Source: Oopsacas minuta (taxonomy: Eukaryota; Animalia; Porifera). Taken from it: a stretch of 64,000 bases of DNA. The position numbers and the translations under genes were made by a program. A model generated the notes under the pieces. That model worked only from the letters and a program-made list of their open reading frames with translations. It had not been told where the DNA came from and made no database searches. How positions within the stretch are numbered: position 1 is the first letter of the stretch; every line of letters begins with the position of its first letter. Location of the stretch: contig JAKMXF010000011.1 of NCBI GenBank assembly GCA_024704765.1, positions 851,557 through 915,556 of the forward strand, written 5' to 3'. Below are positions 1 through 64,000 of this stretch, one piece after another.

Positions 1-857
1 GAACCAAGGATAATATTGAATTCAAGAAAACGTGATGTGAAGTATGAGACACCAAATGTTAAAATTATAAATCGTATAACTGCAAGATATGTCATTAACC
101 ACCCATACTGATGGGGTTCTAATTCAAACAAATCAATCGAGAAAATCGGTAGTAGTGAACTCCAAATCATACCAGGGACACCAGACAACAAGCATATCAT
201 AAATATAGGAATTACACCAGGGATTGATAATACATGTCTCCATGGTGAGAGATCGAAAAGTGACGTGTTTTTAGCTGATGTTAAATGTGCGTTATCTGAT
301 TTAACTGATGTTGGTATAAAGTATAGGATAAGAGGGATAACACTTATTGAACCTAAAGTTGCTATCCAAGCCGTGAATTGAGTTGAAAATAAGGTAATTA
401 AGTATCCAGCTGATAGAGAACCCATTATTAATCCTAGGGTATAGAATGCAGAAAGTTTCCCAAGAGCTCCCGCGCGTGATTTCGCATCGCTTACGTCAGC
501 GAGTACCATCTGACAGCCTTGCATTGTAGACATAAACATAGCGCATAAACGTGATATAACTATAAAATGTACCGAATCTGTGATAGCTAGGAAGAAATAA
601 GTCAATATTGTGGAAACAAACGCGAGTAAAAGTGCCTTTTTCGCACCGTATATATCACCAAATCGACCATAAATAGGAGTACCTAGGAACTGTATAATAT
701 TGAATAGAGTTTGTATGTAAGCGTAGCCAACTGCATCAAGTCCTAATTCCTTCACTAAATAAGGTAGTACACTAGTTTGCATGAAGAAACAGAAACTGTA
801 GTTGAATATGAGGATGTAGATTACTACTACTAAGTTAGATGGGAGGGACGGCAGCAT
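1..857 (-). CDS. SLC22A18: MFS transporter, SLC22A18-like; 3' end runs off the window start (absent from the ORF track)
   Basis: Manual translation from the ATG at 857: MLPSLPSNLVVVIYILIFNYSFCFFMQTSVLPYLVKELGLDAVGYAYIQTLFNIIQFLGTPIYGRFGDIYGAKKALLL...QMVLADVSDAKSRAGALGKL. It contains MFS motif A (GRFGDIYGAK) and is open to base 1. A probable 5'UTR intron lies at 875-945 (GTGGGT...CATAG). Confidence 0.85.
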   Translation of the reverse strand, partial: MLPSLPSNLVVVIYILIFNYSFCFFMQTSVLPYLVKELGLDAVGYAYIQTLFNIIQFLGTPIYGRFGDIYGAKKALLLAFVSTILTYFFLAITDSVHFIVISRLCAMFMSTMQGCQMVLADVSDAKSRAGALGKLSAFYTLGLIMGSLSAGYLITLFSTQFTAWIATLGSISVIPLILYFIPTSVKSDNAHLTSAKNTSLFDLSPWRHVLSIPGVIPIFMICLLSGVPGMIWSSLLPIFSIDLFELEPHQYGWLMTYLAVIRFIILTFGVSYFTSRFLEFNIILG

Positions 858-1452
858 AGTGAAGTGGGGGTGAGCTATGTGATATGAATAATATACATAT
901 ATTAATGTGATGTCATATTCTTATAAGGAAATTGGTATAACCCACCTCCGTTTTTAAACTTTCAAATCGTTATCGTCGACGTGATACTTCGTAATCAAAA
1001 GACCAAGGATTCAGCAGTCAGGGTAACCAGAAATTGTGAGAGTAACGACGAGATTGTGAAAGTTCAGAAACCCCCAATCATGACCCATGAATTATATTAA
1101 ATTTCTAGCCGAATTGTTTCGATAAATATACACAAGATATTCCCACATATTACAATTATACAACTAATCTAAAATAACATATAATTGTATAAGGAAGATA
1201 TCAATAAAATGTGTTTCTAATTGTTCTGAAAAGTCTAATATGAATAACTAGTAAAGAAAACATAAATGGACAGGGACAAACAAATACAATGTTTGTAACA
1301 ATCTGATCTGCTAAATCTATATATCATACACAAAAAGAGAGAATAGAGAAGTAAATTGACCAAAGATGATAATATACAACATGCAACGGAAACAGAATAT
1401 ACTATTTTTGAGCAGGCTATTAGGTAGGCTGGGACAGGCCAAAACTCAAACT

Positions 1453-1794
1453 TCAACAGTCGAGAAAATTGGCAGCCATGAGCAATTCAAGTGCGATTTC
1501 TGGTGCAATAGGAAATTCGGGTATTTCGGTTGAACTGTTAGTGTAACGCACTTTGTATGTGAAGTAGGTGCAAACTTTCGCGAGCACGTGAGAGGGAATT
1601 TCACGGAATTCGACACGATCATCCTCTTCATCAAGCATAGCCCCTGGTCCTGAAAGCATAGCCTTTATGGTAGCAGAAGTGAGGGCGTGCTCCTTCCTAA
1701 TATAAAACTCGTGCAAATCAGAGGAAACAAGCTTCACCCATTGATCAGGACCAACTGATGGTGCTGCTTCCATGTTTGTTAATTCTGTTGCCAT
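1453..1794 (-). CDS. ELOC: Elongin C
   Basis: [11 protein letters not shown]...[13 protein letters not shown] and [50 protein letters not shown] are near-invariant Elongin C sequence. Confidence 0.98.
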
Positions 1795-1840
1795 CTGAAT
1801 ATGCCTACCTACTAGTTAGAGGAAATAGACCAATTATATA

Positions 1841-1979
1841 TAGTCAACTCTGGTTTTATCGAAGCTCAAGGAACTGCGATAATTCAATATAACGATGGAA
1901 TTATGTTACTTTGACTGTTTTGGACCATATTTGTACAATTTCTGGCTTCGATAAAAGCGGGTATAACGGGAGTTGATTG
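1841..1979. mobile_element. MITE family A (Tc1/mariner, pogo-like), copy 1
   Basis: TA|TAGTCAACTCTGGTTTTATCGAAG ... GGTATAACGGGAGTTGATTG|TA. Internal GGACCATATTTGTACAA is the exact reverse complement of TTGTACAAATATGGTCC in the 49633 copy. Confidence 0.75.
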
Positions 1980-2744
1980 TATATAGTATTTCAATGTAAT
2001 GATTATCCGAACTCGTTCGGGGAATCAACCCGATCAAGCTAGCCAAAGTATATGAATTCTCTGTCCACAAACGTCGACTTCTGACATAGAAATATGCCAA
2101 ATAACCAATCGAAAATACATGTAATATTCCCTTCTCAATTTTGAAACTTAGCAAAAATTGATCAGGAGATAATTACCTTATTAATTAGCACACAAAGGTC
2201 ACACGCAATTGACTAAAAAATGTTCTATTTAGTCTACTTATATGATTGCATTTACCTATTATTTGATTAGAAAGAAACTTGATATTTCTAAATATAAATT
2301 CAATAGAATAGAGCTAGAGGGAGGCTAGTTATTAGGAAATATAGCATGGTGAAGCTCCTATAGTTACATACATTGTCCATAGGTATTCTAATTGGGTTGT
2401 GTTGGTAGAATTGTTTGTGAGAAGACATAGTTTAGACGTAATAATCATACTTTGATTCTAAGAATAGCTTAAGTATAACTACGGAGACGGTTTGTCTGTG
2501 TTTTAGATGTCTATAAGGGAAGTTAGATAATAGTTTAGGGTACTCTTATCATGAATGTATTATACTTACGAATAATTCAAAATTGGCCCACTTAAACGTA
2601 TTGAAATTTGTGTCATAATGTGATTATTATTCTGAAAAGATATGCAAACGGTTTAATTATTCTCCACATTTTTAGCAAAATTAAGTAATATTTTAAGAGT
2701 AAACTAAAAGTGATTTGATAGAGAAAGGATTTGATCACCTAAAA

Positions 2745-2905
2745 ATATGTAAGCCACAAACGGCATACCATAGACATCGAAAAATGCTACCCAGTTTCGC
2801 CGTTGTGGAAGTTCAATTGTATGGGACTAGGAATTAGCTCTATTTATTTCACTCAGTTTCCAGAAGTTCCCGTTTCCACAGGCTTTGTTTTCGGAGGTTT
2901 GACTG
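2745..2905. mobile_element. MITE family B, degenerate copy
   Basis: Shares AAATGCTACCC, TATGGGACTAGGAATT, ACTCAGTTTCCAG and CCCGTTTCCACAGGC with 30000-30178. The right end GGAGGTTTGACTG is a decayed TIR; the left end is approximate. Confidence 0.7.
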
Positions 2906-2989
2906 CATAATACATTATATTCGGAGGTGTCGGAAAGGATAAAAATGAAACAGATTATAGCATATCCTAAAAGTGATAAGACTAATAAA

Positions 2990-4087
2990 CTACAAAATAT
3001 AGATCTGCTTCTGATTTGTATAAGGTGTGAAATAACGTTCAATCGCCTCTTTAAATGATTCCAACTTAAACTCTTCCATGACTGGTCCTACAATCCTCTC
3101 ATCTACAACCATTCTACTAATTCCCTCAATCATTTTCTTATACTCACTACTTCCACCATTCTCTTCCAACCATCTTGTATTCCAATACCCAACATAACGA
3201 TGATCCATGAAGATAAGTTTCCCCGCTGGTATAACGTTCGGCTCGCGTGACATTGCCCCGTATGTAACCACAACACCCTTGGTCTCTAAATAGCTACTCA
3301 TATCACTAACACTCTTACCGCCTACCGCATTCAATGCAAGTTTTGCCTTACCGAATTTTTGAATAATTCCGGCCTTCTCCCTCGGTAATCTAATTTGTTT
3401 ATCACTCAACACAATATTGGCGCCTAAATCTTCCAACAGGTTTTGTACCTTTCTAAAATCTTCACGGTCCCGTATAATATTAATTGTCTTAACGCCTTTA
3501 TACTTAGCTAGTTGTATGACCATCTGACCTACAGCGCTATTTGCCGCGTTTTGTATCAGTGTATCACCGACTTTTAACTCTACGAAATCCTGAAGCATTC
3601 TATAAGCAGTACAAGGGTTTACAAGAAGGGTAGCTGCAAATTGTATTGGGAGAGATTTAGAAACTTTTTCTAAGAGTGTATGCGAAGTTATAAGGTGTGA
3701 TCTCCAAGTGCCTATACCAGGACGAGCTGCGATAACATGGTCACCTGGTGATATATTAGATACATTTTTACCGGTTTTTAACACTTCTCCAACGAATTCA
3801 TTGCCTGGGGTAGCAGGTAATTTCGGTAAATGCATATACGTTCCTTCTATTTGATTTATATCTGAAGGGTTAATGGGCGTGGCTAACACGGCTACCAACA
3901 CTTGATCATCTTCTATAGAAACCGTATCCAACTTTTCTTCAACTAGCTCCAGTAAATTACGGGGGTTTCCATGTTTGGAATAGACAATTTTACGCGAATT
4001 AAAGTATGTACTCATTGAAATTGCATTGGCGTTGAGTTTGATAATTAGTTGACGGAATATATTGATAGAGAGACATTTGGAAAACAT
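2990..4087 (-). CDS. MECR: Mitochondrial trans-2-enoyl-CoA/ACP reductase
   Basis: MDR-family motifs PINPSDINQIEGTY, GNEFVGEV, GTWR, VNPCTAYRML, IQNAANSAVGQMVIQ, LALNAVGGKS and TYGAMSREP, with a basic presequence-like N-terminus. Confidence 0.96.
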   Translation of the reverse strand: MFSKCLSINIFRQLIIKLNANAISMSTYFNSRKIVYSKHGNPRNLLELVEEKLDTVSIEDDQVLVAVLATPINPSDINQIEGTYMHLPKLPATPGNEFVGEVLKTGKNVSNISPGDHVIAARPGIGTWRSHLITSHTLLEKVSKSLPIQFAATLLVNPCTAYRMLQDFVELKVGDTLIQNAANSAVGQMVIQLAKYKGVKTINIIRDREDFRKVQNLLEDLGANIVLSDKQIRLPREKAGIIQKFGKAKLALNAVGGKSVSDMSSYLETKGVVVTYGAMSREPNVIPAGKLIFMDHRYVGYWNTRWLEENGGSSEYKKMIEGISRMVVDERIVGPVMEEFKLESFKEAIERYFTPYTNQKQIYIL

Positions 4088-4114
4088 TATTGGTGAATTC
4101 AGCCTAGAATAATA

Positions 4115-4272
4115 CAGTAGATGCCAGCTATAAGAACCTCATTAGGAGTAACAATACATGTTCTTATAACCGGGATAGAATATACAGAAATATATGGGGA
4201 CAGATTTCCAGAGGATGGTACTTAAATCCGGCATGTTCTTATTCCCCGTGTTCTCATAACCGGAATACATTA
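4115..4272. mobile_element. MITE family C, longer degenerate copy
   Basis: TA|CAGTAGATGCCAGCTATAAGAAC ... GTTCTCATAACCGGAATACATTA|TA, with an internal GTTCTTATAACCGG repeat. The ends resemble those of 50380-50445. Confidence 0.6.
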
Positions 4273-4436
4273 TATCAGTTATAACTATAAAAGTCGAAAA
4301 AGAAATACACTTTACATACATAATATCGATGTACAACAATTTCCAAGTACAAAATGAGAAAAATTTACATATTTTGAAACATGCTAGTATATATCTAATG
4401 AAGTCCTAACAAGAATGTAGAAATAAAATTTCAATT

Positions 4437-6647
4437 TTAACTATCTGTCAAACCTTTCAAAAATTCTAAACACCACTCTGTCCCATACTCAGATTTTGGT
4501 TTCCAGTACTGATAATCTGAGAATGTATTATCAATAACATCAGGGCCTTTTAAGTATGGATAAACATAGTCAACGTATTCGGTCAGGTTTGTGTAGCTGG
4601 ATTGGAAAGAGAGAGCTTGTTGATGACGTAATTGCCCTCTACTGTTGATTATAAATATCAAAGATTTTGGTATACCAATTGCTTCGTATGATGTCACATC
4701 TGTCTGTCTGTTTCCGTAGCCCGCGAAAAATGGATTTGAACCAGGTGGAAAAATACTTTTCACCTCTTCCAAACATCTTATCTTAAATACGTCGGGTTTT
4801 TTCGCGATAACTTCCTGGTGAAAAGCCCCGAAGAGTGACAAAGGCGCAAGTAGAAGTGGACCATCCGGAAGTGAAATATTTCGTTGTTTTATTTTCTGTA
4901 AAAGCGCACGTGTTGGATTGGATTGCCCAATCGCCCTCGCAGATAAATAAATAAATTTATAGCCATTAGCTTCAATTTTACTAAACAAATCCGTTACACC
5001 CTTTTGAGACCAATCCTTTCCTAAAATTGGTAAAATCTGTCCGAGCGCATCCGATTTCGTTATGGTACCATCAATATCCGATATGACAATCTTATCATAA
5101 TAATTCCAAAGGTATAAAGTACAGACAACTCGACATGTACCTTGATACCGAGTGATTACGGAGAGAGAAACCTCATTTGCTCCTTCTTTAAGAGGGAGAC
5201 ATGCCAGCTGTTCAGATGTCAACACATTGGTGATCTTACTGGGTAATAGGAATTCAGTTTGAGAGTCAATTGGAATTGTTTCGTCAATACTGTTTGTTAG
5301 CATTGAGGAATCTTCGATAAATTTCGGAGTTTTCGGCTCGCTACCTATTGAGATTTGATCGGATTTCTTACTCCAGTTGAACCAGGATCTAATACGAGAT
5401 TGTTTTTGCTCTAAATTGAGTTTGACAATGTTCTCTGTTGACAAAGGTTCATTAAAACATATTCTACTCATCAAAATAGGTGCAGCTACTCGCCAGTTAT
5501 AATATTTTCCATTGATACGCACCACTAGATTTGGATCAGATAAGATATCAGTAGAACTTGAAAATTTCTCAAATGATACTAGATATTTGTCAAATAGTTC
5601 AGGCTCTATCGTTTTATCTAAATTTAGACCACCGCATAGAGACATTGCTACAGGACTTTCGCAGTTAGAAAACAAACCAAACGGGTTGCGTAGTGGTGGT
5701 GAAGAATTGGGCGAAACTGTTTGGGAGTTCTCTGGAGATGATCCAAGGTCAGAGCTGATATCAACAGGTTTAGATTGAGGAGGGATATGATTGGGTAATT
5801 CGGGTGTCTGTGTCAAATCAGGCGTACGAGGCAATTCAGGTGTATGTGAGGATTTAGGTGTGTTTGGTGCTATTGCTGTGATATTATTGAGGCTAATAGG
5901 TATATTATGTTGTTCTGGAGATGAAGATAGAGGGATTGGAGTTGGAGAAGTAGATCCAGACAATAATTTCTTCATTTTACCAATAATTCCATCATTGGGT
6001 GGGTCAGTACTCTCATCAACAGCTGACAAATTATTCCCGCAATCAGTAAATTCCAGGTGATCAGCTGAGTTGTGTTTCCATAGCCAAATATTCTCACTTA
6101 ACAAATGCTCATCATTTGATTCATAAATAGGAGCACCTTCTGAAATAGACCTAGTGCGACCAATACTACTTACTGTTGATTGAAAACTTCTTAGAGATGG
6201 TGTACGCAAGTTTCTACATTCAATCTGTGTATCTTCTGGGTATATATCGTCAAATTGGAATAGTTCTTCACCTGTATCTGATTCTATAACAAATATATTA
6301 TCAACTTCATCAAAATTCTTAATGGATTGGTATTCAAATTCGTCATTTGGACTGTTGCATGTGCTAGCACGATCTTCAATACTATTCACTATCATAGCTG
6401 TTCCCCACTCGTTTAAACGTATATTCAAATGATCCATCACTTCACCGTTTACACATAATTCAACCTCTTTTTCACGACTACGTAAAACGCCGAGTTTCCC
6501 GAAATGCGCGTGTATTGGTGAACTTACAAGCGATCCATCTTTCTGTCTTACAACAATGATATCTATTGCTCCTGTTAAATTCGCTCCATTCATATCATTG
6601 TAAAAATCTCTAACAGCTTTGCCAGCCTTGATTAAGTATCTAGTCAT
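4437..6647 (-). CDS. LPIN: Lipin (phosphatidate phosphatase), single exon
   Basis: NLIP domain (GAIDIIVVRQKDGSL...HFGKLGVLRSREK), Lipin_mid (DPNLVVRINGKYYNW), and LNS2 with catalytic DIDGT and LGQIL. The first in-frame ATG is 6647; the track starts at a TTG (6656). Confidence 0.97.
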   Translation of the reverse strand: MTRYLIKAGKAVRDFYNDMNGANLTGAIDIIVVRQKDGSLVSSPIHAHFGKLGVLRSREKEVELCVNGEVMDHLNIRLNEWGTAMIVNSIEDRASTCNSPNDEFEYQSIKNFDEVDNIFVIESDTGEELFQFDDIYPEDTQIECRNLRTPSLRSFQSTVSSIGRTRSISEGAPIYESNDEHLLSENIWLWKHNSADHLEFTDCGNNLSAVDESTDPPNDGIIGKMKKLLSGSTSPTPIPLSSSPEQHNIPISLNNITAIAPNTPKSSHTPELPRTPDLTQTPELPNHIPPQSKPVDISSDLGSSPENSQTVSPNSSPPLRNPFGLFSNCESPVAMSLCGGLNLDKTIEPELFDKYLVSFEKFSSSTDILSDPNLVVRINGKYYNWRVAAPILMSRICFNEPLSTENIVKLNLEQKQSRIRSWFNWSKKSDQISIGSEPKTPKFIEDSSMLTNSIDETIPIDSQTEFLLPSKITNVLTSEQLACLPLKEGANEVSLSVITRYQGTCRVVCTLYLWNYYDKIVISDIDGTITKSDALGQILPILGKDWSQKGVTDLFSKIEANGYKFIYLSARAIGQSNPTRALLQKIKQRNISLPDGPLLLAPLSLFGAFHQEVIAKKPDVFKIRCLEEVKSIFPPGSNPFFAGYGNRQTDVTSYEAIGIPKSLIFIINSRGQLRHQQALSFQSSYTNLTEYVDYVYPYLKGPDVIDNTFSDYQYWKPKSEYGTEWCLEFLKGLTDS

Positions 6648-7087
6648 TCTGTTCAATAATTTTACTGAGTTTCATTTACCCTATATTTATACATACTAAC
6701 GGTGATCTTTCATTGTCTAAATATCTTACGTTTGTCAGCGTGGGTTCAAGTTAACTATTTAATACCTGGAAATGTTGTAATTCTGCTTAGTAAACCTCAA
6801 ATCATACGGCAATGTATAGTGGATTGATATTAGAAATATAATCATGAAACAGACACAATATGTATAATCAGAGGATAATTTAAATTAATATGTTTGTTTC
6901 CTTTTTTTCAGGTCAAGTGATATGTTTGTTGATTTTGCCAATATTTTACTGAAGTGGTTATTTTTAGTATATTTGTGTATATTTATTAAGATATACTGAA
7001 CAAAGTATTTATGAGATTTGAATATTCCAAATGAGTACTATTTACAACAAAATTTACAATAAGTGATGCAGGTAACCGAAAATAACT

Positions 7088-10000
7088 TCATTTTAAGACA
7101 GAAAAACTGTTCGTAAGCTCGTTTACAACCTCTTGTAGTTTGGTTAGTTTATTACCAACTTCTTCTATCACTATTTTTTGACCGTCTTTGCCTTCAATTG
7201 AATCTGTGTTCACGTATATCTCTTTATACTTAATTTTACCTTTTACTATTCTTAAAGAGAGTTCTACTATAGCATCGTATTCAGGGTATGCTTTAGCAAT
7301 TAATTCAGGAGTTAAGCCATCTGTCCTTGATACAAATGTATTAAGAGTATTACGTAATTTTTCACCTAAGGTTTCGCTACGAACTTGTGTTGTATTCTTA
7401 GCCAAGTCTGTTGCTCTTACAGTTAACATCATTGGAGATTTCGGTATATTTGGTAATTTTTTCTTGCCTCTACGGGTGAATGATCGTGTCAACACGCCCT
7501 CAATTCCAACTGAAGCGATATTATCTGTGCTGAAAGAAAATTGTGTCTTTGATTGATTAAATTTCTGTAAGAGTTTGCTCTCTCCAGCAGGAGATAAGCT
7601 AGGAGAGAGATTAGCTAGTTGTTGTAGAGAACTAGCGTTTGATAGAGGATGAGTTAATATAGGATTCGCGAACAATTTTTTATTTTGAACAGGATTAGGA
7701 CTCATTAAAGATTGCATTGAAGTAGCACGTTCTATTACAGCTGATTTTGAAATTTGATGTTCCAATTTTGTGAGTAATCTCGGTGAACCAACCGGTGTAT
7801 TATCTGATTCAGTTTCAGAATAACATAGTGTAGATGTAACACTAGCAAGGAGCGAGCTATCAACACTAGCTAACGGCTGACTAACACTCAATACTTCATT
7901 CCCTATGACGCCACTCGTATCTTCAATTAATGGGTTTTCGGATACAGCAAATGATACATCTATATTTTCAATATCAGAACACTCTTCTATAGGAGATGGC
8001 TTAGATATTGGTACCATGCTAGCTGATGCTATATCATCCTTACGTTGCTCATATAGAACACTTAATGATGTAGATCTATGCTTTAAGTTTGATCCAACTA
8101 CAACACAAAGAGGACTGAATGTTGGTGCTTCATCATTATTCTGTATGTACGGTGTGAATGGTTGGTTATCAGAGATAGGACTCTCTTCTCCATCGCCTTC
8201 AGTCCTTGCTCCTTTGACAGAGTATGTAGATTTAGTAGAGAGTGTAGAGAAACTGGCATCTATCATTGCTAGAATAATAACTACCCATTAAACAGCCAGA
8301 TACAGACAACTTCCGTTATACCGAAGCTCAGGGGACCACGATAATTACTTCAATATGACAAATGAAATTTATATTACTTAGATGGTCCATGTTTGTATAA
8401 TTTCGGACTCTGGGTATTTCAATATATCCGTGTTGGATATAATGGGAGTTGACTGTACGTATAATGAATTACATTACCTGTGTTCAGTAGATTCTCAGGT
8501 GTAGTCAGGTTCATCATTGATTCAGCTCGTTGTGCCCATTTTCCAGAAGGCATAGGGAGACCCCACATACTCTTACTACACCGTGAATCAGGCGTTAGAG
8601 AACGCTTTGCAACTTGATCATCTGTGTTTGATATGAGATGTCGTTGTGCCCATGGTGGTAGTTTAGAAATAGTAGTTTGTACCCAGTTAGTTGTATCCTC
8701 GGAGGCTGCTAGTGTTGAAGAGACCATGGGGTCTTCTTCTGAGGAAGTCCCTTGTTTTGGTGTGGATAATAGCTCACAATCATTCTCTACAATCTAATGT
8801 ATAAACATATAAATAACTGACGGACAGAAATTGTGTTAAATCAACATACATTTTGTGCTTCTAGAGTTCCTTTATACAGAATATGTTTGTGGATAAACTG
8901 AAAAACGTCATTCGGTAATTTCCATACAAAAACACAACCATCTCCTCCTACCGACACGAAATACCTTCCATCCTGACTGAACCTTACACTCAATATCATT
9001 TCAGAGTGTCCGCACACATGTGAGAGAAATGTCTTTGCATAGGTGTCAAATAACAACACATACTTTTGCACCGAAGTTGTAACTAGGTAACGACCTGTTG
9101 GATCAAATACTAAGTGGGAAAACCCCTTTTCTTCTCCACTTCCACTCAGTTTTCCTATACTACGAGTACTGAGCTCATCTAAGCTATAGAATCTCACATG
9201 CTTGTCTTGCCCTACAACAGCTATTCTACGTTTCACAGGGTCAATATCCATGCCATATATACTCGTGTTATTCACTATATGATGCTTCATTTCAAAACTC
9301 ATATTAGATATTGTGAATAAAAATAGCTTTATTGACCGGTCAGTTGCACAGGAAATCAGGTAGAGAGATGGAATTTCGTCTTTAAAATCTTTTAAGTAGA
9401 ACTGCATACAAGTAATTGCTCCACTGTGTGCAGATAAACTTTGGAGTTGTGTGAAATTATCGTCAATAGTATATATTTGTATTGTCCTATCTTTCCCACT
9501 TGAAGCCATTAGAGCTGGGAAATTTACAATTTCCGGAGAGAAATCAACTTGCAATACTTCTCCACTATGTACAGGAAAACAGTATATTTGTTTCATACTC
9601 AGCAAGTCATAAACTCTAATGGAGCCGCCCTTCTCTCCTGCCCCTAGGTATAGACCGTCTGGACTAACTTTAATGCACTTTACACCAGACATATTGTCTT
9701 GTTGGAATTCTTTAGGTGGATCTATTATAGCATTAGTTAAATCCATTGTTTTTACTGTAGTATTCGCCTATTTGCAATATTTGCCCTATAGCAAGTTTTC
9801 AGTGACTTACAGTCCATTGTATGTTGGAAATACTTCATAGGATAGTATTAACAAGGGAAATTCGTGCAATATACGAATTGCTAATAGGCGAACTCCATTA
9901 TATCCACTATACGTATGTAGTTGGAAATACATTTTAAAATGGAAGCAAGATTGTGTAAGGCTAATTTCAACAAGCTATGACTATTTTACCCTGAAAACTG

Positions 10001-13000
10001 CTCTGATTTAGTTGTCTTACCTTGTGGAGAGAGAAGATGTATCAATTCAGGGCAATTGAATCCATTCACACTCACAGCACTATTTGCATCTGTAACACTA
10101 TCATCATCAGTATGTGAGAACTTCCATATCCTAACTGTCCCATCAGCTGATCCAGTCAGGAAGCAAGGAGGTAAGCAGGGGAGTTTTAAATTAGACGGGT
10201 ATACCTCTGCTGCCCAGATCTGTGACGAATGGAACAGGAAAGTTCGTATTGGCTTATCTTGAATTAATTTCTTACCATTTTCTCGTGCGTTCAGTAGATT
10301 ATAAATGTCCCAGATATAAATACTGTGATTTGAATATGATGATATCAACATTGACTGAGTCTGGAATATTGTTAAACCGAGTGCAGTGGGATGATACCTT
10401 AAGAAGGGGTAGTAATAATAAAATGTAGAAATTTAGTGTGAAAAGCGCGTGAACAAACCTGTTTTCTTCCAGGAACAACTTATCCTTGTCACCTGTCTCG
10501 CTCGACATAGCCAAAGGCACACACGTCACATATTGAAAACATGGAATTTCAAAAATACGAACCAATGCATTGATCCCTCCACAGAAAAAATAATTTCCTA
10601 TAACTGCAATACATCTTGCTTGTCTAATTTGTGTATCAAACCATGAAACAACTTCTCTATCTGAATTCAGTATAAGCATTATCCCTAGTAAAAATGTATT
10701 ATTATGACGTAATATGTAATATATTCGGCCGTAATATAGCTAACCATTAATTAACCATATAAGGTATGTATTGTGTAATCAATTATATATTTAGTAATCT
10801 GCATACTTCACCATAAATTCACATAAGTGTAATGTTAAAAATATCTGATCTGATCAGGGTCAGGAGAGTGGCCAGATAAATGGTATGTATGGGTTTTGAC
10901 CCTGTTTACCCAGTTGATCATTATTGTATAGAGCAAGCATGAGTTTTGCGTTTCTCCAGTGAATAATAATTATGTAAAATGCTAAGAGTTACTATTTCCA
11001 GGAATAAGCTTGCTTACCTCGTTGTGATAAAACATAAGTCTTGGTCAGTCTATCAATGCCTGTAGCTCCGAATTTAGCTTTACTACAACAAACTGCAATA
11101 TAATTTAATGATTGATGTGCTCCTAATACAGCAGCTCTAGAAACGACGGAGTTTACACGTCGTGACCTATGAGATAGTTCAGCATCAAATTGACAGAATC
11201 TAACTGTGCGTAAGCCAACTAATACAAAGAAAGAGCCATCTTCTGATACAGACATGCAGTTAACCTAAATGATGAAACAATGATTATATTCGGCTGATTC
11301 GAATATGTCTTGTTTTCATGACGTCACTGAAAGTGTCAATGGCCAAATATGCCTAATTAGGAGCTCAATCGATGGTGCTTGGATAGAAAAATAGGGCTCC
11401 CTTTACAGGAATTTGGTGAAATGGGCACCTGAAAAAACAAACAATTATCAATTAAACTATCCTCCAATCGAACGATTGAAATAGATATATGTTGTAGTAT
11501 GTATTTTCTGATCATGCCATTTTCCAGTAGAACATACAGGAGATAATTCCCATGTGCTTTCATACACTAGAGTAAGCATAAATGAGATGATGTAATAGTA
11601 ATTAAATATACACCCCAATGAGCGAGAAAGTAGATTTTATTAATGATATGAATAATTACAATTTTTGAAAATGTTTTCGCCTAAAACGAGATTATCTCAC
11701 TCAACTGTTTAATTGGGTATACTTACAAGTCTGTAGAGGTATAAAGAACGAGTGATAGCAGTTTGAATGTACAGTAATTCTATGGTATAATATATTAAAT
11801 AGAATAGGCTAGTTTCAGAATATATACCCTCACAACCACGACACCTTATTCAATTTGCAAAATTTTGTAGCGAAAGATAGCTGAATAATAATATACACTA
11901 AAGATAGGAATGGGATTATACATATTTACATATTCGCTATTATTGCTTGTGATGAAAAGCGCAGTATTATTCTTGCAATTAATGTATTTGTATGCTGTTA
12001 AGAATATGTTAGTTCTATATTTTGACATAATCTTCTTTTAGTTATTCAGGTCATTAAGAAGGCTCTTTTCGAATAAGTTCCGAAATTTCATTTTTCAATT
12101 CCTCTCTCTCCCTGACCAGTTGAGTTCGCAATTTTATCAAGTCACAAATACTAGCGTTATACTTCTTCCTAGCTTTCTTGTTTGAAATCTCATGTTTGTA
12201 TTCCTGGATGCTCGCAATGTATTTCAGTGGAAAGTTTGCTAATTTCATATCACATTTCACTGTAATTGTATTGATTGTACTCAATTTATTGGCGTCAATC
12301 AACAATAAAATGGATTTTGGATCATTCCGATCCTTTATAAGATTGACATCTCTTTTCCAGTTCGCAGTTAGAATACTTTTGATTGATTCTAGCATTGTTT
12401 GATTGTATGAGTCCTCCTTCTCCATTTTCCAGCTGTTTGTTCGTCTGTTTGTTTATTCAAATGATAAAGAAACATTTCTTTTATAGAAGAAGAAGTCTCA
12501 GAATATATATTTTTCCAGAAATATTTTCCAGTTTTTATGAACACATCCTCAAACGTTACGAATTATTGAAACATCCAATTCAAAATTAAATCCCCAAACT
12601 GAATTTCAGTTGTATACATGTACATAAATATAACCGGAGGTGATTATTGATCAATCTACTATGTTATGGAATACATAATATCCATTACAACGAATAAAAT
12701 ATTTGAAAAAGTTAGAGTATCAACAATAATATTGAGTAATCATATCCAAAATGTGTAAATGCCAGCTTTTGTGTATTTTCGCCCATCTGGACAAGCAACA
12801 GGAGTAACCAACTCACAACATTTCTAACAAGTAAAGTTTATCAATAGCAGGAGGATATATAAATGCAAGACTGCTTCAAAATATGTATACATGTATGTAT
12901 TTGTGTACTATGGAAATTGCAGAAAATAATGCAAATATGCTGAGCAAGAATAGCGTTTTATTCTAAACTTTGGACTTCAAGATTCAGCGCTCATTTTAAT

Positions 13001-15963
13001 TTTAAATTGAAATGATTTAATCTCTTCTTTAAGATCCTTCTTATCTTGAATTAACTGGGAACGGATTGCCATAAGATTTTTACAGTCTTTACATATTTTA
13101 TTGTATCTAGGTCTAGCCAAGTTGTTAGACAACACTTTCTTCCAATTCTGGATAGCAGCAATGTATTTTTCATCGAATGAGGCCTTTAACATATCTTGTC
13201 GTACTTCTCGTGTGTCTTTCTTGGATAATTTGACCTCATCAACTAGGCTTAGTATTGAATTATAATCTTCAGGTTTATCTATATGGAGAAAGTCTTCTAA
13301 CCAAAAAGATTTTAAGATATACTCAATAGATTTCAATTGTTTATGTGTATATTGTACTTCCATTTTCTCGTAAAGTTACAAAAATAAGTGAGCTTTTTAT
13401 ACATGTAGTTTCGAATTTTCCATTCTTTCTTTCTGTTCATCTCCAAAGAAAAGTTCACACGCTCAAGTAATATCAGTATATTTTGAGGGAATAATATACC
13501 GATAATTCAAGTTATGAATAATCAATAATTGAGAATTGTAAGAGATATTCTACGTAAGTCTGTGATTCAACTCACATTTAGTTATAGGAAATTTATCCCC
13601 TTTAGAATCCCAACACATTGTCGTCATAATAGACTGTTATGAATCAATTTTGATAGTCCCATTGAATAAATTCTATATTCTCATTTATTTAATGAAAAGA
13701 AACACGAAATTTATTATTAAGATGAACTTGGTATAGCTATTAGGCAATAATATTATTAACAAAAGAATGAAATTCCAATCTCTTGTTGCTGTTGAACAAC
13801 AAGTTAATTACCAAAATAAACCGATAATTTTCTCAATATATGTATTTGATCACATCTCCTGTTAGAAACATCCACAAGTCTGAGAGCTACAATATTGAGT
13901 ACCTTACTATAGGAAATTAACGCGAATGCTTCAATTCGCGTTAATTTCCTGCAATTTATGCTATTTAGCAAATTTTTACAATGGATGGGCAAATCCCAAT
14001 TTACATGTTTTCCGATGCGTGACTGGTTTGAGAGGATACCATGTCTATCAAGTGGACTGGAAACCTATTTTGGGACAAGACATTGAATAATTTCTTAATA
14101 TTTATTCGCATAAAATAGTGTATATACAAATGTTCTCCCTCTCAATCGCGTTAATTTCATGTAATTGAAAATGTTCCGCTCCAATTCGCGTTATATTAAG
14201 GTAAGTTTAAACATAAGTTTTGACATCATGAGCTCTACATCTTAGATGGATTCTACAAGTATCCTTTGATCGTTAGAAACCGCAGAAATATGAAAGAAGC
14301 CATTTTGAGTTAAATGTACGGGAATAACTTGGATGCCACAAAATTTTGAGAAAAGAGTAGAATACAAAATTATATTCTAACATGGGATTGAGTAATGTAA
14401 ATGTAATGTACATAATTATTTAATGCAACCAACAAATCAATGATATAATCCAATGCAATCTGATACCTCAATTCAATAATTAGTATTCATCGATTAGCAG
14501 TTATAATTATGACAAAATAGTTGCAATGAAACGGAAATGTTATTCTCCATTTTGATAGGGTTGTATCCCATTATGATAGGGTTGTATCCCATTTTGATAG
14601 GGTTGTATCCCATTTTGATAGGGTTGTATCCCATTTTGATAGGGTTGTATCCTATTTTGATAGCTTTGTTCCTCATAAAATATTATTTCCTGAAACAATA
14701 ATTTTTGTTCCTTCAGTAATCTACACTGTTCTATCATCAATTGACGAATGTCTCTTTCCAGCTGTTTATGATTCTTCCTTGCTTTGTCTTGATTCACTTT
14801 TGTTCTCATATTTCTTAATCTTGCAGAAAATTCCTCAGTAAGATCGACTCGGGTACATAAAGCTCTAAATTCAGGCCTTGTGAGGCTGACAACCTTTTCA
14901 TCATCAAATATTTCATCAGATTGCAATTGTAACTGATTGTAATTCGGCTTTAAAACTTTAGAAATAATTTCATAGTTTACATTAACAGACATTTTCTTTT
15001 GTATTATGTTGTACAGTCAGTTAAAGCTGTGTAGCATATTTATAGAGTATTAAAGCGGTATATTTAAACGTAATTAAGTGATATGCAAGCTAATAGAATG
15101 TAATACAAATGACATATGAAGTTATTCACTGCAAAGTAGCAATGAACTGAAAACAATAATACAATACAAGGATATTAAACCATATTTCTAAATTATGACA
15201 ACCCTCATTGCATTTATATTTATTCAAATTGTATATTACTGACCTTAAAAGTTTTGTTATTAGCTCCTATCTTGCTCTGAGATCTCCAACACCATACAAA
15301 CACACTCTTATCATGCTCAGCTCCAACTGAAATAACATAATTCTGATCAGGATGGAATTTAACATAATCAATAGCATGTGTATGTCCTGGTAGGGAGACT
15401 AGCTCCCGTAGACTTGAGTACTCCCACACTCTGACTAATGGTTTATGTCCTTGTTCTCCAGTAACTATATATCTCCCATCAGGTGACCAAGATAATGATA
15501 TTATAGCCTAGAATGATATACGAGCAAAATAAAATCATAGAATAATCTTTACATGAATATTATTACAAATATTCGCAAAATTCCCCAAGGGTTTATTAGA
15601 GGGAATTTGCGATAACCACTGTAATGTATATTTAACCTTTCTGGTAGCATTCATAAGATAACTCTGTGTATCTCTCTTCACATCATACAGTACTACTACA
15701 CACCCAGCTGGATAGGCTAATACTCCATCAGCTGAGCAACACATAGCTGCTACTGTAGGGTTAGTAACACCCAGTACTTTGTGTAGCTGTGGTGTAGTAT
15801 TGGTAGTAGGTAGATTGGGTGCGATTTGTACAGGATTGCTTGTGTTTATGTTATTGTTGTTGTTGGTAATAGTGTTAATGTTTTCTTTGGAAGAAACTAA
15901 TGATATGAAGCTAGGAGGACGGTTGAGCTTGTTAACTCGTTTAGTTGGATCTTTCTGAGACAT
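7088..15963 (-). CDS. WDR62/MAPKBP1-like WD40 scaffold, 8 exons: 15637-15963, 15244-15507, 11018-11264, 10459-10684, 10021-10397, 8850-9754, 8478-8793, 7088-8268 (about 1280 aa)
   Basis: LHKVLGVT...LAYPAGCVVVLYD, LSWSPDGRYIVTGEQGHKPLVRVW, FLTGSADGTVRIW and GHSEMILSVRFSQDGRYFVSVGGDGCVFVWKL match the WDR62/MAPKBP1 family. All introns are GT-AG with consistent phases (3843 nt in total). The acceptors of exons 6 and 8 have alternatives. Confidence 0.88.
8303..8455. mobile_element. MITE family A, copy 2, in the last WDR62-like intron
   Basis: TA|CAGACAACTTCCGTTATACCGAAG ... TTGGATATAATGGGAGTTGACTG|TA; imperfect 23-bp TIRs with TA on both sides. Confidence 0.85.
12054..12425 (-). CDS. Short divergent Maf/CNC-like bZIP protein C (123 aa), nested in WDR62-like intron 2
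   Basis: Clear paralog of 12977-13363 (SIKSIL..W..D...I....D..SIL.L.D..KLS...T..V..DM..A.F..KYIA.IQ..K...SN..AR..YN), with a C-terminal Leu heptad zipper. TATAAAAG lies at 12478-12485 on the minus strand. Confidence 0.65.
   Translation of the reverse strand: MEKEDSYNQTMLESIKSILTANWKRDVNLIKDRNDPKSILLLIDANKLSTINTITVKCDMKLANFPLKYIASIQEYKHEISNKKARKKYNASICDLIKLRTQLVREREELKNEISELIRKEPS
12977..13363 (-). CDS. Short divergent Maf/CNC-like bZIP protein B (128 aa), nested in WDR62-like intron 2
   Basis: FDEKYIAAIQNWKKVLSNNLAR aligns ungapped to CNC-type LTEEQLALIRDIRRRGKNKVAA, followed by an I/L/L/L/F heptad. Minus-strand TATAAAAAG lies at 13393-13401, and AATAAA follows shortly after the stop. Confidence 0.65.
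   Translation of the reverse strand: MEVQYTHKQLKSIEYILKSFWLEDFLHIDKPEDYNSILSLVDEVKLSKKDTREVRQDMLKASFDEKYIAAIQNWKKVLSNNLARPRYNKICKDCKNLMAIRSQLIQDKKDLKEEIKSFQFKIKMSAES
14540..14992 (-). CDS. Short divergent Maf/CNC-like bZIP protein A (150 aa) with a C-terminal YQNGIQP repeat tail, nested in WDR62-like intron 2
   Basis: IFDDEKVVSLTRPEFRALCTRVDLTEEFSARLRNMR resembles the Maf/CNC extended homology region. LERDIRQLMIEQCRLLKEQKLL forms a zipper. Minus-strand TATAAATA lies at 15037-15044. Confidence 0.65.
   Translation of the reverse strand: MSVNVNYEIISKVLKPNYNQLQLQSDEIFDDEKVVSLTRPEFRALCTRVDLTEEFSARLRNMRTKVNQDKARKNHKQLERDIRQLMIEQCRLLKEQKLLFQEIIFYEEQSYQNRIQPYQNGIQPYQNGIQPYQNGIQPYHNGIQPYQNGE
14547..14663. 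repeat. 21-bp coding tandem repeat, about 5.5 copies (CCATTTTGATAGGGTTGTATC)
   Basis: Directly visible; encodes (YQNGIQP)n on the minus strand. Confidence 0.97.
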
Positions 15964-16265
15964 TTCTGAATGTTATACCTCAAATAAATTATTACAAGAA
16001 TAATATTGCTAATCTTGGCTATTATAAGAAATACAATTGTGTATATTTGCTGTAATCAATATTTGTACGACATAAATACTAAGGATAAGAACATTGAGCA
16101 GGATCAACGACAATCTTTAGTAACGTTTCCCAACCCTTTCACACATCTCCTGCTATCGTCCGTGGACCACCAAGAGGTCCATGAACTCGGGAGCTTTGTT
16201 GTGTATTATAATTACTTTAATACAAATTGAGCAGAAATACAAATATTAACAACATCAATACATTG

Positions 16266-16850
16266 TTATTTAGCAGAGAGAATTGCTTCTAACTCTTTCT
16301 CTAAATGCCTCACAATTTTATGATTCATAAAGAGTAAAGTCCCTGATGGTAGAAATACATGTAATATTCCTGTTATCTTATCAGCTTCAAGTAATATCTT
16401 TGGGGCTGTCATTTCCTGTGACATGTTGTCCAGGATAACACGAATCAATACTTCTAGCACGTATTCTGCTAAACTCAAATTCTCATTTGTATCGCATATT
16501 AAAGCATATGTTATTCCACTATTAACTCTCCAAACAACAATTTGTTGGTTAGAAAATGGATCGTTTGAGTAGAGAAGGAATGTTCCGTTTACAGAGATGT
16601 TACTCTCATCGGTTTTACTGGAAGATGCTAGGTAATTCGCTGAGAATTGGAATGCGAATTCTATTTGAATTCTCCTGACAACTTCCGCGATTGAATCTTT
16701 CCTATTTTCTCTAGCGTCTACTGAGGTAATTGGGGATGCGCCGAGGTGTGAATTTTCGGTAGATACTGGAGATGGATGTGGATAAAGTGTTGAGTGTATA
16801 AGATGCCAAGATGTGCTCGATATTTTCGCGATTACAAAACCCAACACCAT
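16266..16850 (-). CDS. AP5S1: AP-5 complex subunit sigma-1
   Basis: RKDSIAEVVRRI, DPFSNQQIVVW, ICDTNENLSLAEYVL and ADKITGILHVFLPSGTLLFMNHKIVRHLEKE match AP5S1. Confidence 0.92.
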   Translation of the reverse strand: MVLGFVIAKISSTSWHLIHSTLYPHPSPVSTENSHLGASPITSVDARENRKDSIAEVVRRIQIEFAFQFSANYLASSSKTDESNISVNGTFLLYSNDPFSNQQIVVWRVNSGITYALICDTNENLSLAEYVLEVLIRVILDNMSQEMTAPKILLEADKITGILHVFLPSGTLLFMNHKIVRHLEKELEAILSAK

Positions 16851-17010
16851 TATATTCTAATTCAATTGAAGCACATTTTTGGTTAGAACAGAAAATAATT
16901 GGTCATAATAAATACAAGTTACTCATTGGTTAAAAATATAACTAACAAAGTGAAGGCTATATAAGAATTTGAACAAATAAACTACGAAAATTATCGAGAA
17001 GAAAGGCAAT
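16851..17010. promoter_or_regulatory. Putative bidirectional promoter between head-to-head AP5S1 and PDE genes (160 bp)
   Basis: Divergent ATGs at 16850 and 17011; inferred from geometry only. Confidence 0.45.
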
Positions 17011-19500
17011 ATGGATGATGACACGCATTTTTATAAAGTTCTTACATACGAAATGATGGAAGAAATCTATAGTGAGCTTGATGTGATGAAAGTGAGTTTT
17101 AAGATTTTAAAGCAAGTAATTGGGCTGATCCGAGCAGATAGAGCAAGTCTGTTTCTTGTCGAAGGAGCGAAAGGGAAGGAAGTTCTTGTCTCAAAACTAT
17201 TTGACATACAACAAGACACAGGATATGAAGATTCTCTGAGGAACGAGAGTAATTACATTTTTGTACCAATTACTAACGGAATTGTGGGTCGAGTCGCGAG
17301 TACAAAATTGTTAGTTAACATAAAAGATGCGTATAGTAATCCAGATTTTTGCAAAGATGTTGATGTGAAAGTTGGTTATGAAACTAGGAATATTCTATGT
17401 TTACCAGTGCTCAATCCAAACAATGAAGTAATTGGTGTTATTTCAGCTATCAATAAACTAGGGACTTCTAAAGAAAAGGCATTCTTTTCCAGAGAAGATG
17501 AAGATTGTTTTACGCAGTATGCTCGGTTTTGCGCGTTAGCTCTCACCAATTCACAGTTACATGAAAAGTCTGTTAATGTATGTCAACGTATTGAAGTTAC
17601 GTTACAAATGGCAAAGAGGTTATTTGAAAAACACACAAAAGTTGAAGATTTGATGCATGAAATTCTCACTGGAACAAGTGAACTAATTCAGTGCAAACAG
17701 TGTCATTTCGTTCTATTGAAAACTGAAGGAGATGAATTACCGAAAAAAGATCGAATTCAATTGAATTTTACTAACACAATTGAACAAAGTAATCAAGTAG
17801 AAAATCCGAACATAGAAGCGATCTACAAACTTGAAAACCCAAAAGATGGTGAAAAGAAAGTAGAGAAATTGAAATCATTAGAATACCCAGACATAATAAA
17901 CCTGGTAATGCAAGATGGAAAACCTATAAACATACCTATTGTCGCGAAATCCACACTTTCCGCAACTCTAGCGCCTTCAACACAGAGCCTACTTTGTATT
18001 CCTATCTTTTGTAAGGAGAAACTGATAGCTATGGTAGAATTTATTGATAAAAACAATGGTTTTCCGTTCAATAATTATGACTTGGAGGCTTTTGAATTAC
18101 TAGCTGTATTCTACGGGCTCGGCATTAGTAACGTAAGGTACTATGAAAAGAGTATGAATGAATCTTATCAGAATGAAGTTTCTTTGGAAATTCTTACCTA
18201 TCATATTTTCCCAACAGATTTAGAAGTGCAACGAACTTGTGTTACAATGGTGCCTAATGCAAGCGTATTAATGCTGGAATCTTTCAATTTTGATGATGAA
18301 CTTCTGACAAGTGACGAGCTAGTTATTGCAGTACTAAGAATGTTTATTGACGCGAAATATCTCACTCGGTTTAATATTAACTACCGCGTACTCTGTAAAT
18401 TCGTAATAGCAGTCAAGAACAATTATAGACAAGTGATTTATCATAATTGGAGACATGCATTTAACGTCGCGCAATCAATGTATGCAATTTTGAGGAAAAC
18501 AAACAACTTGGCTGGTGCGGTAAGCGATTTACATGGAATGGCGTTAATAGTCGCTTGTCTATGTCATGATCTAGATCACAGAGGTACGAATAACCAATTC
18601 CAGCAGACAGAACAGAATGCATTACAACACCTGTATGGATCATCAATCATGGAATATCATCATATTAACCAATTTCTAATGATACTAAACTTTGATGGAT
18701 GTAATATATTTTATGCGCTTTCTGAAAAACAGAAGCAAGAAGCAATGGATACAGTTAGAATTGCAATACTAGACACTGATTTAGGGAATCATTTCAAAAT
18801 CAGGGGTAATTTCATTAAAACTGTTGAACAAGGACATTTTAACATAGAGAATAAATGTGATTTGAAATGTCTGAACTCTTTCATAATGACAGCGTGTGAT
18901 TTATCAGCTATCACGAAACCTTGGCGAGTACAAAAACGAGTAGCAGAGTTGGTTGCGCAAGAGTTTTTCTATCAAGGAGACCTCGAACGTGAAAAGGGAA
19001 ACCAAGTACCGGAAATGATGGACAGAGAGAAAGCACATAAACTCCCAGACCTTCAGGTAAGATTCATAGACAGACTCTGTATTAGTGTATATACTACACT
19101 AGTCATATTATATCCGCAGCTTAAACAGCTGGTTGATGGGTGTACTATGAACAGAGAGCAATGGGTACAACTTGCAAAGGGTAACCAATTCAATATGTCG
19201 TCACCCGCACCACATCAATTACAAAAGATAAGTACGGAATCCTTAGGACGTACCCAGGGTGTGTTAAAATCTACACCTTGTTTGAATAAGAGGACAGATG
19301 AGAACTATTCTCTTGTGAAAGATCTTGGTCCAAGAGTCGTATGGACACACGCGAATTCTCCCATTCATGAAGGGAAAGAAAGTTCAATTGAAGGGAAAGT
19401 TGCGGAATCAATAGTTGTACCAGCTGTTAAGAACGAACCAATGCCTCAGAATGCACAAATTAACACCAATTCAAAACATAGTAATTGCCAATTATTGTAA
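17011..19500 (+). CDS. Dual-GAF cyclic nucleotide phosphodiesterase, PDE5/PDE11-like, single exon
   Basis: GAF-A (ADRASLFLV, GIVGRVA, F..DVD...GYETRNILCLP, SAINK) and GAF-B, plus catalytic YHNWRHAFN, LCHDLDHRGTNN, TACDLSAITKPW, EFFYQGDLER and the invariant Gln in LPDLQVRFID. Confidence 0.93.
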   Translation: MDDDTHFYKVLTYEMMEEIYSELDVMKVSFKILKQVIGLIRADRASLFLVEGAKGKEVLVSKLFDIQQDTGYEDSLRNESNYIFVPITNGIVGRVASTKLLVNIKDAYSNPDFCKDVDVKVGYETRNILCLPVLNPNNEVIGVISAINKLGTSKEKAFFSREDEDCFTQYARFCALALTNSQLHEKSVNVCQRIEVTLQMAKRLFEKHTKVEDLMHEILTGTSELIQCKQCHFVLLKTEGDELPKKDRIQLNFTNTIEQSNQVENPNIEAIYKLENPKDGEKKVEKLKSLEYPDIINLVMQDGKPINIPIVAKSTLSATLAPSTQSLLCIPIFCKEKLIAMVEFIDKNNGFPFNNYDLEAFELLAVFYGLGISNVRYYEKSMNESYQNEVSLEILTYHIFPTDLEVQRTCVTMVPNASVLMLESFNFDDELLTSDELVIAVLRMFIDAKYLTRFNINYRVLCKFVIAVKNNYRQVIYHNWRHAFNVAQSMYAILRKTNNLAGAVSDLHGMALIVACLCHDLDHRGTNNQFQQTEQNALQHLYGSSIMEYHHINQFLMILNFDGCNIFYALSEKQKQEAMDTVRIAILDTDLGNHFKIRGNFIKTVEQGHFNIENKCDLKCLNSFIMTACDLSAITKPWRVQKRVAELVAQEFFYQGDLEREKGNQVPEMMDREKAHKLPDLQVRFIDRLCISVYTTLVILYPQLKQLVDGCTMNREQWVQLAKGNQFNMSSPAPHQLQKISTESLGRTQGVLKSTPCLNKRTDENYSLVKDLGPRVVWTHANSPIHEGKESSIEGKVAESIVVPAVKNEPMPQNAQINTNSKHSNCQLL

Positions 19501-19634
19501 TCAGCTGCTGTGATGTATTATACACCATTTGAACGATAATTTATTACGTTATAACGAGTATAATATCATTTGCAATATAAAAGAAGTGCAAAAATATGAA
19601 TATTAATTATTATTAGGGAATAATTGTATGATAT

Positions 19635-20621
19635 TCAAGGTTTGAAATGAATCTTATATAACTTGTCAATCTCTTCCATAACTCGCACTTTATCGATCTT
19701 ATACTCCATCTTCTGAAGCTCTAAACGCGGGCTTCCTAGAGGTCGAGAACATGAGAGATATTTCGCGTTTGCATCTAATTCAATTGGATTTTGTCTTGAC
19801 AGCCAGAAAAGACTATATGCGCCTAACACCGGACTAATCACCAAGGAACTTGAAATGAACGCGCGGAGTATAAATAGAAGTGGCCAAACTAAATACCAAA
19901 AATACTTCGGGAGTATTTTATTAGTCAATTCCGTCATAACCAGACCAGGACATGCTGTATTGGAGAATACATTAGTATGTTCATTCAACTTAATGCTGAT
20001 AATATCGATCAGCTGTTTAGAGTTTTCGTAAGCACGCTCGCCACCAAAATGTTGTATGTTATCAATGTTTATGGGCAGAGCTACACTAGCAGAACGAGAT
20101 GAAGTCCATATACAATGACAGGGTATATTCTGTGTAGATATAAGAGACTCGAGCTCTCGTATTAAAGCATAATGGCCTAACACATTCGTAGCGAATACAC
20201 TACTAAGGCCGTTGTCCATGATAGAATCGTTTTGTCGTAGCACTCTACCACCTGTGGCGAATACATGACGAATATTCGTGAATGTGAATGGGAAAAATCC
20301 TTTCCAGTTAACAGAGGAAGGAGGCAATTGCCCTGCATTAAGGAATAGCCAGTTTATCTGTTGGAATTTTGTAGATATCTCAAGAGCAGCCTGCTTAACC
20401 GAAGCAGTGTTACTAGTATCAAGTTGAACTATGGATATGTCAGCACCTGGATGCGTTAGCAATAGCTTATCAGAAGCGACTTTAGCCTTAGAAAGATTCC
20501 TGCAAGCAAGACATAATAAAAATGACTGATTTTTTGATCCAAATAACGTCAGAAGATGATCAGCCAGTGCATAGCCTATACCTGAATTTCCGCCAGTTAT
20601 TATTGCTACTTTCTGTACCAT
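19635..20621 (-). CDS. HSD17B7: 3-keto-steroid reductase (short-chain dehydrogenase/reductase)
   Basis: ITGGNSGIG, LCLACRNLSKA, LFLNAG, VFATNVLGHY, WTSS, catalytic YENSK, CPGLVMT and a C-terminal hydrophobic segment. Confidence 0.9.
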   Translation of the reverse strand: MVQKVAIITGGNSGIGYALADHLLTLFGSKNQSFLLCLACRNLSKAKVASDKLLLTHPGADISIVQLDTSNTASVKQAALEISTKFQQINWLFLNAGQLPPSSVNWKGFFPFTFTNIRHVFATGGRVLRQNDSIMDNGLSSVFATNVLGHYALIRELESLISTQNIPCHCIWTSSRSASVALPINIDNIQHFGGERAYENSKQLIDIISIKLNEHTNVFSNTACPGLVMTELTNKILPKYFWYLVWPLLFILRAFISSSLVISPVLGAYSLFWLSRQNPIELDANAKYLSCSRPLGSPRLELQKMEYKIDKVRVMEEIDKLYKIHFKP

Positions 20622-22534
20622 TATGAATTGTTACAAATACCAAAATCTAAACTCAAGTCTAGCTTATATAACAGCAGTGGAAATGGCCAGATATCTGGTG
20701 GTGTGAGGATTCTGGCCTGATCCCCAAATTAGAAATTAACCAAATATAGAAATCAATATAACTGGCAAGTAATATACTTGGGTGGGATTTACATATATAT
20801 CGCATAATAACTATTACTTGGCCAATGTATTTTCCATCGTTACGTATTTAAAAGGTAAACATGTGATAATGAAGGATGTACATACGAAAAATATATTATT
20901 GTGCGAGGAAAAGAGAGGAGCAAGTAATTGACTTCCCAATCTGCTATCTGGATACGAATAGGTATAATCTACGTTACGATGTACACAACTATGATTTAAT
21001 ATTAACTACGTATTGGCCAACACAATATTATGAAGCAATATATTTGCATACAAGAAATTTCTGTGTCTCAAAATATGCTGCATAAGTTTTAGCTTAATAT
21101 ATAAATATGATATTACTGAATAATGTATAGATCATTCAAATGGAAAGATACGTAGAGGTAGAGCAGAGAGGACATGCCGGGAAGAAAAGGAAAAGTATTG
21201 ATTGAGATGTAAGTCAGAATGTAATTTCACTTTTGTAAATACGTGTCCGTGTTTTATCCTTTAAAAAAATCTAAATTACCACAACAGGTATCGATTCGTA
21301 ACCCTAAAACTTCGAGGTAGGTCCCAACCAATCCTATTATTCCTATATACGCTCCTGGAAAGGAGTAATATTCAAATTAATATTTAAAGTGATACATGAT
21401 AGAGTAAATAACAAGATATTGTTTATATACACAAATACACACAAATATTAATCAAATACTCAATTCTCTACACACTACCTCTCAACAAACAAGCAAGTAG
21501 TGTAGAGAACTGATGTCTGATAATGCGATATATTTACAGAAAGTAGTATATACGTGTTTAGGAGTGAAGATAAACCACGTTTTTATCACACGTAAACGGA
21601 TACAAAATGAGAGTAAAATTCACAGAAGAAAGTCTTCGTAGGTAAGTATATTAATATTAATATTCCTGATTGAATTCTTGAATATATTTTGGAAACAACA
21701 ATACTTTGATATATTGCTGTTTCCAAAATAAAGATTCTAAAATGTTGAATAGATGGGCCTAAGCACAATACATCCAGATATTTGTATTTCCAGTGTTTCA
21801 TACAGGATTTTGGTAGTGGAGGACTAAAAACAAACTTCCTTTATGAAACCTTGGAATCTAATTCTGTGCAGCCAATTTGATCGTCTGAATTAGTTGACCC
21901 TTATGTGTGCAATTATCATAACTTGCATCAACGGAATGGCGTTCTTAGAATATAGCTAGGACTATTAATAAGAGTCTCTCACCAGTATATATTCTATTTA
22001 TGGTTTGAGACATTATGCTCATATAAATGCTAGAATTACTTTAATTAATATAGTTAAATAAGTAATAAGCAAATTTAGTTATAGTTAAGATAGTTATGGA
22101 AGTGACAACAAGATACTAGATAGCATATATGTATCTTATTAGCATGGGTTATGTTCTGTAGTAGGCAATGCAGATTCCTAGGAACTGACTGAATTGTAGC
22201 TACTGTAAAATTGCAATTTTTGATAATATTAAGTTTAATCTCAACACCATTGTGAGTGTGAATGGTCTTTTCTTGAATAGTAGAATGTATAAAGCGGGAC
22301 TGGTAAGATGAATAACAGTAATATATTCTGCATGCCTATTATTTGTACAATAGAATCAATTATATTTTAGACTACAAAAGAACTTTCCAACGCGGATGAG
22401 AAGTAAGGTATAAAGTTGAATTCAAAGACCCAAGAAAGAATTAGCAAAAGAACTGATAACCAGACAAGTAATCAACCTGATTTTAATGTAATTTATAATA
22501 TTTAAAATTATCTAATAAATATATTAATAAATAC

Positions 22535-23101
22535 CTATGTGTGTGATTCCTTGCAAACTTTACCTCTATGTTTCACCCAGGATAAATACATACTCCAAAC
22601 GAGAGATACAACTTCACTGTATATAACGCGTAGTGAGAAGGGTATAAACTTAAAATTAATGAACTGTAAAATCGGCCATACTAAATAGCTTACTGTTAGC
22701 ACTTCCCAAAACTTCTCTTTTACCTCGCGAATACCGTCTTTATAACCTTTACCATCAATTATATTATAAACAATAAAAAAACAAACTATTTCGAATGCTG
22801 AATATATAAATTGATCCAAAATAACTTTGATAATTACGTGTTTGTTTGTTGCTCCAGGGAAACCTCTTTCAAGTAGATAATACCAAACTTGATCAGTACA
22901 ACCACCAAATAGGCCCGTAGCAGCAAATGTAATTGTCCTATGATAATTGTATGGGACCGGGTTTCTTTCGATAATTTTCTGTTCAAGAAAATCGGCTAAT
23001 GAATCCAAAACGACACTACTGGTCCCATTGAATATAAGGAGGGGAATGAATTTGGGCTCTTTGAAAAATACATGTATTTTCCTAAAAGTTATTCTAAACA
23101 T
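22535..23101 (-). CDS. MPV17L2: Mpv17/PMP22 family protein, MPV17L2-like
   Basis: WYYLLERGFP, KVILDQ, EVKEKFWEV, VWPILQFINFKFIP...RV and WSMYLS. Confidence 0.8.
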   Translation of the reverse strand: MFRITFRKIHVFFKEPKFIPLLIFNGTSSVVLDSLADFLEQKIIERNPVPYNYHRTITFAATGLFGGCTDQVWYYLLERGFPGATNKHVIIKVILDQFIYSAFEIVCFFIVYNIIDGKGYKDGIREVKEKFWEVLTVSYLVWPILQFINFKFIPFSLRVIYSEVVSLVWSMYLSWVKHRGKVCKESHT

Positions 23102-23260
23102 TTGTAGCTAAAAACTAAGTATTTTCATATATTAACAAACACTTGAAAATATGGATTAATTGAAGGTAACATAATATGCCAATATTTTCAAACAGTATAT
23201 ACTATAGGCAATTGAATTTATGCTATTCCGATTTAGAAAAGCATTTCTTATACATTGGCG
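23102..23260. promoter_or_regulatory. Putative bidirectional promoter between MPV17L2 and the PLAC8-like gene (159 bp)
   Basis: Divergent ATGs at 23101 and 23261; inferred from geometry only. Confidence 0.4.
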
Positions 23261-23851
23261 ATGTCTGGAATATGGGATGAAGGATTATTCGGGTGTTTTG
23301 GCGATTGTAAACTGTGTAAGTACGGAAAATAACAAATTACAATTATTCTAGAATATTCTATTACGTATACTGTCCTATAGGTTTACTACAATACTTTTGT
23401 CCCTGCCTGGTGCTTGGATATGTGGGTGAGACAGTAGGAAAGAATAAGAAAAAGGCTTGTGTAGCGTATTTCATACCTCTCTTGAATCTATATTGTCTAT
23501 ACCAATTGAGAAGTAAGGTTAAAGACAGGAAAGGAATTGAAGTAAGTAATATATAAATATTTTTCTTAAGAAGTGAGTAGGAACGCGTTAATTCGAATTA
23601 CGGATAAAGCGAACAATCTTGATCGTTTATTGGTGTTCGTATTAACGAGGTTCCGTCATATCATAGGAATTTGTTTTTAGGAGAGCAGAGCTGCTAGTAT
23701 TTTCTTTGTGCTTTTCTGTACATTTTGTGCGTTAAATCAGATGGCAAGAGTAAGTTCATTAGCGTCTTCCCACTAGGATTTTAGGTAAATCAATGATTTT
23801 TTATAGGAAACTGGAAGTGGACCTTATGGAGAAAGTATGGCAAGAGAATAA
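23261..23851 (+). CDS. PLAC8/cornifelin family Cys-rich protein, 4 exons: 23261-23315, 23381-23541, 23681-23749, 23807-23851 (109 aa; absent from the ORF track)
   Basis: The spliced translation MSGIWDEGLFGCFGDCKLCLLQYFCPCLVLG...LRSKVKDRKGIE...FCTFCALNQMARE carries the W..GLF.C, CPC, R..V.....I and C..CAL.Q..RE PLAC8 signatures. All donors are GTAAGT and all acceptors are TAG. Confidence 0.93.
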
Positions 23852-23979
23852 ATATCACAAATATAGACAAGCAAAAAGACCATTTATGAAATTTATTTAG
23901 CTCAATTATTGTATTCATATTAAACCATAAATACCATGTAATTATACTCTACAAGTAGAGAGAGGGCTTCAGTGCAGTC

Positions 23980-24101
23980 AAAAGGGCTTTTGCTGTATAT
24001 GGCACAGTTAATATTGTATTAGCTGCGGAATCGCCATCAAGAGATTTCGGAAGCATAATTTTTGGAAACGGGCCGTGGGTATCAGCTTGATCCAACGCCC
24101 A
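23980..24101 (+). ncRNA. RNU11: U11 small nuclear RNA (minor spliceosome)
   Basis: 5' AAAAGGGCTT (the region that pairs with U12-type 5' splice sites), the near-invariant TGCGGAATCG-CATCAAGAGATTTCGGAAGC block, the Sm site ATAATTTTTGG, and a 3' stem opened by GGGC and closed by GCCC. All are in the order and spacing of metazoan U11 as recalled. Confidence 0.92.
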
Positions 24102-24202
24102 TTGAACACAAATATAGGTATACATTTATAATATAGCAAATATATACATTTATTATATAGCAAATATATACATGGATAATTAGCACTAGCAAATTGTAGC
24201 TA

Positions 24203-26785
24203 TTAACTGGCTGGGAATTTTGATTTAAATAATCTTAAATCGTGATGACAATCTGTGATCATCTTCAAAATATCTCTTGGTAAGGATTTAGCATCTATAT
24301 CATTAATAATAGTTTCTAGTCGTTGGTAAACGTGATATAGCGTGGCGAGAAAATTCGCGAATTGCTCCTTCAGGGCTTTATTCGTTGGCTCATTGCCTAT
24401 AAGTCTAACCCGAAATCTCTTAATAATGAGTTGAATTACATGATATGATGTTTCTAATTGATAATTCGGGGATTTAATATTAATCCAATCCAGTAGAGAG
24501 TCTAGGAGAGTTTGGCTTGTCTTTATAGTCCAATTGAACTCTTTAGTTAGAAATAATTTTATTATATGTGAATAGAATTGAGGATCAGATTTAGACAATT
24601 GGGTAGGATGGCTGCTTAACACGTCTAGTGCTTGTTGACTCTTTCCTGAAGACCAAAACGGGAGAATTTTACTATAAATAGCCAATCTTTGTGTTAGACT
24701 AGGATAAATGTGATCGTGTCCTTTTAGAATATTTCGAAAATCTATTTCATCTTCAGTAGCATTTTCTATCAGAATTTGGAATTCTATTGGTTGGGAAGAT
24801 AAATCTAATTTTGTGGATTTATTTGATACAGTTGACTGTAGAGATAATTGTGGATTAATGCCAAAACCATTCGACATTTCTACATAGGAATTATTTTGAA
24901 CAAAATTAGATTTCAGTGAGTACATTGTGGAATCTGACGTCACAGTAGAATAGGGTGTAGCCTCAGTCACTTCTGAAATGGTTGGGGAGCGCCTGGATAC
25001 GTATCCGTTTGTTTGGAATGTATCAATATCTTGATGAAAATAGTTTATATCTGAATCTAATATGTCGTCATTTTCTTTCGCTACATCAAGTAATGGGATT
25101 TGACCATTCGTTTCTATGCCGTTATCCTGAATATTACTCACTTTAAGAGTCTCATCTTTTACTTTAGTTTTCTTCATAATAGCTTGCTGCATACATGGTG
25201 GAATATATTCTATGTCATCAAACTTAACGCGGTTTTTAACACGAGCAGTTTTACTCGAAGCTTCTATCCGTTTGAGTATATAATTAGTTCGAATCGTTTG
25301 TTGGGTGTTCTGCTGTTTAAATGGTATAGGCTGTGGTTCTAGATAAGGATTATACGAGTATAGAGCGTAGTCTTCTTCTAAGTCTGGTAACTTCTTGTAA
25401 GCGTATTTAACTGTGTTTGATTTAGTTGAGAATTCAGCATCGAATAATACTGGTGTTTCGTCAATAAATGGACTAACGGTTAAGCTATCTTCTTCTGGAG
25501 ATGATACACTTTTTTGGGAGGTTTGAGTTTGTTTTAGAATGTTCAAAAGTTTGTGAGTGTAGCTATCTATTAGTCTAGAGTTTGAAAAATTCGTTGATAT
25601 AAACACGTTTGATATATACCCATTGTTGTGTATTTCAAGTAAGCAGCATTTAGATAGGCAAACAAGTGATGTAGGAGGGAATGGATATAGGGAATTAGCA
25701 TTTCTTTGACGGCTGACTACGACAGAAGGTAATTCTCCTAGAGTTGGTATTTCCATTGAGAGAGAATGCCAATTGGTGTGTGATGAAATATCTAAGTATT
25801 CATCCTCATCAATAATATGTGAAACTGTAAAAAACGCGCGCGTATATTCATTAAAATGTGCATGGCCAGGCAGATTATTGTGAAGTACTATCATAGACAC
25901 TTTGTGTGTATTACAACTGAACATTATATCTATTCCTAACGCTTTATAGTTATAGAAGTATGCAGCTGGTCTGTGCAGTGATTTAGTATAGTATTTCGTA
26001 GTAGGAGTACCTAAGTTGGTTAGTACTTCCTGTGACGTACAACTACAGTATATAATGTGTGTTCTATTTCTGAGTGTAAAGTATATGTAGTTGTGTGTTG
26101 AGTTGTATTTGTATACAGGAAAGATTGGTGTGAGATTTCGCGAGGGTTCTAAATGTGTCTGTGTGGAGTACGTGTCAGAGACGATTATGACAGATTTTAG
26201 TTTATATTGTAAGGTATCAACTCGCGGAATTTCGCTCGTTACAGTGCTTAAGGTATCTGTCTGTACGCTTGATAGAGAGTGAAATTCATCGTCTTCATTT
26301 TCATTATAGAAAAGGTACTTTGTTGAGTTTTCATCTTCTCCAAATATTTCCAAAAACTTCATCTGCTTTTCTGATATATCTTGAATTGTAAATCGTTTCT
26401 TCTTAAAGGTTTTCAGAAATTGTGAAAGATTTTCCATAGATTTATATCCATCCTGCTTTTCACCACCTATCCTAATGACGTCACTCTCTTTGCTATATTG
26501 TATCACTAAATTCTGGTCTTTTTCTTGCAAGGAAAGTTTCATAAAATGTAAATTTTGTAAATAAGGCTCAAACGCAAGTAATAGCTCGTAATGACACTCA
26601 AAAATAGTTAAATAAGAGCGTAGCAGTAAATGTTGATGGAAGGGATGAGAATCAGAGTATTCGATGGAAGATGGGTGATTGACCACGCGAAATTCTTTGC
26701 TCAGATTAGTCACATCGCGAAAAGATTGTCCAAGCTTGAATGGACCAATCCCGGTCCCTTGTTGTATCAAAATCTCACTCGACAT
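24203..26785 (-). CDS. PHAF1: Single-exon 860-aa protein: N-terminal PHAF1 (C16orf70/UPF0183) domain, low-complexity linker and C-terminal katanin p80 con80-like domain
   Basis: The N-terminal ~400 aa carry the PHAF1 motifs QEVLTNLGTP, YFYNYKALGIDIMF...THKV...VLHNNLPGHAHFNEY and EIHNNGYISNV. From about aa 678, EDEIDFRNILKGHDHIYPSLTQR...FWSSG...NWTIKTSQTLL...LIIKRF resembles the KATNB1/KATNBL1 con80 domain. Confidence 0.8.
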   Translation of the reverse strand: MSSEILIQQGTGIGPFKLGQSFRDVTNLSKEFRVVNHPSSIEYSDSHPFHQHLLLRSYLTIFECHYELLLAFEPYLQNLHFMKLSLQEKDQNLVIQYSKESDVIRIGGEKQDGYKSMENLSQFLKTFKKKRFTIQDISEKQMKFLEIFGEDENSTKYLFYNENEDDEFHSLSSVQTDTLSTVTSEIPRVDTLQYKLKSVIIVSDTYSTQTHLEPSRNLTPIFPVYKYNSTHNYIYFTLRNRTHIIYCSCTSQEVLTNLGTPTTKYYTKSLHRPAAYFYNYKALGIDIMFSCNTHKVSMIVLHNNLPGHAHFNEYTRAFFTVSHIIDEDEYLDISSHTNWHSLSMEIPTLGELPSVVVSRQRNANSLYPFPPTSLVCLSKCCLLEIHNNGYISNVFISTNFSNSRLIDSYTHKLLNILKQTQTSQKSVSSPEEDSLTVSPFIDETPVLFDAEFSTKSNTVKYAYKKLPDLEEDYALYSYNPYLEPQPIPFKQQNTQQTIRTNYILKRIEASSKTARVKNRVKFDDIEYIPPCMQQAIMKKTKVKDETLKVSNIQDNGIETNGQIPLLDVAKENDDILDSDINYFHQDIDTFQTNGYVSRRSPTISEVTEATPYSTVTSDSTMYSLKSNFVQNNSYVEMSNGFGINPQLSLQSTVSNKSTKLDLSSQPIEFQILIENATEDEIDFRNILKGHDHIYPSLTQRLAIYSKILPFWSSGKSQQALDVLSSHPTQLSKSDPQFYSHIIKLFLTKEFNWTIKTSQTLLDSLLDWINIKSPNYQLETSYHVIQLIIKRFRVRLIGNEPTNKALKEQFANFLATLYHVYQRLETIINDIDAKSLPRDILKMITDCHHDLRLFKSKFPAS

Positions 26786-27220
26786 TCGGAATAATAACTA
26801 ACTTCCAATTAAAATGCTTACATATAGATTTATGGATACAGCTTGAGGATTAGCCTTGAGTTATATCACAATGGAATCTAAAATTCATTTCTATAACTTG
26901 TATAAATATAAATAGGAAGTATAGTGATTCATGGCATATGGTGAAATCTAGTGGATAAATTGGAGATTAAATCAGGAGGTTTTTCGTAGTTAGCTCGTTG
27001 GTATTCGACATCGCCCTTCACCGAGGGGGGCAATTATTCGAGTGCTACTATTCACGCTATTACGGTATTAACCGATTGCTAGGAATCTAAACTTAGCCAG
27101 AAGAAATAGCATTCGGATAATCCCTAATTAATTATCTCTACGTACAGCTACTTATAATACATCAATACATATTACAATGATTCAACCATGAGATAACTAT
27201 CCTAAAACAGATATAGCAAA

Positions 27221-27631
27221 CTAAACCAATACTCCTTGTATAGTTTTCTTCTCGCTTGGTGTATCAATCTCTTTCTCGTCATTTTCACCTTCAACTTTGA
27301 TTTGGTACTCATCTTTATAGGCATTGATTTCTTTGCCCTTCGCAAGTAATTGTTCGTTTAACTTTATTAAAATTAGACCCATTTTGTCGTAATTAACACA
27401 TAAACCTGGCAATACTGATACTACATCTCTCTCCACAAGGACACCACCCACCATTCTAAAACATTTCCGTTCAGGATCTAGCTCCTTCAATGTCTCAATC
27501 ACTAATTTATGTTCATTCTGGTCTACTTCAATTTCACTTATCTTCACTGCAATAGATCGCTGTTCTGAGCGCAACTTTTGGAAATGCTGGACAATTTCTT
27601 CTTTAGACTTTTTAGTCCCTGAGCTTGCCAT
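27221..27631 (-). CDS. PFDN2: Prefoldin subunit 2
   Basis: FQKLRSEQRSIAVKISEIE...EHKLVIETLK...RKCFRMVGGVLVER...GKEINAYK, ending in GVLV. Confidence 0.97.
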   Translation of the reverse strand: MASSGTKKSKEEIVQHFQKLRSEQRSIAVKISEIEVDQNEHKLVIETLKELDPERKCFRMVGGVLVERDVVSVLPGLCVNYDKMGLILIKLNEQLLAKGKEINAYKDEYQIKVEGENDEKEIDTPSEKKTIQGVLV

Positions 27632-27853
27632 AATTAGCTATGAACTATGAGTTGTATTAAAAATAGTAAACGCTTAATCCTGACAAACACTGTAAGAATA
27701 TTTAAGATATTTTGCAATCAGGAAATCATGCTGAAAACAAGAAAGTATAGTCATCAGCTGAAAAAATAATACAAGAAACATCTCTAATCACTTATAATAA
27801 CAACATACAAGTATTTACACCAATAAATACAACTACATACCTATTCAATGATC

Positions 27854-30800
27854 CTATTTCTCTTGGCAAATAAGGTCTATAACACTGGTATCCATTAGAA
27901 TTGGATCGATACAGCGAGATACTGAGCTTGTTAAAATATCCTCTATCAAATCCAGTATTAAATTCTCGTTAGCTACGAATCTCCAAATATATATATGTAG
28001 ATAAGCTAGGTCTAATTGCATCTGTTGTAGACCATATTTTCCGAAAGTACACGCGCGGACAGCTTCGAGAAATCCTTTAAGCGTTATCTTTATAATTCCG
28101 GTTAGAATAGAGAATTTGTTGAAATTGACTGAGTAATAATAAGTCATTCTTTCTGAGAATAAGCGGGATACGTTGATACTCCCAATCTGACTAGATCCTG
28201 AATGATGTCCATGGAAAAGTTTCCTCTGTTGATAACCCTATACAATAAATTGCACTCTTCAATTATTAGTATAAATAATTAAAAGTCCAGCTGATAGACT
28301 GGGGTGTACTGCAATTCGAGGTGCTGTGAGCGTACAACAAAATAGAATAGGAGGGTTTATACAATGTGCAAAGCCTCCAGACTGGCCTAACTTTAACGAT
28401 CAAAAAGATGTGAAAATATTCACTATACAAAGATTTCACATACGTTGTACATAGTCCATGCCAATAGGGTATCTCCCGCGCTAAAAATTGTATACCTATC
28501 TACCTGTAAGTAATTCTTCTTGCTACCCTCTGAACTCTCCTCCTTAACACCCTCAACAAACAGCATACCAGCTAGAGAGTCCAGATAACTCAACTCATCC
28601 ACACTGCGTTTAATAACAAGTGTGACGTCATTAGGTTCAGTAGTAGGTAGCATCCAATCTTGTGTAACTAGATTATCACTAAATAATTGAGACAGCTGGT
28701 CACCTGATAAATACACGAATCTATTCAGTAAGTTAGAAGCTGTTTTATTAGCTCGTATTCTTGTGTTTTTAACTGGAGAAGCTTCCAAGGGTTCGCTCAG
28801 CTCTGCTTGGAACATTTCATCTGATTTTGAAGTTAGGAAGCTGATAGTAGAGTTGTATAGCTCCATACAGAATCTGCATAGTACTAGTAGAAATGCTGGA
28901 TATTTGTCGATATTTACTGAAGATGGAAATGATTCTGAAGTCTCTAGAACGTAGTTGAATGTCTGGAGAGAATAGAATATCAAATATGAGACATTGAAAA
29001 TGAATGCAAATACAGTCAACTACCATAAAAGGAAAACTTTACATAAACTAACCTTCTTAACAAGTCCATCTTGAATTCCAATCGCACAAAACTGTTGCCT
29101 GAAATATCTATTCTGTGAGAACTTAATACTAGAAGAAATAAACTCTTTTAGTGCTATTAAGTTAGCCTTAAACGAAGATCTGAATTCATCGTGTAAAGAG
29201 GTGTATAAATTCGCGAGGGGAGGCAATTCCCCTTCGCCACAATCTCTATGCTCATATTTGCTAATATCTGAAAAGGTTTTTTCTAGAAGTGAATAGAAAT
29301 GTTCTTGCAATAGATTTTGGTATAATTGTATCATGGAAAGTGCGATTTTTGACACCAAAGATTCGCACACATCATCAGATGTTATTACAATAACTTGTCG
29401 GTATAATTTGTCTAGAGAGCGGACCAATACGACAGGATCTGAGGTTGGTACCTAGAAGTGCGAAAATATAATAAAACATTATGTACATATGAATAATCAC
29501 ATACCTTGTCTAATAGGAAAGTTTCAGCTTCTGTTAAATAAGCGTGTATTTGATCATGAATAAATGTATCAAAAATAGCTTTCATGTCTTTGTTACTTGT
29601 AAATAGCTCGCGAAATTTCTCACCTAACCTGTGTATATTAAATAATAACCCTCCACAAGCCACACGTATATACTCTTCAATAGTTTTCTGCGGTTTTATC
29701 GCCTTTTGAAAGTGAATATCAATCTCAATTCGACTGGCAACCATGAATAAATCAACCATTTTTTGCCTATCTTCTCCTAGTTTAAGCAACAAGTCAACTG
29801 ATTCAGTATTTTCGTCAGAAAATGGACTTGTATTCTGTACAGTTGTGTGTAGCTTGGTAGTCAGCTGTTGTATAATCTGTGTACATTCTTCGTGTATAGA
29901 GAAGAATGCTGGAGTATCTTTATAACGTTGTAAGATAGGGAGAGCTCTCAAATGGTATCTTTATGAGAGAATTGAATTTAAATGATTTTGATTGAAATAC
30001 AGTGTAACCTTCACAAATGGAGTGCCAAGGACGCCGAAATGCTACCCCATTTTGTCAAATTCCCCGTTTGTGGAGGTTCATATGTATGTCTATGGGACTA
30101 GGAATTGGCTCAATTCATTCTTGACTCAGTTTCCAGGAGTTACCCGTTTCCACAGGCCGGTCTGTGGAGGTTACACTGTACACATTATTGACATAAAATG
30201 ATAATCCAGCTTTGGTTCAATTGGAGCATTTCAGTATAGTTTCCCACTACAAATTTGATGTAAAATATCAAATATAAATGGAAATTACCTTACAGCTAAT
30301 ACATGATGATTCATCTCCAAGCACTTATTTAACCTTCCAGGTAATCCGTATAAGAACTGTAATTTTCTTAATAATTCATGAATCGAAGCTAATTTGTTTA
30401 TTTTAGATTTATGCGGAGATAGTGCTGTATCTATCTGACTACTCATATCGTTAATATTAACCATAGAGTGTTCTAATTTCTCCATTTCTTGTTCCATGTT
30501 TTTGAAGTCTTGACGCATTTTTCTGATTGTTTCGGTAGCCGCAATGAATTTACTATAATTCTCATATACTAGTGTTTGTATATCTGAATCTAATTGCCTA
30601 ACCTAAACAAATAAAAAGTAAATAGATACGTTTTGTCAATAAGAACACAATCCATGGTCCACTTATAGTATAACTTATGTACCTGTTGAGATAGCTTAGT
30701 GTTCTCTTCATCAAGTTGTGTGAGAGTACACTCACTCAATATCTTATCTACATACTTCTTAGATACGAAATATTTACCATTGATATCAACTGGATCTTGG

Positions 30801-30997
30801 ATATCATCTTTAGAAACAAATTCAATCTCAGGTACATTTTTCTTAGAAGAATTGTCTATTTCGTCATGTTGAAGTTCTGGAATTTCATTTTGCTCTGTTT
30901 TGACTTCTTCTCGCTCGCTAGAAACTGTGTCCAAACCGTAGAAAGCTTTTAATAGGCTACGTCGTTCTGTTGGCTGATCACCTTCTACTGTAGCCAT
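27854..30997 (-). CDS. VPS51: VPS51 (GARP/EARP subunit), 6 exons: 30683-30997, 30289-30602, 29505-29958, 29053-29451, 28504-28962, 27854-28237 (774 aa)
   Basis: DPVDING..F, VRQLDSDIQTLVYENYSKFIAATETIRKM, LLRKLQFLYGLP, LVRSLDKLYR and TFGKYGLQQMQLD...WRFV...RCIDPILMDTSVIDLIC. The introns are GT-AG with consistent phases. Confidence 0.95.
30000..30178. mobile_element. MITE family B, intact copy in VPS51 intron 2
   Basis: TA|CAGTGTAACCTTCACAAA ... TCTGTGGAGGTTACACTG|TA; 18-bp TIRs with 2 mismatches and TA on both sides. Confidence 0.9.
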
Positions 30998-31181
30998 TTA
31001 TCTAACATCGGAAAGGTATTATTAAGATAGATATGTAAATATACAACTATGGATAATTGAATAAATCATAAATCATTTGTATTGAAAAGTGGATGGTAGA
31101 AATGTCCACTACCAAATTCACATGAATGAGTTAAACATAAACAACATGCGATGATAACTAATAATCTTAACTACAGAGAAA

Positions 31182-32684
31182 TTATACTGGAGCTATAGCG
31201 TATTTTTGATGTGGTGTCAATTTCTGTTGAGCATGACATGCAAACAACCAGGCAGGTCTCACAAACTGTAAAGAACTGTTGTTAGATAGTGCAGTGTCGA
31301 AATTATCATCCCAAGCAGTCGCACTGATAACATGTGTTACATTTTCACTCATGTACTCAGAGATATGTCCGCCATAAGCTATGACATAACGAGTCATCGT
31401 TTTGTGTTCTACTTCAGTGAAGTCTCCGTATACGAAAATTACACATTGTTCTAGAAAATTCGGTAGATTCATTAGGTCGAGTTCAACTTTCTTTTTAGGT
31501 TTTTGAATAATTTCTTCATCAGTAGAAGCGTCATAAGCTGAATCAGAATCACTGCCTTTGCTACGACTGATGTCATCACTTTTCTGCCAATCCATATCTT
31601 CAGCATCAGATAGCTCATCTGTAGAGTAACTAATGGGATCAGTTTTGGCAACTTTTCGGGGCTTTTTCAGGGATGCTAATTTAGGAAAGCTCCTAGCAGG
31701 CTCGTTAATATCAGCCAGTAGATAGGGCTTGATTGAGAGACGCTGTTTCGTGCTTATACAATCATCTAACCAATCTGGTTTGATAATACAACTTGCTTTA
31801 GATTTGAGTACTTGTTTGTATTTGGGTGTATTCTTAAACGCACAAAGCAAGTGAGTACATTTCTCACTCCAATCTGCTTCGTATTTCGCTCCTAATTGCG
31901 TAGCCTTATCACGAATTTCAGCTCGTAATGGATTCTTAAACCCGGATAGTGCGAAAATAACACATTCTAATATTTGTGACGTATCGATTGGTTTTGTGAC
32001 CATTTTATCATCCTTGGTTTCAATTCTTAACGCTCCAGCTTCTACCTTGATTTCACTGCCGACTGGGCTATTACATGAATCCCTAGCTTTAGCAGCCATA
32101 CTAATATCCTGTTTACTTTCTTGTTTATCTTTTGCTGAGAAAAATATACTTCCAGGTGATAATATAGGTGAAGAATCTTCTTTCATTTTGAACTGTCCAA
32201 AACTATCTACCTTCTTTAAAGTAGGGTCAGCTGATTTATCAGCTGATCTAAGCTTGATGAATGATAGACCAAATGGGTTACTGCTATTGTAATGTTGATG
32301 ACATACGATTTTGACTCGATCCCATTTCTGATTCACTGTTACAGTATTCATTTTATCTTTACTGAACATTTTCACGACATTACAATTCTTCCATGCTTTA
32401 CTATCTGCTGGTGACATGACTGCACTCGTGGGTACCAGAACCTCAAAGTTATCTGGATCAGCTGATCTACCAACTAGTATTTCAATAAAAGAACTACCTT
32501 CATTTCCAATGTCTATTGATTCAATCTGCTGCATAGAATCAAGCTGTATAATCACGCTACCTTGCTTTGTACCTGATGGTACTTTCCATTTCTTATAAGT
32601 TTGAGACTGAAGGAGATTAGAAGCAGGAAATGAAGGCTCTTCATGTGAAACACTCACAATTGAAGATAATTTCAATTCACACAT
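31182..32684 (-). CDS. XRCC1: DNA repair scaffold XRCC1, single exon
   Basis: NTD (IDIGNEGSSFIEILVGRS, QKWDRVKIVC), BRCT1 (FALSGFKNPLRAEIRDKATQLGAKYEADW...THLLCAFKNTPKY) and BRCT2 (RYVIAYGG...VTHVIS...FVRPAW). Confidence 0.97.
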   Translation of the reverse strand: MCELKLSSIVSVSHEEPSFPASNLLQSQTYKKWKVPSGTKQGSVIIQLDSMQQIESIDIGNEGSSFIEILVGRSADPDNFEVLVPTSAVMSPADSKAWKNCNVVKMFSKDKMNTVTVNQKWDRVKIVCHQHYNSSNPFGLSFIKLRSADKSADPTLKKVDSFGQFKMKEDSSPILSPGSIFFSAKDKQESKQDISMAAKARDSCNSPVGSEIKVEAGALRIETKDDKMVTKPIDTSQILECVIFALSGFKNPLRAEIRDKATQLGAKYEADWSEKCTHLLCAFKNTPKYKQVLKSKASCIIKPDWLDDCISTKQRLSIKPYLLADINEPARSFPKLASLKKPRKVAKTDPISYSTDELSDAEDMDWQKSDDISRSKGSDSDSAYDASTDEEIIQKPKKKVELDLMNLPNFLEQCVIFVYGDFTEVEHKTMTRYVIAYGGHISEYMSENVTHVISATAWDDNFDTALSNNSSLQFVRPAWLFACHAQQKLTPHQKYAIAPV

Positions 32685-32723
32685 TCCTATACAAATTCGG
32701 TTGCAAAATATAAAGCTAGAATA

Positions 32724-32890
32724 CAGTCAATTCCCTGTTATATCGGACACGGATATTTCAAATTCTCGCATAAAAATATCGAAGTCATAAATTGTACAAA
32801 TAAGGCCGCATTCCGTAAAAGTAACATAATTTCATCGGTTCGAAGTAATTATCGCGGTTCCTTGAGCTTCGATATAACTGGAGTTTAATG
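32724..32890. mobile_element. MITE family A, copy 3, between XRCC1 and the first FEM1-like gene
   Basis: TA|CAGTCAATTCCCTGTTATATCGGAC ... CTTCGATATAACTGGAGTTTAATG|TA. Confidence 0.85.
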
Positions 32891-32963
32891 TAAAATAGCT
32901 AGAATAGCCATCACTCAAAATTTTATTAATTTATTAAAAAAATGATTTTTATACAACCAATTC

Positions 32964-34439
32964 TTAAGGGTTAGAGGAGTGTAAACTAACAAAATGATAC
33001 AAACAACTTGATTCGGATAGACAGGCATAGTTAATACGGTATAAACAGATTTTGATTGCAGCCAAGGTTTTGAGTGAGCGAGCTTTATAAATAATTGGGT
33101 CCAATAAATTCGAAATTTCTGTTCTTTTACCTGACGCTAGCATAGTATCGTAGAAACGCAAACCATCATAAGAAATGGTATATGGATATGCACCAAGTTT
33201 CTGGAGTAAAAATATAATCATTTCCGTATCTCTTGAGTGTGCAGCTATATGTAGCGGTGTATAGCCAAGTTCTTTAATTCTGCTATTGACTTGGCAGGAC
33301 ATTAGATTCGCAACTGAATACCATACTTTATCATGAATTAATGAGAGAAATCTCTTGAAATATTTACTTGTTCTGTTTCCAAAGGTTTGAGCTTTAACCC
33401 ATGATTCCTTTGTTGATATCAAAATATGTAAAACAATTTCTGATTTCAATTCTTTAGATAATAAACTCACTAATGCCACATTTCCTTCATCTCTATGAAC
33501 TAATATTTCCCATAACCCTATAAATATTGTTAACAACAAAAAAATTACGTGATTTTTCCTCATTTTAAGTTGATAAGTAGTATTACCAAACTTAAGAGGA
33601 TACCTTTTCAAATTCACTGTAGATTGGGGATAGGTTATATTGAGAAACCAGCTAATGGCGCCTATTATTTCAAGTTCATTACCCCTGAATGAGACAATTT
33701 CATCAATCGATTCTCTACAGTGGTAAGATGGTAAATTGTAAATAGAAGCAAATGCTTTCAACCCGAAACATTTCAAAATTTGTATCAAAATACGTACAAT
33801 TGACTCTAAGGATAATTCGATATTAGCTGGCTGGTGTGGGAAAGAAATCCCGTGTTTGACTACAGCTCTAAGAAGAGCTCTGTAATTCTTTTCAGGTGTC
33901 AAAGCTTTCAAAAGTGACAGTTTATACAATTCTTGTAATTTAAAATCAAGTGGATAATGAATAAACAGAATATCCTGTGCTCCAGGGTGTATGTGATGAT
34001 AAAGTTGCGTGTATGTGAGGGGAGAAAAATTATGAACGTTAGTTTTCAAAGTAGCTCCATGGTCCATTAAGATTAAACACACATCACGTAAGATTGGGTT
34101 TAATCCTCCCATCATATTAGCTTGAGATATATGCGGAAACTGAACAAGAAATTCAGGTATATGTAAATCGTCGAATCGTTGTATCGTATACAATTGAGCC
34201 ATGCAAAGAGGCGTGAAGCCAAATTCAGACTCGAAATCCACAATAAAACCAGCATTCAGAAAAGATACAATCGTTTTGTAATTAACTTTAACAGACTTAT
34301 TTGTATTTATGACTGCAAGTATGAACCAATGTAGAGCAGACAATCCATAAGAATCTTTATAATTTGGATCGAAAGATTGTAAAGTATGGAAATCAGAATT
34401 GCCTGACATCAAGGCTGCATGCCAGCCCTGTGATTGCAT
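32964..34439 (-). CDS. Divergent ankyrin-repeat protein with a C-terminal BC/VHL-box-like motif (FEM1-like), paralog 1
   Basis: ANK-like DPNYKDSYGLSALHW, GFTPLCMA and GYTPLHIAA...FLLQKLGA. The terminal SLKTLAAIKI...Y......LYHFVSLH resembles the FEM1 C-terminus. Confidence 0.65.
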   Translation of the reverse strand: MQSQGWHAALMSGNSDFHTLQSFDPNYKDSYGLSALHWFILAVINTNKSVKVNYKTIVSFLNAGFIVDFESEFGFTPLCMAQLYTIQRFDDLHIPEFLVQFPHISQANMMGGLNPILRDVCLILMDHGATLKTNVHNFSPLTYTQLYHHIHPGAQDILFIHYPLDFKLQELYKLSLLKALTPEKNYRALLRAVVKHGISFPHQPANIELSLESIVRILIQILKCFGLKAFASIYNLPSYHCRESIDEIVSFRGNELEIIGAISWFLNITYPQSTVNLKRYPLKFGNTTYQLKMRKNHVIFLLLTIFIGLWEILVHRDEGNVALVSLLSKELKSEIVLHILISTKESWVKAQTFGNRTSKYFKRFLSLIHDKVWYSVANLMSCQVNSRIKELGYTPLHIAAHSRDTEMIIFLLQKLGAYPYTISYDGLRFYDTMLASGKRTEISNLLDPIIYKARSLKTLAAIKICLYRINYACLSESSCLYHFVSLHSSNP

Positions 34440-34632
34440 TAATTAAAACCTAAGAAGAACTAGGGAACAGGCTGATAATAGTATCTCAATATAATCATCT
34501 CTTAATAGTTCACAGCAAATTACTGTTATAATTTAAAATGTCAGGAAAATCAGATAGAAAAATAATTTTGTAAAAAATTTATTTTTAAGAAAAACATAAG
34601 TCTGAATTTCATACAGAAAAATGCAAATATTA

Positions 34633-36198
34633 TTATTTATAAACTGGCATGTGTAGTCTGATAAAATAATCCATACCTCTAGCAAATGTTCCATACTGTT
34701 CATAGTGACGAGCAATAATGACAGCACAAAGTGTTTTCAGAGGACGCACACGATTTTTGAAATGATAAATATAAAGTACAAAGGTCTGAATATTCGTTAT
34801 TTGGTCATATAGATAGCAATCGTGGGTCCTATCAGGAATTACTTCATAGAAATTCATTCCTGCAGATGAAACGACGTACGGGTAAGCACCAACATCTTCT
34901 AGCAGAAAATGAATAAGATTTGTGTCAAGCTCCCCTGCAGCATAATGCAAAGGTGTTTGTCCTAGTGTAACACAACGATCATTAACTTGACTAGCCATGA
35001 GAGCAACAACTTTATACCAAAGTTTATTTTTAATAAGTGTAATAATTTGAGCAAAATATACTTCCTCTCTTTCCTCTCTATTCTGTAGAATATTTTGAAT
35101 AGAAAACGTTAAGGCCACATTACTTAGCGACCATTCAGTCTTCAACAAGATAAGTTTCTGAATTAAAGAATTAACCCCAAATTCTTGTGTTAATTGATGC
35201 ATTAACGTAGAAGTATTCGGGTATGAGCCCTCAAACGACTCCCAAACTGCAATGAAAATAGTCAAAAATAAGAATTTACCTTCACTAAGAGATAATTGCA
35301 CTTTTTGAAGCCTTTTGTTTGAATTATTTGATATAAGTTGAGTTTTGAAAGAGTTAATTGCTCCTATAACTTCTAATACTTGACTCTTAGGACTCTTGAC
35401 AATTTCAAAGTCATGACCTCCACAATGATAAGATGGTAAATTGTAAATATAAGAAAATGTTTCCGATTTGAAACATTCCTCAATTTGTATCAAAATACGT
35501 ACAATTGACTCTAAGGATAATTCGATATTAGCTGGCTGGTGTGGGAAAGAAATCCCGTGTTTGACTACAGTTTTAAGAAGAGCTCTGTAGTTATTTTCAG
35601 GTGTCAAAGCTTTCAAAAGTGACAGTTTATACAATTCTTGTAACTCTATATTATGCTGGTAGTTGGCTAGAAGCGAATCTTGAGGATGTGGATGTATATG
35701 GTAATACAGTTGGGTGTATGATAGAGGAGAAAAAGTAGAATTGTTTGTTCTCAAAGTAGCACCGTGACGTAATAATATGTCACAAACATTCATAAGAACC
35801 TTATGGTTAGGACGAGTAGGCTGGTGTGACAAATGTGTATTAGCTAGTTTGTCGACATACTTCAGTGAAGATATATCACATAATTGCTGAATATTTCTGA
35901 GATATGCCATACACAGTGAGGTGAAACCAGAATTACATTGTGAATCGATTCGAAAACCTTCACCTATCAAAACTTCAATACATTTATAAATACACATATT
36001 TCTAGTAATTTTTGGGTTGATAAGAGTTTTGATAATGAGCCAGTGTAAGGCGGTCAGGCCATTGGGATCGCTTGAGTTTGGATCACTGTTAAGTAGGCTA
36101 CCGGATTGGAATGGTTCCATGCTATCAGAGATCAACGCTTCATGCCATGCTGAAGCTTTCTCAGGATAACTGGACGTTTGTACTCTGAATAAAGACAT
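34633..36198 (-). CDS. Divergent ankyrin-repeat protein with a C-terminal BC/VHL-box-like motif (FEM1-like), paralog 2
   Basis: DPNSSDPNGLTALHW, GFTSLCMA, GQTPLHYAA...FLLEDVGA and PLKTLCAVII...MDYFIRLH; colinear with paralog 1. The first in-frame ATG is 36198; the track starts at a TTG (36267). Confidence 0.65.
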   Translation of the reverse strand: MSLFRVQTSSYPEKASAWHEALISDSMEPFQSGSLLNSDPNSSDPNGLTALHWLIIKTLINPKITRNMCIYKCIEVLIGEGFRIDSQCNSGFTSLCMAYLRNIQQLCDISSLKYVDKLANTHLSHQPTRPNHKVLMNVCDILLRHGATLRTNNSTFSPLSYTQLYYHIHPHPQDSLLANYQHNIELQELYKLSLLKALTPENNYRALLKTVVKHGISFPHQPANIELSLESIVRILIQIEECFKSETFSYIYNLPSYHCGGHDFEIVKSPKSQVLEVIGAINSFKTQLISNNSNKRLQKVQLSLSEGKFLFLTIFIAVWESFEGSYPNTSTLMHQLTQEFGVNSLIQKLILLKTEWSLSNVALTFSIQNILQNREEREEVYFAQIITLIKNKLWYKVVALMASQVNDRCVTLGQTPLHYAAGELDTNLIHFLLEDVGAYPYVVSSAGMNFYEVIPDRTHDCYLYDQITNIQTFVLYIYHFKNRVRPLKTLCAVIIARHYEQYGTFARGMDYFIRLHMPVYK

Positions 36199-36733
36199 TG
36201 TATTTTCGTAACAGGATATAATTGCGAGGAATATATTATTGCAAGAGCATATTATTAATGTATTCAAGAGTTAACAGCCTATAGTCAAATATTACGTACA
36301 TTATTTTTGCATTGGTAGAGTTTCACATGATGGATTTTTAGATAAATGAATTATTATTGATTACCATGGACTCTGTGTGACATCTTCCGTGCAGCTATTC
36401 ACTCCATAAGTATTTCTAACAAACTAAGTAATGATATCAGAAATATGATACATTAGAGTGATACCTAAGTTGAAAGACACAATTGAATTCGACACGTAAC
36501 ATTTTATATTGAATTAGCTCATTTAATTCAACTAATATATCATTACTTCAAATATTCACATTTGCTAGGAAGTGGTGTAAATAACAGCTGTTCCAAAATA
36601 TATGCATTCACGAGTATTGTTGACATAGCCTGGGGCTTATAAGACTAGTCTCGTAGAAAAAAAGCAATATCCAAAAGACAATTTCCATTAAAATGGCCAT
36701 ATAGTGTTACAGTACACCAACCAGACATTACTA

Positions 36734-38038
36734 ATGTTATTATTGGATAGTAAGAGAAGGAAATATACTTTCTACATTTTGGTAATTTGTGTTCAGATCG
36801 TGATCGTAGCATACGTATGGATAAATGTCAATTCTCAGAAAAATGTGCTTGTAAACTGGCAAGACAATAGAGATTTGGGTTCCGTCTTGAATTCGCAGTA
36901 CATTTCGCTTGAAAATCATTCTAAATCAGGTTTTGATAGCACAGATAAAAAGGAATATAATCTAGAGAATTTCCTGCATTCAAATTGGATGGAGTATAGG
37001 GATAGATGGAATGGAGAAGAACTTGTATCAATGAATGATAGGATAATAACATTTTCACCAAAATATTGGGAAGTTATGCAAACGAAAGGCAACCATTGGT
37101 TAACTGAAAACTACCCCGTATTTGCGGAGAGAGCTCTTCAAGCTGAAAAGTATTGCGCATTATTAAGGGAACAATCTACTTTCGATTCACTAGACACAAC
37201 TGGTAGAAGACTAGTGTATGTGGATAAGTATGAGATATTAGGTTGTAACGTGCCGAAAGCAAGCTCTACTACCATGACCAAAACTTACATGAGACTTGAT
37301 CAAGTACTTCTTGATCATCAATTGCATAAAGGCCCAGGAGGAAGTAGTCTAAATATTTCTATGTCTAATAGCCTTGATGATAATCATGTAAATGCCAGAC
37401 GTATCCAAACATATTTGAAAGTAGTATTAACAAGGCATCCGTTTAGTTGGATTGGTTCAAAATACTATTTTAAAGTTAATAATTTCGCTAATAAAGAATT
37501 TCAGAGAGAAGAGTGTCCAGAAATAATTAAGAGTCTCTACTTAGGAGGATTACCTACTAATGAAAATAAATTCATTAACGATCGTCAGAAACTATATGAA
37601 CATTTGAGTGACAGAGAGTTCGAAGAGAAATTATTTCAAATACGGAGATATAATGCTGGCCCTGGGAAGTACAATGTGACGCTACTTGAGTATATTCAAT
37701 CACTAATTTATGCTAGAAAGAAGTTCAAGAACGTCTACGCAGGTCAAAGTCGTATATGTAATCCATGTGCAGTGCATTATGATGTAATTTTGCAGTGCAC
37801 AAATGGGTTTGAAGAAATTAATCGAGTTTTAGACTTTATTCAAAGAGACAAACCTAGTGAAAAACGAGTACATTATCCATTGGGAACATCGTTTTTCTCT
37901 CAAGCAAAATGCAACGAGGAATTCTCAGCAATACCCATTGATATCCGTGAAAAACTCTACCAATTTTATGAAGTTGATTTTATGCTTTTTGGCTATGAAT
38001 TCCAAAACGATCCTGAAAATCTTAATGCTTGTTATTAA
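36734..38038 (+). CDS. Golgi type II carbohydrate sulfotransferase (Sulfotransfer_2, CHST8-14/HNK-1ST family-like)
   Basis: N-terminal TM helix, 5'-PSB CNVPKASST, 3'-PB LTRHPFSWIGS, CNPCAVHYD and LYQFYEVDFMLFGY. The first ATG is 36734; the track starts at a GTG. Confidence 0.88.
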   Translation: MLLLDSKRRKYTFYILVICVQIVIVAYVWINVNSQKNVLVNWQDNRDLGSVLNSQYISLENHSKSGFDSTDKKEYNLENFLHSNWMEYRDRWNGEELVSMNDRIITFSPKYWEVMQTKGNHWLTENYPVFAERALQAEKYCALLREQSTFDSLDTTGRRLVYVDKYEILGCNVPKASSTTMTKTYMRLDQVLLDHQLHKGPGGSSLNISMSNSLDDNHVNARRIQTYLKVVLTRHPFSWIGSKYYFKVNNFANKEFQREECPEIIKSLYLGGLPTNENKFINDRQKLYEHLSDREFEEKLFQIRRYNAGPGKYNVTLLEYIQSLIYARKKFKNVYAGQSRICNPCAVHYDVILQCTNGFEEINRVLDFIQRDKPSEKRVHYPLGTSFFSQAKCNEEFSAIPIDIREKLYQFYEVDFMLFGYEFQNDPENLNACY

Positions 38039-41000
38039 ATCTATCAATTTATCTATGAGTTTCTTGTTTTCTTCCAATATTTGGGCTGTTTCTTTTCTAT
38101 AGCAGCTTTCTATACTAGTTTCGCTGAAAAATATATTTGCAAAAGCATTGGTTTTTGCAAATATTTACAAAAGAAAAACCGATTTTTCAATGCAAGTATT
38201 ATCCATTGTAAAGCTTTCGTATTAAATTATGTAATCCATGGTATAATTTTACCTTTTAGATGATTACGATGACGAGTTAACCTATCTGTCCACTCAAATT
38301 GACTGAATATTTGCAGTCTGGATCAATTATAATTAGGCCGAGGTGTCTCTGTAGGGCATGGAAAAGTTGGAGAAATATGTAATTTACCTCATTATCATGT
38401 TTCATCAGATATCATGTTTTAATAAGTTTGCCTTTTTGAAACAAAACCTTGGGTTCTAGCTCATCCCATTCCGGGAGTGATAAAATATTATGTCTAAGCC
38501 AAACAAAGTTGTATTAATGCATTCTGTTTAATCAAGGTTAAAGTGGAGTTCATTTCAACTATTTCTTAACATCGTTACCCTTACTGCTCCCCTGTTAATT
38601 AATGGAGTTTAACTGAAAGTGATTACTATACAATAGACAATGAATTTTGCACAAGATCCCCTTTCTTTAGCTAATGGAATATATACACGAGGAAGAAAAT
38701 TGATGTACGTAATTGAAAGTATACTTTAGTGCGATGCTGTTAATATTATACAAATCCATTTTTTCCTATTAATTACTTTTATAGTATATTTTAAGAATGT
38801 TCGATTTCATATCTACAAAATTTACATATGTAAAGTAGAACCGTTGACTCGAAATATCATCATTACAAGCTATAAATGTATAAAATATATTACGTAACAA
38901 TGGGAAGTTTATTTGTACTTCAAATTTCAATGTAATAATATTTGAATGAGATCAAATCTTTATCACAAAATTCTAAGGTTATAATCTCCACAAAAGGTAA
39001 CATTATATTAACTCGTATGATATGACATAAGTCACTAACTGGCCTCATTTATACACATGTCAATTAATTACAAATATTGCTCTTGGAATTTTCATAACCA
39101 TGATTCCTGTAAAGTTGACACAAGGGTTGAATAAGGAAGCCGAAATATTAATAGAGTATTATGATATATTACAGGAATGTATTTTATTATCAAAAGGCAA
39201 TGCAAGAGGTTTCATTGCATAGAAATTCGTAAAGAACAGATATTATCAATTAAAGCTATTCAAATTTATTAACCATACTAAACTCGATTGTTATCTTCAC
39301 CCAAGCAACGGCTGGTTTATACAGATAACATTAATGGTATTCAATTGGGTTAATTGATTCTCTGAATTTGTAAATGTGTAAATTCATTGCATTTTTTATA
39401 TGAATATGCGAATAAATATTGCAAATATTTATGCTATGAATTATATGAAGATATTTGTGATTTTTAAGGAGAGAATCTATAGTTGAATATGCAATTAACC
39501 TATAATTAATGAGAAGATTAATGAGATCAAATTAACTTCATATACACTGTACTGCAATCATCATCTTCTATAGAGTTCAAATTGCTAATTTAAGGCGGTA
39601 GGTGTATGAAATTAACTAATATGTCCTGTGGCTTAAATCACACTACTATGTATAACAAATCTAGTTGTTTGCTATTACAAATTTCTCCAAACTTTTACAA
39701 AGAATTCCAGATTAATATATGATGGTTTAATTTATGTGTGCGTCACACATTTGACAAAAATATAAAGCAATCTGAATCTGAAAATATGTTGACAGAATAT
39801 ATGTAAACATAAGGCACAGTAAAAAGCTTTTTCCAGACAATTTTACCATATTAATAACATAATTTGTAAAAGCTACTTTGAATCCTCTTGTAAAATCACC
39901 AATTAAGAACGCCTAGAAACACATTCCAGTGCATTTTCTACTTCAGATTAAAGCTTGATTCTTAGAAATTTAATAGACGAAATATTCATGCAGTGTGCAA
40001 CATTATTTTTCATCAGAATTCATTTAATTCACGACAGATTGTTGCATGTTTGATAACAGACAACATCATATAGATTTCAAGGCAAATTTTACTAATATCT
40101 GGCGCTATTCATAAGAATCCTGAATGAAAATGTTGTAAAGATCAGTACAGCTTCTCGAGACAAACTGGTCAGAATTCTTTTGCCAAAATAATACGCGAAA
40201 GGTTCCTAGCATTTCTCAAAGAATCAACCCAGTAGCACAACACACAGATGGTATCTCAATACCCTTCTATTCTATAATTGCTTTCTCCACAGTTAGAGAA
40301 GTTCAATTATTAAGGAATGTGTATTCACATTATCTAATATCTATCGAGTGAGCTGTTAAGTATTAATATGAATTATTCTAGACCTGGCTTCCCATTTGGT
40401 ACGCTCATTGTATCTACATACTCTTTCCATGTATTAGAATAGTCATGAACAAGTATGGTATTGAACCATTCCAAAGTATGCATAGCTGTAACTTAGTGTA
40501 TAGAACCTTAGAGCTGGGATATATATTAGCTCAGGATTTCATGCTGAAGCACTGCCTTGCTTCAAATTTCAATCTTTTTCTCATTTTCAAACGTTCAACT
40601 TATTTTTGAGTGTTTCATCACGATAATTGGTGAGTCACTTATTTATAATTCTATCTTTTGAAAATAAAATATTTAACTTTGCAATATTGTCTACATAATT
40701 GCGGTGTTTTCAACGATCCACACAATTCTATTTGGTTTTGATAAATACGTTCAACTTTACCATTTTTGAACTTCTGTCTATCCCATCACATATAAACTAT
40801 TGTACAATTCGCATTTTCCAAGCTAGATGTCAATCTGTATGGCAAATATTGGTAATGAGAATTCTGGAGTACATAATAGGTAGAAAATACCGGTTGTGTT
40901 GTAATTGGATATTTTACACAAGCAAATCGACTCTGCTAAATAATCATTTAATTAATGGAACTGTGCCACAAATATGTTACAAATTGTATGATCACAGATT

Positions 41001-41411
41001 TGTACTGATAATCAGTTCACAGTATTTGCCACTAGACAGAATGATCTACAGCACCTAGCTGTCTGTTCTGGCCTTAGGAATGTCCTTGCGGACACACGAC
41101 AATAATACCAATGCAAATATATGTTGCATTATTGCACTAGGAATCGCCTTGGTTGTTCAGGTTTCGACCCGACCAACATATTGACTGATAGTTGCTCCAT
41201 ATACGGATATGTCAACCTGACCAATTGAAGTCTGCTTGCCCCCCCTATACGGATACGCCATGTGATTAGCTAATTAGTTAACGTTCAAATTGGCATTAAT
41301 CGTGTTTCCGTAATCGTTATCATTTTATATTATTTGAATCACAATAACAACAACAGGCAACAGCTATTATAAACCACTAGAAAATCTTTGTTAGGATTAT
41401 ACACCATGAAC

Positions 41412-41438
41412 AATAATAATAATAATAATAATAATAAT
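41412..41438. repeat. (AAT)9 microsatellite
   Basis: Directly visible. Confidence 0.95.
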
Positions 41439-43208
41439 ATTCAGTACTCACAATGTGTGTGTGAAATTCCAATGAATAGTTTTGGTGACTTGAGCAAGAA
41501 ATTGTAATTCGGAATCGACCTCTATTCTGTTTTAAGAAATTTGCCAATAGCAGGGCAAGTCATTGCTCTCGTCATTAGAAACATTCGTTACATTCTTTGA
41601 CCAACTTTAGTTTGAATCACATTAAAATCTTCATCCTGATTATATTTTGATAAATATTCATTACATAATTGTTGATTATACAACTAATATTTGTGTTTTC
41701 TATCCAGGTCAGTATGACTGCATAATTTCCCATAAAATAATCCCAAACTGCATAATTTCCAATAAAAATATCCAAAAACAAAAATCCAATTGAAATCAAT
41801 CATTAAACTTAAAAACTTAGGAATTGCATCAACGTATGCTCTATGGGGGGTCTAGTACCAATTAATTTCATATCTACGAGGTACTTGATGGAATATTGTA
41901 GAGATTCATTGAAATCATAATTTTTAGAAAATAATGTTTAGATTCTCTATCCCAATAATATTTTTCAAATTATCAACTATACGGCTCTTCTACTACCGAA
42001 AAAACGCGTTTCCCTGAATTTCCTATCAATCCTGAACTATTTTTGCTAGCAACTTTTTCGCATTTCATTATTGGTCATTTGTCTCGCTATTTTGTTATTA
42101 TTGAATGCAAGTGAGGTCGTATTACGGTAGTAATATATTACCATGTAATTCATACCACTCACCTTGTTTTGACTGCTCACCTCTTCACACTAAGTTATTG
42201 GACCCTCATAAACAATAGTACAAGTGAGGTGCTACTTAACAAACAAATTTGCGAATATAATTTCGCTATTATCTCTTTAAACTCACAAAAGAGGTATCAA
42301 AACCATAATAATCGCGGTTTTCGTACATAAATACCGAGTGAAAGTAGAATTTTGATTCAAAACATTTTCTGCAAACTCCTATTTCAACTGACTTCAACCT
42401 TCAGCTTAACTTCCAATTTCAATTTCAACGGTTCGTTTAAGAGAACATTTTAGAATTAATTATCTCATAAAATTTTCTATCACTGAAATCACACATATTT
42501 GTAACCAAAATTATTTATCTATTCAATTCTATTAATTGATTTTTGAGCATGTAATAATCAGTATCAGCAAATATGCTAGCTATTTATTTCAGTGATTCGA
42601 TATTGAGAATTCTGACCTAATAATATGTTTTCCTATAGTAACTAAGTATTCTATTTTGGAGCGCACTTTCTTATGCAAATTCAGTGAATACTTCTATTAA
42701 ATATGCCTCAATTCACAATCTTCGTGCATAATACCATATATATGAAATTTCACATATTTTGCCAGATAACATAATTATTCTCAAAATATTACTTAAAAAT
42801 TTACTTTCATTGGTTAATCATTTCGAATTTTCAAGGTTTAAGCGCCGTTTTCGGTTTTTCATTGTACTTAACTGAGTTGGCATCATAGCTCACATTTGAT
42901 TCGTTAGATAATTTCAAGATTGAAGCATATAAATACTAGCTAATTCTGAAAGTTGTAATATTATTTTTCCAATTTGCTTTCAATTTCTAGTATTTTAATT
43001 ATCTGACATCTTTGTCTTTTCAATTTTGGTGAGTAATTTATTGTAGACAATATTTACAAAATTCTAAACTAAATTCTCAAAAGTATGTTTGAAGTATGAT
43101 GCTACATGCCCGCATTTCCAATTCTTAAATCTAGTAATGTATATGAATGTTATTTGAATGCGTTTATTTATCATAATTCATTCTACAGTATATTCATCAA
43201 TCTACAAA

Positions 43209-44525
43209 ATGAGTAAAGAAGAAAATCTAACTACAAGCCACGACTCTGAGAATGAGAGCAGTACATTCTTGACTATTCGTAGCAACAGTACTACTTACAG
43301 TAGCGATGATTCCGGTTCACGAACTGAATTTTCCCTCTCACCCAGCCTTGATTTTGCATCATCTGTAAACTCAAATTCATCACCTATGCCTGAAAGCTCT
43401 CGTGATGATTCATCAGATGATTTCGAAGATCCATCAAAACAATACGATCAACGCCGTATGGAGCAAGAGGATAAGAAAAAACAAATAATTAAGCCAACCA
43501 TACGACCACCAGTGAAACGCATTAATGCTGATGGTATTACTGAGAACCTTAGCAGTACAAATCTGTATATTCGTGGACTAGCTCCAAGAACAACTGATGA
43601 GGATCTAATACTACTCTGCAGTTGTTATGGAAAGATTACTTCAACAAAAGCTATACTGGATAAAACCAACAATCAGTGCAAAGGTTACGGCTTTGTTGAT
43701 TTTGAGAATCCTGATGATGCCCAGAAAGCTGTCATTGCCTTACAAGACCAAGGTATTCCTGCTCAGTTTGCAAAACAGCAAGAACAAGATCCCACAAATC
43801 TGTACTTCTCGAATCTTCCAAAGGGATTTGAAGAATGTGACCTTGAACAGCTGTTAGCACCAGTAGGCCATGTTGTTTCTACTCGGATATTGCGCGATCA
43901 GAACGGTATCTCCCGTGGCGTTGGCTTTGCAAGACTCGATTCACGTGAAAGATGCGAACATGCGATCAAAATTCTTAACAATAAGAAAATGCATGAGGAT
44001 ATTGAAGCTTTGGTTTGCAAATTTGCTGACGGTGCACCCAACAAAAAGCGCAATAAGGATTTGAAATATCATGATGGTAGTATGCAAGATCTGTCCTCTT
44101 CCAAAATGCAATCTGGTCGTTATTTACAAGCTGGATTCATTGCTAGTCCCGGTGGTTTCTACATGCCAGCTTATCATCCATCATTTGCTCCTTACGCTTT
44201 CAATGGCTCTTCATATGTTTCTCCACCTGCATACATTCTACAATCACCTAATCAATTACATGGAACAGCTGGCGATTCACTACCCTACATTGCAACTCAA
44301 ATGAATCAACTACAACTAAACGCACAGACATATGCTCCAGGACAGGTTAATCAACAATACATGCAGATCGGCAGTCCTATCGGAGGTTGGGCACTTGCAC
44401 AGCCCAGCATGATGGCTGATTCTGATACTGAATCTAAACACTCAAAATGCTCACATGATATGGTGGAAGATAGCACATTCCAGTTTACTTATTTTCACAA
44501 CGATTCTTGGGCAGTCAAACAGTAA
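43209..44525 (+). CDS. RBMS: RBMS1/2/3 (MSSP/shep)-like two-RRM RNA-binding protein
   Basis: [64 protein letters not shown] and CKFADG. The ATG at 43209 follows the acceptor TTCTACAG; an upstream in-frame ATG exists at 43158. Confidence 0.93.
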
Positions 44526-46545
44526 CCAACTACAACTTTAACGAACGACATTACTATAGGTATTCTCTAAGGTCTAATCCTTCATTTTCATTTTCAAATT
44601 TTCTCGGCTGGTGTGTTAATTTTTGAACACAAATTTCAAGTAATGTAGTATATTCTGTGTGTTTGAGTGTTCCAAGTTAACTTTCTTGGGTTTCATCTTG
44701 TTATCAAGCTGGCAAACATTACACAAATTAACTTTGAAAGTTAGGGAATTTTATTATATAAGAAGCATACTTTATCTTGGTGTCTTTTTGTATATTCGAG
44801 TTTAAGTTTTGTCCTAGTTGTAAGGTTGTCTTTGTCACAGTTTCGTCCAGTAAAATGGCTATCACTTACAATTGTCTTCGTGTTTGTAATTCACTATCTC
44901 CAGCCAATGTCAAGTACTTTTTATCATTTTTTCTGTTACTTTGCTACTCTAACTTTTTGTGTTGTTACTTAGTTTTTTACCTTAGACATAGATAAGCTTT
45001 TTAACTCATAACTTATATATGTGTCTTAGAGTTAATTATTATTATTATTTATGTTTACAATAATTACATGTCTATCTCTATGTTCAACTCTTTCTTTCTC
45101 TCTCTCTGCTAATTATACATTGTAATTCTGGTGTTTGTTATATTAATTAAAGTACTCTGATATTAATTAAATAGATTCCTATTATTCATGTCTCATTAAT
45201 TAACTTAAGGGCTATGATTACGCATAGAAACTGGGGTTACGTTTCAATAATTGGATGCAAGAATGTAATTTGCAAAGTGATCATGACAAGAAGTGATTGC
45301 TCTGTGTTGATGAACTGATGTACGTACTGTCTATCAGCATTTAGCAGTAATTACACAATTTATCATAGACTAATCTCATAGCAATCAGCAGCATTAAATG
45401 TTCACGTTGAAGAATATTGGTTATCCTGGTGTGACTATTGTACAAAATTCCGGCTACATAGATACTTAGCCAGATTAAATGGAGGAGTATGCAATATTGC
45501 AAATTATTCTAGCGCTACACTAGTTGTCCTTTTGATTTTAAGCAAGAAATATTTCGCTAATAACCTTCATATTTAGCATTCGGTTGGAATTATTATGAAG
45601 CAAATGGTAAAAACCTAAATGTTAGTGGCAATAATGTATCGAACCACAATTAATCTTACTAATTGCATTATAACCAATATATCGTTAATATGAGCAAAAA
45701 GATGACTGCAATGTGATTGCTATCCCCAAAGATTAAAGTTGGTTAGCAGCTAAATGTACCTGCATTTCTAGAATGTACAATGCTTGAGCTGATTCAAATA
45801 TCAAAACTATGGATCAATACAATAATTATAATTCCGTATCACATATACACTTGTCGCTAGTTGTAAGGACACAAGTTACAGTGGATAATAATTTGGACAT
45901 TATTGGATATTCGGAATCATCTTTCATTCAATATTGAAATACTATACATTTGTATGTTAGTTTGCTATCATAGTTTTTACACAATTTAGTTAATTACAAG
46001 TATTTTACATTTATGATTGAAAATCATACAAATAGTTCTTTCAACTAAAATGTGTCTTATAAGATATTTTACCTGGAAACATGAAGCCAGTTTAATCTCA
46101 TTAATAGGCTGTACTAAAACCTTCAAGTACTAAGATACCTTCATTTCATTGCTTTATTTTATCCCCCTTTGATCAGTAGTTGACCTGTTGCAAACCACCA
46201 AAGTGTCTTTTCATATTTTTATTTAGGCTAACAGTGAGAATACGATGTCTCTAATTTTATAAATTTTGTAAAGGACACTATTGTTATTTTAAATCGAATA
46301 CTGCAATCATTGATTCATCTAAAATTGTAACAGTGATAGGTGATAACATGTAAATATTTAGGAATTTGGAGACTGTAAAAACCCTCCATATACCCTGGAC
46401 AATAGACAGACTTCTTTTCAAATTTAGTATATAATAATTATCCTTCAGTGGTTGACTTCATTATTCCAGCAAGTAAAATTATTAATAGAACACATTTATT
46501 CATTTATTCGGTCAGATTTTAGTTAGATTAGGCTTCAACTTCAGG

Positions 46546-48384
46546 ATGATGAATAAAGATATATTTGGGAAAGGTCTTTCGAATTTGATCGATTCGGTGA
46601 ATGTTGATTTACTGAAGGTATCGCATAGTAAGAGTAAGGGTCAGTCATCAAGGTTGACAAGCGAATGCGATAATATAATCACACATTTCGCGGCCATTGA
46701 TAAACGATTGGAAATATTCACCAAATCTTCCAAAGCATTGCAGATTTATCTCCAAAAGCGAGTTTCTCTCGAGCGAGAGAATATCCGTAGTCTCTTGAAA
46801 ATGGCGAAATCATCTTTGGAAGATTCGCAATTCAGAAAAATTGATTTTCTCGGTGGCTGTTTCGACCAATTATGGTCTAGTGTTAGGCAGAACTTAGAGC
46901 AAGAAACTGCCCGTAGAATCGAGATTATCGATAACTTGGAGAAGCGTGTCGTCCTTGTGCTCCAGAAAGTTTTACAAGGAGAACTAGATACGTCGAGACG
47001 ACAGCTTAGCTCTGATGGCAAGAAACTTGTCAAAGACTACACTCTCTACTACCAGAGCTATTGCAAATCTTCTGAACGCTACAGAAACACGGCTGCAGAA
47101 TGGGAGGGCCTCTTGCTAAGTATTTACACTGAGTATAGTGGTGTTTGGGCACCAACATCTGGGGTGAAAATCTGGGAAAAAGAGGTAAACACCTCGAAGA
47201 GAATGGAAGAACATAGAAAAGATTATTCTGATCACTTAGAAGCCATCAATTCAGCCACAAATAGTCTTTTACTAGATCAACTCCGAATTATTATTCAAGG
47301 AATGTCTTCAGTTGCAGAAGCGATGGCCCAGACTCTGATGTCTGTTTTCAAACATTATTCTGAATTCGATTTAGCTCTGTCATCCACAAGTTTACCATCA
47401 ACTTATTCTAATCGCAAGAGCACGGCTACCAAAGAACCAGTTGCTGGTGGTCCTTTACAACCATTGGTTCAGAATCCATTCGACCATAAAGATTTCGCAT
47501 TTTCGCATATGTTAGGTGGCATTGATGTAAAGGATATTCCACCCCCAATAGTTTACCGATTTGAAGAATATATTTTATGTGATGAAGCTACCCACGTGCT
47601 ATCAAATAAAGTACGTTATCAATGTCTCGACCAGATGTCTACCCACGAGCAGGCATCTGCTATACAATCTATGATGTCACAGAAATCTCCGCTTTCTATT
47701 GGTGCCACACCCAACAAAAAGGCATTTAATACACAATTCGTTATATCTTGTTTAGAGTATTTACGTGGTTGCAATGCTATAAAAGAGGAAGGATTGTTTC
47801 GCGTATCCGGCAATGCCTCTCGAATTAAATACTTATACGATATGAGTTTGGGTGATCGACAAGACGAATTGGCCCAGGAAGTAAAGAATGAAGTGGATAT
47901 GCATACTGTTGCTGGGGCTATGAAGAGACACCTTCGAGAATGTTCTATTCTGTCTAGCACAGAGTCAATTGAACTATCAAAATGCCTAGATTATCCAATG
48001 TCAGACGAGAAAAAGCATAATTTGAAGATGGCCATGCGTAAGCTGCCTTCTGAAAAACGTGACCTTTTGACCACCATAATGGAGTTCTGTAACGAATTAG
48101 TTGATAATGAGCCTATCAACAAGATGAATGCTCACGCTATAGGAATATCATTAGGATTGTCATTATTCCCTGAAATGGACACAAACCACTCCACAAACCT
48201 CCTAAAATGTTTGTTAATATACCAAACTGAAACACAACCTCAAATGAAAAGTCAATTCTCGGTAGATGATCCTCTGGATGACTCAGAAAGTCAATACTCA
48301 GTAGATAATGATCTGGTGGACTTAGAACCTGAAAACTCGTTACCTTCCTCTGCTGCAAGTGACGATCCATTCAAAGATTTTTAA
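46546..48384 (+). CDS. F-BAR (FCH) plus RhoGAP domain protein
   Basis: Helical N-terminus with YLQKRVSLERE...LLKMAK (FCH-like). RhoGAP motifs EEGLFRVSG, HTVAGAMKRHLRE and NKMN. Confidence 0.8.
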   Translation: MMNKDIFGKGLSNLIDSVNVDLLKVSHSKSKGQSSRLTSECDNIITHFAAIDKRLEIFTKSSKALQIYLQKRVSLERENIRSLLKMAKSSLEDSQFRKIDFLGGCFDQLWSSVRQNLEQETARRIEIIDNLEKRVVLVLQKVLQGELDTSRRQLSSDGKKLVKDYTLYYQSYCKSSERYRNTAAEWEGLLLSIYTEYSGVWAPTSGVKIWEKEVNTSKRMEEHRKDYSDHLEAINSATNSLLLDQLRIIIQGMSSVAEAMAQTLMSVFKHYSEFDLALSSTSLPSTYSNRKSTATKEPVAGGPLQPLVQNPFDHKDFAFSHMLGGIDVKDIPPPIVYRFEEYILCDEATHVLSNKVRYQCLDQMSTHEQASAIQSMMSQKSPLSIGATPNKKAFNTQFVISCLEYLRGCNAIKEEGLFRVSGNASRIKYLYDMSLGDRQDELAQEVKNEVDMHTVAGAMKRHLRECSILSSTESIELSKCLDYPMSDEKKHNLKMAMRKLPSEKRDLLTTIMEFCNELVDNEPINKMNAHAIGISLGLSLFPEMDTNHSTNLLKCLLIYQTETQPQMKSQFSVDDPLDDSESQYSVDNDLVDLEPENSLPSSAASDDPFKDF

Positions 48385-48629
48385 CCTAATATTAGTGTGT
48401 GTGGCTATACTTATCTAGATGATCTGTGTATGAATGGCTTACCAATAGTAGATATCTATTTTTGTAAATATAGTATGTGTTATCTGCTGGAATTTCTATT
48501 AACTTAAGTGATTATAATATTCTAAAAATAACTTCCCCATTATTCACCTCTAACTGAACCACCCCTAATACTGTTCCAATCTATATTAGTATATTACTAT
48601 ATGTAAACCTATAAATTTGTAGTAAAGCC

Positions 48630-50195
48630 ATGAGCAGCAGTAGCAGTAGTAGTCATTCTACCATTAAGGAATGGAAACGATTTTTGATAGATGCTGGCCT
48701 CCCCAAAGAGCTTGCATTACATTATGCGGAAATATTCTCACATCACCGTATGCGTATGTCTATGCTACCTGATCTGAATAAAGATATTCTATTTTTTATG
48801 GGGATTGAAGTTATGGGTGACGTCATTGCTATTCTCAAGCATGCGAAGCAAGTATCAGTTAGTTTAGGTTATTCGAAAGACTATGAATCTTCAAAACCAC
48901 GGAGTTCTAGTAGTAATCGGCCGCATAAACGTGAGCGTACACCCCAATACCATGAATCATCTCGACAATATAACTCTAGCAGTAATGAACGTAAACACGA
49001 TTATAAAAAACAAGACTTCAATCCATCACCTCCATCTAGGAGATCGAATAAATCTGGTCAGGAGTTCAGCTCTTTCCAACACTTCTCTCGAAATGATAAG
49101 CGGAGTCCTGAGATAAATGTAACCTTCACAAATACAGGTTCTATTCTAATGTAATTTCGAAATATGTACTATGGATACAAAAGACTTTTATATAGAAAAT
49201 AGGCGTTTGTTTATTTTTAGCACTGAAGCATGTAGTTGATGTGTTTCTATTTATTTATGCTCAATTTCCAGGAATAGAGAAATACTACAGAGGGAGTGAA
49301 GCTACTGATAGTAGAAGTTTAGGTCGCTATGACTCTCAAACACAGAATCAAGCATACACATCTACACTATATCGTAACAGAGATATAAGGTGTAGATCTA
49401 GATCCCCTGTATACTCAACACGATTACATATGGATGAATCACCTGCTAAACATAATGTTAGAAGTAGGATATCATCCCGGCCTGATCACCGTAGTAAACA
49501 GAAACTAAGTCCTATTACCTTTAGTACTCCAATGAGATCTAGTCATGCTAGTAATACAAACTACTCTGTATATAGAAGTAGTACTCGTGATGATTCATAT
49601 TCAAATGGTAAGTTTGTTTGAGATTCTTTATACAGTCAACTACCGTTATATCGAACACGGAGATATCTAAATACCTGCTTATATCCAAGTCTTAAATTGT
49701 ACAAATATGGTCCCAACCGTCAAGTTAACCCCAATATCATCTGTTATATCGAAGTTATTATCGTGGTCCCTTGAACTTCGATATGACAGGAGTTAACTGT
49801 GTGTTATTTTGTACTTCCTTTATTCATATATCCTTGGTTATTTAGACAATAACGACCATTCATACCGAGAAACTGGTCGTATGTATGCAGATATTGAAGA
49901 AAGGCAACAACAACAACAACAACAGAAATTACACTCATCTAACGTATCCTATGTAAACGAACAAATGCCTTCATTAACAATACACGTTGATAATCGTAGC
50001 AGAAATAAACGCGAAATTCACAAACCAGGAAGCCCGAGATGGCCACGTACTGACACTTGGCAACATGATGACAGAAAATCACGATATGAACGAAACCAAT
50101 CACCCGTTCAATCAATTTATAATCGTCACTCTAGCCCCCCCAAATCCTATGGAACAAGAGGTAGACATGATTCTGTGTTTAATCGGTTAACTTGA
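48630..50195 (+). CDS. C19orf47: C19orf47-like protein (SAM-like N-terminus), 3 exons: 48630-49137, 49272-49607, 49846-50195 (397 aa)
   Basis: EWKRFLIDAGLP...YAEIF...RM...MLPDLNKDIL..MGI.VMGDVIAILKHAK and terminal SVFNRL; the two GT-AG introns are both phase 1. Confidence 0.82.
49633..49799. mobile_element. MITE family A, copy 4, in C19orf47-like intron 2
   Basis: TA|CAGTCAACTACCGTTATATCGAA ... TTCGATATGACAGGAGTTAACTG; 19 of 23 TIR positions match. Confidence 0.85.
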
Positions 50196-50379
50196 ATTTG
50201 AGTGTTTTTGCCATCTTATATTATCGTATAGTGAATATGTAGACATTCACTTAATTGTTAGAATAATCATTACGCACTTTTCAATAATTTTGTAGTGTCA
50301 GGTTAGAAATAACTAAATTTAATATCGTTTTGTGAATGAGACTTCATTCATAACCAAAAGCCATATATTGCTCAAAATA

Positions 50380-50445
50380 CAGTGGATGTCGGTTGTAAGG
50401 GCAATATTGCGTACTCCCAGGGGTTCTTATAACCGGCACCCACTG
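50380..50445. mobile_element. MITE family C, 66-bp minimal element
   Basis: TA|CAGTGGATGTCGGTTGTAAG ... CTTATAACCGGCACCCACTG|TA; 17 of 20 TIR positions match. Confidence 0.8.
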
Positions 50446-50493
50446 TAATATTTCATGCAAATTCTTTGTTGTTTTCTATCACAGCAAACTAAC

Positions 50494-51972
50494 ATGCTCC
50501 TCACCAAAACTTTCCAAAGATTCTCGTCTCTTGCCAATTCACCTTACCCACGGCTCCACCCACATTTTGTACCAACACTTCAAACCACAGAATCTACAAC
50601 TACTAAAGTACCATTGCCACTGACTAGCCCAAAGAATGTTATAGTTTTAGGTGCAGGATTAGTTTCGCGACCATTGATAAAATATTTCGCAAGAGACCCT
50701 ATGCTTAACATTAAAATCTTAACCAAAGACCTGGGAAATGACACACATTTCTACGACAATAATGTTCAGCTGTATGACGTAGATTGTATGGATAAAGATG
50801 TTATGACAGACTTTTTGGATCAATGCGATTTAGTGATCAGTTTACTTCCACGGAAAATGCACTTTAATGTTGCTAATATGTGTTTAGAATCAAGACGCTG
50901 TCTTGTAACCCCAAGCTATGCCTCTCCGGAATTGTTATCTCTTGACAAAGAGGCACGCGACAGGGGTATTCTCATACTAAACGAGCTTGGTTTAGCACCA
51001 GGGATTGACCACATGCTTTCGAAACGTATTTTCGATGAGGTAGAGAATAATGGTGGAAAGGTAACTGCGTATAATTCATGGACAGGTGGCCTGCCTACAC
51101 CGAAATCAGTTGACAACTCGATGGGCTATAAATTCACTTGGGATCCTGAAGGTGTCCTGATGAACATTTGGAATCCGATTAAATTCATTGAAAATTCGCA
51201 TCTTTTCAACTCAGATGGTGGTGAGATTATTAAGTTTTTGAGACCCATAAATATTCTTGATGGACTAGAACTTGAAGGTTATCCGAATAGAGATTCAGCC
51301 AAGTATATTGAGCTATACAAAATACCACACGCGAAAACTGTGCTACGCGGAACTTTACGCTTTAGTGGTTATTACAGAGCGTTGGAGGCATTCCGCAAAA
51401 TTGGTCTCTTGACAAGAGAACCATTAGATTGGGAGGTAACAGATGGTATGACATTTCGCGAATTTATTGATATAACCATCAGACAAAATTATCCATCTCT
51501 CCCTAGCCATTATTCTACAGAACAATTGCTATTGAAAGTATTAGATAATGATGAGAAGAGTTTTGCTGATCTCAAATCTCTTGGCTTATTGAGTGATACT
51601 CTGATAGAACCAGGCAGGAATCCAGTACAAATATTAGCTAGCTTCATGACCAAGTGGTATCATTTAAAACCAGGGGATAGAGATTGGGCTGTTACCATCC
51701 AGAGAGTTGAGATTGAATGGGGTGAAGGTTCGAAGAGTCGCATGGTTGCAATGTACAGTCTCTTAGGTGGTGACGTCAGTATGGGTGAAGACACGGCTAT
51801 GGCTGTTAGCGTTGGTTTGCCAATCGCGATTGCTGCTAAATTGATTTTGAGAAGAGAAATAAATGAGACTGGTGTACACTACCCCCTAAAGGCGAATATG
51901 TATAAACCCATACTAAAGGAACTGGAAGAAGAAGGATTAGAATTTTCTAATATTTCATATCCACTTTTTTGA
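50494..51972 (+). CDS. Stand-alone saccharopine dehydrogenase (AASS SDH-domain/Lys9-like) with a probable mitochondrial presequence
   Basis: VIVLGAGLVS, DLVISLLP, ELGLAPGIDHM, GGLP, YKFTWDPEGVL, LEGYPNRDS..Y, RGTLRF, MAVSVGLPIAIAA and YKPILKELEEEG. There is no LKR domain and no room for one upstream. The likely ATG is 50494 (in-frame ATG at 50455). Confidence 0.88.
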   Translation: MLLTKTFQRFSSLANSPYPRLHPHFVPTLQTTESTTTKVPLPLTSPKNVIVLGAGLVSRPLIKYFARDPMLNIKILTKDLGNDTHFYDNNVQLYDVDCMDKDVMTDFLDQCDLVISLLPRKMHFNVANMCLESRRCLVTPSYASPELLSLDKEARDRGILILNELGLAPGIDHMLSKRIFDEVENNGGKVTAYNSWTGGLPTPKSVDNSMGYKFTWDPEGVLMNIWNPIKFIENSHLFNSDGGEIIKFLRPINILDGLELEGYPNRDSAKYIELYKIPHAKTVLRGTLRFSGYYRALEAFRKIGLLTREPLDWEVTDGMTFREFIDITIRQNYPSLPSHYSTEQLLLKVLDNDEKSFADLKSLGLLSDTLIEPGRNPVQILASFMTKWYHLKPGDRDWAVTIQRVEIEWGEGSKSRMVAMYSLLGGDVSMGEDTAMAVSVGLPIAIAAKLILRREINETGVHYPLKANMYKPILKELEEEGLEFSNISYPLF

Positions 51973-52118
51973 TAGATTTTAGTTATATTTTCTAAATAAC
52001 TTTAGTAACAACCTTCTTACAATTATTATGAAAAGATTCGAGGAATATTTCTATGTTTTAAATTGTATGACTTTTGCAGACTAATTCTTATGTATTTTTT
52101 GTAATTTTGCTCTGAAGG

Positions 52119-53501
52119 ATGACAAGTATTCAAAAGGAAATTTCATCTAGTCTCCTTGCTTCAGAACAATCGCATAATATAGATATACAAGATTTCGAAA
52201 GTAATGAAACCTTGTCTCATTTGCGATCTTCAGAGCCTTTTACAGATGTAGTGACAAATTCCGCGAGTAAATGGAGCAGAGGTGTAGAGCTTATGCATCA
52301 GATTGAGGGTGATGAGAGATATTTAAGTGAGAAAATATCGCGAAAAGATATTGAATATTCCAACTCAGATTCTGAGACTAGTTTTAGTGAGGGGGAATAT
52401 GAGAATTTTCAACAATTATTATCTAATAGGTTGGATGATGAAATTGAAAATGTTGATAAGAGCGAAACGATAAATTCTGACTCAGAATCTGATTTCGAAG
52501 TGACAAAAACCGCAGATAATACACTTGAAGGCATCATTGAAATCAATCAAAAATCATCTGAAAAAGATATGAATAAGGGAAGGGCAATTTTAAAACAATT
52601 TAAATTTTGGGACGGTTTGCTAGAATCTAGAATCCATATTCAAAAAGCTCTGCTTCTTTCAAACTCTCTACCACACCATGACGAATTTGGTAAGTTTATT
52701 GAGCAAGCTGGAAAATTGGCTGAGGATCCGTTAAACGACGCCAAATCTAGTCTCAATCATTTGTTAGAAGAATTGATAAGTTTGCAAACAACATTTGCAA
52801 ATGCTAACAAACTTTTCCCCATTAGCCAGAAACCAGGTAAGCTATTAAGAGGTGCTTATATGCATTTTGCAACAAATATATGTAAATCTATCTAGTACAT
52901 TTCAACAGGTATGACTAATAGTAAGGATTTCAACAACAGATTATCACAGTATCAGCATGGCGTCATATCTGAATGGGAGGGGAAAACAAAGTTGCTAACT
53001 AGTGCATTCACTAAGAAAGGTTATGTCAATGTAGATAGGTCAGTGTTACAGCAAATAGAATTTTCATATTCCAAATGGGAAGATCTTCTACGTAAAACAC
53101 AGTTGAAAAGATTGCAATATGAAGTTCTTGGAAAGAGGAAATCAACACATAAAGTTGAGGAAAAAGATGTGAAAAAGCGCGAATTACAGCTTAGCAATTA
53201 TGATGAAAACACATTTGATGATACAGATTTTTACCATCAACTTCTACAAGATTTGATTCATAATAAAACAACTTCTACTTTAGGTGAAACTGGACAGAAA
53301 TGGCTTGAAATGAATCGCAATCGCTCGAAAAACAAACGTAGTCTAAACACCAAAGCTAGTAAGGGTCGTAAAATACGTTATGACGTATATCCAAAATTGG
53401 TTAGCTTCATGGCCCCCAGAGACGATAGTGATGTTAATGACTCTACTAGGAATGAACTGTTTCGTTCTGTATTTGGATTATCTATTTTATCAGAACCTTA
53501 G
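52119..53501 (+). CDS. AATF: AATF/Che-1/Bfr2, 2 exons: 52119-52836, 52909-53501 (436 aa)
   Basis: FWDGLLESRIHIQKAL...NSLP, and a TRAUB domain FDDTDFYHQLLQDLI...TKASKGRKIRY...KLVSFMAP...RNELFRSVFG. The phase-1 intron runs GTAAGC...CAACAG. Confidence 0.93.
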
Positions 53502-53790
53502 CGTATTTTGTAGACAATTATGATATTAAATTCAATTCAATATTTGCAAGTTAATTATGAGGAGTATACGTAGTACATTTTGTATTGGAAATTATCGCGT
53601 AGGTATTAGCAAGCGAAATTCTTGCAAAATGTAAGATAACAATTACAAGTCTTAAAAACAAGAAATAAGTTTAATACTGAAATAACTAGTAGATAGTAAT
53701 AAGTATTACAAATATAGGAATAAAAGAAATACTACGTAACGCGTAATAAGAGGAATTACGTATTCGAAATTTAAGTGAGATGTTTGATAT

Positions 53791-55930
53791 TTAGAACCCG
53801 TATAACACGGTTAGCAAAACAGCAATGAGGGTAAGAAGAGAGAATGGTAGAGTTAGATATCCTGCTGATCCAGGGCACTCAGATAAATCATCAACAATGT
53901 AAATTTTCCATCCCAAATTATGGTGAGCAGCACATTGATAGTATGCCATGTCTGGAGTATTCTCATCAGTTTGCCATTGAATTACAGATGAGGTAATTCC
54001 ATTACCACAAGAAGATTCGAGTGTAGCCTTGTAGTCGCTCCATGGATCGAATTGATCACCATTGCCAGCTGTTTCTTCCCACATACAGAATTCTCCTGTT
54101 GTAGGGGGTCCGTAAACTGTCTCAGAGGATCTTGGATGTGCGTATAAAGCCCCTTCTTTTGAGCTCGTTATATATAGAGGATGATTTTGAGATTCAATTG
54201 TTTCATTATTCCCACCATTAACAAAGAATACAACTTTTGAACCACGCTTAATGTATACCTCAGGGATAAGCAAGCCATTCAGATACCAAGCTACATCTAG
54301 CCCAATTTTACCTGTGATGGCAGTGTAACCTTGTTCTCCACCTGTATAACCTATGTATGCTTCTATGGGGTCGGAATCATCATCAATACAAATTGGAGGA
54401 ATATCCCAAGGAGTAACAGCAACTGGTGGAGTAATTGGGCATTGAAATATAGGACATGTTGATTCAGCGCTGAAGTCAATTTGAATTGGGGATCCTGTAC
54501 TAGCTCTGTCACCTGTAGCATGCATTTTTACCAACCACTGACCAGAGGCATTAAACGTATTTCCTCTTGACCATAGGGTGTATTGTGGCCAAGGATGAGT
54601 AAAGTTTTTATCCAAAATATCACCAGGAGATAATCTTCTGGTAGTAACACACAATTGGGTCACCTTCTGGTGCCATTTGAACCGCTGAATCGGATGAACT
54701 AATTCCAAATGCAATATACTCGAGGGGATCTAGATCGCAAGTGTGGAACCTAAAAGTGATGAAATCATCTGCTAAATTGTACAAATACTCCACATGAAAG
54801 TAAGTCCCTATCTCTGTACATTGGTAATCATCTGTACGGGGTGGAGTGCTGACATCAGTTTTACAAGTCATAGCAGGACAGCCTGAACATTCAAAATCAC
54901 TATAGTATATTGTACCGAATGTTTTAGCTTTATCCACGCAGTATACGCTGAATATATAACTGTCACAAACATCTGTACCATTGGGAAGTGTTAGTACAAT
55001 ATTATCTTCAATTATCTCTGTTTCTAAGCGTGCAAGAGTTGAAAACTGATCTTGTACTATGTAACCAGCTGTTAGGTCGTCAGTATGTGCACCCCAGTAC
55101 CAAGTAGCTACAGCTGTTCCATCATATACGAGTGAGTTCAATCCGATTACATTTGGCCCGAGTACATGCATATAACCAGATATATCATGTATTTTGGGAT
55201 CAAAGCCAATCTTTACTGGTCCGAAATCTGTGCAGGTAAATCCAGTTGCGGGCGCCGGTGGAATGGTTACTTGACCAAATGAAACATAGAAATCAACACA
55301 CCAAACTGAGAGAGATTGGAAAACAGTGTTAACATGTTCTGGAGGATATGTAACGTTTGCATCTATGTCGATTATATCTAGCACCTTTCCATAACCACCA
55401 TTATATCCAGCTCGTACTCCAGCTGCTGTAGGAATAACACTTGTATCTAGCCACATATAAGCTGCTGGAGCTTTGTCGTCAGTGTCGAGGCCAGCTACGA
55501 AGAAGCGGTATTGTGAACGATCTAGAAACACGTGACCATCGAGTTCGTGGAAGTTCGGCCCATCTGGTCTTGCAAATGGGCCAAGGTATTCGGCATTGCA
55601 TGGTATATACACGTTGTTGGGCACGTAGAAGGAGGCTATTAATGTACCGCCATCGGTTACACGAATAGTAGGAGAGTCCAACACATTAGCGGACATATTA
55701 AACCACATATTAACCGCAGTAACAGGACCAGTTAACGTATACGTGGCGGAACCAGACTGACTAGAGAAATTCAAATTATTAGGCGAAGTGAATTCAAATA
55801 GGAAAAGTGTGTTTGCATCAATCAGGTATACTCTCCCTGAAATGGAACCCGTGTTGATTGTTCCTAAACGGAGGAATCCTGATGTTGTAACCACCAGCTG
55901 TAACACCAGTAGAGTTGTCAATAACCTCAT
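53791..55930 (-). pseudogene. Knickkopf/Skeletor-like DM13-DOMON gene 1, disrupted by an internal deletion and frameshift near 54641-54647
   Basis: Signal peptide, DM13 domains and the first half of DOMON lie in ORF 54620-55930. The DOMON tail, C-terminal domain and GPI-like tail lie in another frame (53791-54714). About 56 codons present in the paralogs are missing. Confidence 0.7.
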
Positions 55931-57140
55931 TCGGAATCTCTAGTTATAATGGTCTGGATACAACAACAGTAGTGCAGAGTTATTTCAAACATATCAATAA
56001 TGAGTAATTAAACACCCGTCCCAATGTACCGTATTTCCCTGAATAACCTCCGGGGGCTAAAGAAACGCTCCTAGAGATCGCCACCCTATAGAATATTTTT
56101 GATGTAAATTAAGCTTCATTTCACTATGCAACAGATTAAGACTATTATTCTATATTTTGTATTTTCAAATCCGAAAAATATTAAAAAAGACAGAAAAATG
56201 CACTTAAAATTTGTGAAACAATCAAACCTGAGGATGAATTAGTAGAATTAACAGAAAGGATAAATAAGAACTGTGAAGTGAAGTGTGAAGGCGATAATGA
56301 AGTAATATATATGCAGAATATATAAGACCACCCAGGTCCAAATATGAGGTTATCAACAAGTGGGCTGTGCTACAATAACAAGTAGATTCATTTGTATACT
56401 TGGGTGGTCTTCTATCTTTGCATATGAACAACTTCACTACACATTCACACTTAATCACTACCATGCTCAACGAATTCTCATTCACACTTATTTCTCTGAC
56501 ATTAAAGGATGTGACAACTTATCAAATGAAATCTTGGGATGAAACTAAGGTCGATTGTCTAAAAGATGTCTCTGCCCCCCATGGACTGGGGGTGAGTAAT
56601 TTTACTGATAAATAATACTACTGCATGTCCTAAGTCACCGATTGAAGCAGTAATTATGATATATTCTGCTTTAAGATTAGCAATTATACATGCTAACAAC
56701 ATTTAATATTTGATTTGATTAGTGTTACACTATCATATAGTTCCTTTCTTAGATCACTGATTAGTTCTACATTTTTGGAAGTATTAAGTCAGTATATCAT
56801 CGTCAACATTCTAAATCAGGATGATGTGGATGATATTATGTCCAATAGATAAGTTAGTTGTATAATTTTGTTAATGTATCCGCTTTTGAAATTAAACTCT
56901 AGACTAACAACCTATTATGAACATTGGAATGCATTTAGACAACTTCCACTCAATTTGTTACAAATGATTTCATTTCAACATCACATGGGTAGGTATAAAT
57001 ATCTATATGTAGTAGGCAGGCTCATACACTATAAATCTTCATATATATTACTTATTGAGTTTCAAAAAGGTTGATCACATAGATTTGAATTGAATTTCTT
57101 CTGGTTGAGAATTTATTCGCTCTGCTATTGTAACTACAAA

Positions 57141-60100
57141 ATGCGTTTGCTGTTGTTGGTACTTTTGCTACAACTTGTATACACAGTACAAGCATTCTAT
57201 CGGCTTGGAACAGTAGGTGTAGGCTCCACCAGTGGTACAATCTACTTGATAGATTCAAATTCGTTATTTCTAAGAGGTTTCTCTGCAACTGAAGCATTAG
57301 TCTTCCGTGGAGGTTCTGGAAGTACTTTAGTTACTGCTACAACCAGTGGTGCTCTCTCCAATGTAAACATGGTGATGGATGGTGATAATGACTGGTTGAG
57401 TGTATCACCCATTGAAATACGCACTGCCAGCGGGGATCAGCTGATCACATCGTTTGATATTCCAGGAAATATCCAAATTCCCTGTACAGCTGAGTATCTC
57501 GGAAGGTTCACTAGAGGAGGCTTTAGCACTCTTCATTCTTTAGCTGGACATGTGTTTTTCGATTCTTCGAATAGACGACTGTTCGTAGCAGGTCTCTATC
57601 TAGATGGAAGTGCTCCTGCAGCCTACATGTGGCTAAGTACTAGTACAACACCCTTGTCAACTGGTGTTAGAGCAGGATACAATGGTAGATATGGGAGAGT
57701 AGATGACGTAAACAACCTGGATGCAAATGTAACATTCCCAATAGGAGGTGTGCAGACAGGATACAGATCTCTCTCGGTTTGGTGTGAGGCATTCACTGTA
57801 TCATTCGGACATGTAGTTATCCCTATATCCTCTGATTCATTTGAATGTAGCACAACCTACGGACCAGTAATGTTAGGTAATACTCCTGCTAGTCATGGTG
57901 TTTCTGCAAAAGCGTATGTGCTAGGACCAAATACGATTGGGCTAAAGAACTTGTATTTCGATGGGAGTGCCCCTGCTACATGGTATTGGGCTGGAGCAAC
58001 AAGTGATGTGCATGACGGCTTCATAGTTGCTAGCGAAACTGGGAGCTTAGCTGCACTAGGATCTCGCAGCAATGCTAACATCGTATTAACACTTCCATCT
58101 GACTATGACGTGTGTAATACAAATTTCCTTGGTTTGTACTGTGTTTTAGCTTCAGTCTCATTCGGTCAGGTCTACTTCAGTACTGAATTTGGCTGCTCGA
58201 ATTGTCCTGCTATTTGCAAAACAGTAACGCAAGCAGCTGTACCTAGCTTCCAATGTCAAGATCTCAGTAGTACTGATCAATTGGAATACCGGTATGATCC
58301 CACGAATAGCCTAGTTACATTTAGATTCCATACTTGCAATCTAGAAGCTAATCAGTACTTTGCGTTTGGATTGAGTGCTAGTAACTTTGGAGTATCCATG
58401 GCACCAAACGGTGACGTTGCAGTGTGTCAATACTCTACAACTGGTGTTGTAGATTGTTCAGATTATGATCTGACCATAAGATCACAGTGTGCATTATCTG
58501 GTGGGAGTTATAATGGAGCTTGTCCTGATAAAGTTCTCACTGGAGGTGTGAATAATTATATCAACACACAAGTTGAAACTATCAACGCCTTGACAACCTT
58601 TACTACAACAAGAGCTGTAACCACAGCAGACAGTCATGACAAGGATTTTACACCTGGTACACCTCAGTATATTATTTGGGCACGTGGAGGAACATTTTCT
58701 TCTCCTACCAGTGAGAGATGGGTACTACGTCATGCACCTAGCGACCGTATTTCTGCTGTTTCCCCTATACAAATTGATTATGGTAGCACTTCTACTTGTC
58801 CACAACCTTTGGAGTGTCCCATGTCTACGCCTGAGCCTGCGACAGCTTGGGAAATTCCTCCACTCTGTATCAACTCTATGAATAGTGAAATACAAGCCTC
58901 CATTGGGAATACAGGAGGTAGACAAGGATACAAAGCGATTACTGGTCAGGATGGATGGGGCATAGCTTGGTATCTGAATGGCTTGCTTATCCCTGAGGTA
59001 TATGTATTGCGTGGGACAACAGTTACTTTCTATGTTAACGGAGGAAATAATCCTGCCGCATCAGCTAGTTACCATCCTTTCTACATAACAAGCTCTGACC
59101 AAGGAAGCATTAGCGCTATTGCACTTGCTGGAATAACCATTGATGAGACTGTATTGGCTGGTTTGAATTACAATCTACTAACACAAACAGTCACAGATCT
59201 GACTGTAGGTCCATACTGTGAATGGACAGAAACGCAAGGATTTGGTGACAACTTCGACACATTTGAAGAATACAAAAACACACTAGATTACTCTTGCAGT
59301 AATAGTGTTAGTTCTGGCAGCTTTCAATGGACACCAAATGCAACTACGAGCGATCTTGTTTATTATCAATGTGCTACACATCGTCTGTTGGGATGGAAGA
59401 TTCATGTTGTTGATTCGCTAACTTCGTGTTACCAAATGGCTGGGATTACTACTACTATGGCAACTACAACCACTGAACCTATAACTACTGAATCTGTAAC
59501 TACAACTCAACCTATAACTACTACAGAACCTATAACTATTGATACTGAACCTGCAACCACTGAACCTATAACTACAACTGAACCTATAACTACGACTACA
59601 GAACCTATAACTACAACTGAACCTATAACTACAACTGAACCTATAACTACGACTACAGAACCTATAACTACAACTGAACCTATAACTACGACTACAGAAC
59701 CTATAACTACCGAACCTATAACTGCAACAACCGAACCTATAACTACTGAACCAACAGCAATCACCAGTTCATTCCCTTGGATCATCCCACCAATTTGCAT
59801 TGATTCCCAATCCAATTCAATCAAAGCAGCAATAGGAGAAGCTAAAGATGGTTCACAAATTTGGTACTTGAATTTACTACCAATCCCTGAAATCTATATT
59901 CAGCGGGGTACCGAAGTAAAATTTTATGTAAATGGTGGAAACGATCAGTCAGATCCCGAAAAATATCATCCGTTGTATTTGACCAGCTCAAATGTTGGTG
60001 GAATACTTAATCTGATGAATGAAGGTAAACCTTTGGATGAGAGGGTTTATGCTGGTATACAGCTTGTTGGAAATCGCGTTGCATCCGTTACTGATGGAAG

Positions 60101-60416
60101 TATATGTAGTTATTTAACCCATAAAGATGCCAATGACTATGATTCGCTTCAAGAATTCCAAGATTCATTGGATTTTGTTTGTATTGGAAATAGAGAGACA
60201 GGTGAATTTAGTTGGACTCCTGACGCAAACACTTCAGACACTATATACTATCAATGTGCTCAGCATGAGAATCATGGTATGAAAATACACGTAGTGGATG
60301 ACCTGGAAGATTGTCACTATCTTCTTCAACTCGCTGCGAGCAGTGCTAGTTCTCTTCTCCCCTTCTTCTTCCTGCTATTTATTGGGTGCTTAATCGCCCT
60401 GTTTCTTATTTTTTAA
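57141..60416 (+). CDS. Knickkopf/Skeletor-like cell-surface protein 2: signal peptide, DM13 domains, DOMON, two C-terminal plastocyanin-like domains separated by a Thr-rich stalk, GPI-like tail (1091 aa)
   Basis: MRLLLLVLLLQLVYTVQA signal; DM13 motifs (LYLDGSAPAAYMW, LSVWCEAFTVSFG, NIVLTLP, LYCVLASVSFG). The GIAWYLNGLLIPEVYV.RG...YHPFYIT...WTP...YYQC..H..GWKIHV motif set occurs twice, in a more diverged form the second time. Hydrophobic C-terminus. The track starts at a TTG (57090). Confidence 0.88.
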   Translation: MRLLLLVLLLQLVYTVQAFYRLGTVGVGSTSGTIYLIDSNSLFLRGFSATEALVFRGGSGSTLVTATTSGALSNVNMVMDGDNDWLSVSPIEIRTASGDQLITSFDIPGNIQIPCTAEYLGRFTRGGFSTLHSLAGHVFFDSSNRRLFVAGLYLDGSAPAAYMWLSTSTTPLSTGVRAGYNGRYGRVDDVNNLDANVTFPIGGVQTGYRSLSVWCEAFTVSFGHVVIPISSDSFECSTTYGPVMLGNTPASHGVSAKAYVLGPNTIGLKNLYFDGSAPATWYWAGATSDVHDGFIVASETGSLAALGSRSNANIVLTLPSDYDVCNTNFLGLYCVLASVSFGQVYFSTEFGCSNCPAICKTVTQAAVPSFQCQDLSSTDQLEYRYDPTNSLVTFRFHTCNLEANQYFAFGLSASNFGVSMAPNGDVAVCQYSTTGVVDCSDYDLTIRSQCALSGGSYNGACPDKVLTGGVNNYINTQVETINALTTFTTTRAVTTADSHDKDFTPGTPQYIIWARGGTFSSPTSERWVLRHAPSDRISAVSPIQIDYGSTSTCPQPLECPMSTPEPATAWEIPPLCINSMNSEIQASIGNTGGRQGYKAITGQDGWGIAWYLNGLLIPEVYVLRGTTVTFYVNGGNNPAASASYHPFYITSSDQGSISAIALAGITIDETVLAGLNYNLLTQTVTDLTVGPYCEWTETQGFGDNFDTFEEYKNTLDYSCSNSVSSGSFQWTPNATTSDLVYYQCATHRLLGWKIHVVDSLTSCYQMAGITTTMATTTTEPITTESVTTTQPITTTEPITIDTEPATTEPITTTEPITTTTEPITTTEPITTTEPITTTTEPITTTEPITTTTEPITTEPITATTEPITTEPTAITSSFPWIIPPICIDSQSNSIKAAIGEAKDGSQIWYLNLLPIPEIYIQRGTEVKFYVNGGNDQSDPEKYHPLYLTSSNVGGILNLMNEGKPLDERVYAGIQLVGNRVASVTDGSICSYLTHKDANDYDSLQEFQDSLDFVCIGNRETGEFSWTPDANTSDTIYYQCAQHENHGMKIHVVDDLEDCHYLLQLAASSASSLLPFFFLLFIGCLIALFLIF
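59472..59756 (+). repeat. Mucin-like coding repeat, 12 EPIT units plus variants (18/21-bp GAACCTATAACTAC... units)
   Basis: Directly visible; encodes (EPITT[T][T])n. Confidence 0.97.
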
Positions 60417-61686
60417 CTGTTTTGCTATGTAAAAACTACCTTAGTGTATACAAGTTACATTTGTTGTTTTGATAATATTTTCAGTGGACCTTTACGTATC
60501 ACCGTTAATTAAGGATATTTCATATTGATTGATAATTTGTCATACTCTATATTACGTTTGATAGAGAGCCAGTAGATTAAATTGTCAATTTTCTAGAATC
60601 CGCGGAATTGATCTATTATGCATGTATTCTGAGATTTTCAGCGACCTATAGACATTCATTAGAGACTATTAATATTTTCTATTACAGCTATTTGTTGTTT
60701 TATTGATGTTCTGCAATACAATATGTCGGTGTAGCAGAACTCCTGATTATAAAGTATTCGGATTATGTGATTCTACTTTATCAATATTCGCTGAAATATA
60801 TTCTTCTATGTATCAACATAATTGCTAATTTGTATTTTAATCGATTTTGTAATGGAATTGATGGGAAATCCATATTAATCAATGTATTACTAGAAATCCA
60901 GGAAGTTGGATAATATTGAGTATCAGGAAGACAGTCAATAAATTGTATAATCTTGGTCGAGAGTTAAGTTATGCAATCGTGCTATTTAATATTTAAAGCA
61001 ATTATTACTCGCTTTCAATAGAATATTTGACTTAAACATAAACGGATGAGGAATATTAGCATAACATAATTTATTAAGAGAAAATTACTTATATTTCCAA
61101 TTATATATAGACTAGATTAGGTTGCGAATAACAGCCTGACCTATTTCCTCTTCCTGCCAGGAGAATTTTCTTAGAATCCAACTTTCACCATGGAATTATA
61201 GGCTGTATGGAGTTCCATTATGAATATATAATCTAAGAAATGGCTTTTACACTATCATGAAATCAATTGTGCCATTATCTAATACAAAGAATACTTTTCT
61301 TCATAGGCCTTATCCAGCTAATTTACTAGATTTATAGACCTGTAATGCTAGATCCTGCAACAACAACAACAGTTAGCACAGGAAGCGGAAGCGTTTGTTG
61401 GTAACAGCTTTCATACTCGATAGAATTCCTTAATAAAATAGCCATCGTGGCGGCGCGCGTGCTTGTGTCAACTAGGTATTAAGAAATATGGCAGCATAAA
61501 ATTAACTGAGCCTTGACTGTCTATCTTAAATTATAATAGAGGTATAGGAGTATAAATATAGGTAAATCTATTTTCACATTGTTTTGGAGTCAGTAAATAT
61601 ATATTTTAAGGCCTTTAGAATTCGAAAATTTAATTATTTAAATATTTAAGCACTACAAATAGCTCACTAATAATACCCACTACAAG

Positions 61687-64000
61687 ATGCGGTTGCTGTT
61701 GTTGGTACTTTTGCTACAACTTGTATACACAGTACAAGCATTCTATCGGCTTGGAACAGTAGGTGTAGGCTCCACCAGTGGTACAATCTACTTGATAGAT
61801 TCAAATTCGTTATTTCTAAGAGGTTTCCGTGCAACTGAAGCATTAGTCTTCCGTGGAGGTTCTGGAAGTACTCTAGTTACTGCTACAACCAGTGGTGCTC
61901 TCTCCAATGTAAACATGATGCTGGATGGTAATAATGACTGGTTGGAAGCATCACCCATTGAGATCCGTACTGCCAGCGGAGATGAGCTAATCACATCGTT
62001 TGATATTCCAGGAAATATCCAAATTCCCTGTACAGCTGAGTATCTCGGAAGGTTCACTAGAGGAGGCGCTAGCACTCTTCATTCTTTATCTGGACATGTG
62101 TTTTTCGATTCTTCGAATAGACGACTGTTCGTAGCTGGACTAAATCTTGACGGAAGTGCTCCTGCAGCCTACATGTGGCTAAGTACTAGTACAACACCGA
62201 GCGGTGGCGGAAGGAGAACAGGATACAATGGTAGATATGGGAAAGTAGATGACGTCAATAACCAGGATGCTAACGTTACATATCCGGTACCGTTAAGTGA
62301 CGTACAGGTTGTTTACAGATCTCTCTCGGTTTGGTGTGTAGACTTTAGTGTATCATTCGGACATGTAGTTATACCTGAAGTAACTGATTCATTCGGATGC
62401 AGTACATCCTACGGATCTGTAAAATTAGGCGATACTCCAGCTAAACATGGTGTTTCTGCTAATGTTTACGTGTTAGGCCCAAATACGATTGGGTTACAAA
62501 ACATGAATTATGGTGGGGATGCGCCCGGTACATGGTATTGGGCTGGAACAACAAGTGATGTGCATACCGGCTTCATAGTTGCTGATGAGACTGGTAGCTT
62601 AGGAACACTAAGTGAAATCAGTAATGCCAACGTTGTGTTAACGCTTCCAACTGACTATGATGTGTGCAATACAAATTTCTTTAGTGTGTACTGCGTTATA
62701 GCATCAGTTTCATTTGGTGAAGTATTTTTTGATAGTTCTTATGGATGCACAAACTGTCCTCAAATCTGTAAGACTGTAGGTGAACCAGGTCCTGTTTTCC
62801 AATGTAAGGACCTTAGTAGCACTGAGCAAATTGAATACCGGTATGATTCCAATAATAGCCTGGTTACATTTAGATTCCATACTTGCAATCTAGAAGCGAA
62901 TGAGTACTTTGCATTTGGAATAAGTGCCAGTAACTCTGGAGTAGCAATGTCACCAAACGGTGACGTTGCAGTGTGTCAATACTCTACAACTGGTGTTGTA
63001 GATTGTTCAGATTATGATCTGACCATAAGATCACAGTGTGCATTATCTGGTGGGAGTTATAATGGAGCTTGTCCTGATACAGTTCTCACTGGAGGTGTGA
63101 ATAATTATATCAACACACAAGTTGAAACTATCAACGCCTTGACAACCTTTACTACAACTCGTGCTGTCAACACGACAGATAGTCATGACAAGGTATATAC
63201 ACCTGGTACACCTCAGTATATTATTTGGGCACGTGGAGGAACATTTTCTTCTCCTACCAGCGAGAGATGGGTACTACGTCATGCTTCCGATAACCGTATA
63301 TCTAGTTCTGCACCTATTCAAATAGATTTCGCAGCTAATCAATCATGTACCAGATCACTACTATGTCCTACAACCACACCAGCACCAAAGGCACCTTGGA
63401 AAGTTCCTCCAATTTGCATCGAACCTGATAATAATCAGATCAATGCAGCCATTGGTAACACAGGTGGAGTACAGGGGTATAAGGGAATCACTGGTAAAGA
63501 TGGATGGGGTATAGCTTGGTATCTGAATGGCTATCTTATCCCTGAGGTATATGTATTGCGTGGCACAACAGTTAGGTTCTATGTTAATGGGGGAAACGAT
63601 CCTGACGACTCAGCTTCTTACCATCCACTTTATATAACCAGCTCTAACGAAGGAGGCATTAACGTTCTCCAAGAAGCTGGAGAATCCATTACAGAGACTG
63701 TGTATGCTGGTTTGGATTACAATCAAGCCGCACAAACTGTTACAGATTTGACTGTAGGTCCCTATTGCGAATGGGAAGAAACAGAGGGTGGTGGAGACAA
63801 CTTCAACTCGTTTTCTCGATACGAAGAAACGCTAGAATACTCATGTAGCAGCACTGTTCTTTCAGGAATTTTTGAATGGACAGCTAATACAGAATCTAAC
63901 GGTCCTTTCTACTACCAATGTGCTACACATCGACTACTGGGATGGAAGATATATGTTGTGGACGATTTGGAAGAATGCTTTGCACTTCAATCAGCTGCGT
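61687..64000 (+). CDS. Knickkopf/Skeletor-like DM13-DOMON protein 3; 3' end runs off the window (absent from the ORF track)
   Basis: ATGCGGTTGCTGTTGTTGG at 61687 begins a sequence nearly identical to the start of gene 2. The last line (…YQCATHRLLGWKIYVVDDLEECFALQSAA) is in the same frame as the ATG. Confidence 0.88.
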   Translation, partial: MRLLLLVLLLQLVYTVQAFYRLGTVGVGSTSGTIYLIDSNSLFLRGFRATEALVFRGGSGSTLVTATTSGALSNVNMMLDGNNDWLEASPIEIRTASGDELITSFDIPGNIQIPCTAEYLGRFTRGGASTLHSLSGHVFFDSSNRRLFVAGLNLDGSAPAAYMWLSTSTTPSGGGRRTGYNGRYGKVDDVNNQDANVTYPVPLSDVQVVYRSLSVWCVDFSVSFGHVVIPEVTDSFGCSTSYGSVKLGDTPAKHGVSANVYVLGPNTIGLQNMNYGGDAPGTWYWAGTTSDVHTGFIVADETGSLGTLSEISNANVVLTLPTDYDVCNTNFFSVYCVIASVSFGEVFFDSSYGCTNCPQICKTVGEPGPVFQCKDLSSTEQIEYRYDSNNSLVTFRFHTCNLEANEYFAFGISASNSGVAMSPNGDVAVCQYSTTGVVDCSDYDLTIRSQCALSGGSYNGACPDTVLTGGVNNYINTQVETINALTTFTTTRAVNTTDSHDKVYTPGTPQYIIWARGGTFSSPTSERWVLRHASDNRISSSAPIQIDFAANQSCTRSLLCPTTTPAPKAPWKVPPICIEPDNNQINAAIGNTGGVQGYKGITGKDGWGIAWYLNGYLIPEVYVLRGTTVRFYVNGGNDPDDSASYHPLYITSSNEGGINVLQEAGESITETVYAGLDYNQAAQTVTDLTVGPYCEWEETEGGGDNFNSFSRYEETLEYSCSSTVLSGIFEWTANTESNGPFYYQCATHRLLGWKIYVVDDLEECFALQSAA

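Follow-up and report, generated by a model that had tools for sequence, protein, structure and literature searches.

Three conserved mini CNC-like bZIP genes nested on the same strand within a WDR62/MAPKBP1 intron of the glass sponge Oopsacas minuta

The window analyzed here is a 64,000-nt stretch of contig JAKMXF010000011.1 of the glass sponge Oopsacas minuta, and all coordinates given below are window positions. A WDR62/MAPKBP1 gene on the minus strand of this window contains an intron of 3,979 nt (11265 to 15243, minus strand) that encloses three further genes, designated A, B, and C. The host exons on the 5' side (15244 to 15506) and on the 3' side (11017 to 11264) of the intron, both on the minus strand, were recognized by host open reading frame (ORF) pieces at 15220 to 15429 and 10992 to 11255, which match PF24780 (MABP1/WDR62 first WD40 domain), as well as by spliced contigs of an RNA-like run, X4. 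In this run, contig 29 covers 15242 to 15506 at a depth of 669 and is spliced on both sides, and contigs 25 and 29, which both support the 3' exon, are joined at 10683>11017 and 11262>15242. The latter joint (cut +2), seen in run X4 only, skips 3,979 nt, and the ends of the intron read CT..AC on the plus strand, which corresponds to GT..AG on the minus strand. The neighboring host introns are only 333 and 129 nt long.

Inside the large intron we found three intronless ORFs, which, together with their TATA boxes, all lie on the minus strand, the strand of the host: gene A (150 aa; 14540 to 14992), gene B (128 aa; 12977 to 13363), and gene C (123 aa; 12054 to 12425). Each was identified as a mini CNC-like bZIP gene from its ORF and a family HMM, supplemented by an AF2 model for A, by hhalign and an AF2 model for B, and by ortholog conservation for C. 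A positional scan of the sequence placed a TATA box (TATAWA) 52 nt upstream of the ATG of A (15038 to 15044), 38 nt upstream of that of B (13395 to 13401), and 60 nt upstream of that of C (12479 to 12485). A, B, and C are same-strand nested genes within one WDR62/MAPKBP1 intron, and the original prediction, which had read three intronless ORFs of these lengths, each with its own TATA box, on the host strand of an intron of about 4 kb, was confirmed in all of these parts. It had also taken two of the ORFs for obvious paralogs; these are B and C, whose proteins share 42% identity (E 6e-22), and the relation between A and B is weak (24% identity, E 7e-5). Besides, the YQNGIQP C-terminal tail of A is encoded by about six copies of a 21-nt tandem repeat (14547 to 14672, minus strand), and the ortholog alignment revealed that this tail is missing from the A orthologs.

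The same intron harbors, between genes A and B and outside the genes, a MITE-like dispersed repeat of about 300 bp (13895 to 14193, unstranded), which shows depth spikes in four of four sequencing runs and matches, in most or a large part of its length, about 20 other genomic places at 81 to 96% identity. A 17-nt perfect palindrome was located at 13911 to 13950. Repeat analysis of the region detected no terminal repeats flanking genes A, B, and C.

We compared the locus among O. minuta and four other glass-sponge-like assemblies. At loci L087, L088, and L089-L092, genes A, B, and C recur between the corresponding two WDR62 exons with unchanged order and strand, whereas L094 holds only the B and C types in the same WDR62 intron; flanking genes common to these loci are PDE-GAF, AP-5 sigma, and Lipin. 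The A orthologs come first within the intron of L087, L088, and L089, and B orthologs were present in four assemblies. Since host-exon identity is 76 to 90% and synonymous divergence (dS) is saturated, these loci do not belong to the same species. The nested genes themselves showed 38 to 64% identity to their orthologs, against the 76 to 90% of the host exon, and gene C was the best conserved of the three (46 to 62%). At the DNA level, the only stretch outside the host exons that could be aligned with L089 was 12156 to 12523 (71%), of which about 100 nt precede the ATG of C.

It might be argued that the trio is nonfunctional, consisting of chance ORFs, decaying duplicates, or mobile-element pieces, and that any RNA from the region is host pre-mRNA or lariat. 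The trio is indeed missing from public annotation, the intron also contains a MITE-like repeat, and the RNA evidence consists of contigs only. Nevertheless, we regard this reading as highly improbable and largely refuted. At a GC content of about 33%, approximately 7% of codons are expected to be stops, which gives an open frame of 123 codons a probability of about 1e-4 per start, and chance ORFs were rejected because three homologous same-strand frames stay open in five assemblies, although dS is saturated between assemblies even in the host exon. A transposon-borne cluster was likewise rejected, given the lack of flanking terminal repeats and the conserved synteny. In addition, all 15 nested ORFs examined have TATAWA at a distance of 32 to 62 nt ahead of the ATG, as do 46 of 73 ORFs of the wider family, compared with 6.6% of random positions.

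The pattern of substitutions also speaks against decay. Codon-position identity between B and C was 0.63 at the second position and 0.53 at the first, and it fell to a random level (0.32) at the third. Because dS is saturated, dN/dS could not be computed for B versus C or for most species pairs, and it was usable for the L089-L094 pair only; in this closest pair, the dN/dS of B and C together was 0.40 (bootstrap 95% interval, 0.27 to 0.62), with none of 500 resamples reaching 1. This indicates purifying selection, and the neutral evolution that the original prediction had named as a possible refutation was not seen. The proteins A, B, and C were not found in public protein collections, and neither A nor B retrieved any match in word-indexed protein searches, not even the query itself. 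A, B, and C are real protein-coding genes, each with its own TATA-box promoter.

Transcription of the region was examined with run X4, an RNA-like run of uncertain kind whose strand-blind contigs give neither strand nor transcript ends. The contigs cover the intron interior (11290 to 15091) at 11290 to 13929, 14032 to 14603, and 14623 to 15091 with a depth of 47 to 62, and the WDR62 host exons have a depth of about 670, equal on both sides of the intron. Coverage was zero over the first 150 nt (15092 to 15241) and the last 27 nt (11263 to 11289) of the intron, as well as in the 333-nt and 129-nt host introns. Host pre-mRNA, lariat, or DNA contamination would cover the intron ends and the short introns, all of which were bare, and these sources of RNA were therefore rejected. 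X4 shows just three host joints, and none splices host exons to the nested ORFs. The covered interior with bare intron ends and short introns argues for independent transcription of the region of genes A, B, and C, either as three mRNAs or as one read-through RNA. The lack of transcription, which the original prediction would also have taken as a refutation, was thus not seen either.

The original prediction had proposed a check of the three proteins against the bZIP_Maf profile (PF03131), and direct matches failed for all three. A Pfam scan of A, B, and C gave no bZIP match (PF00170, PF07716, or PF03131) up to an E value of 10, so that none reached the PF03131 gathering threshold of 22 bits, and none of 12 B/C orthologs produced a significant match, the sole bZIP row being one bZIP_2 match with an E value of 0.28. 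The CNC/Maf-type ancestry itself was nevertheless upheld by way of paralog intermediates. An HMM built from 27 O. minuta paralogs, with the window sequences excluded, matched A at 1.3e-12, B at 1e-7, and C at 2.3e-7, and comparison by hhalign of a profile of B/C orthologs with 26 canonical O. minuta paralogs gave a probability of 97.9% (E 4.4e-13), the profile alignment also covering the accessory helical region N terminal to the basic region. Several of the O. minuta paralogs used pass the PF03131 cutoff. Furthermore, a family profile including the trio matched the solved structures of Nrf2 (7x5e_B, 6e-16), BACH1 (8e-13), and MafB (1e-10), with SKN-1 and NF-E2 also among its best matches. When the profile was restricted to B/C, the best PDB match was again Nrf2 (E 0.005), and a trio-only profile gave no significant PDB match (MafB, E 0.4 to 0.7). 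These profile comparisons, which link the proteins to the family over their full length, show homology of the trio to bona fide CNC/Maf-type bZIPs, and as there is no direct Pfam match, this descent is visible only through intermediate paralogs.

A six-frame search of the O. minuta genome yielded 92 PF03131 matches, about 80 of them above the cutoff, and the trio loci were not among the 92. The genome thus holds at least 80 loci for mini CNC/Maf-type bZIPs, including about 40 Maf-like minis and, on contig C88, four larger Maf genes. Within the family, the trio groups with the CNC-like half (N-x2-A-A-type paralogs) and not with the Maf-type half (R-x-Y). The trio is neither isolated nor species specific: it is one old subfamily of the CNC-like half within a large expansion of the mini bZIP_Maf type, comprising about 80 to 90 loci. 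A, B, and C are both old and fast evolving.

Our literature search turned up no report of expanded bZIPs in hexactinellids. The main text of the A. vastus genome paper presents one osculum-upregulated bZIP and a bZIP tree and no expansion, and the O. minuta genome paper emphasizes transcription-factor loss and limits its survey to bHLH and homeobox genes (PMC10280926). Published counts are low, with one or two CNC genes per invertebrate genome and 17 bZIPs in Amphimedon (PMC6213907), and 446 bZIPs over 20 holozoan genomes (PMC4736632). Against these counts, the presence of at least 80 bZIP_Maf-type loci in the 61-Mb genome of O. minuta stands out sharply, as an unreported expansion.

The original prediction had further noted a changed DNA-contact motif and a shortened distance from the basic region to the zipper, and both were verified. 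The motif, which can be read directly from the translations, is N-x2-A-R-x2-Y-N in B (N-N-L-A-R-P-R-Y-N) and C (N-K-K-A-R-K-K-Y-N) and Q-x2-A-R-x-N-H-K in A (stub R-x2-R-x-K-x-N-Q-D-K-A-R), compared with the canonical N-x2-AA-x2-[CS]-R. The deletion, scored as a gap of 8 to 11 columns against 26 or 27 canonical O. minuta paralogs, amounts to 8 residues in A and B and 11 in C. In consequence, 10 residues lie between the basic-region Asn and the first zipper Leu in A and B, and still fewer in C, instead of 18 in canonical paralogs. None of the three proteins carries the bZIP signature N-x7-R with A-A and C/S at positions 4, 5, and 8 or the fixed bZIP spacing N-x7-R-x9-L (18 residues). The terminal invariant Arg is lost in A, B, and C, and the canonical Asn is replaced by Ser in two B/C orthologs.

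All three proteins nonetheless retain a five-heptad zipper and the accessory helices, with a short basic stub left between them, and an N-terminal I-L-x3-W motif lies in the accessory (CNC/extended-homology) domain of the trio. The zipper "d" positions are L-L-L-L-Y in A, I-L-L-L-F in B, and (Y)-L-L-L-L in C, and in the AF2 models of A and B the leucine heptads lie on one continuous helix with the basic region. Among CNC-like members, K or R occupies zipper position a2 in 21 of 21 and position a3 in 20 of 21, and B and C have K or R at both as well, whereas A has Q at both positions and hydrophobic "e" positions. A may therefore pair in a mode different from that of B and C.

Structure prediction, proposed as a check, returned Maf-like models of A and B with modest scores. 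The AF2 model of A (pLDDT 83) has a single long helix at residues 53 to 118 and that of B (pLDDT 96.8) one at residues 65 to 127, both helices with pLDDT above 90, and short helices are packed ahead of the long helix. With the model of A, the top 13 Foldseek rows were MafA, MafB, Nrf2, MafG, and NF-E2, although the best E value was just 0.17; with that of B, Foldseek gave no significant match, MafG ranking fourth (E 2.9). A wide VIA search with B placed MafA first (2.7 Å rmsd over 86 residues; B 41 to 128) at a Z score of 6.4, which barely exceeds the value of about 6.0 for unrelated coiled coils. The suggested pairing with Maf/CNC proteins passed weakly by complex prediction. B (41 to 128) with a Maf-like mini (L021) reached a median score of 0.52, against 0.00 for the best control, a value that by the tool's own grading is weak support, more often wrong than right unless pairing is already likely. 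Contacts agreed to at least 85% among the three runs, with a partner pLDDT of at least 75. This score may reflect memory of solved CNC-Maf complexes, and it does not single out the true partner.

Taken with moderate confidence, the best explanation is that A, B, and C are nested mini CNC-like genes whose products modulate or inhibit the bZIP network as zipper partners. In the manner of CNC proteins, the products would use the zipper to dimerize with other members of the family, the Maf-like minis being the most plausible partners. By its geometry, the truncated arm presumably could not enter the major groove in the canonical way, so that dimers containing A, B, or C would be poor DNA binders or would need different half-sites, and the trio would act as microprotein-like modulators or inhibitors of the expanded network. 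The zipper and its family code are retained and the basic region is truncated and remodeled, a combination that may resemble microProtein-type regulators, yet the remodeled segment is itself conserved. We infer that the trio are most likely zipper partners unable to read DNA canonically.

This conservation bears on a second reading, in which the trio are still sequence-specific DNA binders with a new recognition mode, for example, for a shorter or differently spaced site, the remodeled [LI]-S-[NS]-x2-[AS]-R-x-[KR]-Y-[NR] segment reading DNA differently together with the CNC accessory helices. Five residues (S79, R84, Y87, K75, and Q72 in B numbering) are identical across 12 B/C-type sequences of five assemblies, a sign of constraint on that segment, although the canonical Asn varies, and the stub is still rich in K/R. 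Since the changed motif is itself conserved, a new positive function agrees with it no less well than mere loss would. Within the CNC clade, SKN-1 offers a precedent for noncanonical modes, as this CNC relative contacts DNA by its CNC domain and basic region without a zipper. On the other hand, the invariant bZIP Arg is now Asn or Arg-shifted residues, the Asn has become Ser in the two orthologs mentioned above, and a Pro lies inside the segment of B-type proteins; besides, the loss of 8 of the 18 residues from Asn to the first Leu would remove the fork segment by which the helices diverge into the groove. We consider a new recognition mode unlikely.

A third reading, somewhat more doubtful still, is that the trio are conserved small coiled-coil proteins outside transcription, with a nonnuclear protein-protein role and a bZIP ancestry that is merely historical. 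The lack of a significant Pfam bZIP match in 12 of 12 B/C orthologs would agree with this, as would the fast evolution relative to the host exon and a constraint pattern unlike that of bZIP DNA contacts. However, the full family architecture and the basic stub are kept, the family zipper code retained in B and C suggests continued interplay within the family, and the pairing prediction for B with a Maf-like mini, weak as it is, points the same way.

The trio can be compared with several related systems. CNC-bZIPs (Nrf2/NFE2L2, NF-E2 p45, BACH1/2, Drosophila Cnc, and C. elegans SKN-1) have the same helical CNC domain before the basic region, followed by the long helix. Nrf2 pairs with sMaf (structure 7x5e), such CNC-sMaf heterodimers binding MARE/ARE-type DNA sites, and the zippers of B and C have charged "a" positions too, as expected of obligate heterodimerizers. 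In contrast to these CNC-bZIPs, the trio proteins are only 123 to 150 aa long, have no transactivation, Neh2/KEAP1, or BTB parts, remain under the PF03131 cutoff with their shortened and altered (A-A-x2-[CS]-R to A-R-x2-Y-N) basic region, and belong to a family of dozens of loci. The trio resembles the small Mafs (MafF/G/K) in size (about 150 aa) and in having accessory helices, a basic region, and a zipper without an activation domain, and the Maf DNA-binding domains of MafA and MafB were the top structural rows for the A and B models; it differs in its place in the CNC-like half, the lack of the Maf-specific basic-region Tyr and Gly, and the truncated basic region. CHOP/DDIT3, A-ZIP designs, Id proteins, and plant LITTLE ZIPPER microProteins are natural or engineered inhibitors of bZIP or HLH proteins, and by analogy the trio may be likened to them as small derivatives of a transcription-factor family that keep the dimerization module and would have a defective or missing DNA-reading segment. 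Unlike them, the trio keeps an accessory CNC domain and a conserved, remodeled basic stub and forms an ancient syntenic set of three genes instead of a single gene, and its inhibitory action is putative.

That conserved, selected, and transcribed genes are missing from protein collections indicates that the O. minuta annotation under-calls small nested genes, and other sponge annotations probably do so as well. The trio provides a natural experiment on a bZIP deprived of the fork and the invariant Arg while its accessory domain and zipper remain, and its members can be tested as candidate endogenous modulators of bZIPs in an animal lineage that branched off early. Within a single intron, three promoters, and presumably as many 3' ends, have persisted on the host strand over deep divergence, and the equal depth of the host exons across this intron makes the locus a clean case for the coexistence of splicing and internal 3' processing. 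WDR62 is a mitotic-spindle and JNK-scaffold gene, and the conserved nesting could couple expression of the trio to transcription of this host. The expansion also alters the view of gene regulation in hexactinellids. Wnt and many of the classic developmental transcription factors have reportedly been lost in glass sponges. It is possible, though we advance this only tentatively, that these sponges instead assembled about 90 intronless, TATA-driven mini CNC/Maf bZIPs into a very large combinatorial network, in which ancient, remodeled syntenic subfamilies, such as the nested trio, might serve as dedicated negative or specificity-switching subunits.

The outsized WDR62/MAPKBP1 intron that the original prediction had described, with ORFs nested on the strand of its host, was confirmed by spliced joints, ORF translation, and domain searches. 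In the O. minuta genome assembly (61.46 Mb in 365 contigs; PMC10280926), contigs of sequencing run X4 that match the window (contig C11, 851557-915556) splice from 11262 to 15242, skipping 3,979 nt with GT..AG borders on the minus strand, and the adjoining host introns, also spliced in X4, are 333 and 129 nt long. By Pfam scan, the flanking ORF pieces on both sides of the trio belong to the first WD40 domain of MABP1/WDR62 (PF24780). Translation of the intron gave three minus-strand ORFs: gene A (14540-14992; 150 aa), gene B (12977-13363; 128 aa), and gene C (12054-12425; 123 aa). Each is preceded, as had been claimed, by a TATA box (TATAWA 52, 38, and 60 nt 5' of the ATG of A, B, and C, respectively), and B and C are the two obvious paralogs anticipated (42% identity; E value, 6e-22), with A being distant kin of B (24% identity; E value, 7e-5). 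The C terminus of A consists of a 21-nt tandem repeat (14547-14672; about six copies, 90 to 100% identical) encoding YQNGIQP; this repeat is missing from A-type orthologs and is thus a recent, species-specific, in-frame expansion. The intron also contains a dispersed MITE-like repeat (13895-14193; about 300 bp) that includes a perfect 17-nt palindrome (13911-13927/13934-13950). Roughly 20 other places in the genome match most or a large part of it at 81 to 96% identity, its depth spikes in all four sequencing runs (X1 to X4), and it interrupts contig assemblies between A and B.

The assignment of these proteins to the CNC/Maf-type bZIPs failed in a direct scan, in which A, B, and C singly matched no bZIP model of Pfam at E values up to 10, but was borne out by family profiles. 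A trio-only profile gave nothing significant against the PDB. A matches weak paralogs elsewhere in the O. minuta genome, several of which exceed the cutoff of PF03131 (bZIP_Maf), and 76 family ORFs were extracted from this genome for profile tests. An HMM of 27 longer paralogs, from which the window sequences were excluded, matched A, B, and C end to end (E values of 1.3e-12, 1e-7, and 2.3e-7, respectively), and hhalign of the B/C-type ortholog profile with 26 canonical paralogs gave a probability of 97.9% (E value, 4.4e-13; 107 columns). The family profile including the trio retrieved Nrf2 (6e-16), BACH1 (8e-13), and MafB (1e-10) from the PDB, as well as SKN-1, NF-E2 p45, and MafG, and the B/C-only profile placed Nrf2 at the top (E value, 0.005), followed by FosB and c-Fos. 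These profile comparisons support the descent of A, B, and C from CNC-type bZIPs. The predicted structures agree with this homology, but weakly. In the AlphaFold2 model of A (pLDDT, 83), short helices precede one that spans residues 53 to 118, and the 13 top Foldseek rows for it were all MafA, MafB, Nrf2, MafG, or NF-E2, although the best E value was only 0.17. The model of B (pLDDT, 96.8; pTM, 0.76) shows a helix spanning residues 65 to 127 besides five short ones; it had no significant Foldseek match, and in an exhaustive VIA-align search MafA ranked first among 48,161 chains (Z score, 6.4; 86 residues, 2.7 Å), with unrelated coiled coils at about 6.0. Thus, the homology rests on the profile evidence, with which the models are consistent without being decisive.

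A six-frame PF03131 search of the 61-Mb O. minuta genome yielded 92 bZIP_Maf-type matches, of which about 80 exceed the cutoff. Most are intronless uninterrupted frames of 100 to 200 aa, and many are clustered in tandem or head to head (for example, C88:838965-846304, C309:403023-406583, C362:1497-4711, C22:302854-312867, and C341:125064-136035). The structural and evolutionary part of the original interpretation is supported, and the picture that emerges is larger than had been thought: the trio is not isolated but part of an expansion, so far unreported, of about 80 to 90 mini CNC/Maf bZIPs. Alignment and tree divided the family into two halves. Members of the CNC-like half carry R-R-K-x2-N-x2-A-A-x2-[SC]-R and an N-terminal I-L-x2-N-W/F-L-x-L-I-D extension, and the Maf-like half comprises minis of about 105 to 115 aa with R-R-x-x-K-x-[KR]-x-Y, together with four larger Maf genes on contig C88. 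The trio was placed in the CNC-like half within a seven-member group (SH-aLRT, 93), in which B and C are sisters (98). Two multiexon family members, LOD99_6 and LOD99_16234 (P0001 and P0012; 313 and 325 aa), have a highly conserved basic region (R-E-L-R-R-K-A-M-N-K-K-A-A-E-E-C-R) and close orthologs among P0002 to P0015 in many assemblies and one transcriptome. They resemble the ancestral, canonical CNC/NFE2 genes of hexactinellids, and the minis may have arisen from such genes.

Relative to the canonical paralogs, the spacing between basic region and zipper is shorter, in accordance with the original prediction: 8 residues are missing in A and B and 11 in C, and the basic-region Asn lies 10 residues from the first zipper Leu in A and B, versus 18 in the canonical paralogs. 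The deletion falls in the C-terminal half of the basic region and the hinge; 7-residue hinge gaps also appear in the family alignment for the members on contig C309. The DNA-contact motif is likewise changed, with loss of the invariant Arg, to N-x2-A-R-x2-Y-N in B and C and Q-x2-A-R-x-N-H-K in A. The zipper keeps the register of the canonical paralogs, with five heptads ending in Tyr or Phe. Among CNC-like members, Lys or Arg occupies the second zipper "a" position in 21 of 21 and the third in 20 of 21; B and C keep these residues, and A has Gln at both.

We found that the trio is conserved in position beyond O. minuta. A trio profile searched against 1.84 billion representative proteins gave 12 matches of 114 to 151 aa, nine at E values of 1e-17 or better and all from ENA or Logan assemblies. 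In four other assemblies, the corresponding WDR62 intron, bounded by the same two exons, holds nested ORFs on the host strand in the order A-B-C: ERZ25766962 (locus L087; 124, 137, and 132 aa), ERZ20067936 (L088; 136, 151, 124, and 129 aa in an intron of about 9.4 kb, the C type being duplicated), the BUSC20-1 metagenomes/SRR11455650 (L089 to L092; 106, 129, and 133 aa), and ERZ25069837 (L094; B and C types of 138 and 125 aa). PDE-GAF, AP-5 sigma, and Lipin are neighbors common to all of them and O. minuta. At the first position of the L094 intron (L094:5891-8867), no intact A-type ORF was seen, only a called gene of 52 aa (6011-6169), and the A type may have been lost or broken in that species. 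The two C-type copies of ERZ20067936 (L088:6506-15914, ptg000032l; 124 and 129 aa) are 59% identical, and another paralog of the B/C type (P0025; 135 aa) lies outside WDR62 on a separate contig (L093:8001-8408); the B/C subfamily can thus duplicate and disperse. The L088 intron also holds a minus-strand ORF of 135 aa.

Ortholog identity (24 to 37% for A, 38 to 60% for B, and 34 to 64% for C) is far below that of the adjacent host exon (76 to 90%), indicating that the nested genes evolve fast. In a DNA alignment of the O. minuta intron with L089, only gene C and about 100 nt upstream align. Synonymous sites are saturated, in the host exon too, and every nested frame is still open; among the codon positions, the second is the most conserved, and identity at the third is at the level expected by chance. 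For the closest pair, L089-L094, dN/dS of B and C combined was 0.40 (bootstrap 95% interval, 0.27 to 0.62). These results support the view that the trio are old, syntenic, selected nested genes.

TATAWA was present 32 to 62 nt 5' of the ATG in all 15 nested ORFs across the five assemblies, and genome-wide a TATA box lies 25 to 70 nt 5' of the ATG in 46 of 73 family ORFs (63%), versus 6.6% of random positions. Expression was assessed from contigs of the four runs, which come from one sample. X1 to X3 gave long unspliced contigs that behave like DNA, and X4 was taken as RNA because of three spliced host joints at a depth of about 670. Unstranded X4 contigs cover the intron interior at 11290-13929, 14032-14603, and 14623-15091 (depth, 47 to 62), with breaks at the dispersed and the tandem repeat and coverage extending about 50 nt upstream of the TATA box of A. 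Coverage is zero at 15092-15241 and 11263-11289 and in both short introns (bin values were reproduced arithmetically), although gaps in contig data prove nothing. Unspliced pre-mRNA, lariat, or contaminating DNA would cover the intron ends and short introns. Transcription with both its start and its end within the intron, as one RNA or three, therefore best accounts for the coverage of the interior. Host exon depth in X4 is even across the intron (669 upstream versus 680 downstream), which gives no visible sign that the nested units truncate or attenuate the host mRNA.

Consecutive basic "a" residues in a zipper disfavor homodimers; together with the known pairing of Nrf2 with small Maf proteins, this suggests heterodimerization of B and C. 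We infer that A, B, and C would dimerize through a heterodimer-type zipper. With neither the fork nor the invariant Arg, the arm of these proteins would be unable to track the major groove as in Nrf2-MafG or Maf-DNA complexes, and they might in this way modulate partner bZIPs or block them. A complex predicted for B (residues 41 to 128) with the Maf-like mini L021 scored 0.52 (best control, 0.00), was graded weak, and may echo solved CNC-Maf complexes; contact agreement among the three runs was at least 85%, with a partner pLDDT of at least 75. Twelve residues (W21, S36, L38, M58, F63, I68, Q72, K75, S79, R84, Y87, and L111) are invariant in 12 B/C-type sequences, and the canonical basic-region Asn is outside this set, implying that the remodeled basic stub is itself constrained. 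The main rival to the modulation or blocking of partners is that the conserved S-x4-R-x2-Y stub and the CNC domain form a new DNA-recognition mode.

Jindrich and Degnan inferred at least 12 bZIPs in the animal ancestor from 446 bZIPs across 20 holozoan genomes, with little change since (PMC4736632), and invertebrates have one or two CNC-type genes per species according to Zhu et al., who reported 17 bZIPs for Amphimedon (PMC6213907). The O. minuta genome paper treats only bHLH and homeobox factors and stresses losses, mentioning neither bZIPs nor an expansion (PMC10280926); the Aphrocallistes vastus paper refers to one bZIP with increased expression in the osculum. Our literature search found no report of the bZIP expansion or of the nested trio, and none of 15 billion public proteins is identical to A, B, or C. 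Thus, the trio are unannotated nested genes, yet old, syntenic, selected, and transcribed.

What the first reader, a model, noticed from the sequence alone, without database searches (positions are those of the whole stretch)
24203..26785. PHAF1 fused to a katanin p80 con80-like domain in one intronless ORF
Residues 1 to about 400 are PHAF1, the BCAS3 partner recruited to phagophores. After a ~280-aa S/T/D/E-rich linker, residues ~678-850 (nt 24206-24754) resemble the con80 domain of KATNB1/KATNBL1: I.KGHD...LT.R...W..G...W.I.....LL...Y...LI..RF. In katanin, this domain binds the p60 MIT domain and regulates microtubule severing. PHAF1 is normally a single-domain protein and I know of no such architecture. 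It could tether katanin to autophagic membranes, or be a read-through fusion of adjacent PHAF1 and KATNBL1 genes.
Basis: partly seen in the sequence, partly recalled or inferred. Interest (0 to 1): 0.82.

Follow-up and report, generated by a model that had tools for sequence, protein, structure and literature searches.

The report
Sponge PHAF1 fused to katanin con80
This sponge gene really does join the autophagy factor PHAF1 to a katanin-p80-type "con80" domain in one protein, and the same fusion occurs in demosponges too, hinting at an unstudied link between autophagy membranes and microtubule cutting.

Summary
Window 24203-26785 (minus strand) is one 860-aa ORF.

- Residues 3-396 are a complete PHAF1 domain (Pfam 92.8 bits; hhalign 99.9%).
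- Residues 668-860 are a katanin p80 con80-type domain. The window protein is below Pfam's threshold (18.5-22.5 bits against 27), but its orthologue P0007 passes (36.5 bits).
- A profile of the domain picks mouse p80 (5lb7) as top PDB hit. Two structure aligners rank p80 first (Z 12.3, 162 of 166 residues). ESM Atlas returns con80 clusters.

It is not an assembly or read-through artefact. Six orthologues from separate assemblies keep the ORF, its length and its synteny, and every segment is under purifying selection (dN/dS 0.08-0.38).

The main correction concerns distribution. The architecture also occurs in demosponges: the Ephydatia muelleri gene model, a single-ORF relative, and con80 exons downstream of four more long PHAF1 genes. 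No paper in the library describes it.

The "linker" is only mildly S/T/D/E-rich, and its first 130 residues are the best-conserved part of the protein, with an invariant RVxF-like motif.

Binding of katanin p60 is inferred, not shown. No transcript evidence was obtained.

The parts
24203..26785 (-). Complete 860-aa ORF (stop codon included) encoding the PHAF1-con80 fusion protein
   Evidence: ORF. (six full-length orthologues, 49-67% identity, 858-867 aa). (dN/dS 0.07-0.15 over the whole ORF).
25586..26785 (-). PHAF1 domain, residues 1-400. It includes a poorly conserved, probably disordered insert at about residues 125-222.
   Evidence: Pfam PF03676 92.8 bits. hhalign against canonical PHAF1s: probability 99.9%, E 1.2e-31, residues 3-396. 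BLASTP 31% identity over residues 248-394 to a 419-aa PHAF1.
25196..25585 (-). Conserved middle block, residues 401-530: the best conserved segment, predicted mostly non-globular, made of invariant short motifs
   Evidence: Mean pairwise identity 71%. dN/dS 0.075-0.092. Motif table. No Pfam hit. No relative outside the seven orthologues.
25199..25231 (-). Invariant RV[KT]F-x-D-I-x-Y-I-P motif, residues 519-529: a candidate PP1-docking RVxF motif (inferred only)
   Evidence: It is the only RVxF-pattern match conserved at the same alignment column in all seven orthologues. The PP1 reading rests on my own knowledge of the motif class and was not tested.
24785..25195 (-). Variable spacer, residues 531-667: predicted coil, least conserved but still constrained
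   Evidence: Mean identity 53%. dN/dS 0.18-0.38. Coil in the low-confidence full-length model.
24206..24784 (-). Katanin p80 con80-type all-helical domain, residues 668-860
   Evidence: Pfam PF13925 at 22.3 bits here and 36.5 bits in orthologue P0007. Profile search puts 5lb7_A p80 top in the PDB, E 2.8e-4. AF2 model pLDDT 70.7. VIA-align top hit 5lb7_A, Z 12.3, 162 of 166 residues. Foldseek top-ranked chains are p80, TM 0.63/0.70 for 5ow5_A. Atlas top 11 hits are con80 clusters, 0.93.
24650..24739 (-). Long N-terminal helix alpha1 of the con80 domain, residues 683-712: the counterpart of the p80 helix that fills the p60-MIT groove
   Evidence: Helix 16-45 of the model. The stripe F683, I686, H690, I693, L697, R700, Y704, I707, W711 corresponds to mouse M491, I494, H498, M501, L505, R508, L512, V515, W519 (contact list from PMC5668312). 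P695 and P709 are invariant prolines inside this helix.

Best explanation
The ORF is a genuine, selectively maintained gene, and the sponge form of PHAF1. Its N-terminal PHAF1 domain presumably pairs with BCAS3 on PI3P-rich membranes, as in mammals and Dictyostelium. Its C-terminal con80 domain is homologous to the module by which katanin p80 and KATNBL1 hold the MIT domain of the microtubule-severing ATPase p60. I infer that the protein acts as a katanin 'B-like' adaptor that recruits, or alternatively sequesters, p60-type severing enzyme at PHAF1/BCAS3 membranes such as phagophores or phagosomes. The conserved middle block would supply further docking motifs, possibly for PP1. Shown here: the gene is real, both domain homologies hold, and the fusion is conserved across glass sponges and present in demosponges. 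Inferred: BCAS3 binding, p60 binding, and any effect on microtubules.
For: The gene is real: single ORF; six orthologues in separate assemblies with the same length and Prefoldin-gene-Mpv17 synteny; dN/dS 0.08-0.38 in every segment, spacer included. PHAF1. con80 homology: P0007 passes Pfam's threshold at 36.5 bits, E 6.7e-9; profile search top PDB hit is p80; both fold searches rank p80 first, with full-domain coverage that includes the long alpha1 helix, whereas the look-alike Ge-1 and SPIRAL2 folds align only from model residue 33-34 at Z 8.2-9.3 (criterion from PMC10756542); Atlas. p60-facing surface: 7 of 9 hydrophobic contact positions stay hydrophobic or aromatic in at least 6 of 7 orthologues. 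H498 is an invariant H here (H690); its p60 partner E62 is essential for complex formation. R508, W519 and G522 are also invariant. Recurrence: demosponge PHAF1s end in con80 too, so the pairing has been kept over a long time.
Against: The window protein itself is below Pfam's con80 threshold. Foldseek E-values are weak (0.05-0.14), and the Z margin over unrelated helical repeats is small (12.3 against 11.0). pLDDT of alpha1 is only 50-65. Three polar p60 contacts (R495, H509, R516) are replaced by L/T/M, L/R/Y and L, and A490 is D. Two invariant prolines lie inside alpha1. I could not confirm that this genome encodes a p60 with a MIT domain. Published katanin and BCAS3-PHAF1 interactomes do not mention each other (the supplement text held is partial).
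Confidence: 0.55

Rival explanations
1. The C-terminal domain descends from con80 but no longer binds katanin p60. It might bind another MIT-domain protein (VPS4, spastin, or an ATG1/ULK-type tandem MIT) or another partner, or it might dimerise. The fusion would then serve autophagy or ESCRT biology without microtubule severing.
For: Half of the polar p60 contacts are lost and two invariant prolines sit in alpha1. The Pfam score is sub-threshold in 6 of 7 orthologues. The same fold in SPIRAL2 and Ge-1 does not bind p60. MIT domains occur in autophagy and ESCRT proteins (PMC5668312).
Against: The whole a/d stripe that faces p60-MIT keeps its chemical character, with H690, R700 and W711 invariant. 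The long alpha1 extension that distinguishes p80 from SPIRAL2 and Ge-1 is present.
Confidence: 0.3
2. The protein is mainly a phosphatase-targeting scaffold. The invariant RVxF-type motif in the middle block docks PP1, and the two folded domains merely position it. Katanin, if bound, would be a substrate rather than the point of the fusion.
For: RV[KT]F followed by an invariant D-I-x-Y-I-P is conserved at one column in all seven orthologues. It lies in the most constrained, apparently unstructured block.
Against: The RVxF pattern is short and common by chance. The demosponge tails have no RVxF match after residue 400, so it is not part of the shared architecture. No PP1 test was possible.
Confidence: 0.1
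3. Artefact: an assembly join, a read-through of two adjacent genes, or a decaying pseudogene.
For: No transcript or peptide evidence was obtained.
Against: Seven independent assemblies carry the same uninterrupted ORF of 858-867 aa with the same aligned start, and the six orthologue loci fetched have the same neighbours. The spacer is under purifying selection with no stop in any species. Demosponges have the same domain order.
Confidence: 0.03

Closest known systems
PHAF1 / C16orf70 / MYTHO / KinkyA (Pfam PF03676), partner of the PROPPIN BCAS3
   Same: The full PHAF1 domain is present at the N-terminus (residues 3-396 align over the whole family profile).
   Different: Of the PHAF1s scanned here, the two named non-sponge ones (a snake protein of 515 aa and a 419-aa homologue) end at or soon after the domain. 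This one carries 460 extra residues: a conserved motif block, a spacer and a con80 domain. The PHAF1 domain itself is divergent (92.8 bits against 120-210 bits for other long and canonical PHAF1s).
KATNB1 (katanin p80) C-terminal con80 domain, PDB 5lb7/5nbt/5ow5
   Same: Same fold, including the long alpha1 helix (Z 12.3, 162 of 166 residues). Same signature residues on the p60-facing stripe.
   Different: No WD40 domain and no proline-rich region. Only 12-17% identity. Three polar p60 contacts are lost and two prolines lie in alpha1. Whether the ASPM/CAMSAP pocket is kept was not examined.
KATNBL1 (katanin B-like 1)
   Same: A con80 domain at the extreme C-terminus after a non-WD40, largely unstructured N-terminal part. 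It is a precedent for alternative p60 regulators (PMC4858946). A KATNBL1 cluster is among the Atlas look-alikes of the Ephydatia domain.
   Different: From my own knowledge, KATNBL1 is about 300 aa with a nuclear-localisation region and no PHAF1 domain. Orthology could not be tested at this divergence.
Demosponge long PHAF1 (Ephydatia muelleri Em0020g776a, 1312 aa, and relatives)
   Same: Same order: PHAF1, then a long tail, then a C-terminal con80.
   Different: The tails are 700-900 aa and are not detectably similar to the glass-sponge tail. In most demosponge loci con80 is split over several exons, whereas the glass-sponge gene is intronless. W519 of p80 appears not to be kept in the demosponge domain (my reading of the alignment).
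SPIRAL2 and Ge-1 C-terminal domains (p80-like alpha-solenoid fold)
   Same: Same core helical fold (Z 8.2-9.3).
   Different: They lack the alpha1 N-terminal extension and the p60-contact residues. The sponge domain has both.

Membership tests
PHAF1 (PF03676) | Score above Pfam's curated threshold | tested here: met
   92.8 bits against a cut-off of 27. All 7 orthologues match.
PHAF1 (PF03676) | Homology across the whole domain, not only the conserved C-terminal half | tested here: met
   hhalign probability 99.9%, E 1.2e-31, 356 columns, residues 3-396.
PHAF1 (PF03676) | Forms a complex with BCAS3 | not testable with these tools
   Known for the human and Dictyostelium proteins (PMC8386740, PMC8032249). 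No sponge BCAS3 sequence was available here.
Katanin_con80 (PF13925) | Score above Pfam's curated threshold | tested here: inconclusive
   The window protein scores 18.5-22.5 bits, below 27. Orthologue P0007 (52% identical over the domain) scores 36.5 bits, E 6.7e-9, profile positions 1-140 of 160. Four of the 7 match as whole proteins and 5 of the 7 as the domain alone.
Katanin_con80 (PF13925) | p80-CTD fold of seven core helices | tested here: met
   5lb7_A is the top hit of 48,161 chains: Z 12.3, rmsd 3.5, 162 of 166 residues. Foldseek's top chains are p80, TM 0.63/0.70. The model has moderate confidence, pLDDT 70.7.
Katanin_con80 (PF13925) | Long N-terminal extension of alpha1 (the p60-MIT binding helix), absent from SPIRAL2 and Ge-1 | tested here: met
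   The model has a 30-residue helix at 16-45, and p80 aligns from model residue 9, whereas Ge-1 and SPIRAL2 align only from 33-34. pLDDT there is only 50-65.
Katanin_con80 (PF13925) | Conservation of the p60-contact residues | tested here: inconclusive
   7 of 9 hydrophobic contacts are kept in character, and H498, R508, W519 and T506 are kept. R495, H509, R516 and A490 are not. Invariant P695 and P709 lie in the helix.
Katanin_con80 (PF13925) | [quoted passage not shown] | not testable with these tools
   No multimer prediction tool and no p60 sequence from this genome were available.
KATNB1 (p80 proper) | N-terminal WD40 propeller | tested here: not met
   No WD40 hit. The N-terminus is PHAF1. 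The protein is therefore not a KATNB1 orthologue.

The most novel reading that the evidence does not exclude
This is a 'Rosetta-stone' fusion. Sponges keep in one polypeptide a partnership that other animals run with separate proteins, namely the BCAS3-PHAF1 PI3P-membrane module and katanin severing. If so, PHAF1/BCAS3 (officially 'microtubule associated cell migration factor') would couple phagophore or phagosome membranes to local microtubule severing in animals generally. KATNBL1 could even be the fission product of such an ancestral gene.
Probability: 0.2. Interest if true: 0.85.

Novelty: new variant of a known kind. Interest (0 to 1): 0.6.

Why it matters
The molecular job of the PHAF1-BCAS3 complex is still called enigmatic in the papers that defined it (PMC8386740). 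A domain fusion conserved across two sponge classes is a strong, cheap-to-test hint at a functional partner: the p60 katanin ATPase, or another MIT-domain protein. It would add a third kind of katanin B subunit beside KATNB1 and KATNBL1, one aimed at membranes rather than centrosomes or nuclei. It would also give a concrete hypothesis for the disputed link between BCAS3 and microtubules. On the practical side, public annotation mishandles the gene: NCBI splits the Ephydatia orthologue inside its PHAF1 domain, and ORF-based calls drop the con80 exons.

Tried and rejected
1. Transcript evidence. Those places were sent to no search tool afterwards.

2. Full-length AF2 model. pLDDT is 37.5, so only the secondary structure is usable.

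3. Word-index search for stand-alone relatives (106-338 aa) of the con80 module: none at E <= 0.01.

4. My first conclusion, that the fusion was glass-sponge-only. This was wrong. ORF-called demosponge proteins stop at an intron before con80. Searches corrected it.

5. Homology between the glass-sponge middle block and the demosponge tail block. A similar motif order is visible by eye, but hhalign gives E 0.66, so it is not supported.

6. Direct profile comparison of glass-sponge and demosponge con80 domains. It finds the correct alpha1 register but is not significant (E 0.3). The demosponge profile alone finds nothing in the PDB.

7. A canonical SILK motif upstream of RVKF: absent, only Y[IL]LKR is there. 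An FFAT-like LFDAEF and LIR-type patterns were noted, but they are too degenerate to interpret.

8. Atlas query with whole P0162 for a large two-domain cluster: no usable hit.

9. Katanin proteomics supplements: no C16orf70 or BCAS3 in the text held.
Full report
**1. The observation**

Window 24203-26785 (minus strand) holds one uninterrupted ATG-to-stop ORF of 860 aa. The region is AT-rich (about 34% GC) and unremarkable in composition.

Pfam finds PHAF1 (PF03676) at 92.8 bits. It also finds Katanin_con80 (PF13925) at 18.5 bits for the whole protein, or 22.3-22.5 bits for the C-terminal 183-193 residues alone. The curated cut-off is 27.

The neighbours on the same strand are a prefoldin subunit (27221-27631) and an Mpv17/PMP22 protein (22535-23101). 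Earlier notes of this scan call the genome a glass sponge. I did not verify the taxon.

**2. The gene is real and is one coding unit**

A word-index search found six full-length relatives of 858-867 aa at 49-67% identity. They align end to end, share the same start column, and have 74% mean column identity.

Each comes from a different assembly. In all six the gene sits between Prefoldin_2 and Mpv17_PMP22. XRCC1-like and Dor1/COG-like genes lie upstream in most loci, and adh_short lies downstream in four.

I computed Nei-Gojobori dN/dS on codon alignments for seven pairs:

| Segment | dN/dS |
|---|---|
| PHAF1 domain | 0.11-0.17 |
| Residues 401-530 | 0.075-0.092 |
| Residues 531-667 | 0.18-0.38 |
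| con80 domain | 0.09-0.13 |

The spacer is therefore translated and constrained. That excludes an assembly join, a read-through of two genes and a pseudogene.

I could obtain no transcript evidence. I sent those places to no search tool afterwards.

**3. The N-terminal half is a complete PHAF1 domain**

BLASTP to a canonical 419-aa PHAF1 sees only residues 248-394, at 31% identity. Profile-profile comparison of the seven sponge N-termini with 16 canonical PHAF1s aligns residues 3-396 to the whole family, with probability 99.9% and E 1.2e-31.

The domain is divergent. It has a poorly conserved insert at about residues 125-222.

**4. The C-terminal 190 residues are a con80-type domain**

Five lines of evidence agree.

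- **Pfam on the orthologues.** The most divergent orthologue, P0007, passes Pfam's threshold at 36.5 bits, E 6.7e-9, over profile positions 1-140 of 160. Four others give sub-threshold hits in the same register.
- **PDB profile search.** An HMM of the seven domains finds mouse katanin p80 (5lb7_A) as its best PDB match, E 2.8e-4, over 112 residues.
- **Structure comparison.** An AF2 model of the domain is all-helical with pLDDT 70.7.
  - VIA-align against 48,161 chains ranks 5lb7_A first: Z 12.3, rmsd 3.5, 162 of 166 residues.
  - Foldseek's best-ranked chains are the p80 chains of 5ow5, 5nbt and 6gzc, with probability up to 1.00 and TM 0.63/0.70 for 5ow5_A. Its E-values are weak, at 0.05-0.14.
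- **ESM Atlas.** Its feature search returns con80 clusters for the first 11 hits (0.93, 203 of 256 features).
- **The p80-specific helix.**
  - The SPIRAL2 structure paper (PMC10756542) notes that true p80 differs from the look-alike SPIRAL2 and Ge-1 folds. [quoted passage not shown]
  - The model has a 30-residue helix there, and p80 aligns from model residue 9.
  - Ge-1 and SPIRAL2 align only from residue 33-34, at Z 9.3, 9.0 and 8.2.

None of these is decisive alone, because helical repeats give high background Z. Together they establish homology.

**5. Is the p60-binding surface kept?**

Rezabkova et al. (PMC5668312) list the contacts of mouse p80 alpha1 with p60-MIT. I mapped them through the ungapped HMM alignment.

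The a/d stripe of mouse p80 is M491, I494, H498, M501, L505, R508, L512, V515, W519. In the sponge proteins it corresponds to:

- F683, invariant
- I/L/M at 686
- H690, invariant
- I/L/V at 693
- L/F at 697
- R700, invariant
- Y/S at 704
- I/V at 707
- W711, invariant

H498 accepts the hydrogen bond from p60 E62. Mutating E62 abolishes the complex.

Against this:

- R495, H509 and R516 are replaced by L/T/M, L/R/Y and L.
- A490 is D.
- Two invariant prolines (P695, P709) lie within the helix.

I rate retention of MIT-domain binding as likely, and p60 as the most probable partner. Neither is shown.

**6. The "linker"**

Residues 401-667 contain 33.7% S+T+D+E, against 29.1% in PHAF1 and 25.9% in con80, so the enrichment is mild.

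Residues 401-530 are the best conserved part of the protein. They consist of invariant short motifs:

- LF[DN]x[EF]
- LPDLE[ED]D[YF]ALYSYNPY
- RTNY[IL]LKR
- NRV[KT]FxDIxYIP

The last is the only RVxF-pattern match conserved in all seven orthologues. Reading it as a PP1-docking site rests on my knowledge of that motif class. It is a lead only.

**7. The architecture is not confined to glass sponges**

A full-length profile search of 1.84 billion representatives found only the glass-sponge cluster as a full-length match. All other listed hits matched through PHAF1 alone. Unfiltered HMM searches of those hits with the tail segments found nothing. I first read this as lineage restriction.

Cluster look-up then showed that one long PHAF1 (P0012, 1106 aa) belongs with Ephydatia muelleri proteins. 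One of these is the 1312-aa gene model Em0020g776a (P0158).

- **P0158** has PHAF1 at 14-396 (123.5 bits) and Katanin_con80 at 1140-1251 (20.9 bits, E 4.2e-4). Its C-terminus returns con80 clusters for the first 11 Atlas hits, including a KATNBL1 cluster.
- **Contiguity in Ephydatia** is supported by two overlapping pieces.
  - A single 1078-aa ORF (P0159) covers residues 4-1056.
  - NCBI's model P0172 covers 323-1312 with con80.
  - NCBI's split into G027849 and G027850 falls inside the PHAF1 domain and looks like an annotation error.
- **A second demosponge** (P0162, 62-73% identical) carries both domains, with con80 at 23.2 bits and E 8.3e-5. One uninterrupted 3414-nt ORF encodes it.
- **Four further long PHAF1 ORFs** from other assemblies (L007-L010) have hits to the demosponge con80 HMM downstream.
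  - The hits lie on the same strand and in HMM order.
  - L008, L009 and L010 carry a clear alpha1 signature exon of the form LLE[LV]IS[CS]EH[EQ]EV.
  - L007 has only an HMM hit to that exon, at E 3e-4.
  - Their tails share conserved blocks with Ephydatia.

The glass-sponge tail and con80 are too diverged from the demosponge ones for direct detection. A single ancient origin is therefore the parsimonious reading but is not proven. Whether the fusion exists outside sponges could not be tested with the collections available.

**8. Literature**

No paper in the library holds PHAF1 together with katanin. None combines katanin or KATNBL1 with C16orf70, UPF0183 or MYTHO.

The paper that defined the BCAS3-C16orf70 complex does not mention katanin, and it did not see the reported BCAS3-microtubule association. 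The katanin-family proteomics supplements held as text list neither C16orf70 nor BCAS3.

**9. Verdict**

con80 homology is supported.

The proposed function, a membrane-directed katanin B-like adaptor, is plausible and testable but inferred. I give the mechanism a confidence of about 0.55.

The architecture is undescribed in the papers searched. It is nevertheless old, and already sits unannotated in public sponge gene models. It is a new variant of known kinds, of moderate to high interest.

Noticed in passing
window 25196-25585 (residues 401-530): The segment between the two domains is the most conserved part of the protein. It is built of invariant short motifs, including NRV[KT]FxDIxYIP (RVxF-like), RTNY[IL]LKR, LPDLE[ED]D[YF]ALYSYNPY and LF[DN]x[EF]. 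None has a Pfam match, and none has a relative outside the seven orthologues.
   Followed up: partly
P0157 / P0172 (Ephydatia muelleri EMCRGX_G027849 and G027850) against P0158 and P0159: NCBI's annotation splits the Ephydatia PHAF1-con80 gene into two adjacent 'hypothetical proteins'. The break falls inside the PHAF1 domain (residues ~291/323), although a single ORF spans residues 4-1056.
   Followed up: yes
P0158 residues ~850-940 and the equivalent parts of P0162, P0173-P0175, P0079, P0169, P0014, P0120 and P0050: Demosponge-type long PHAF1 tails share two conserved motif blocks, [FY]xYQP...SR[IL][LM]xLSQD and RLLxHTxSSxxRV[KR]xKYxP. Their function is unknown and they have no detectable counterpart in the glass-sponge tail.
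   Followed up: partly
L011:570-3983: One demosponge scaffold (5.4 kb, labelled as a metagenome) encodes the whole 1137-aa fusion without introns. Members of the same 90% cluster stop at about residue 900, as if at an intron. The scaffold may derive from a processed transcript or a retrocopy.
   Followed up: no
window 22535-23101, 27221-27631 and loci L001-L006: The gene order XRCC1-like, Dor1/COG-like exons, Prefoldin_2, PHAF1-con80, Mpv17/PMP22, adh_short is largely conserved across the seven assemblies despite saturated synonymous divergence. Every locus keeps Prefoldin_2, the gene and Mpv17/PMP22; the outer genes appear only where the fetched flank reaches them.
   Followed up: partly
The tool describes the cause as a filter that also trips by chance.
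   Followed up: no
window 26120-26413 (residues ~125-222): The PHAF1 domain carries a poorly conserved, S/T/D/E-rich (39.7%) insert of about 100 residues between its two conserved halves. It includes a conserved [DE][DET]F[HLR]S[LIV]SS motif.
   Followed up: no
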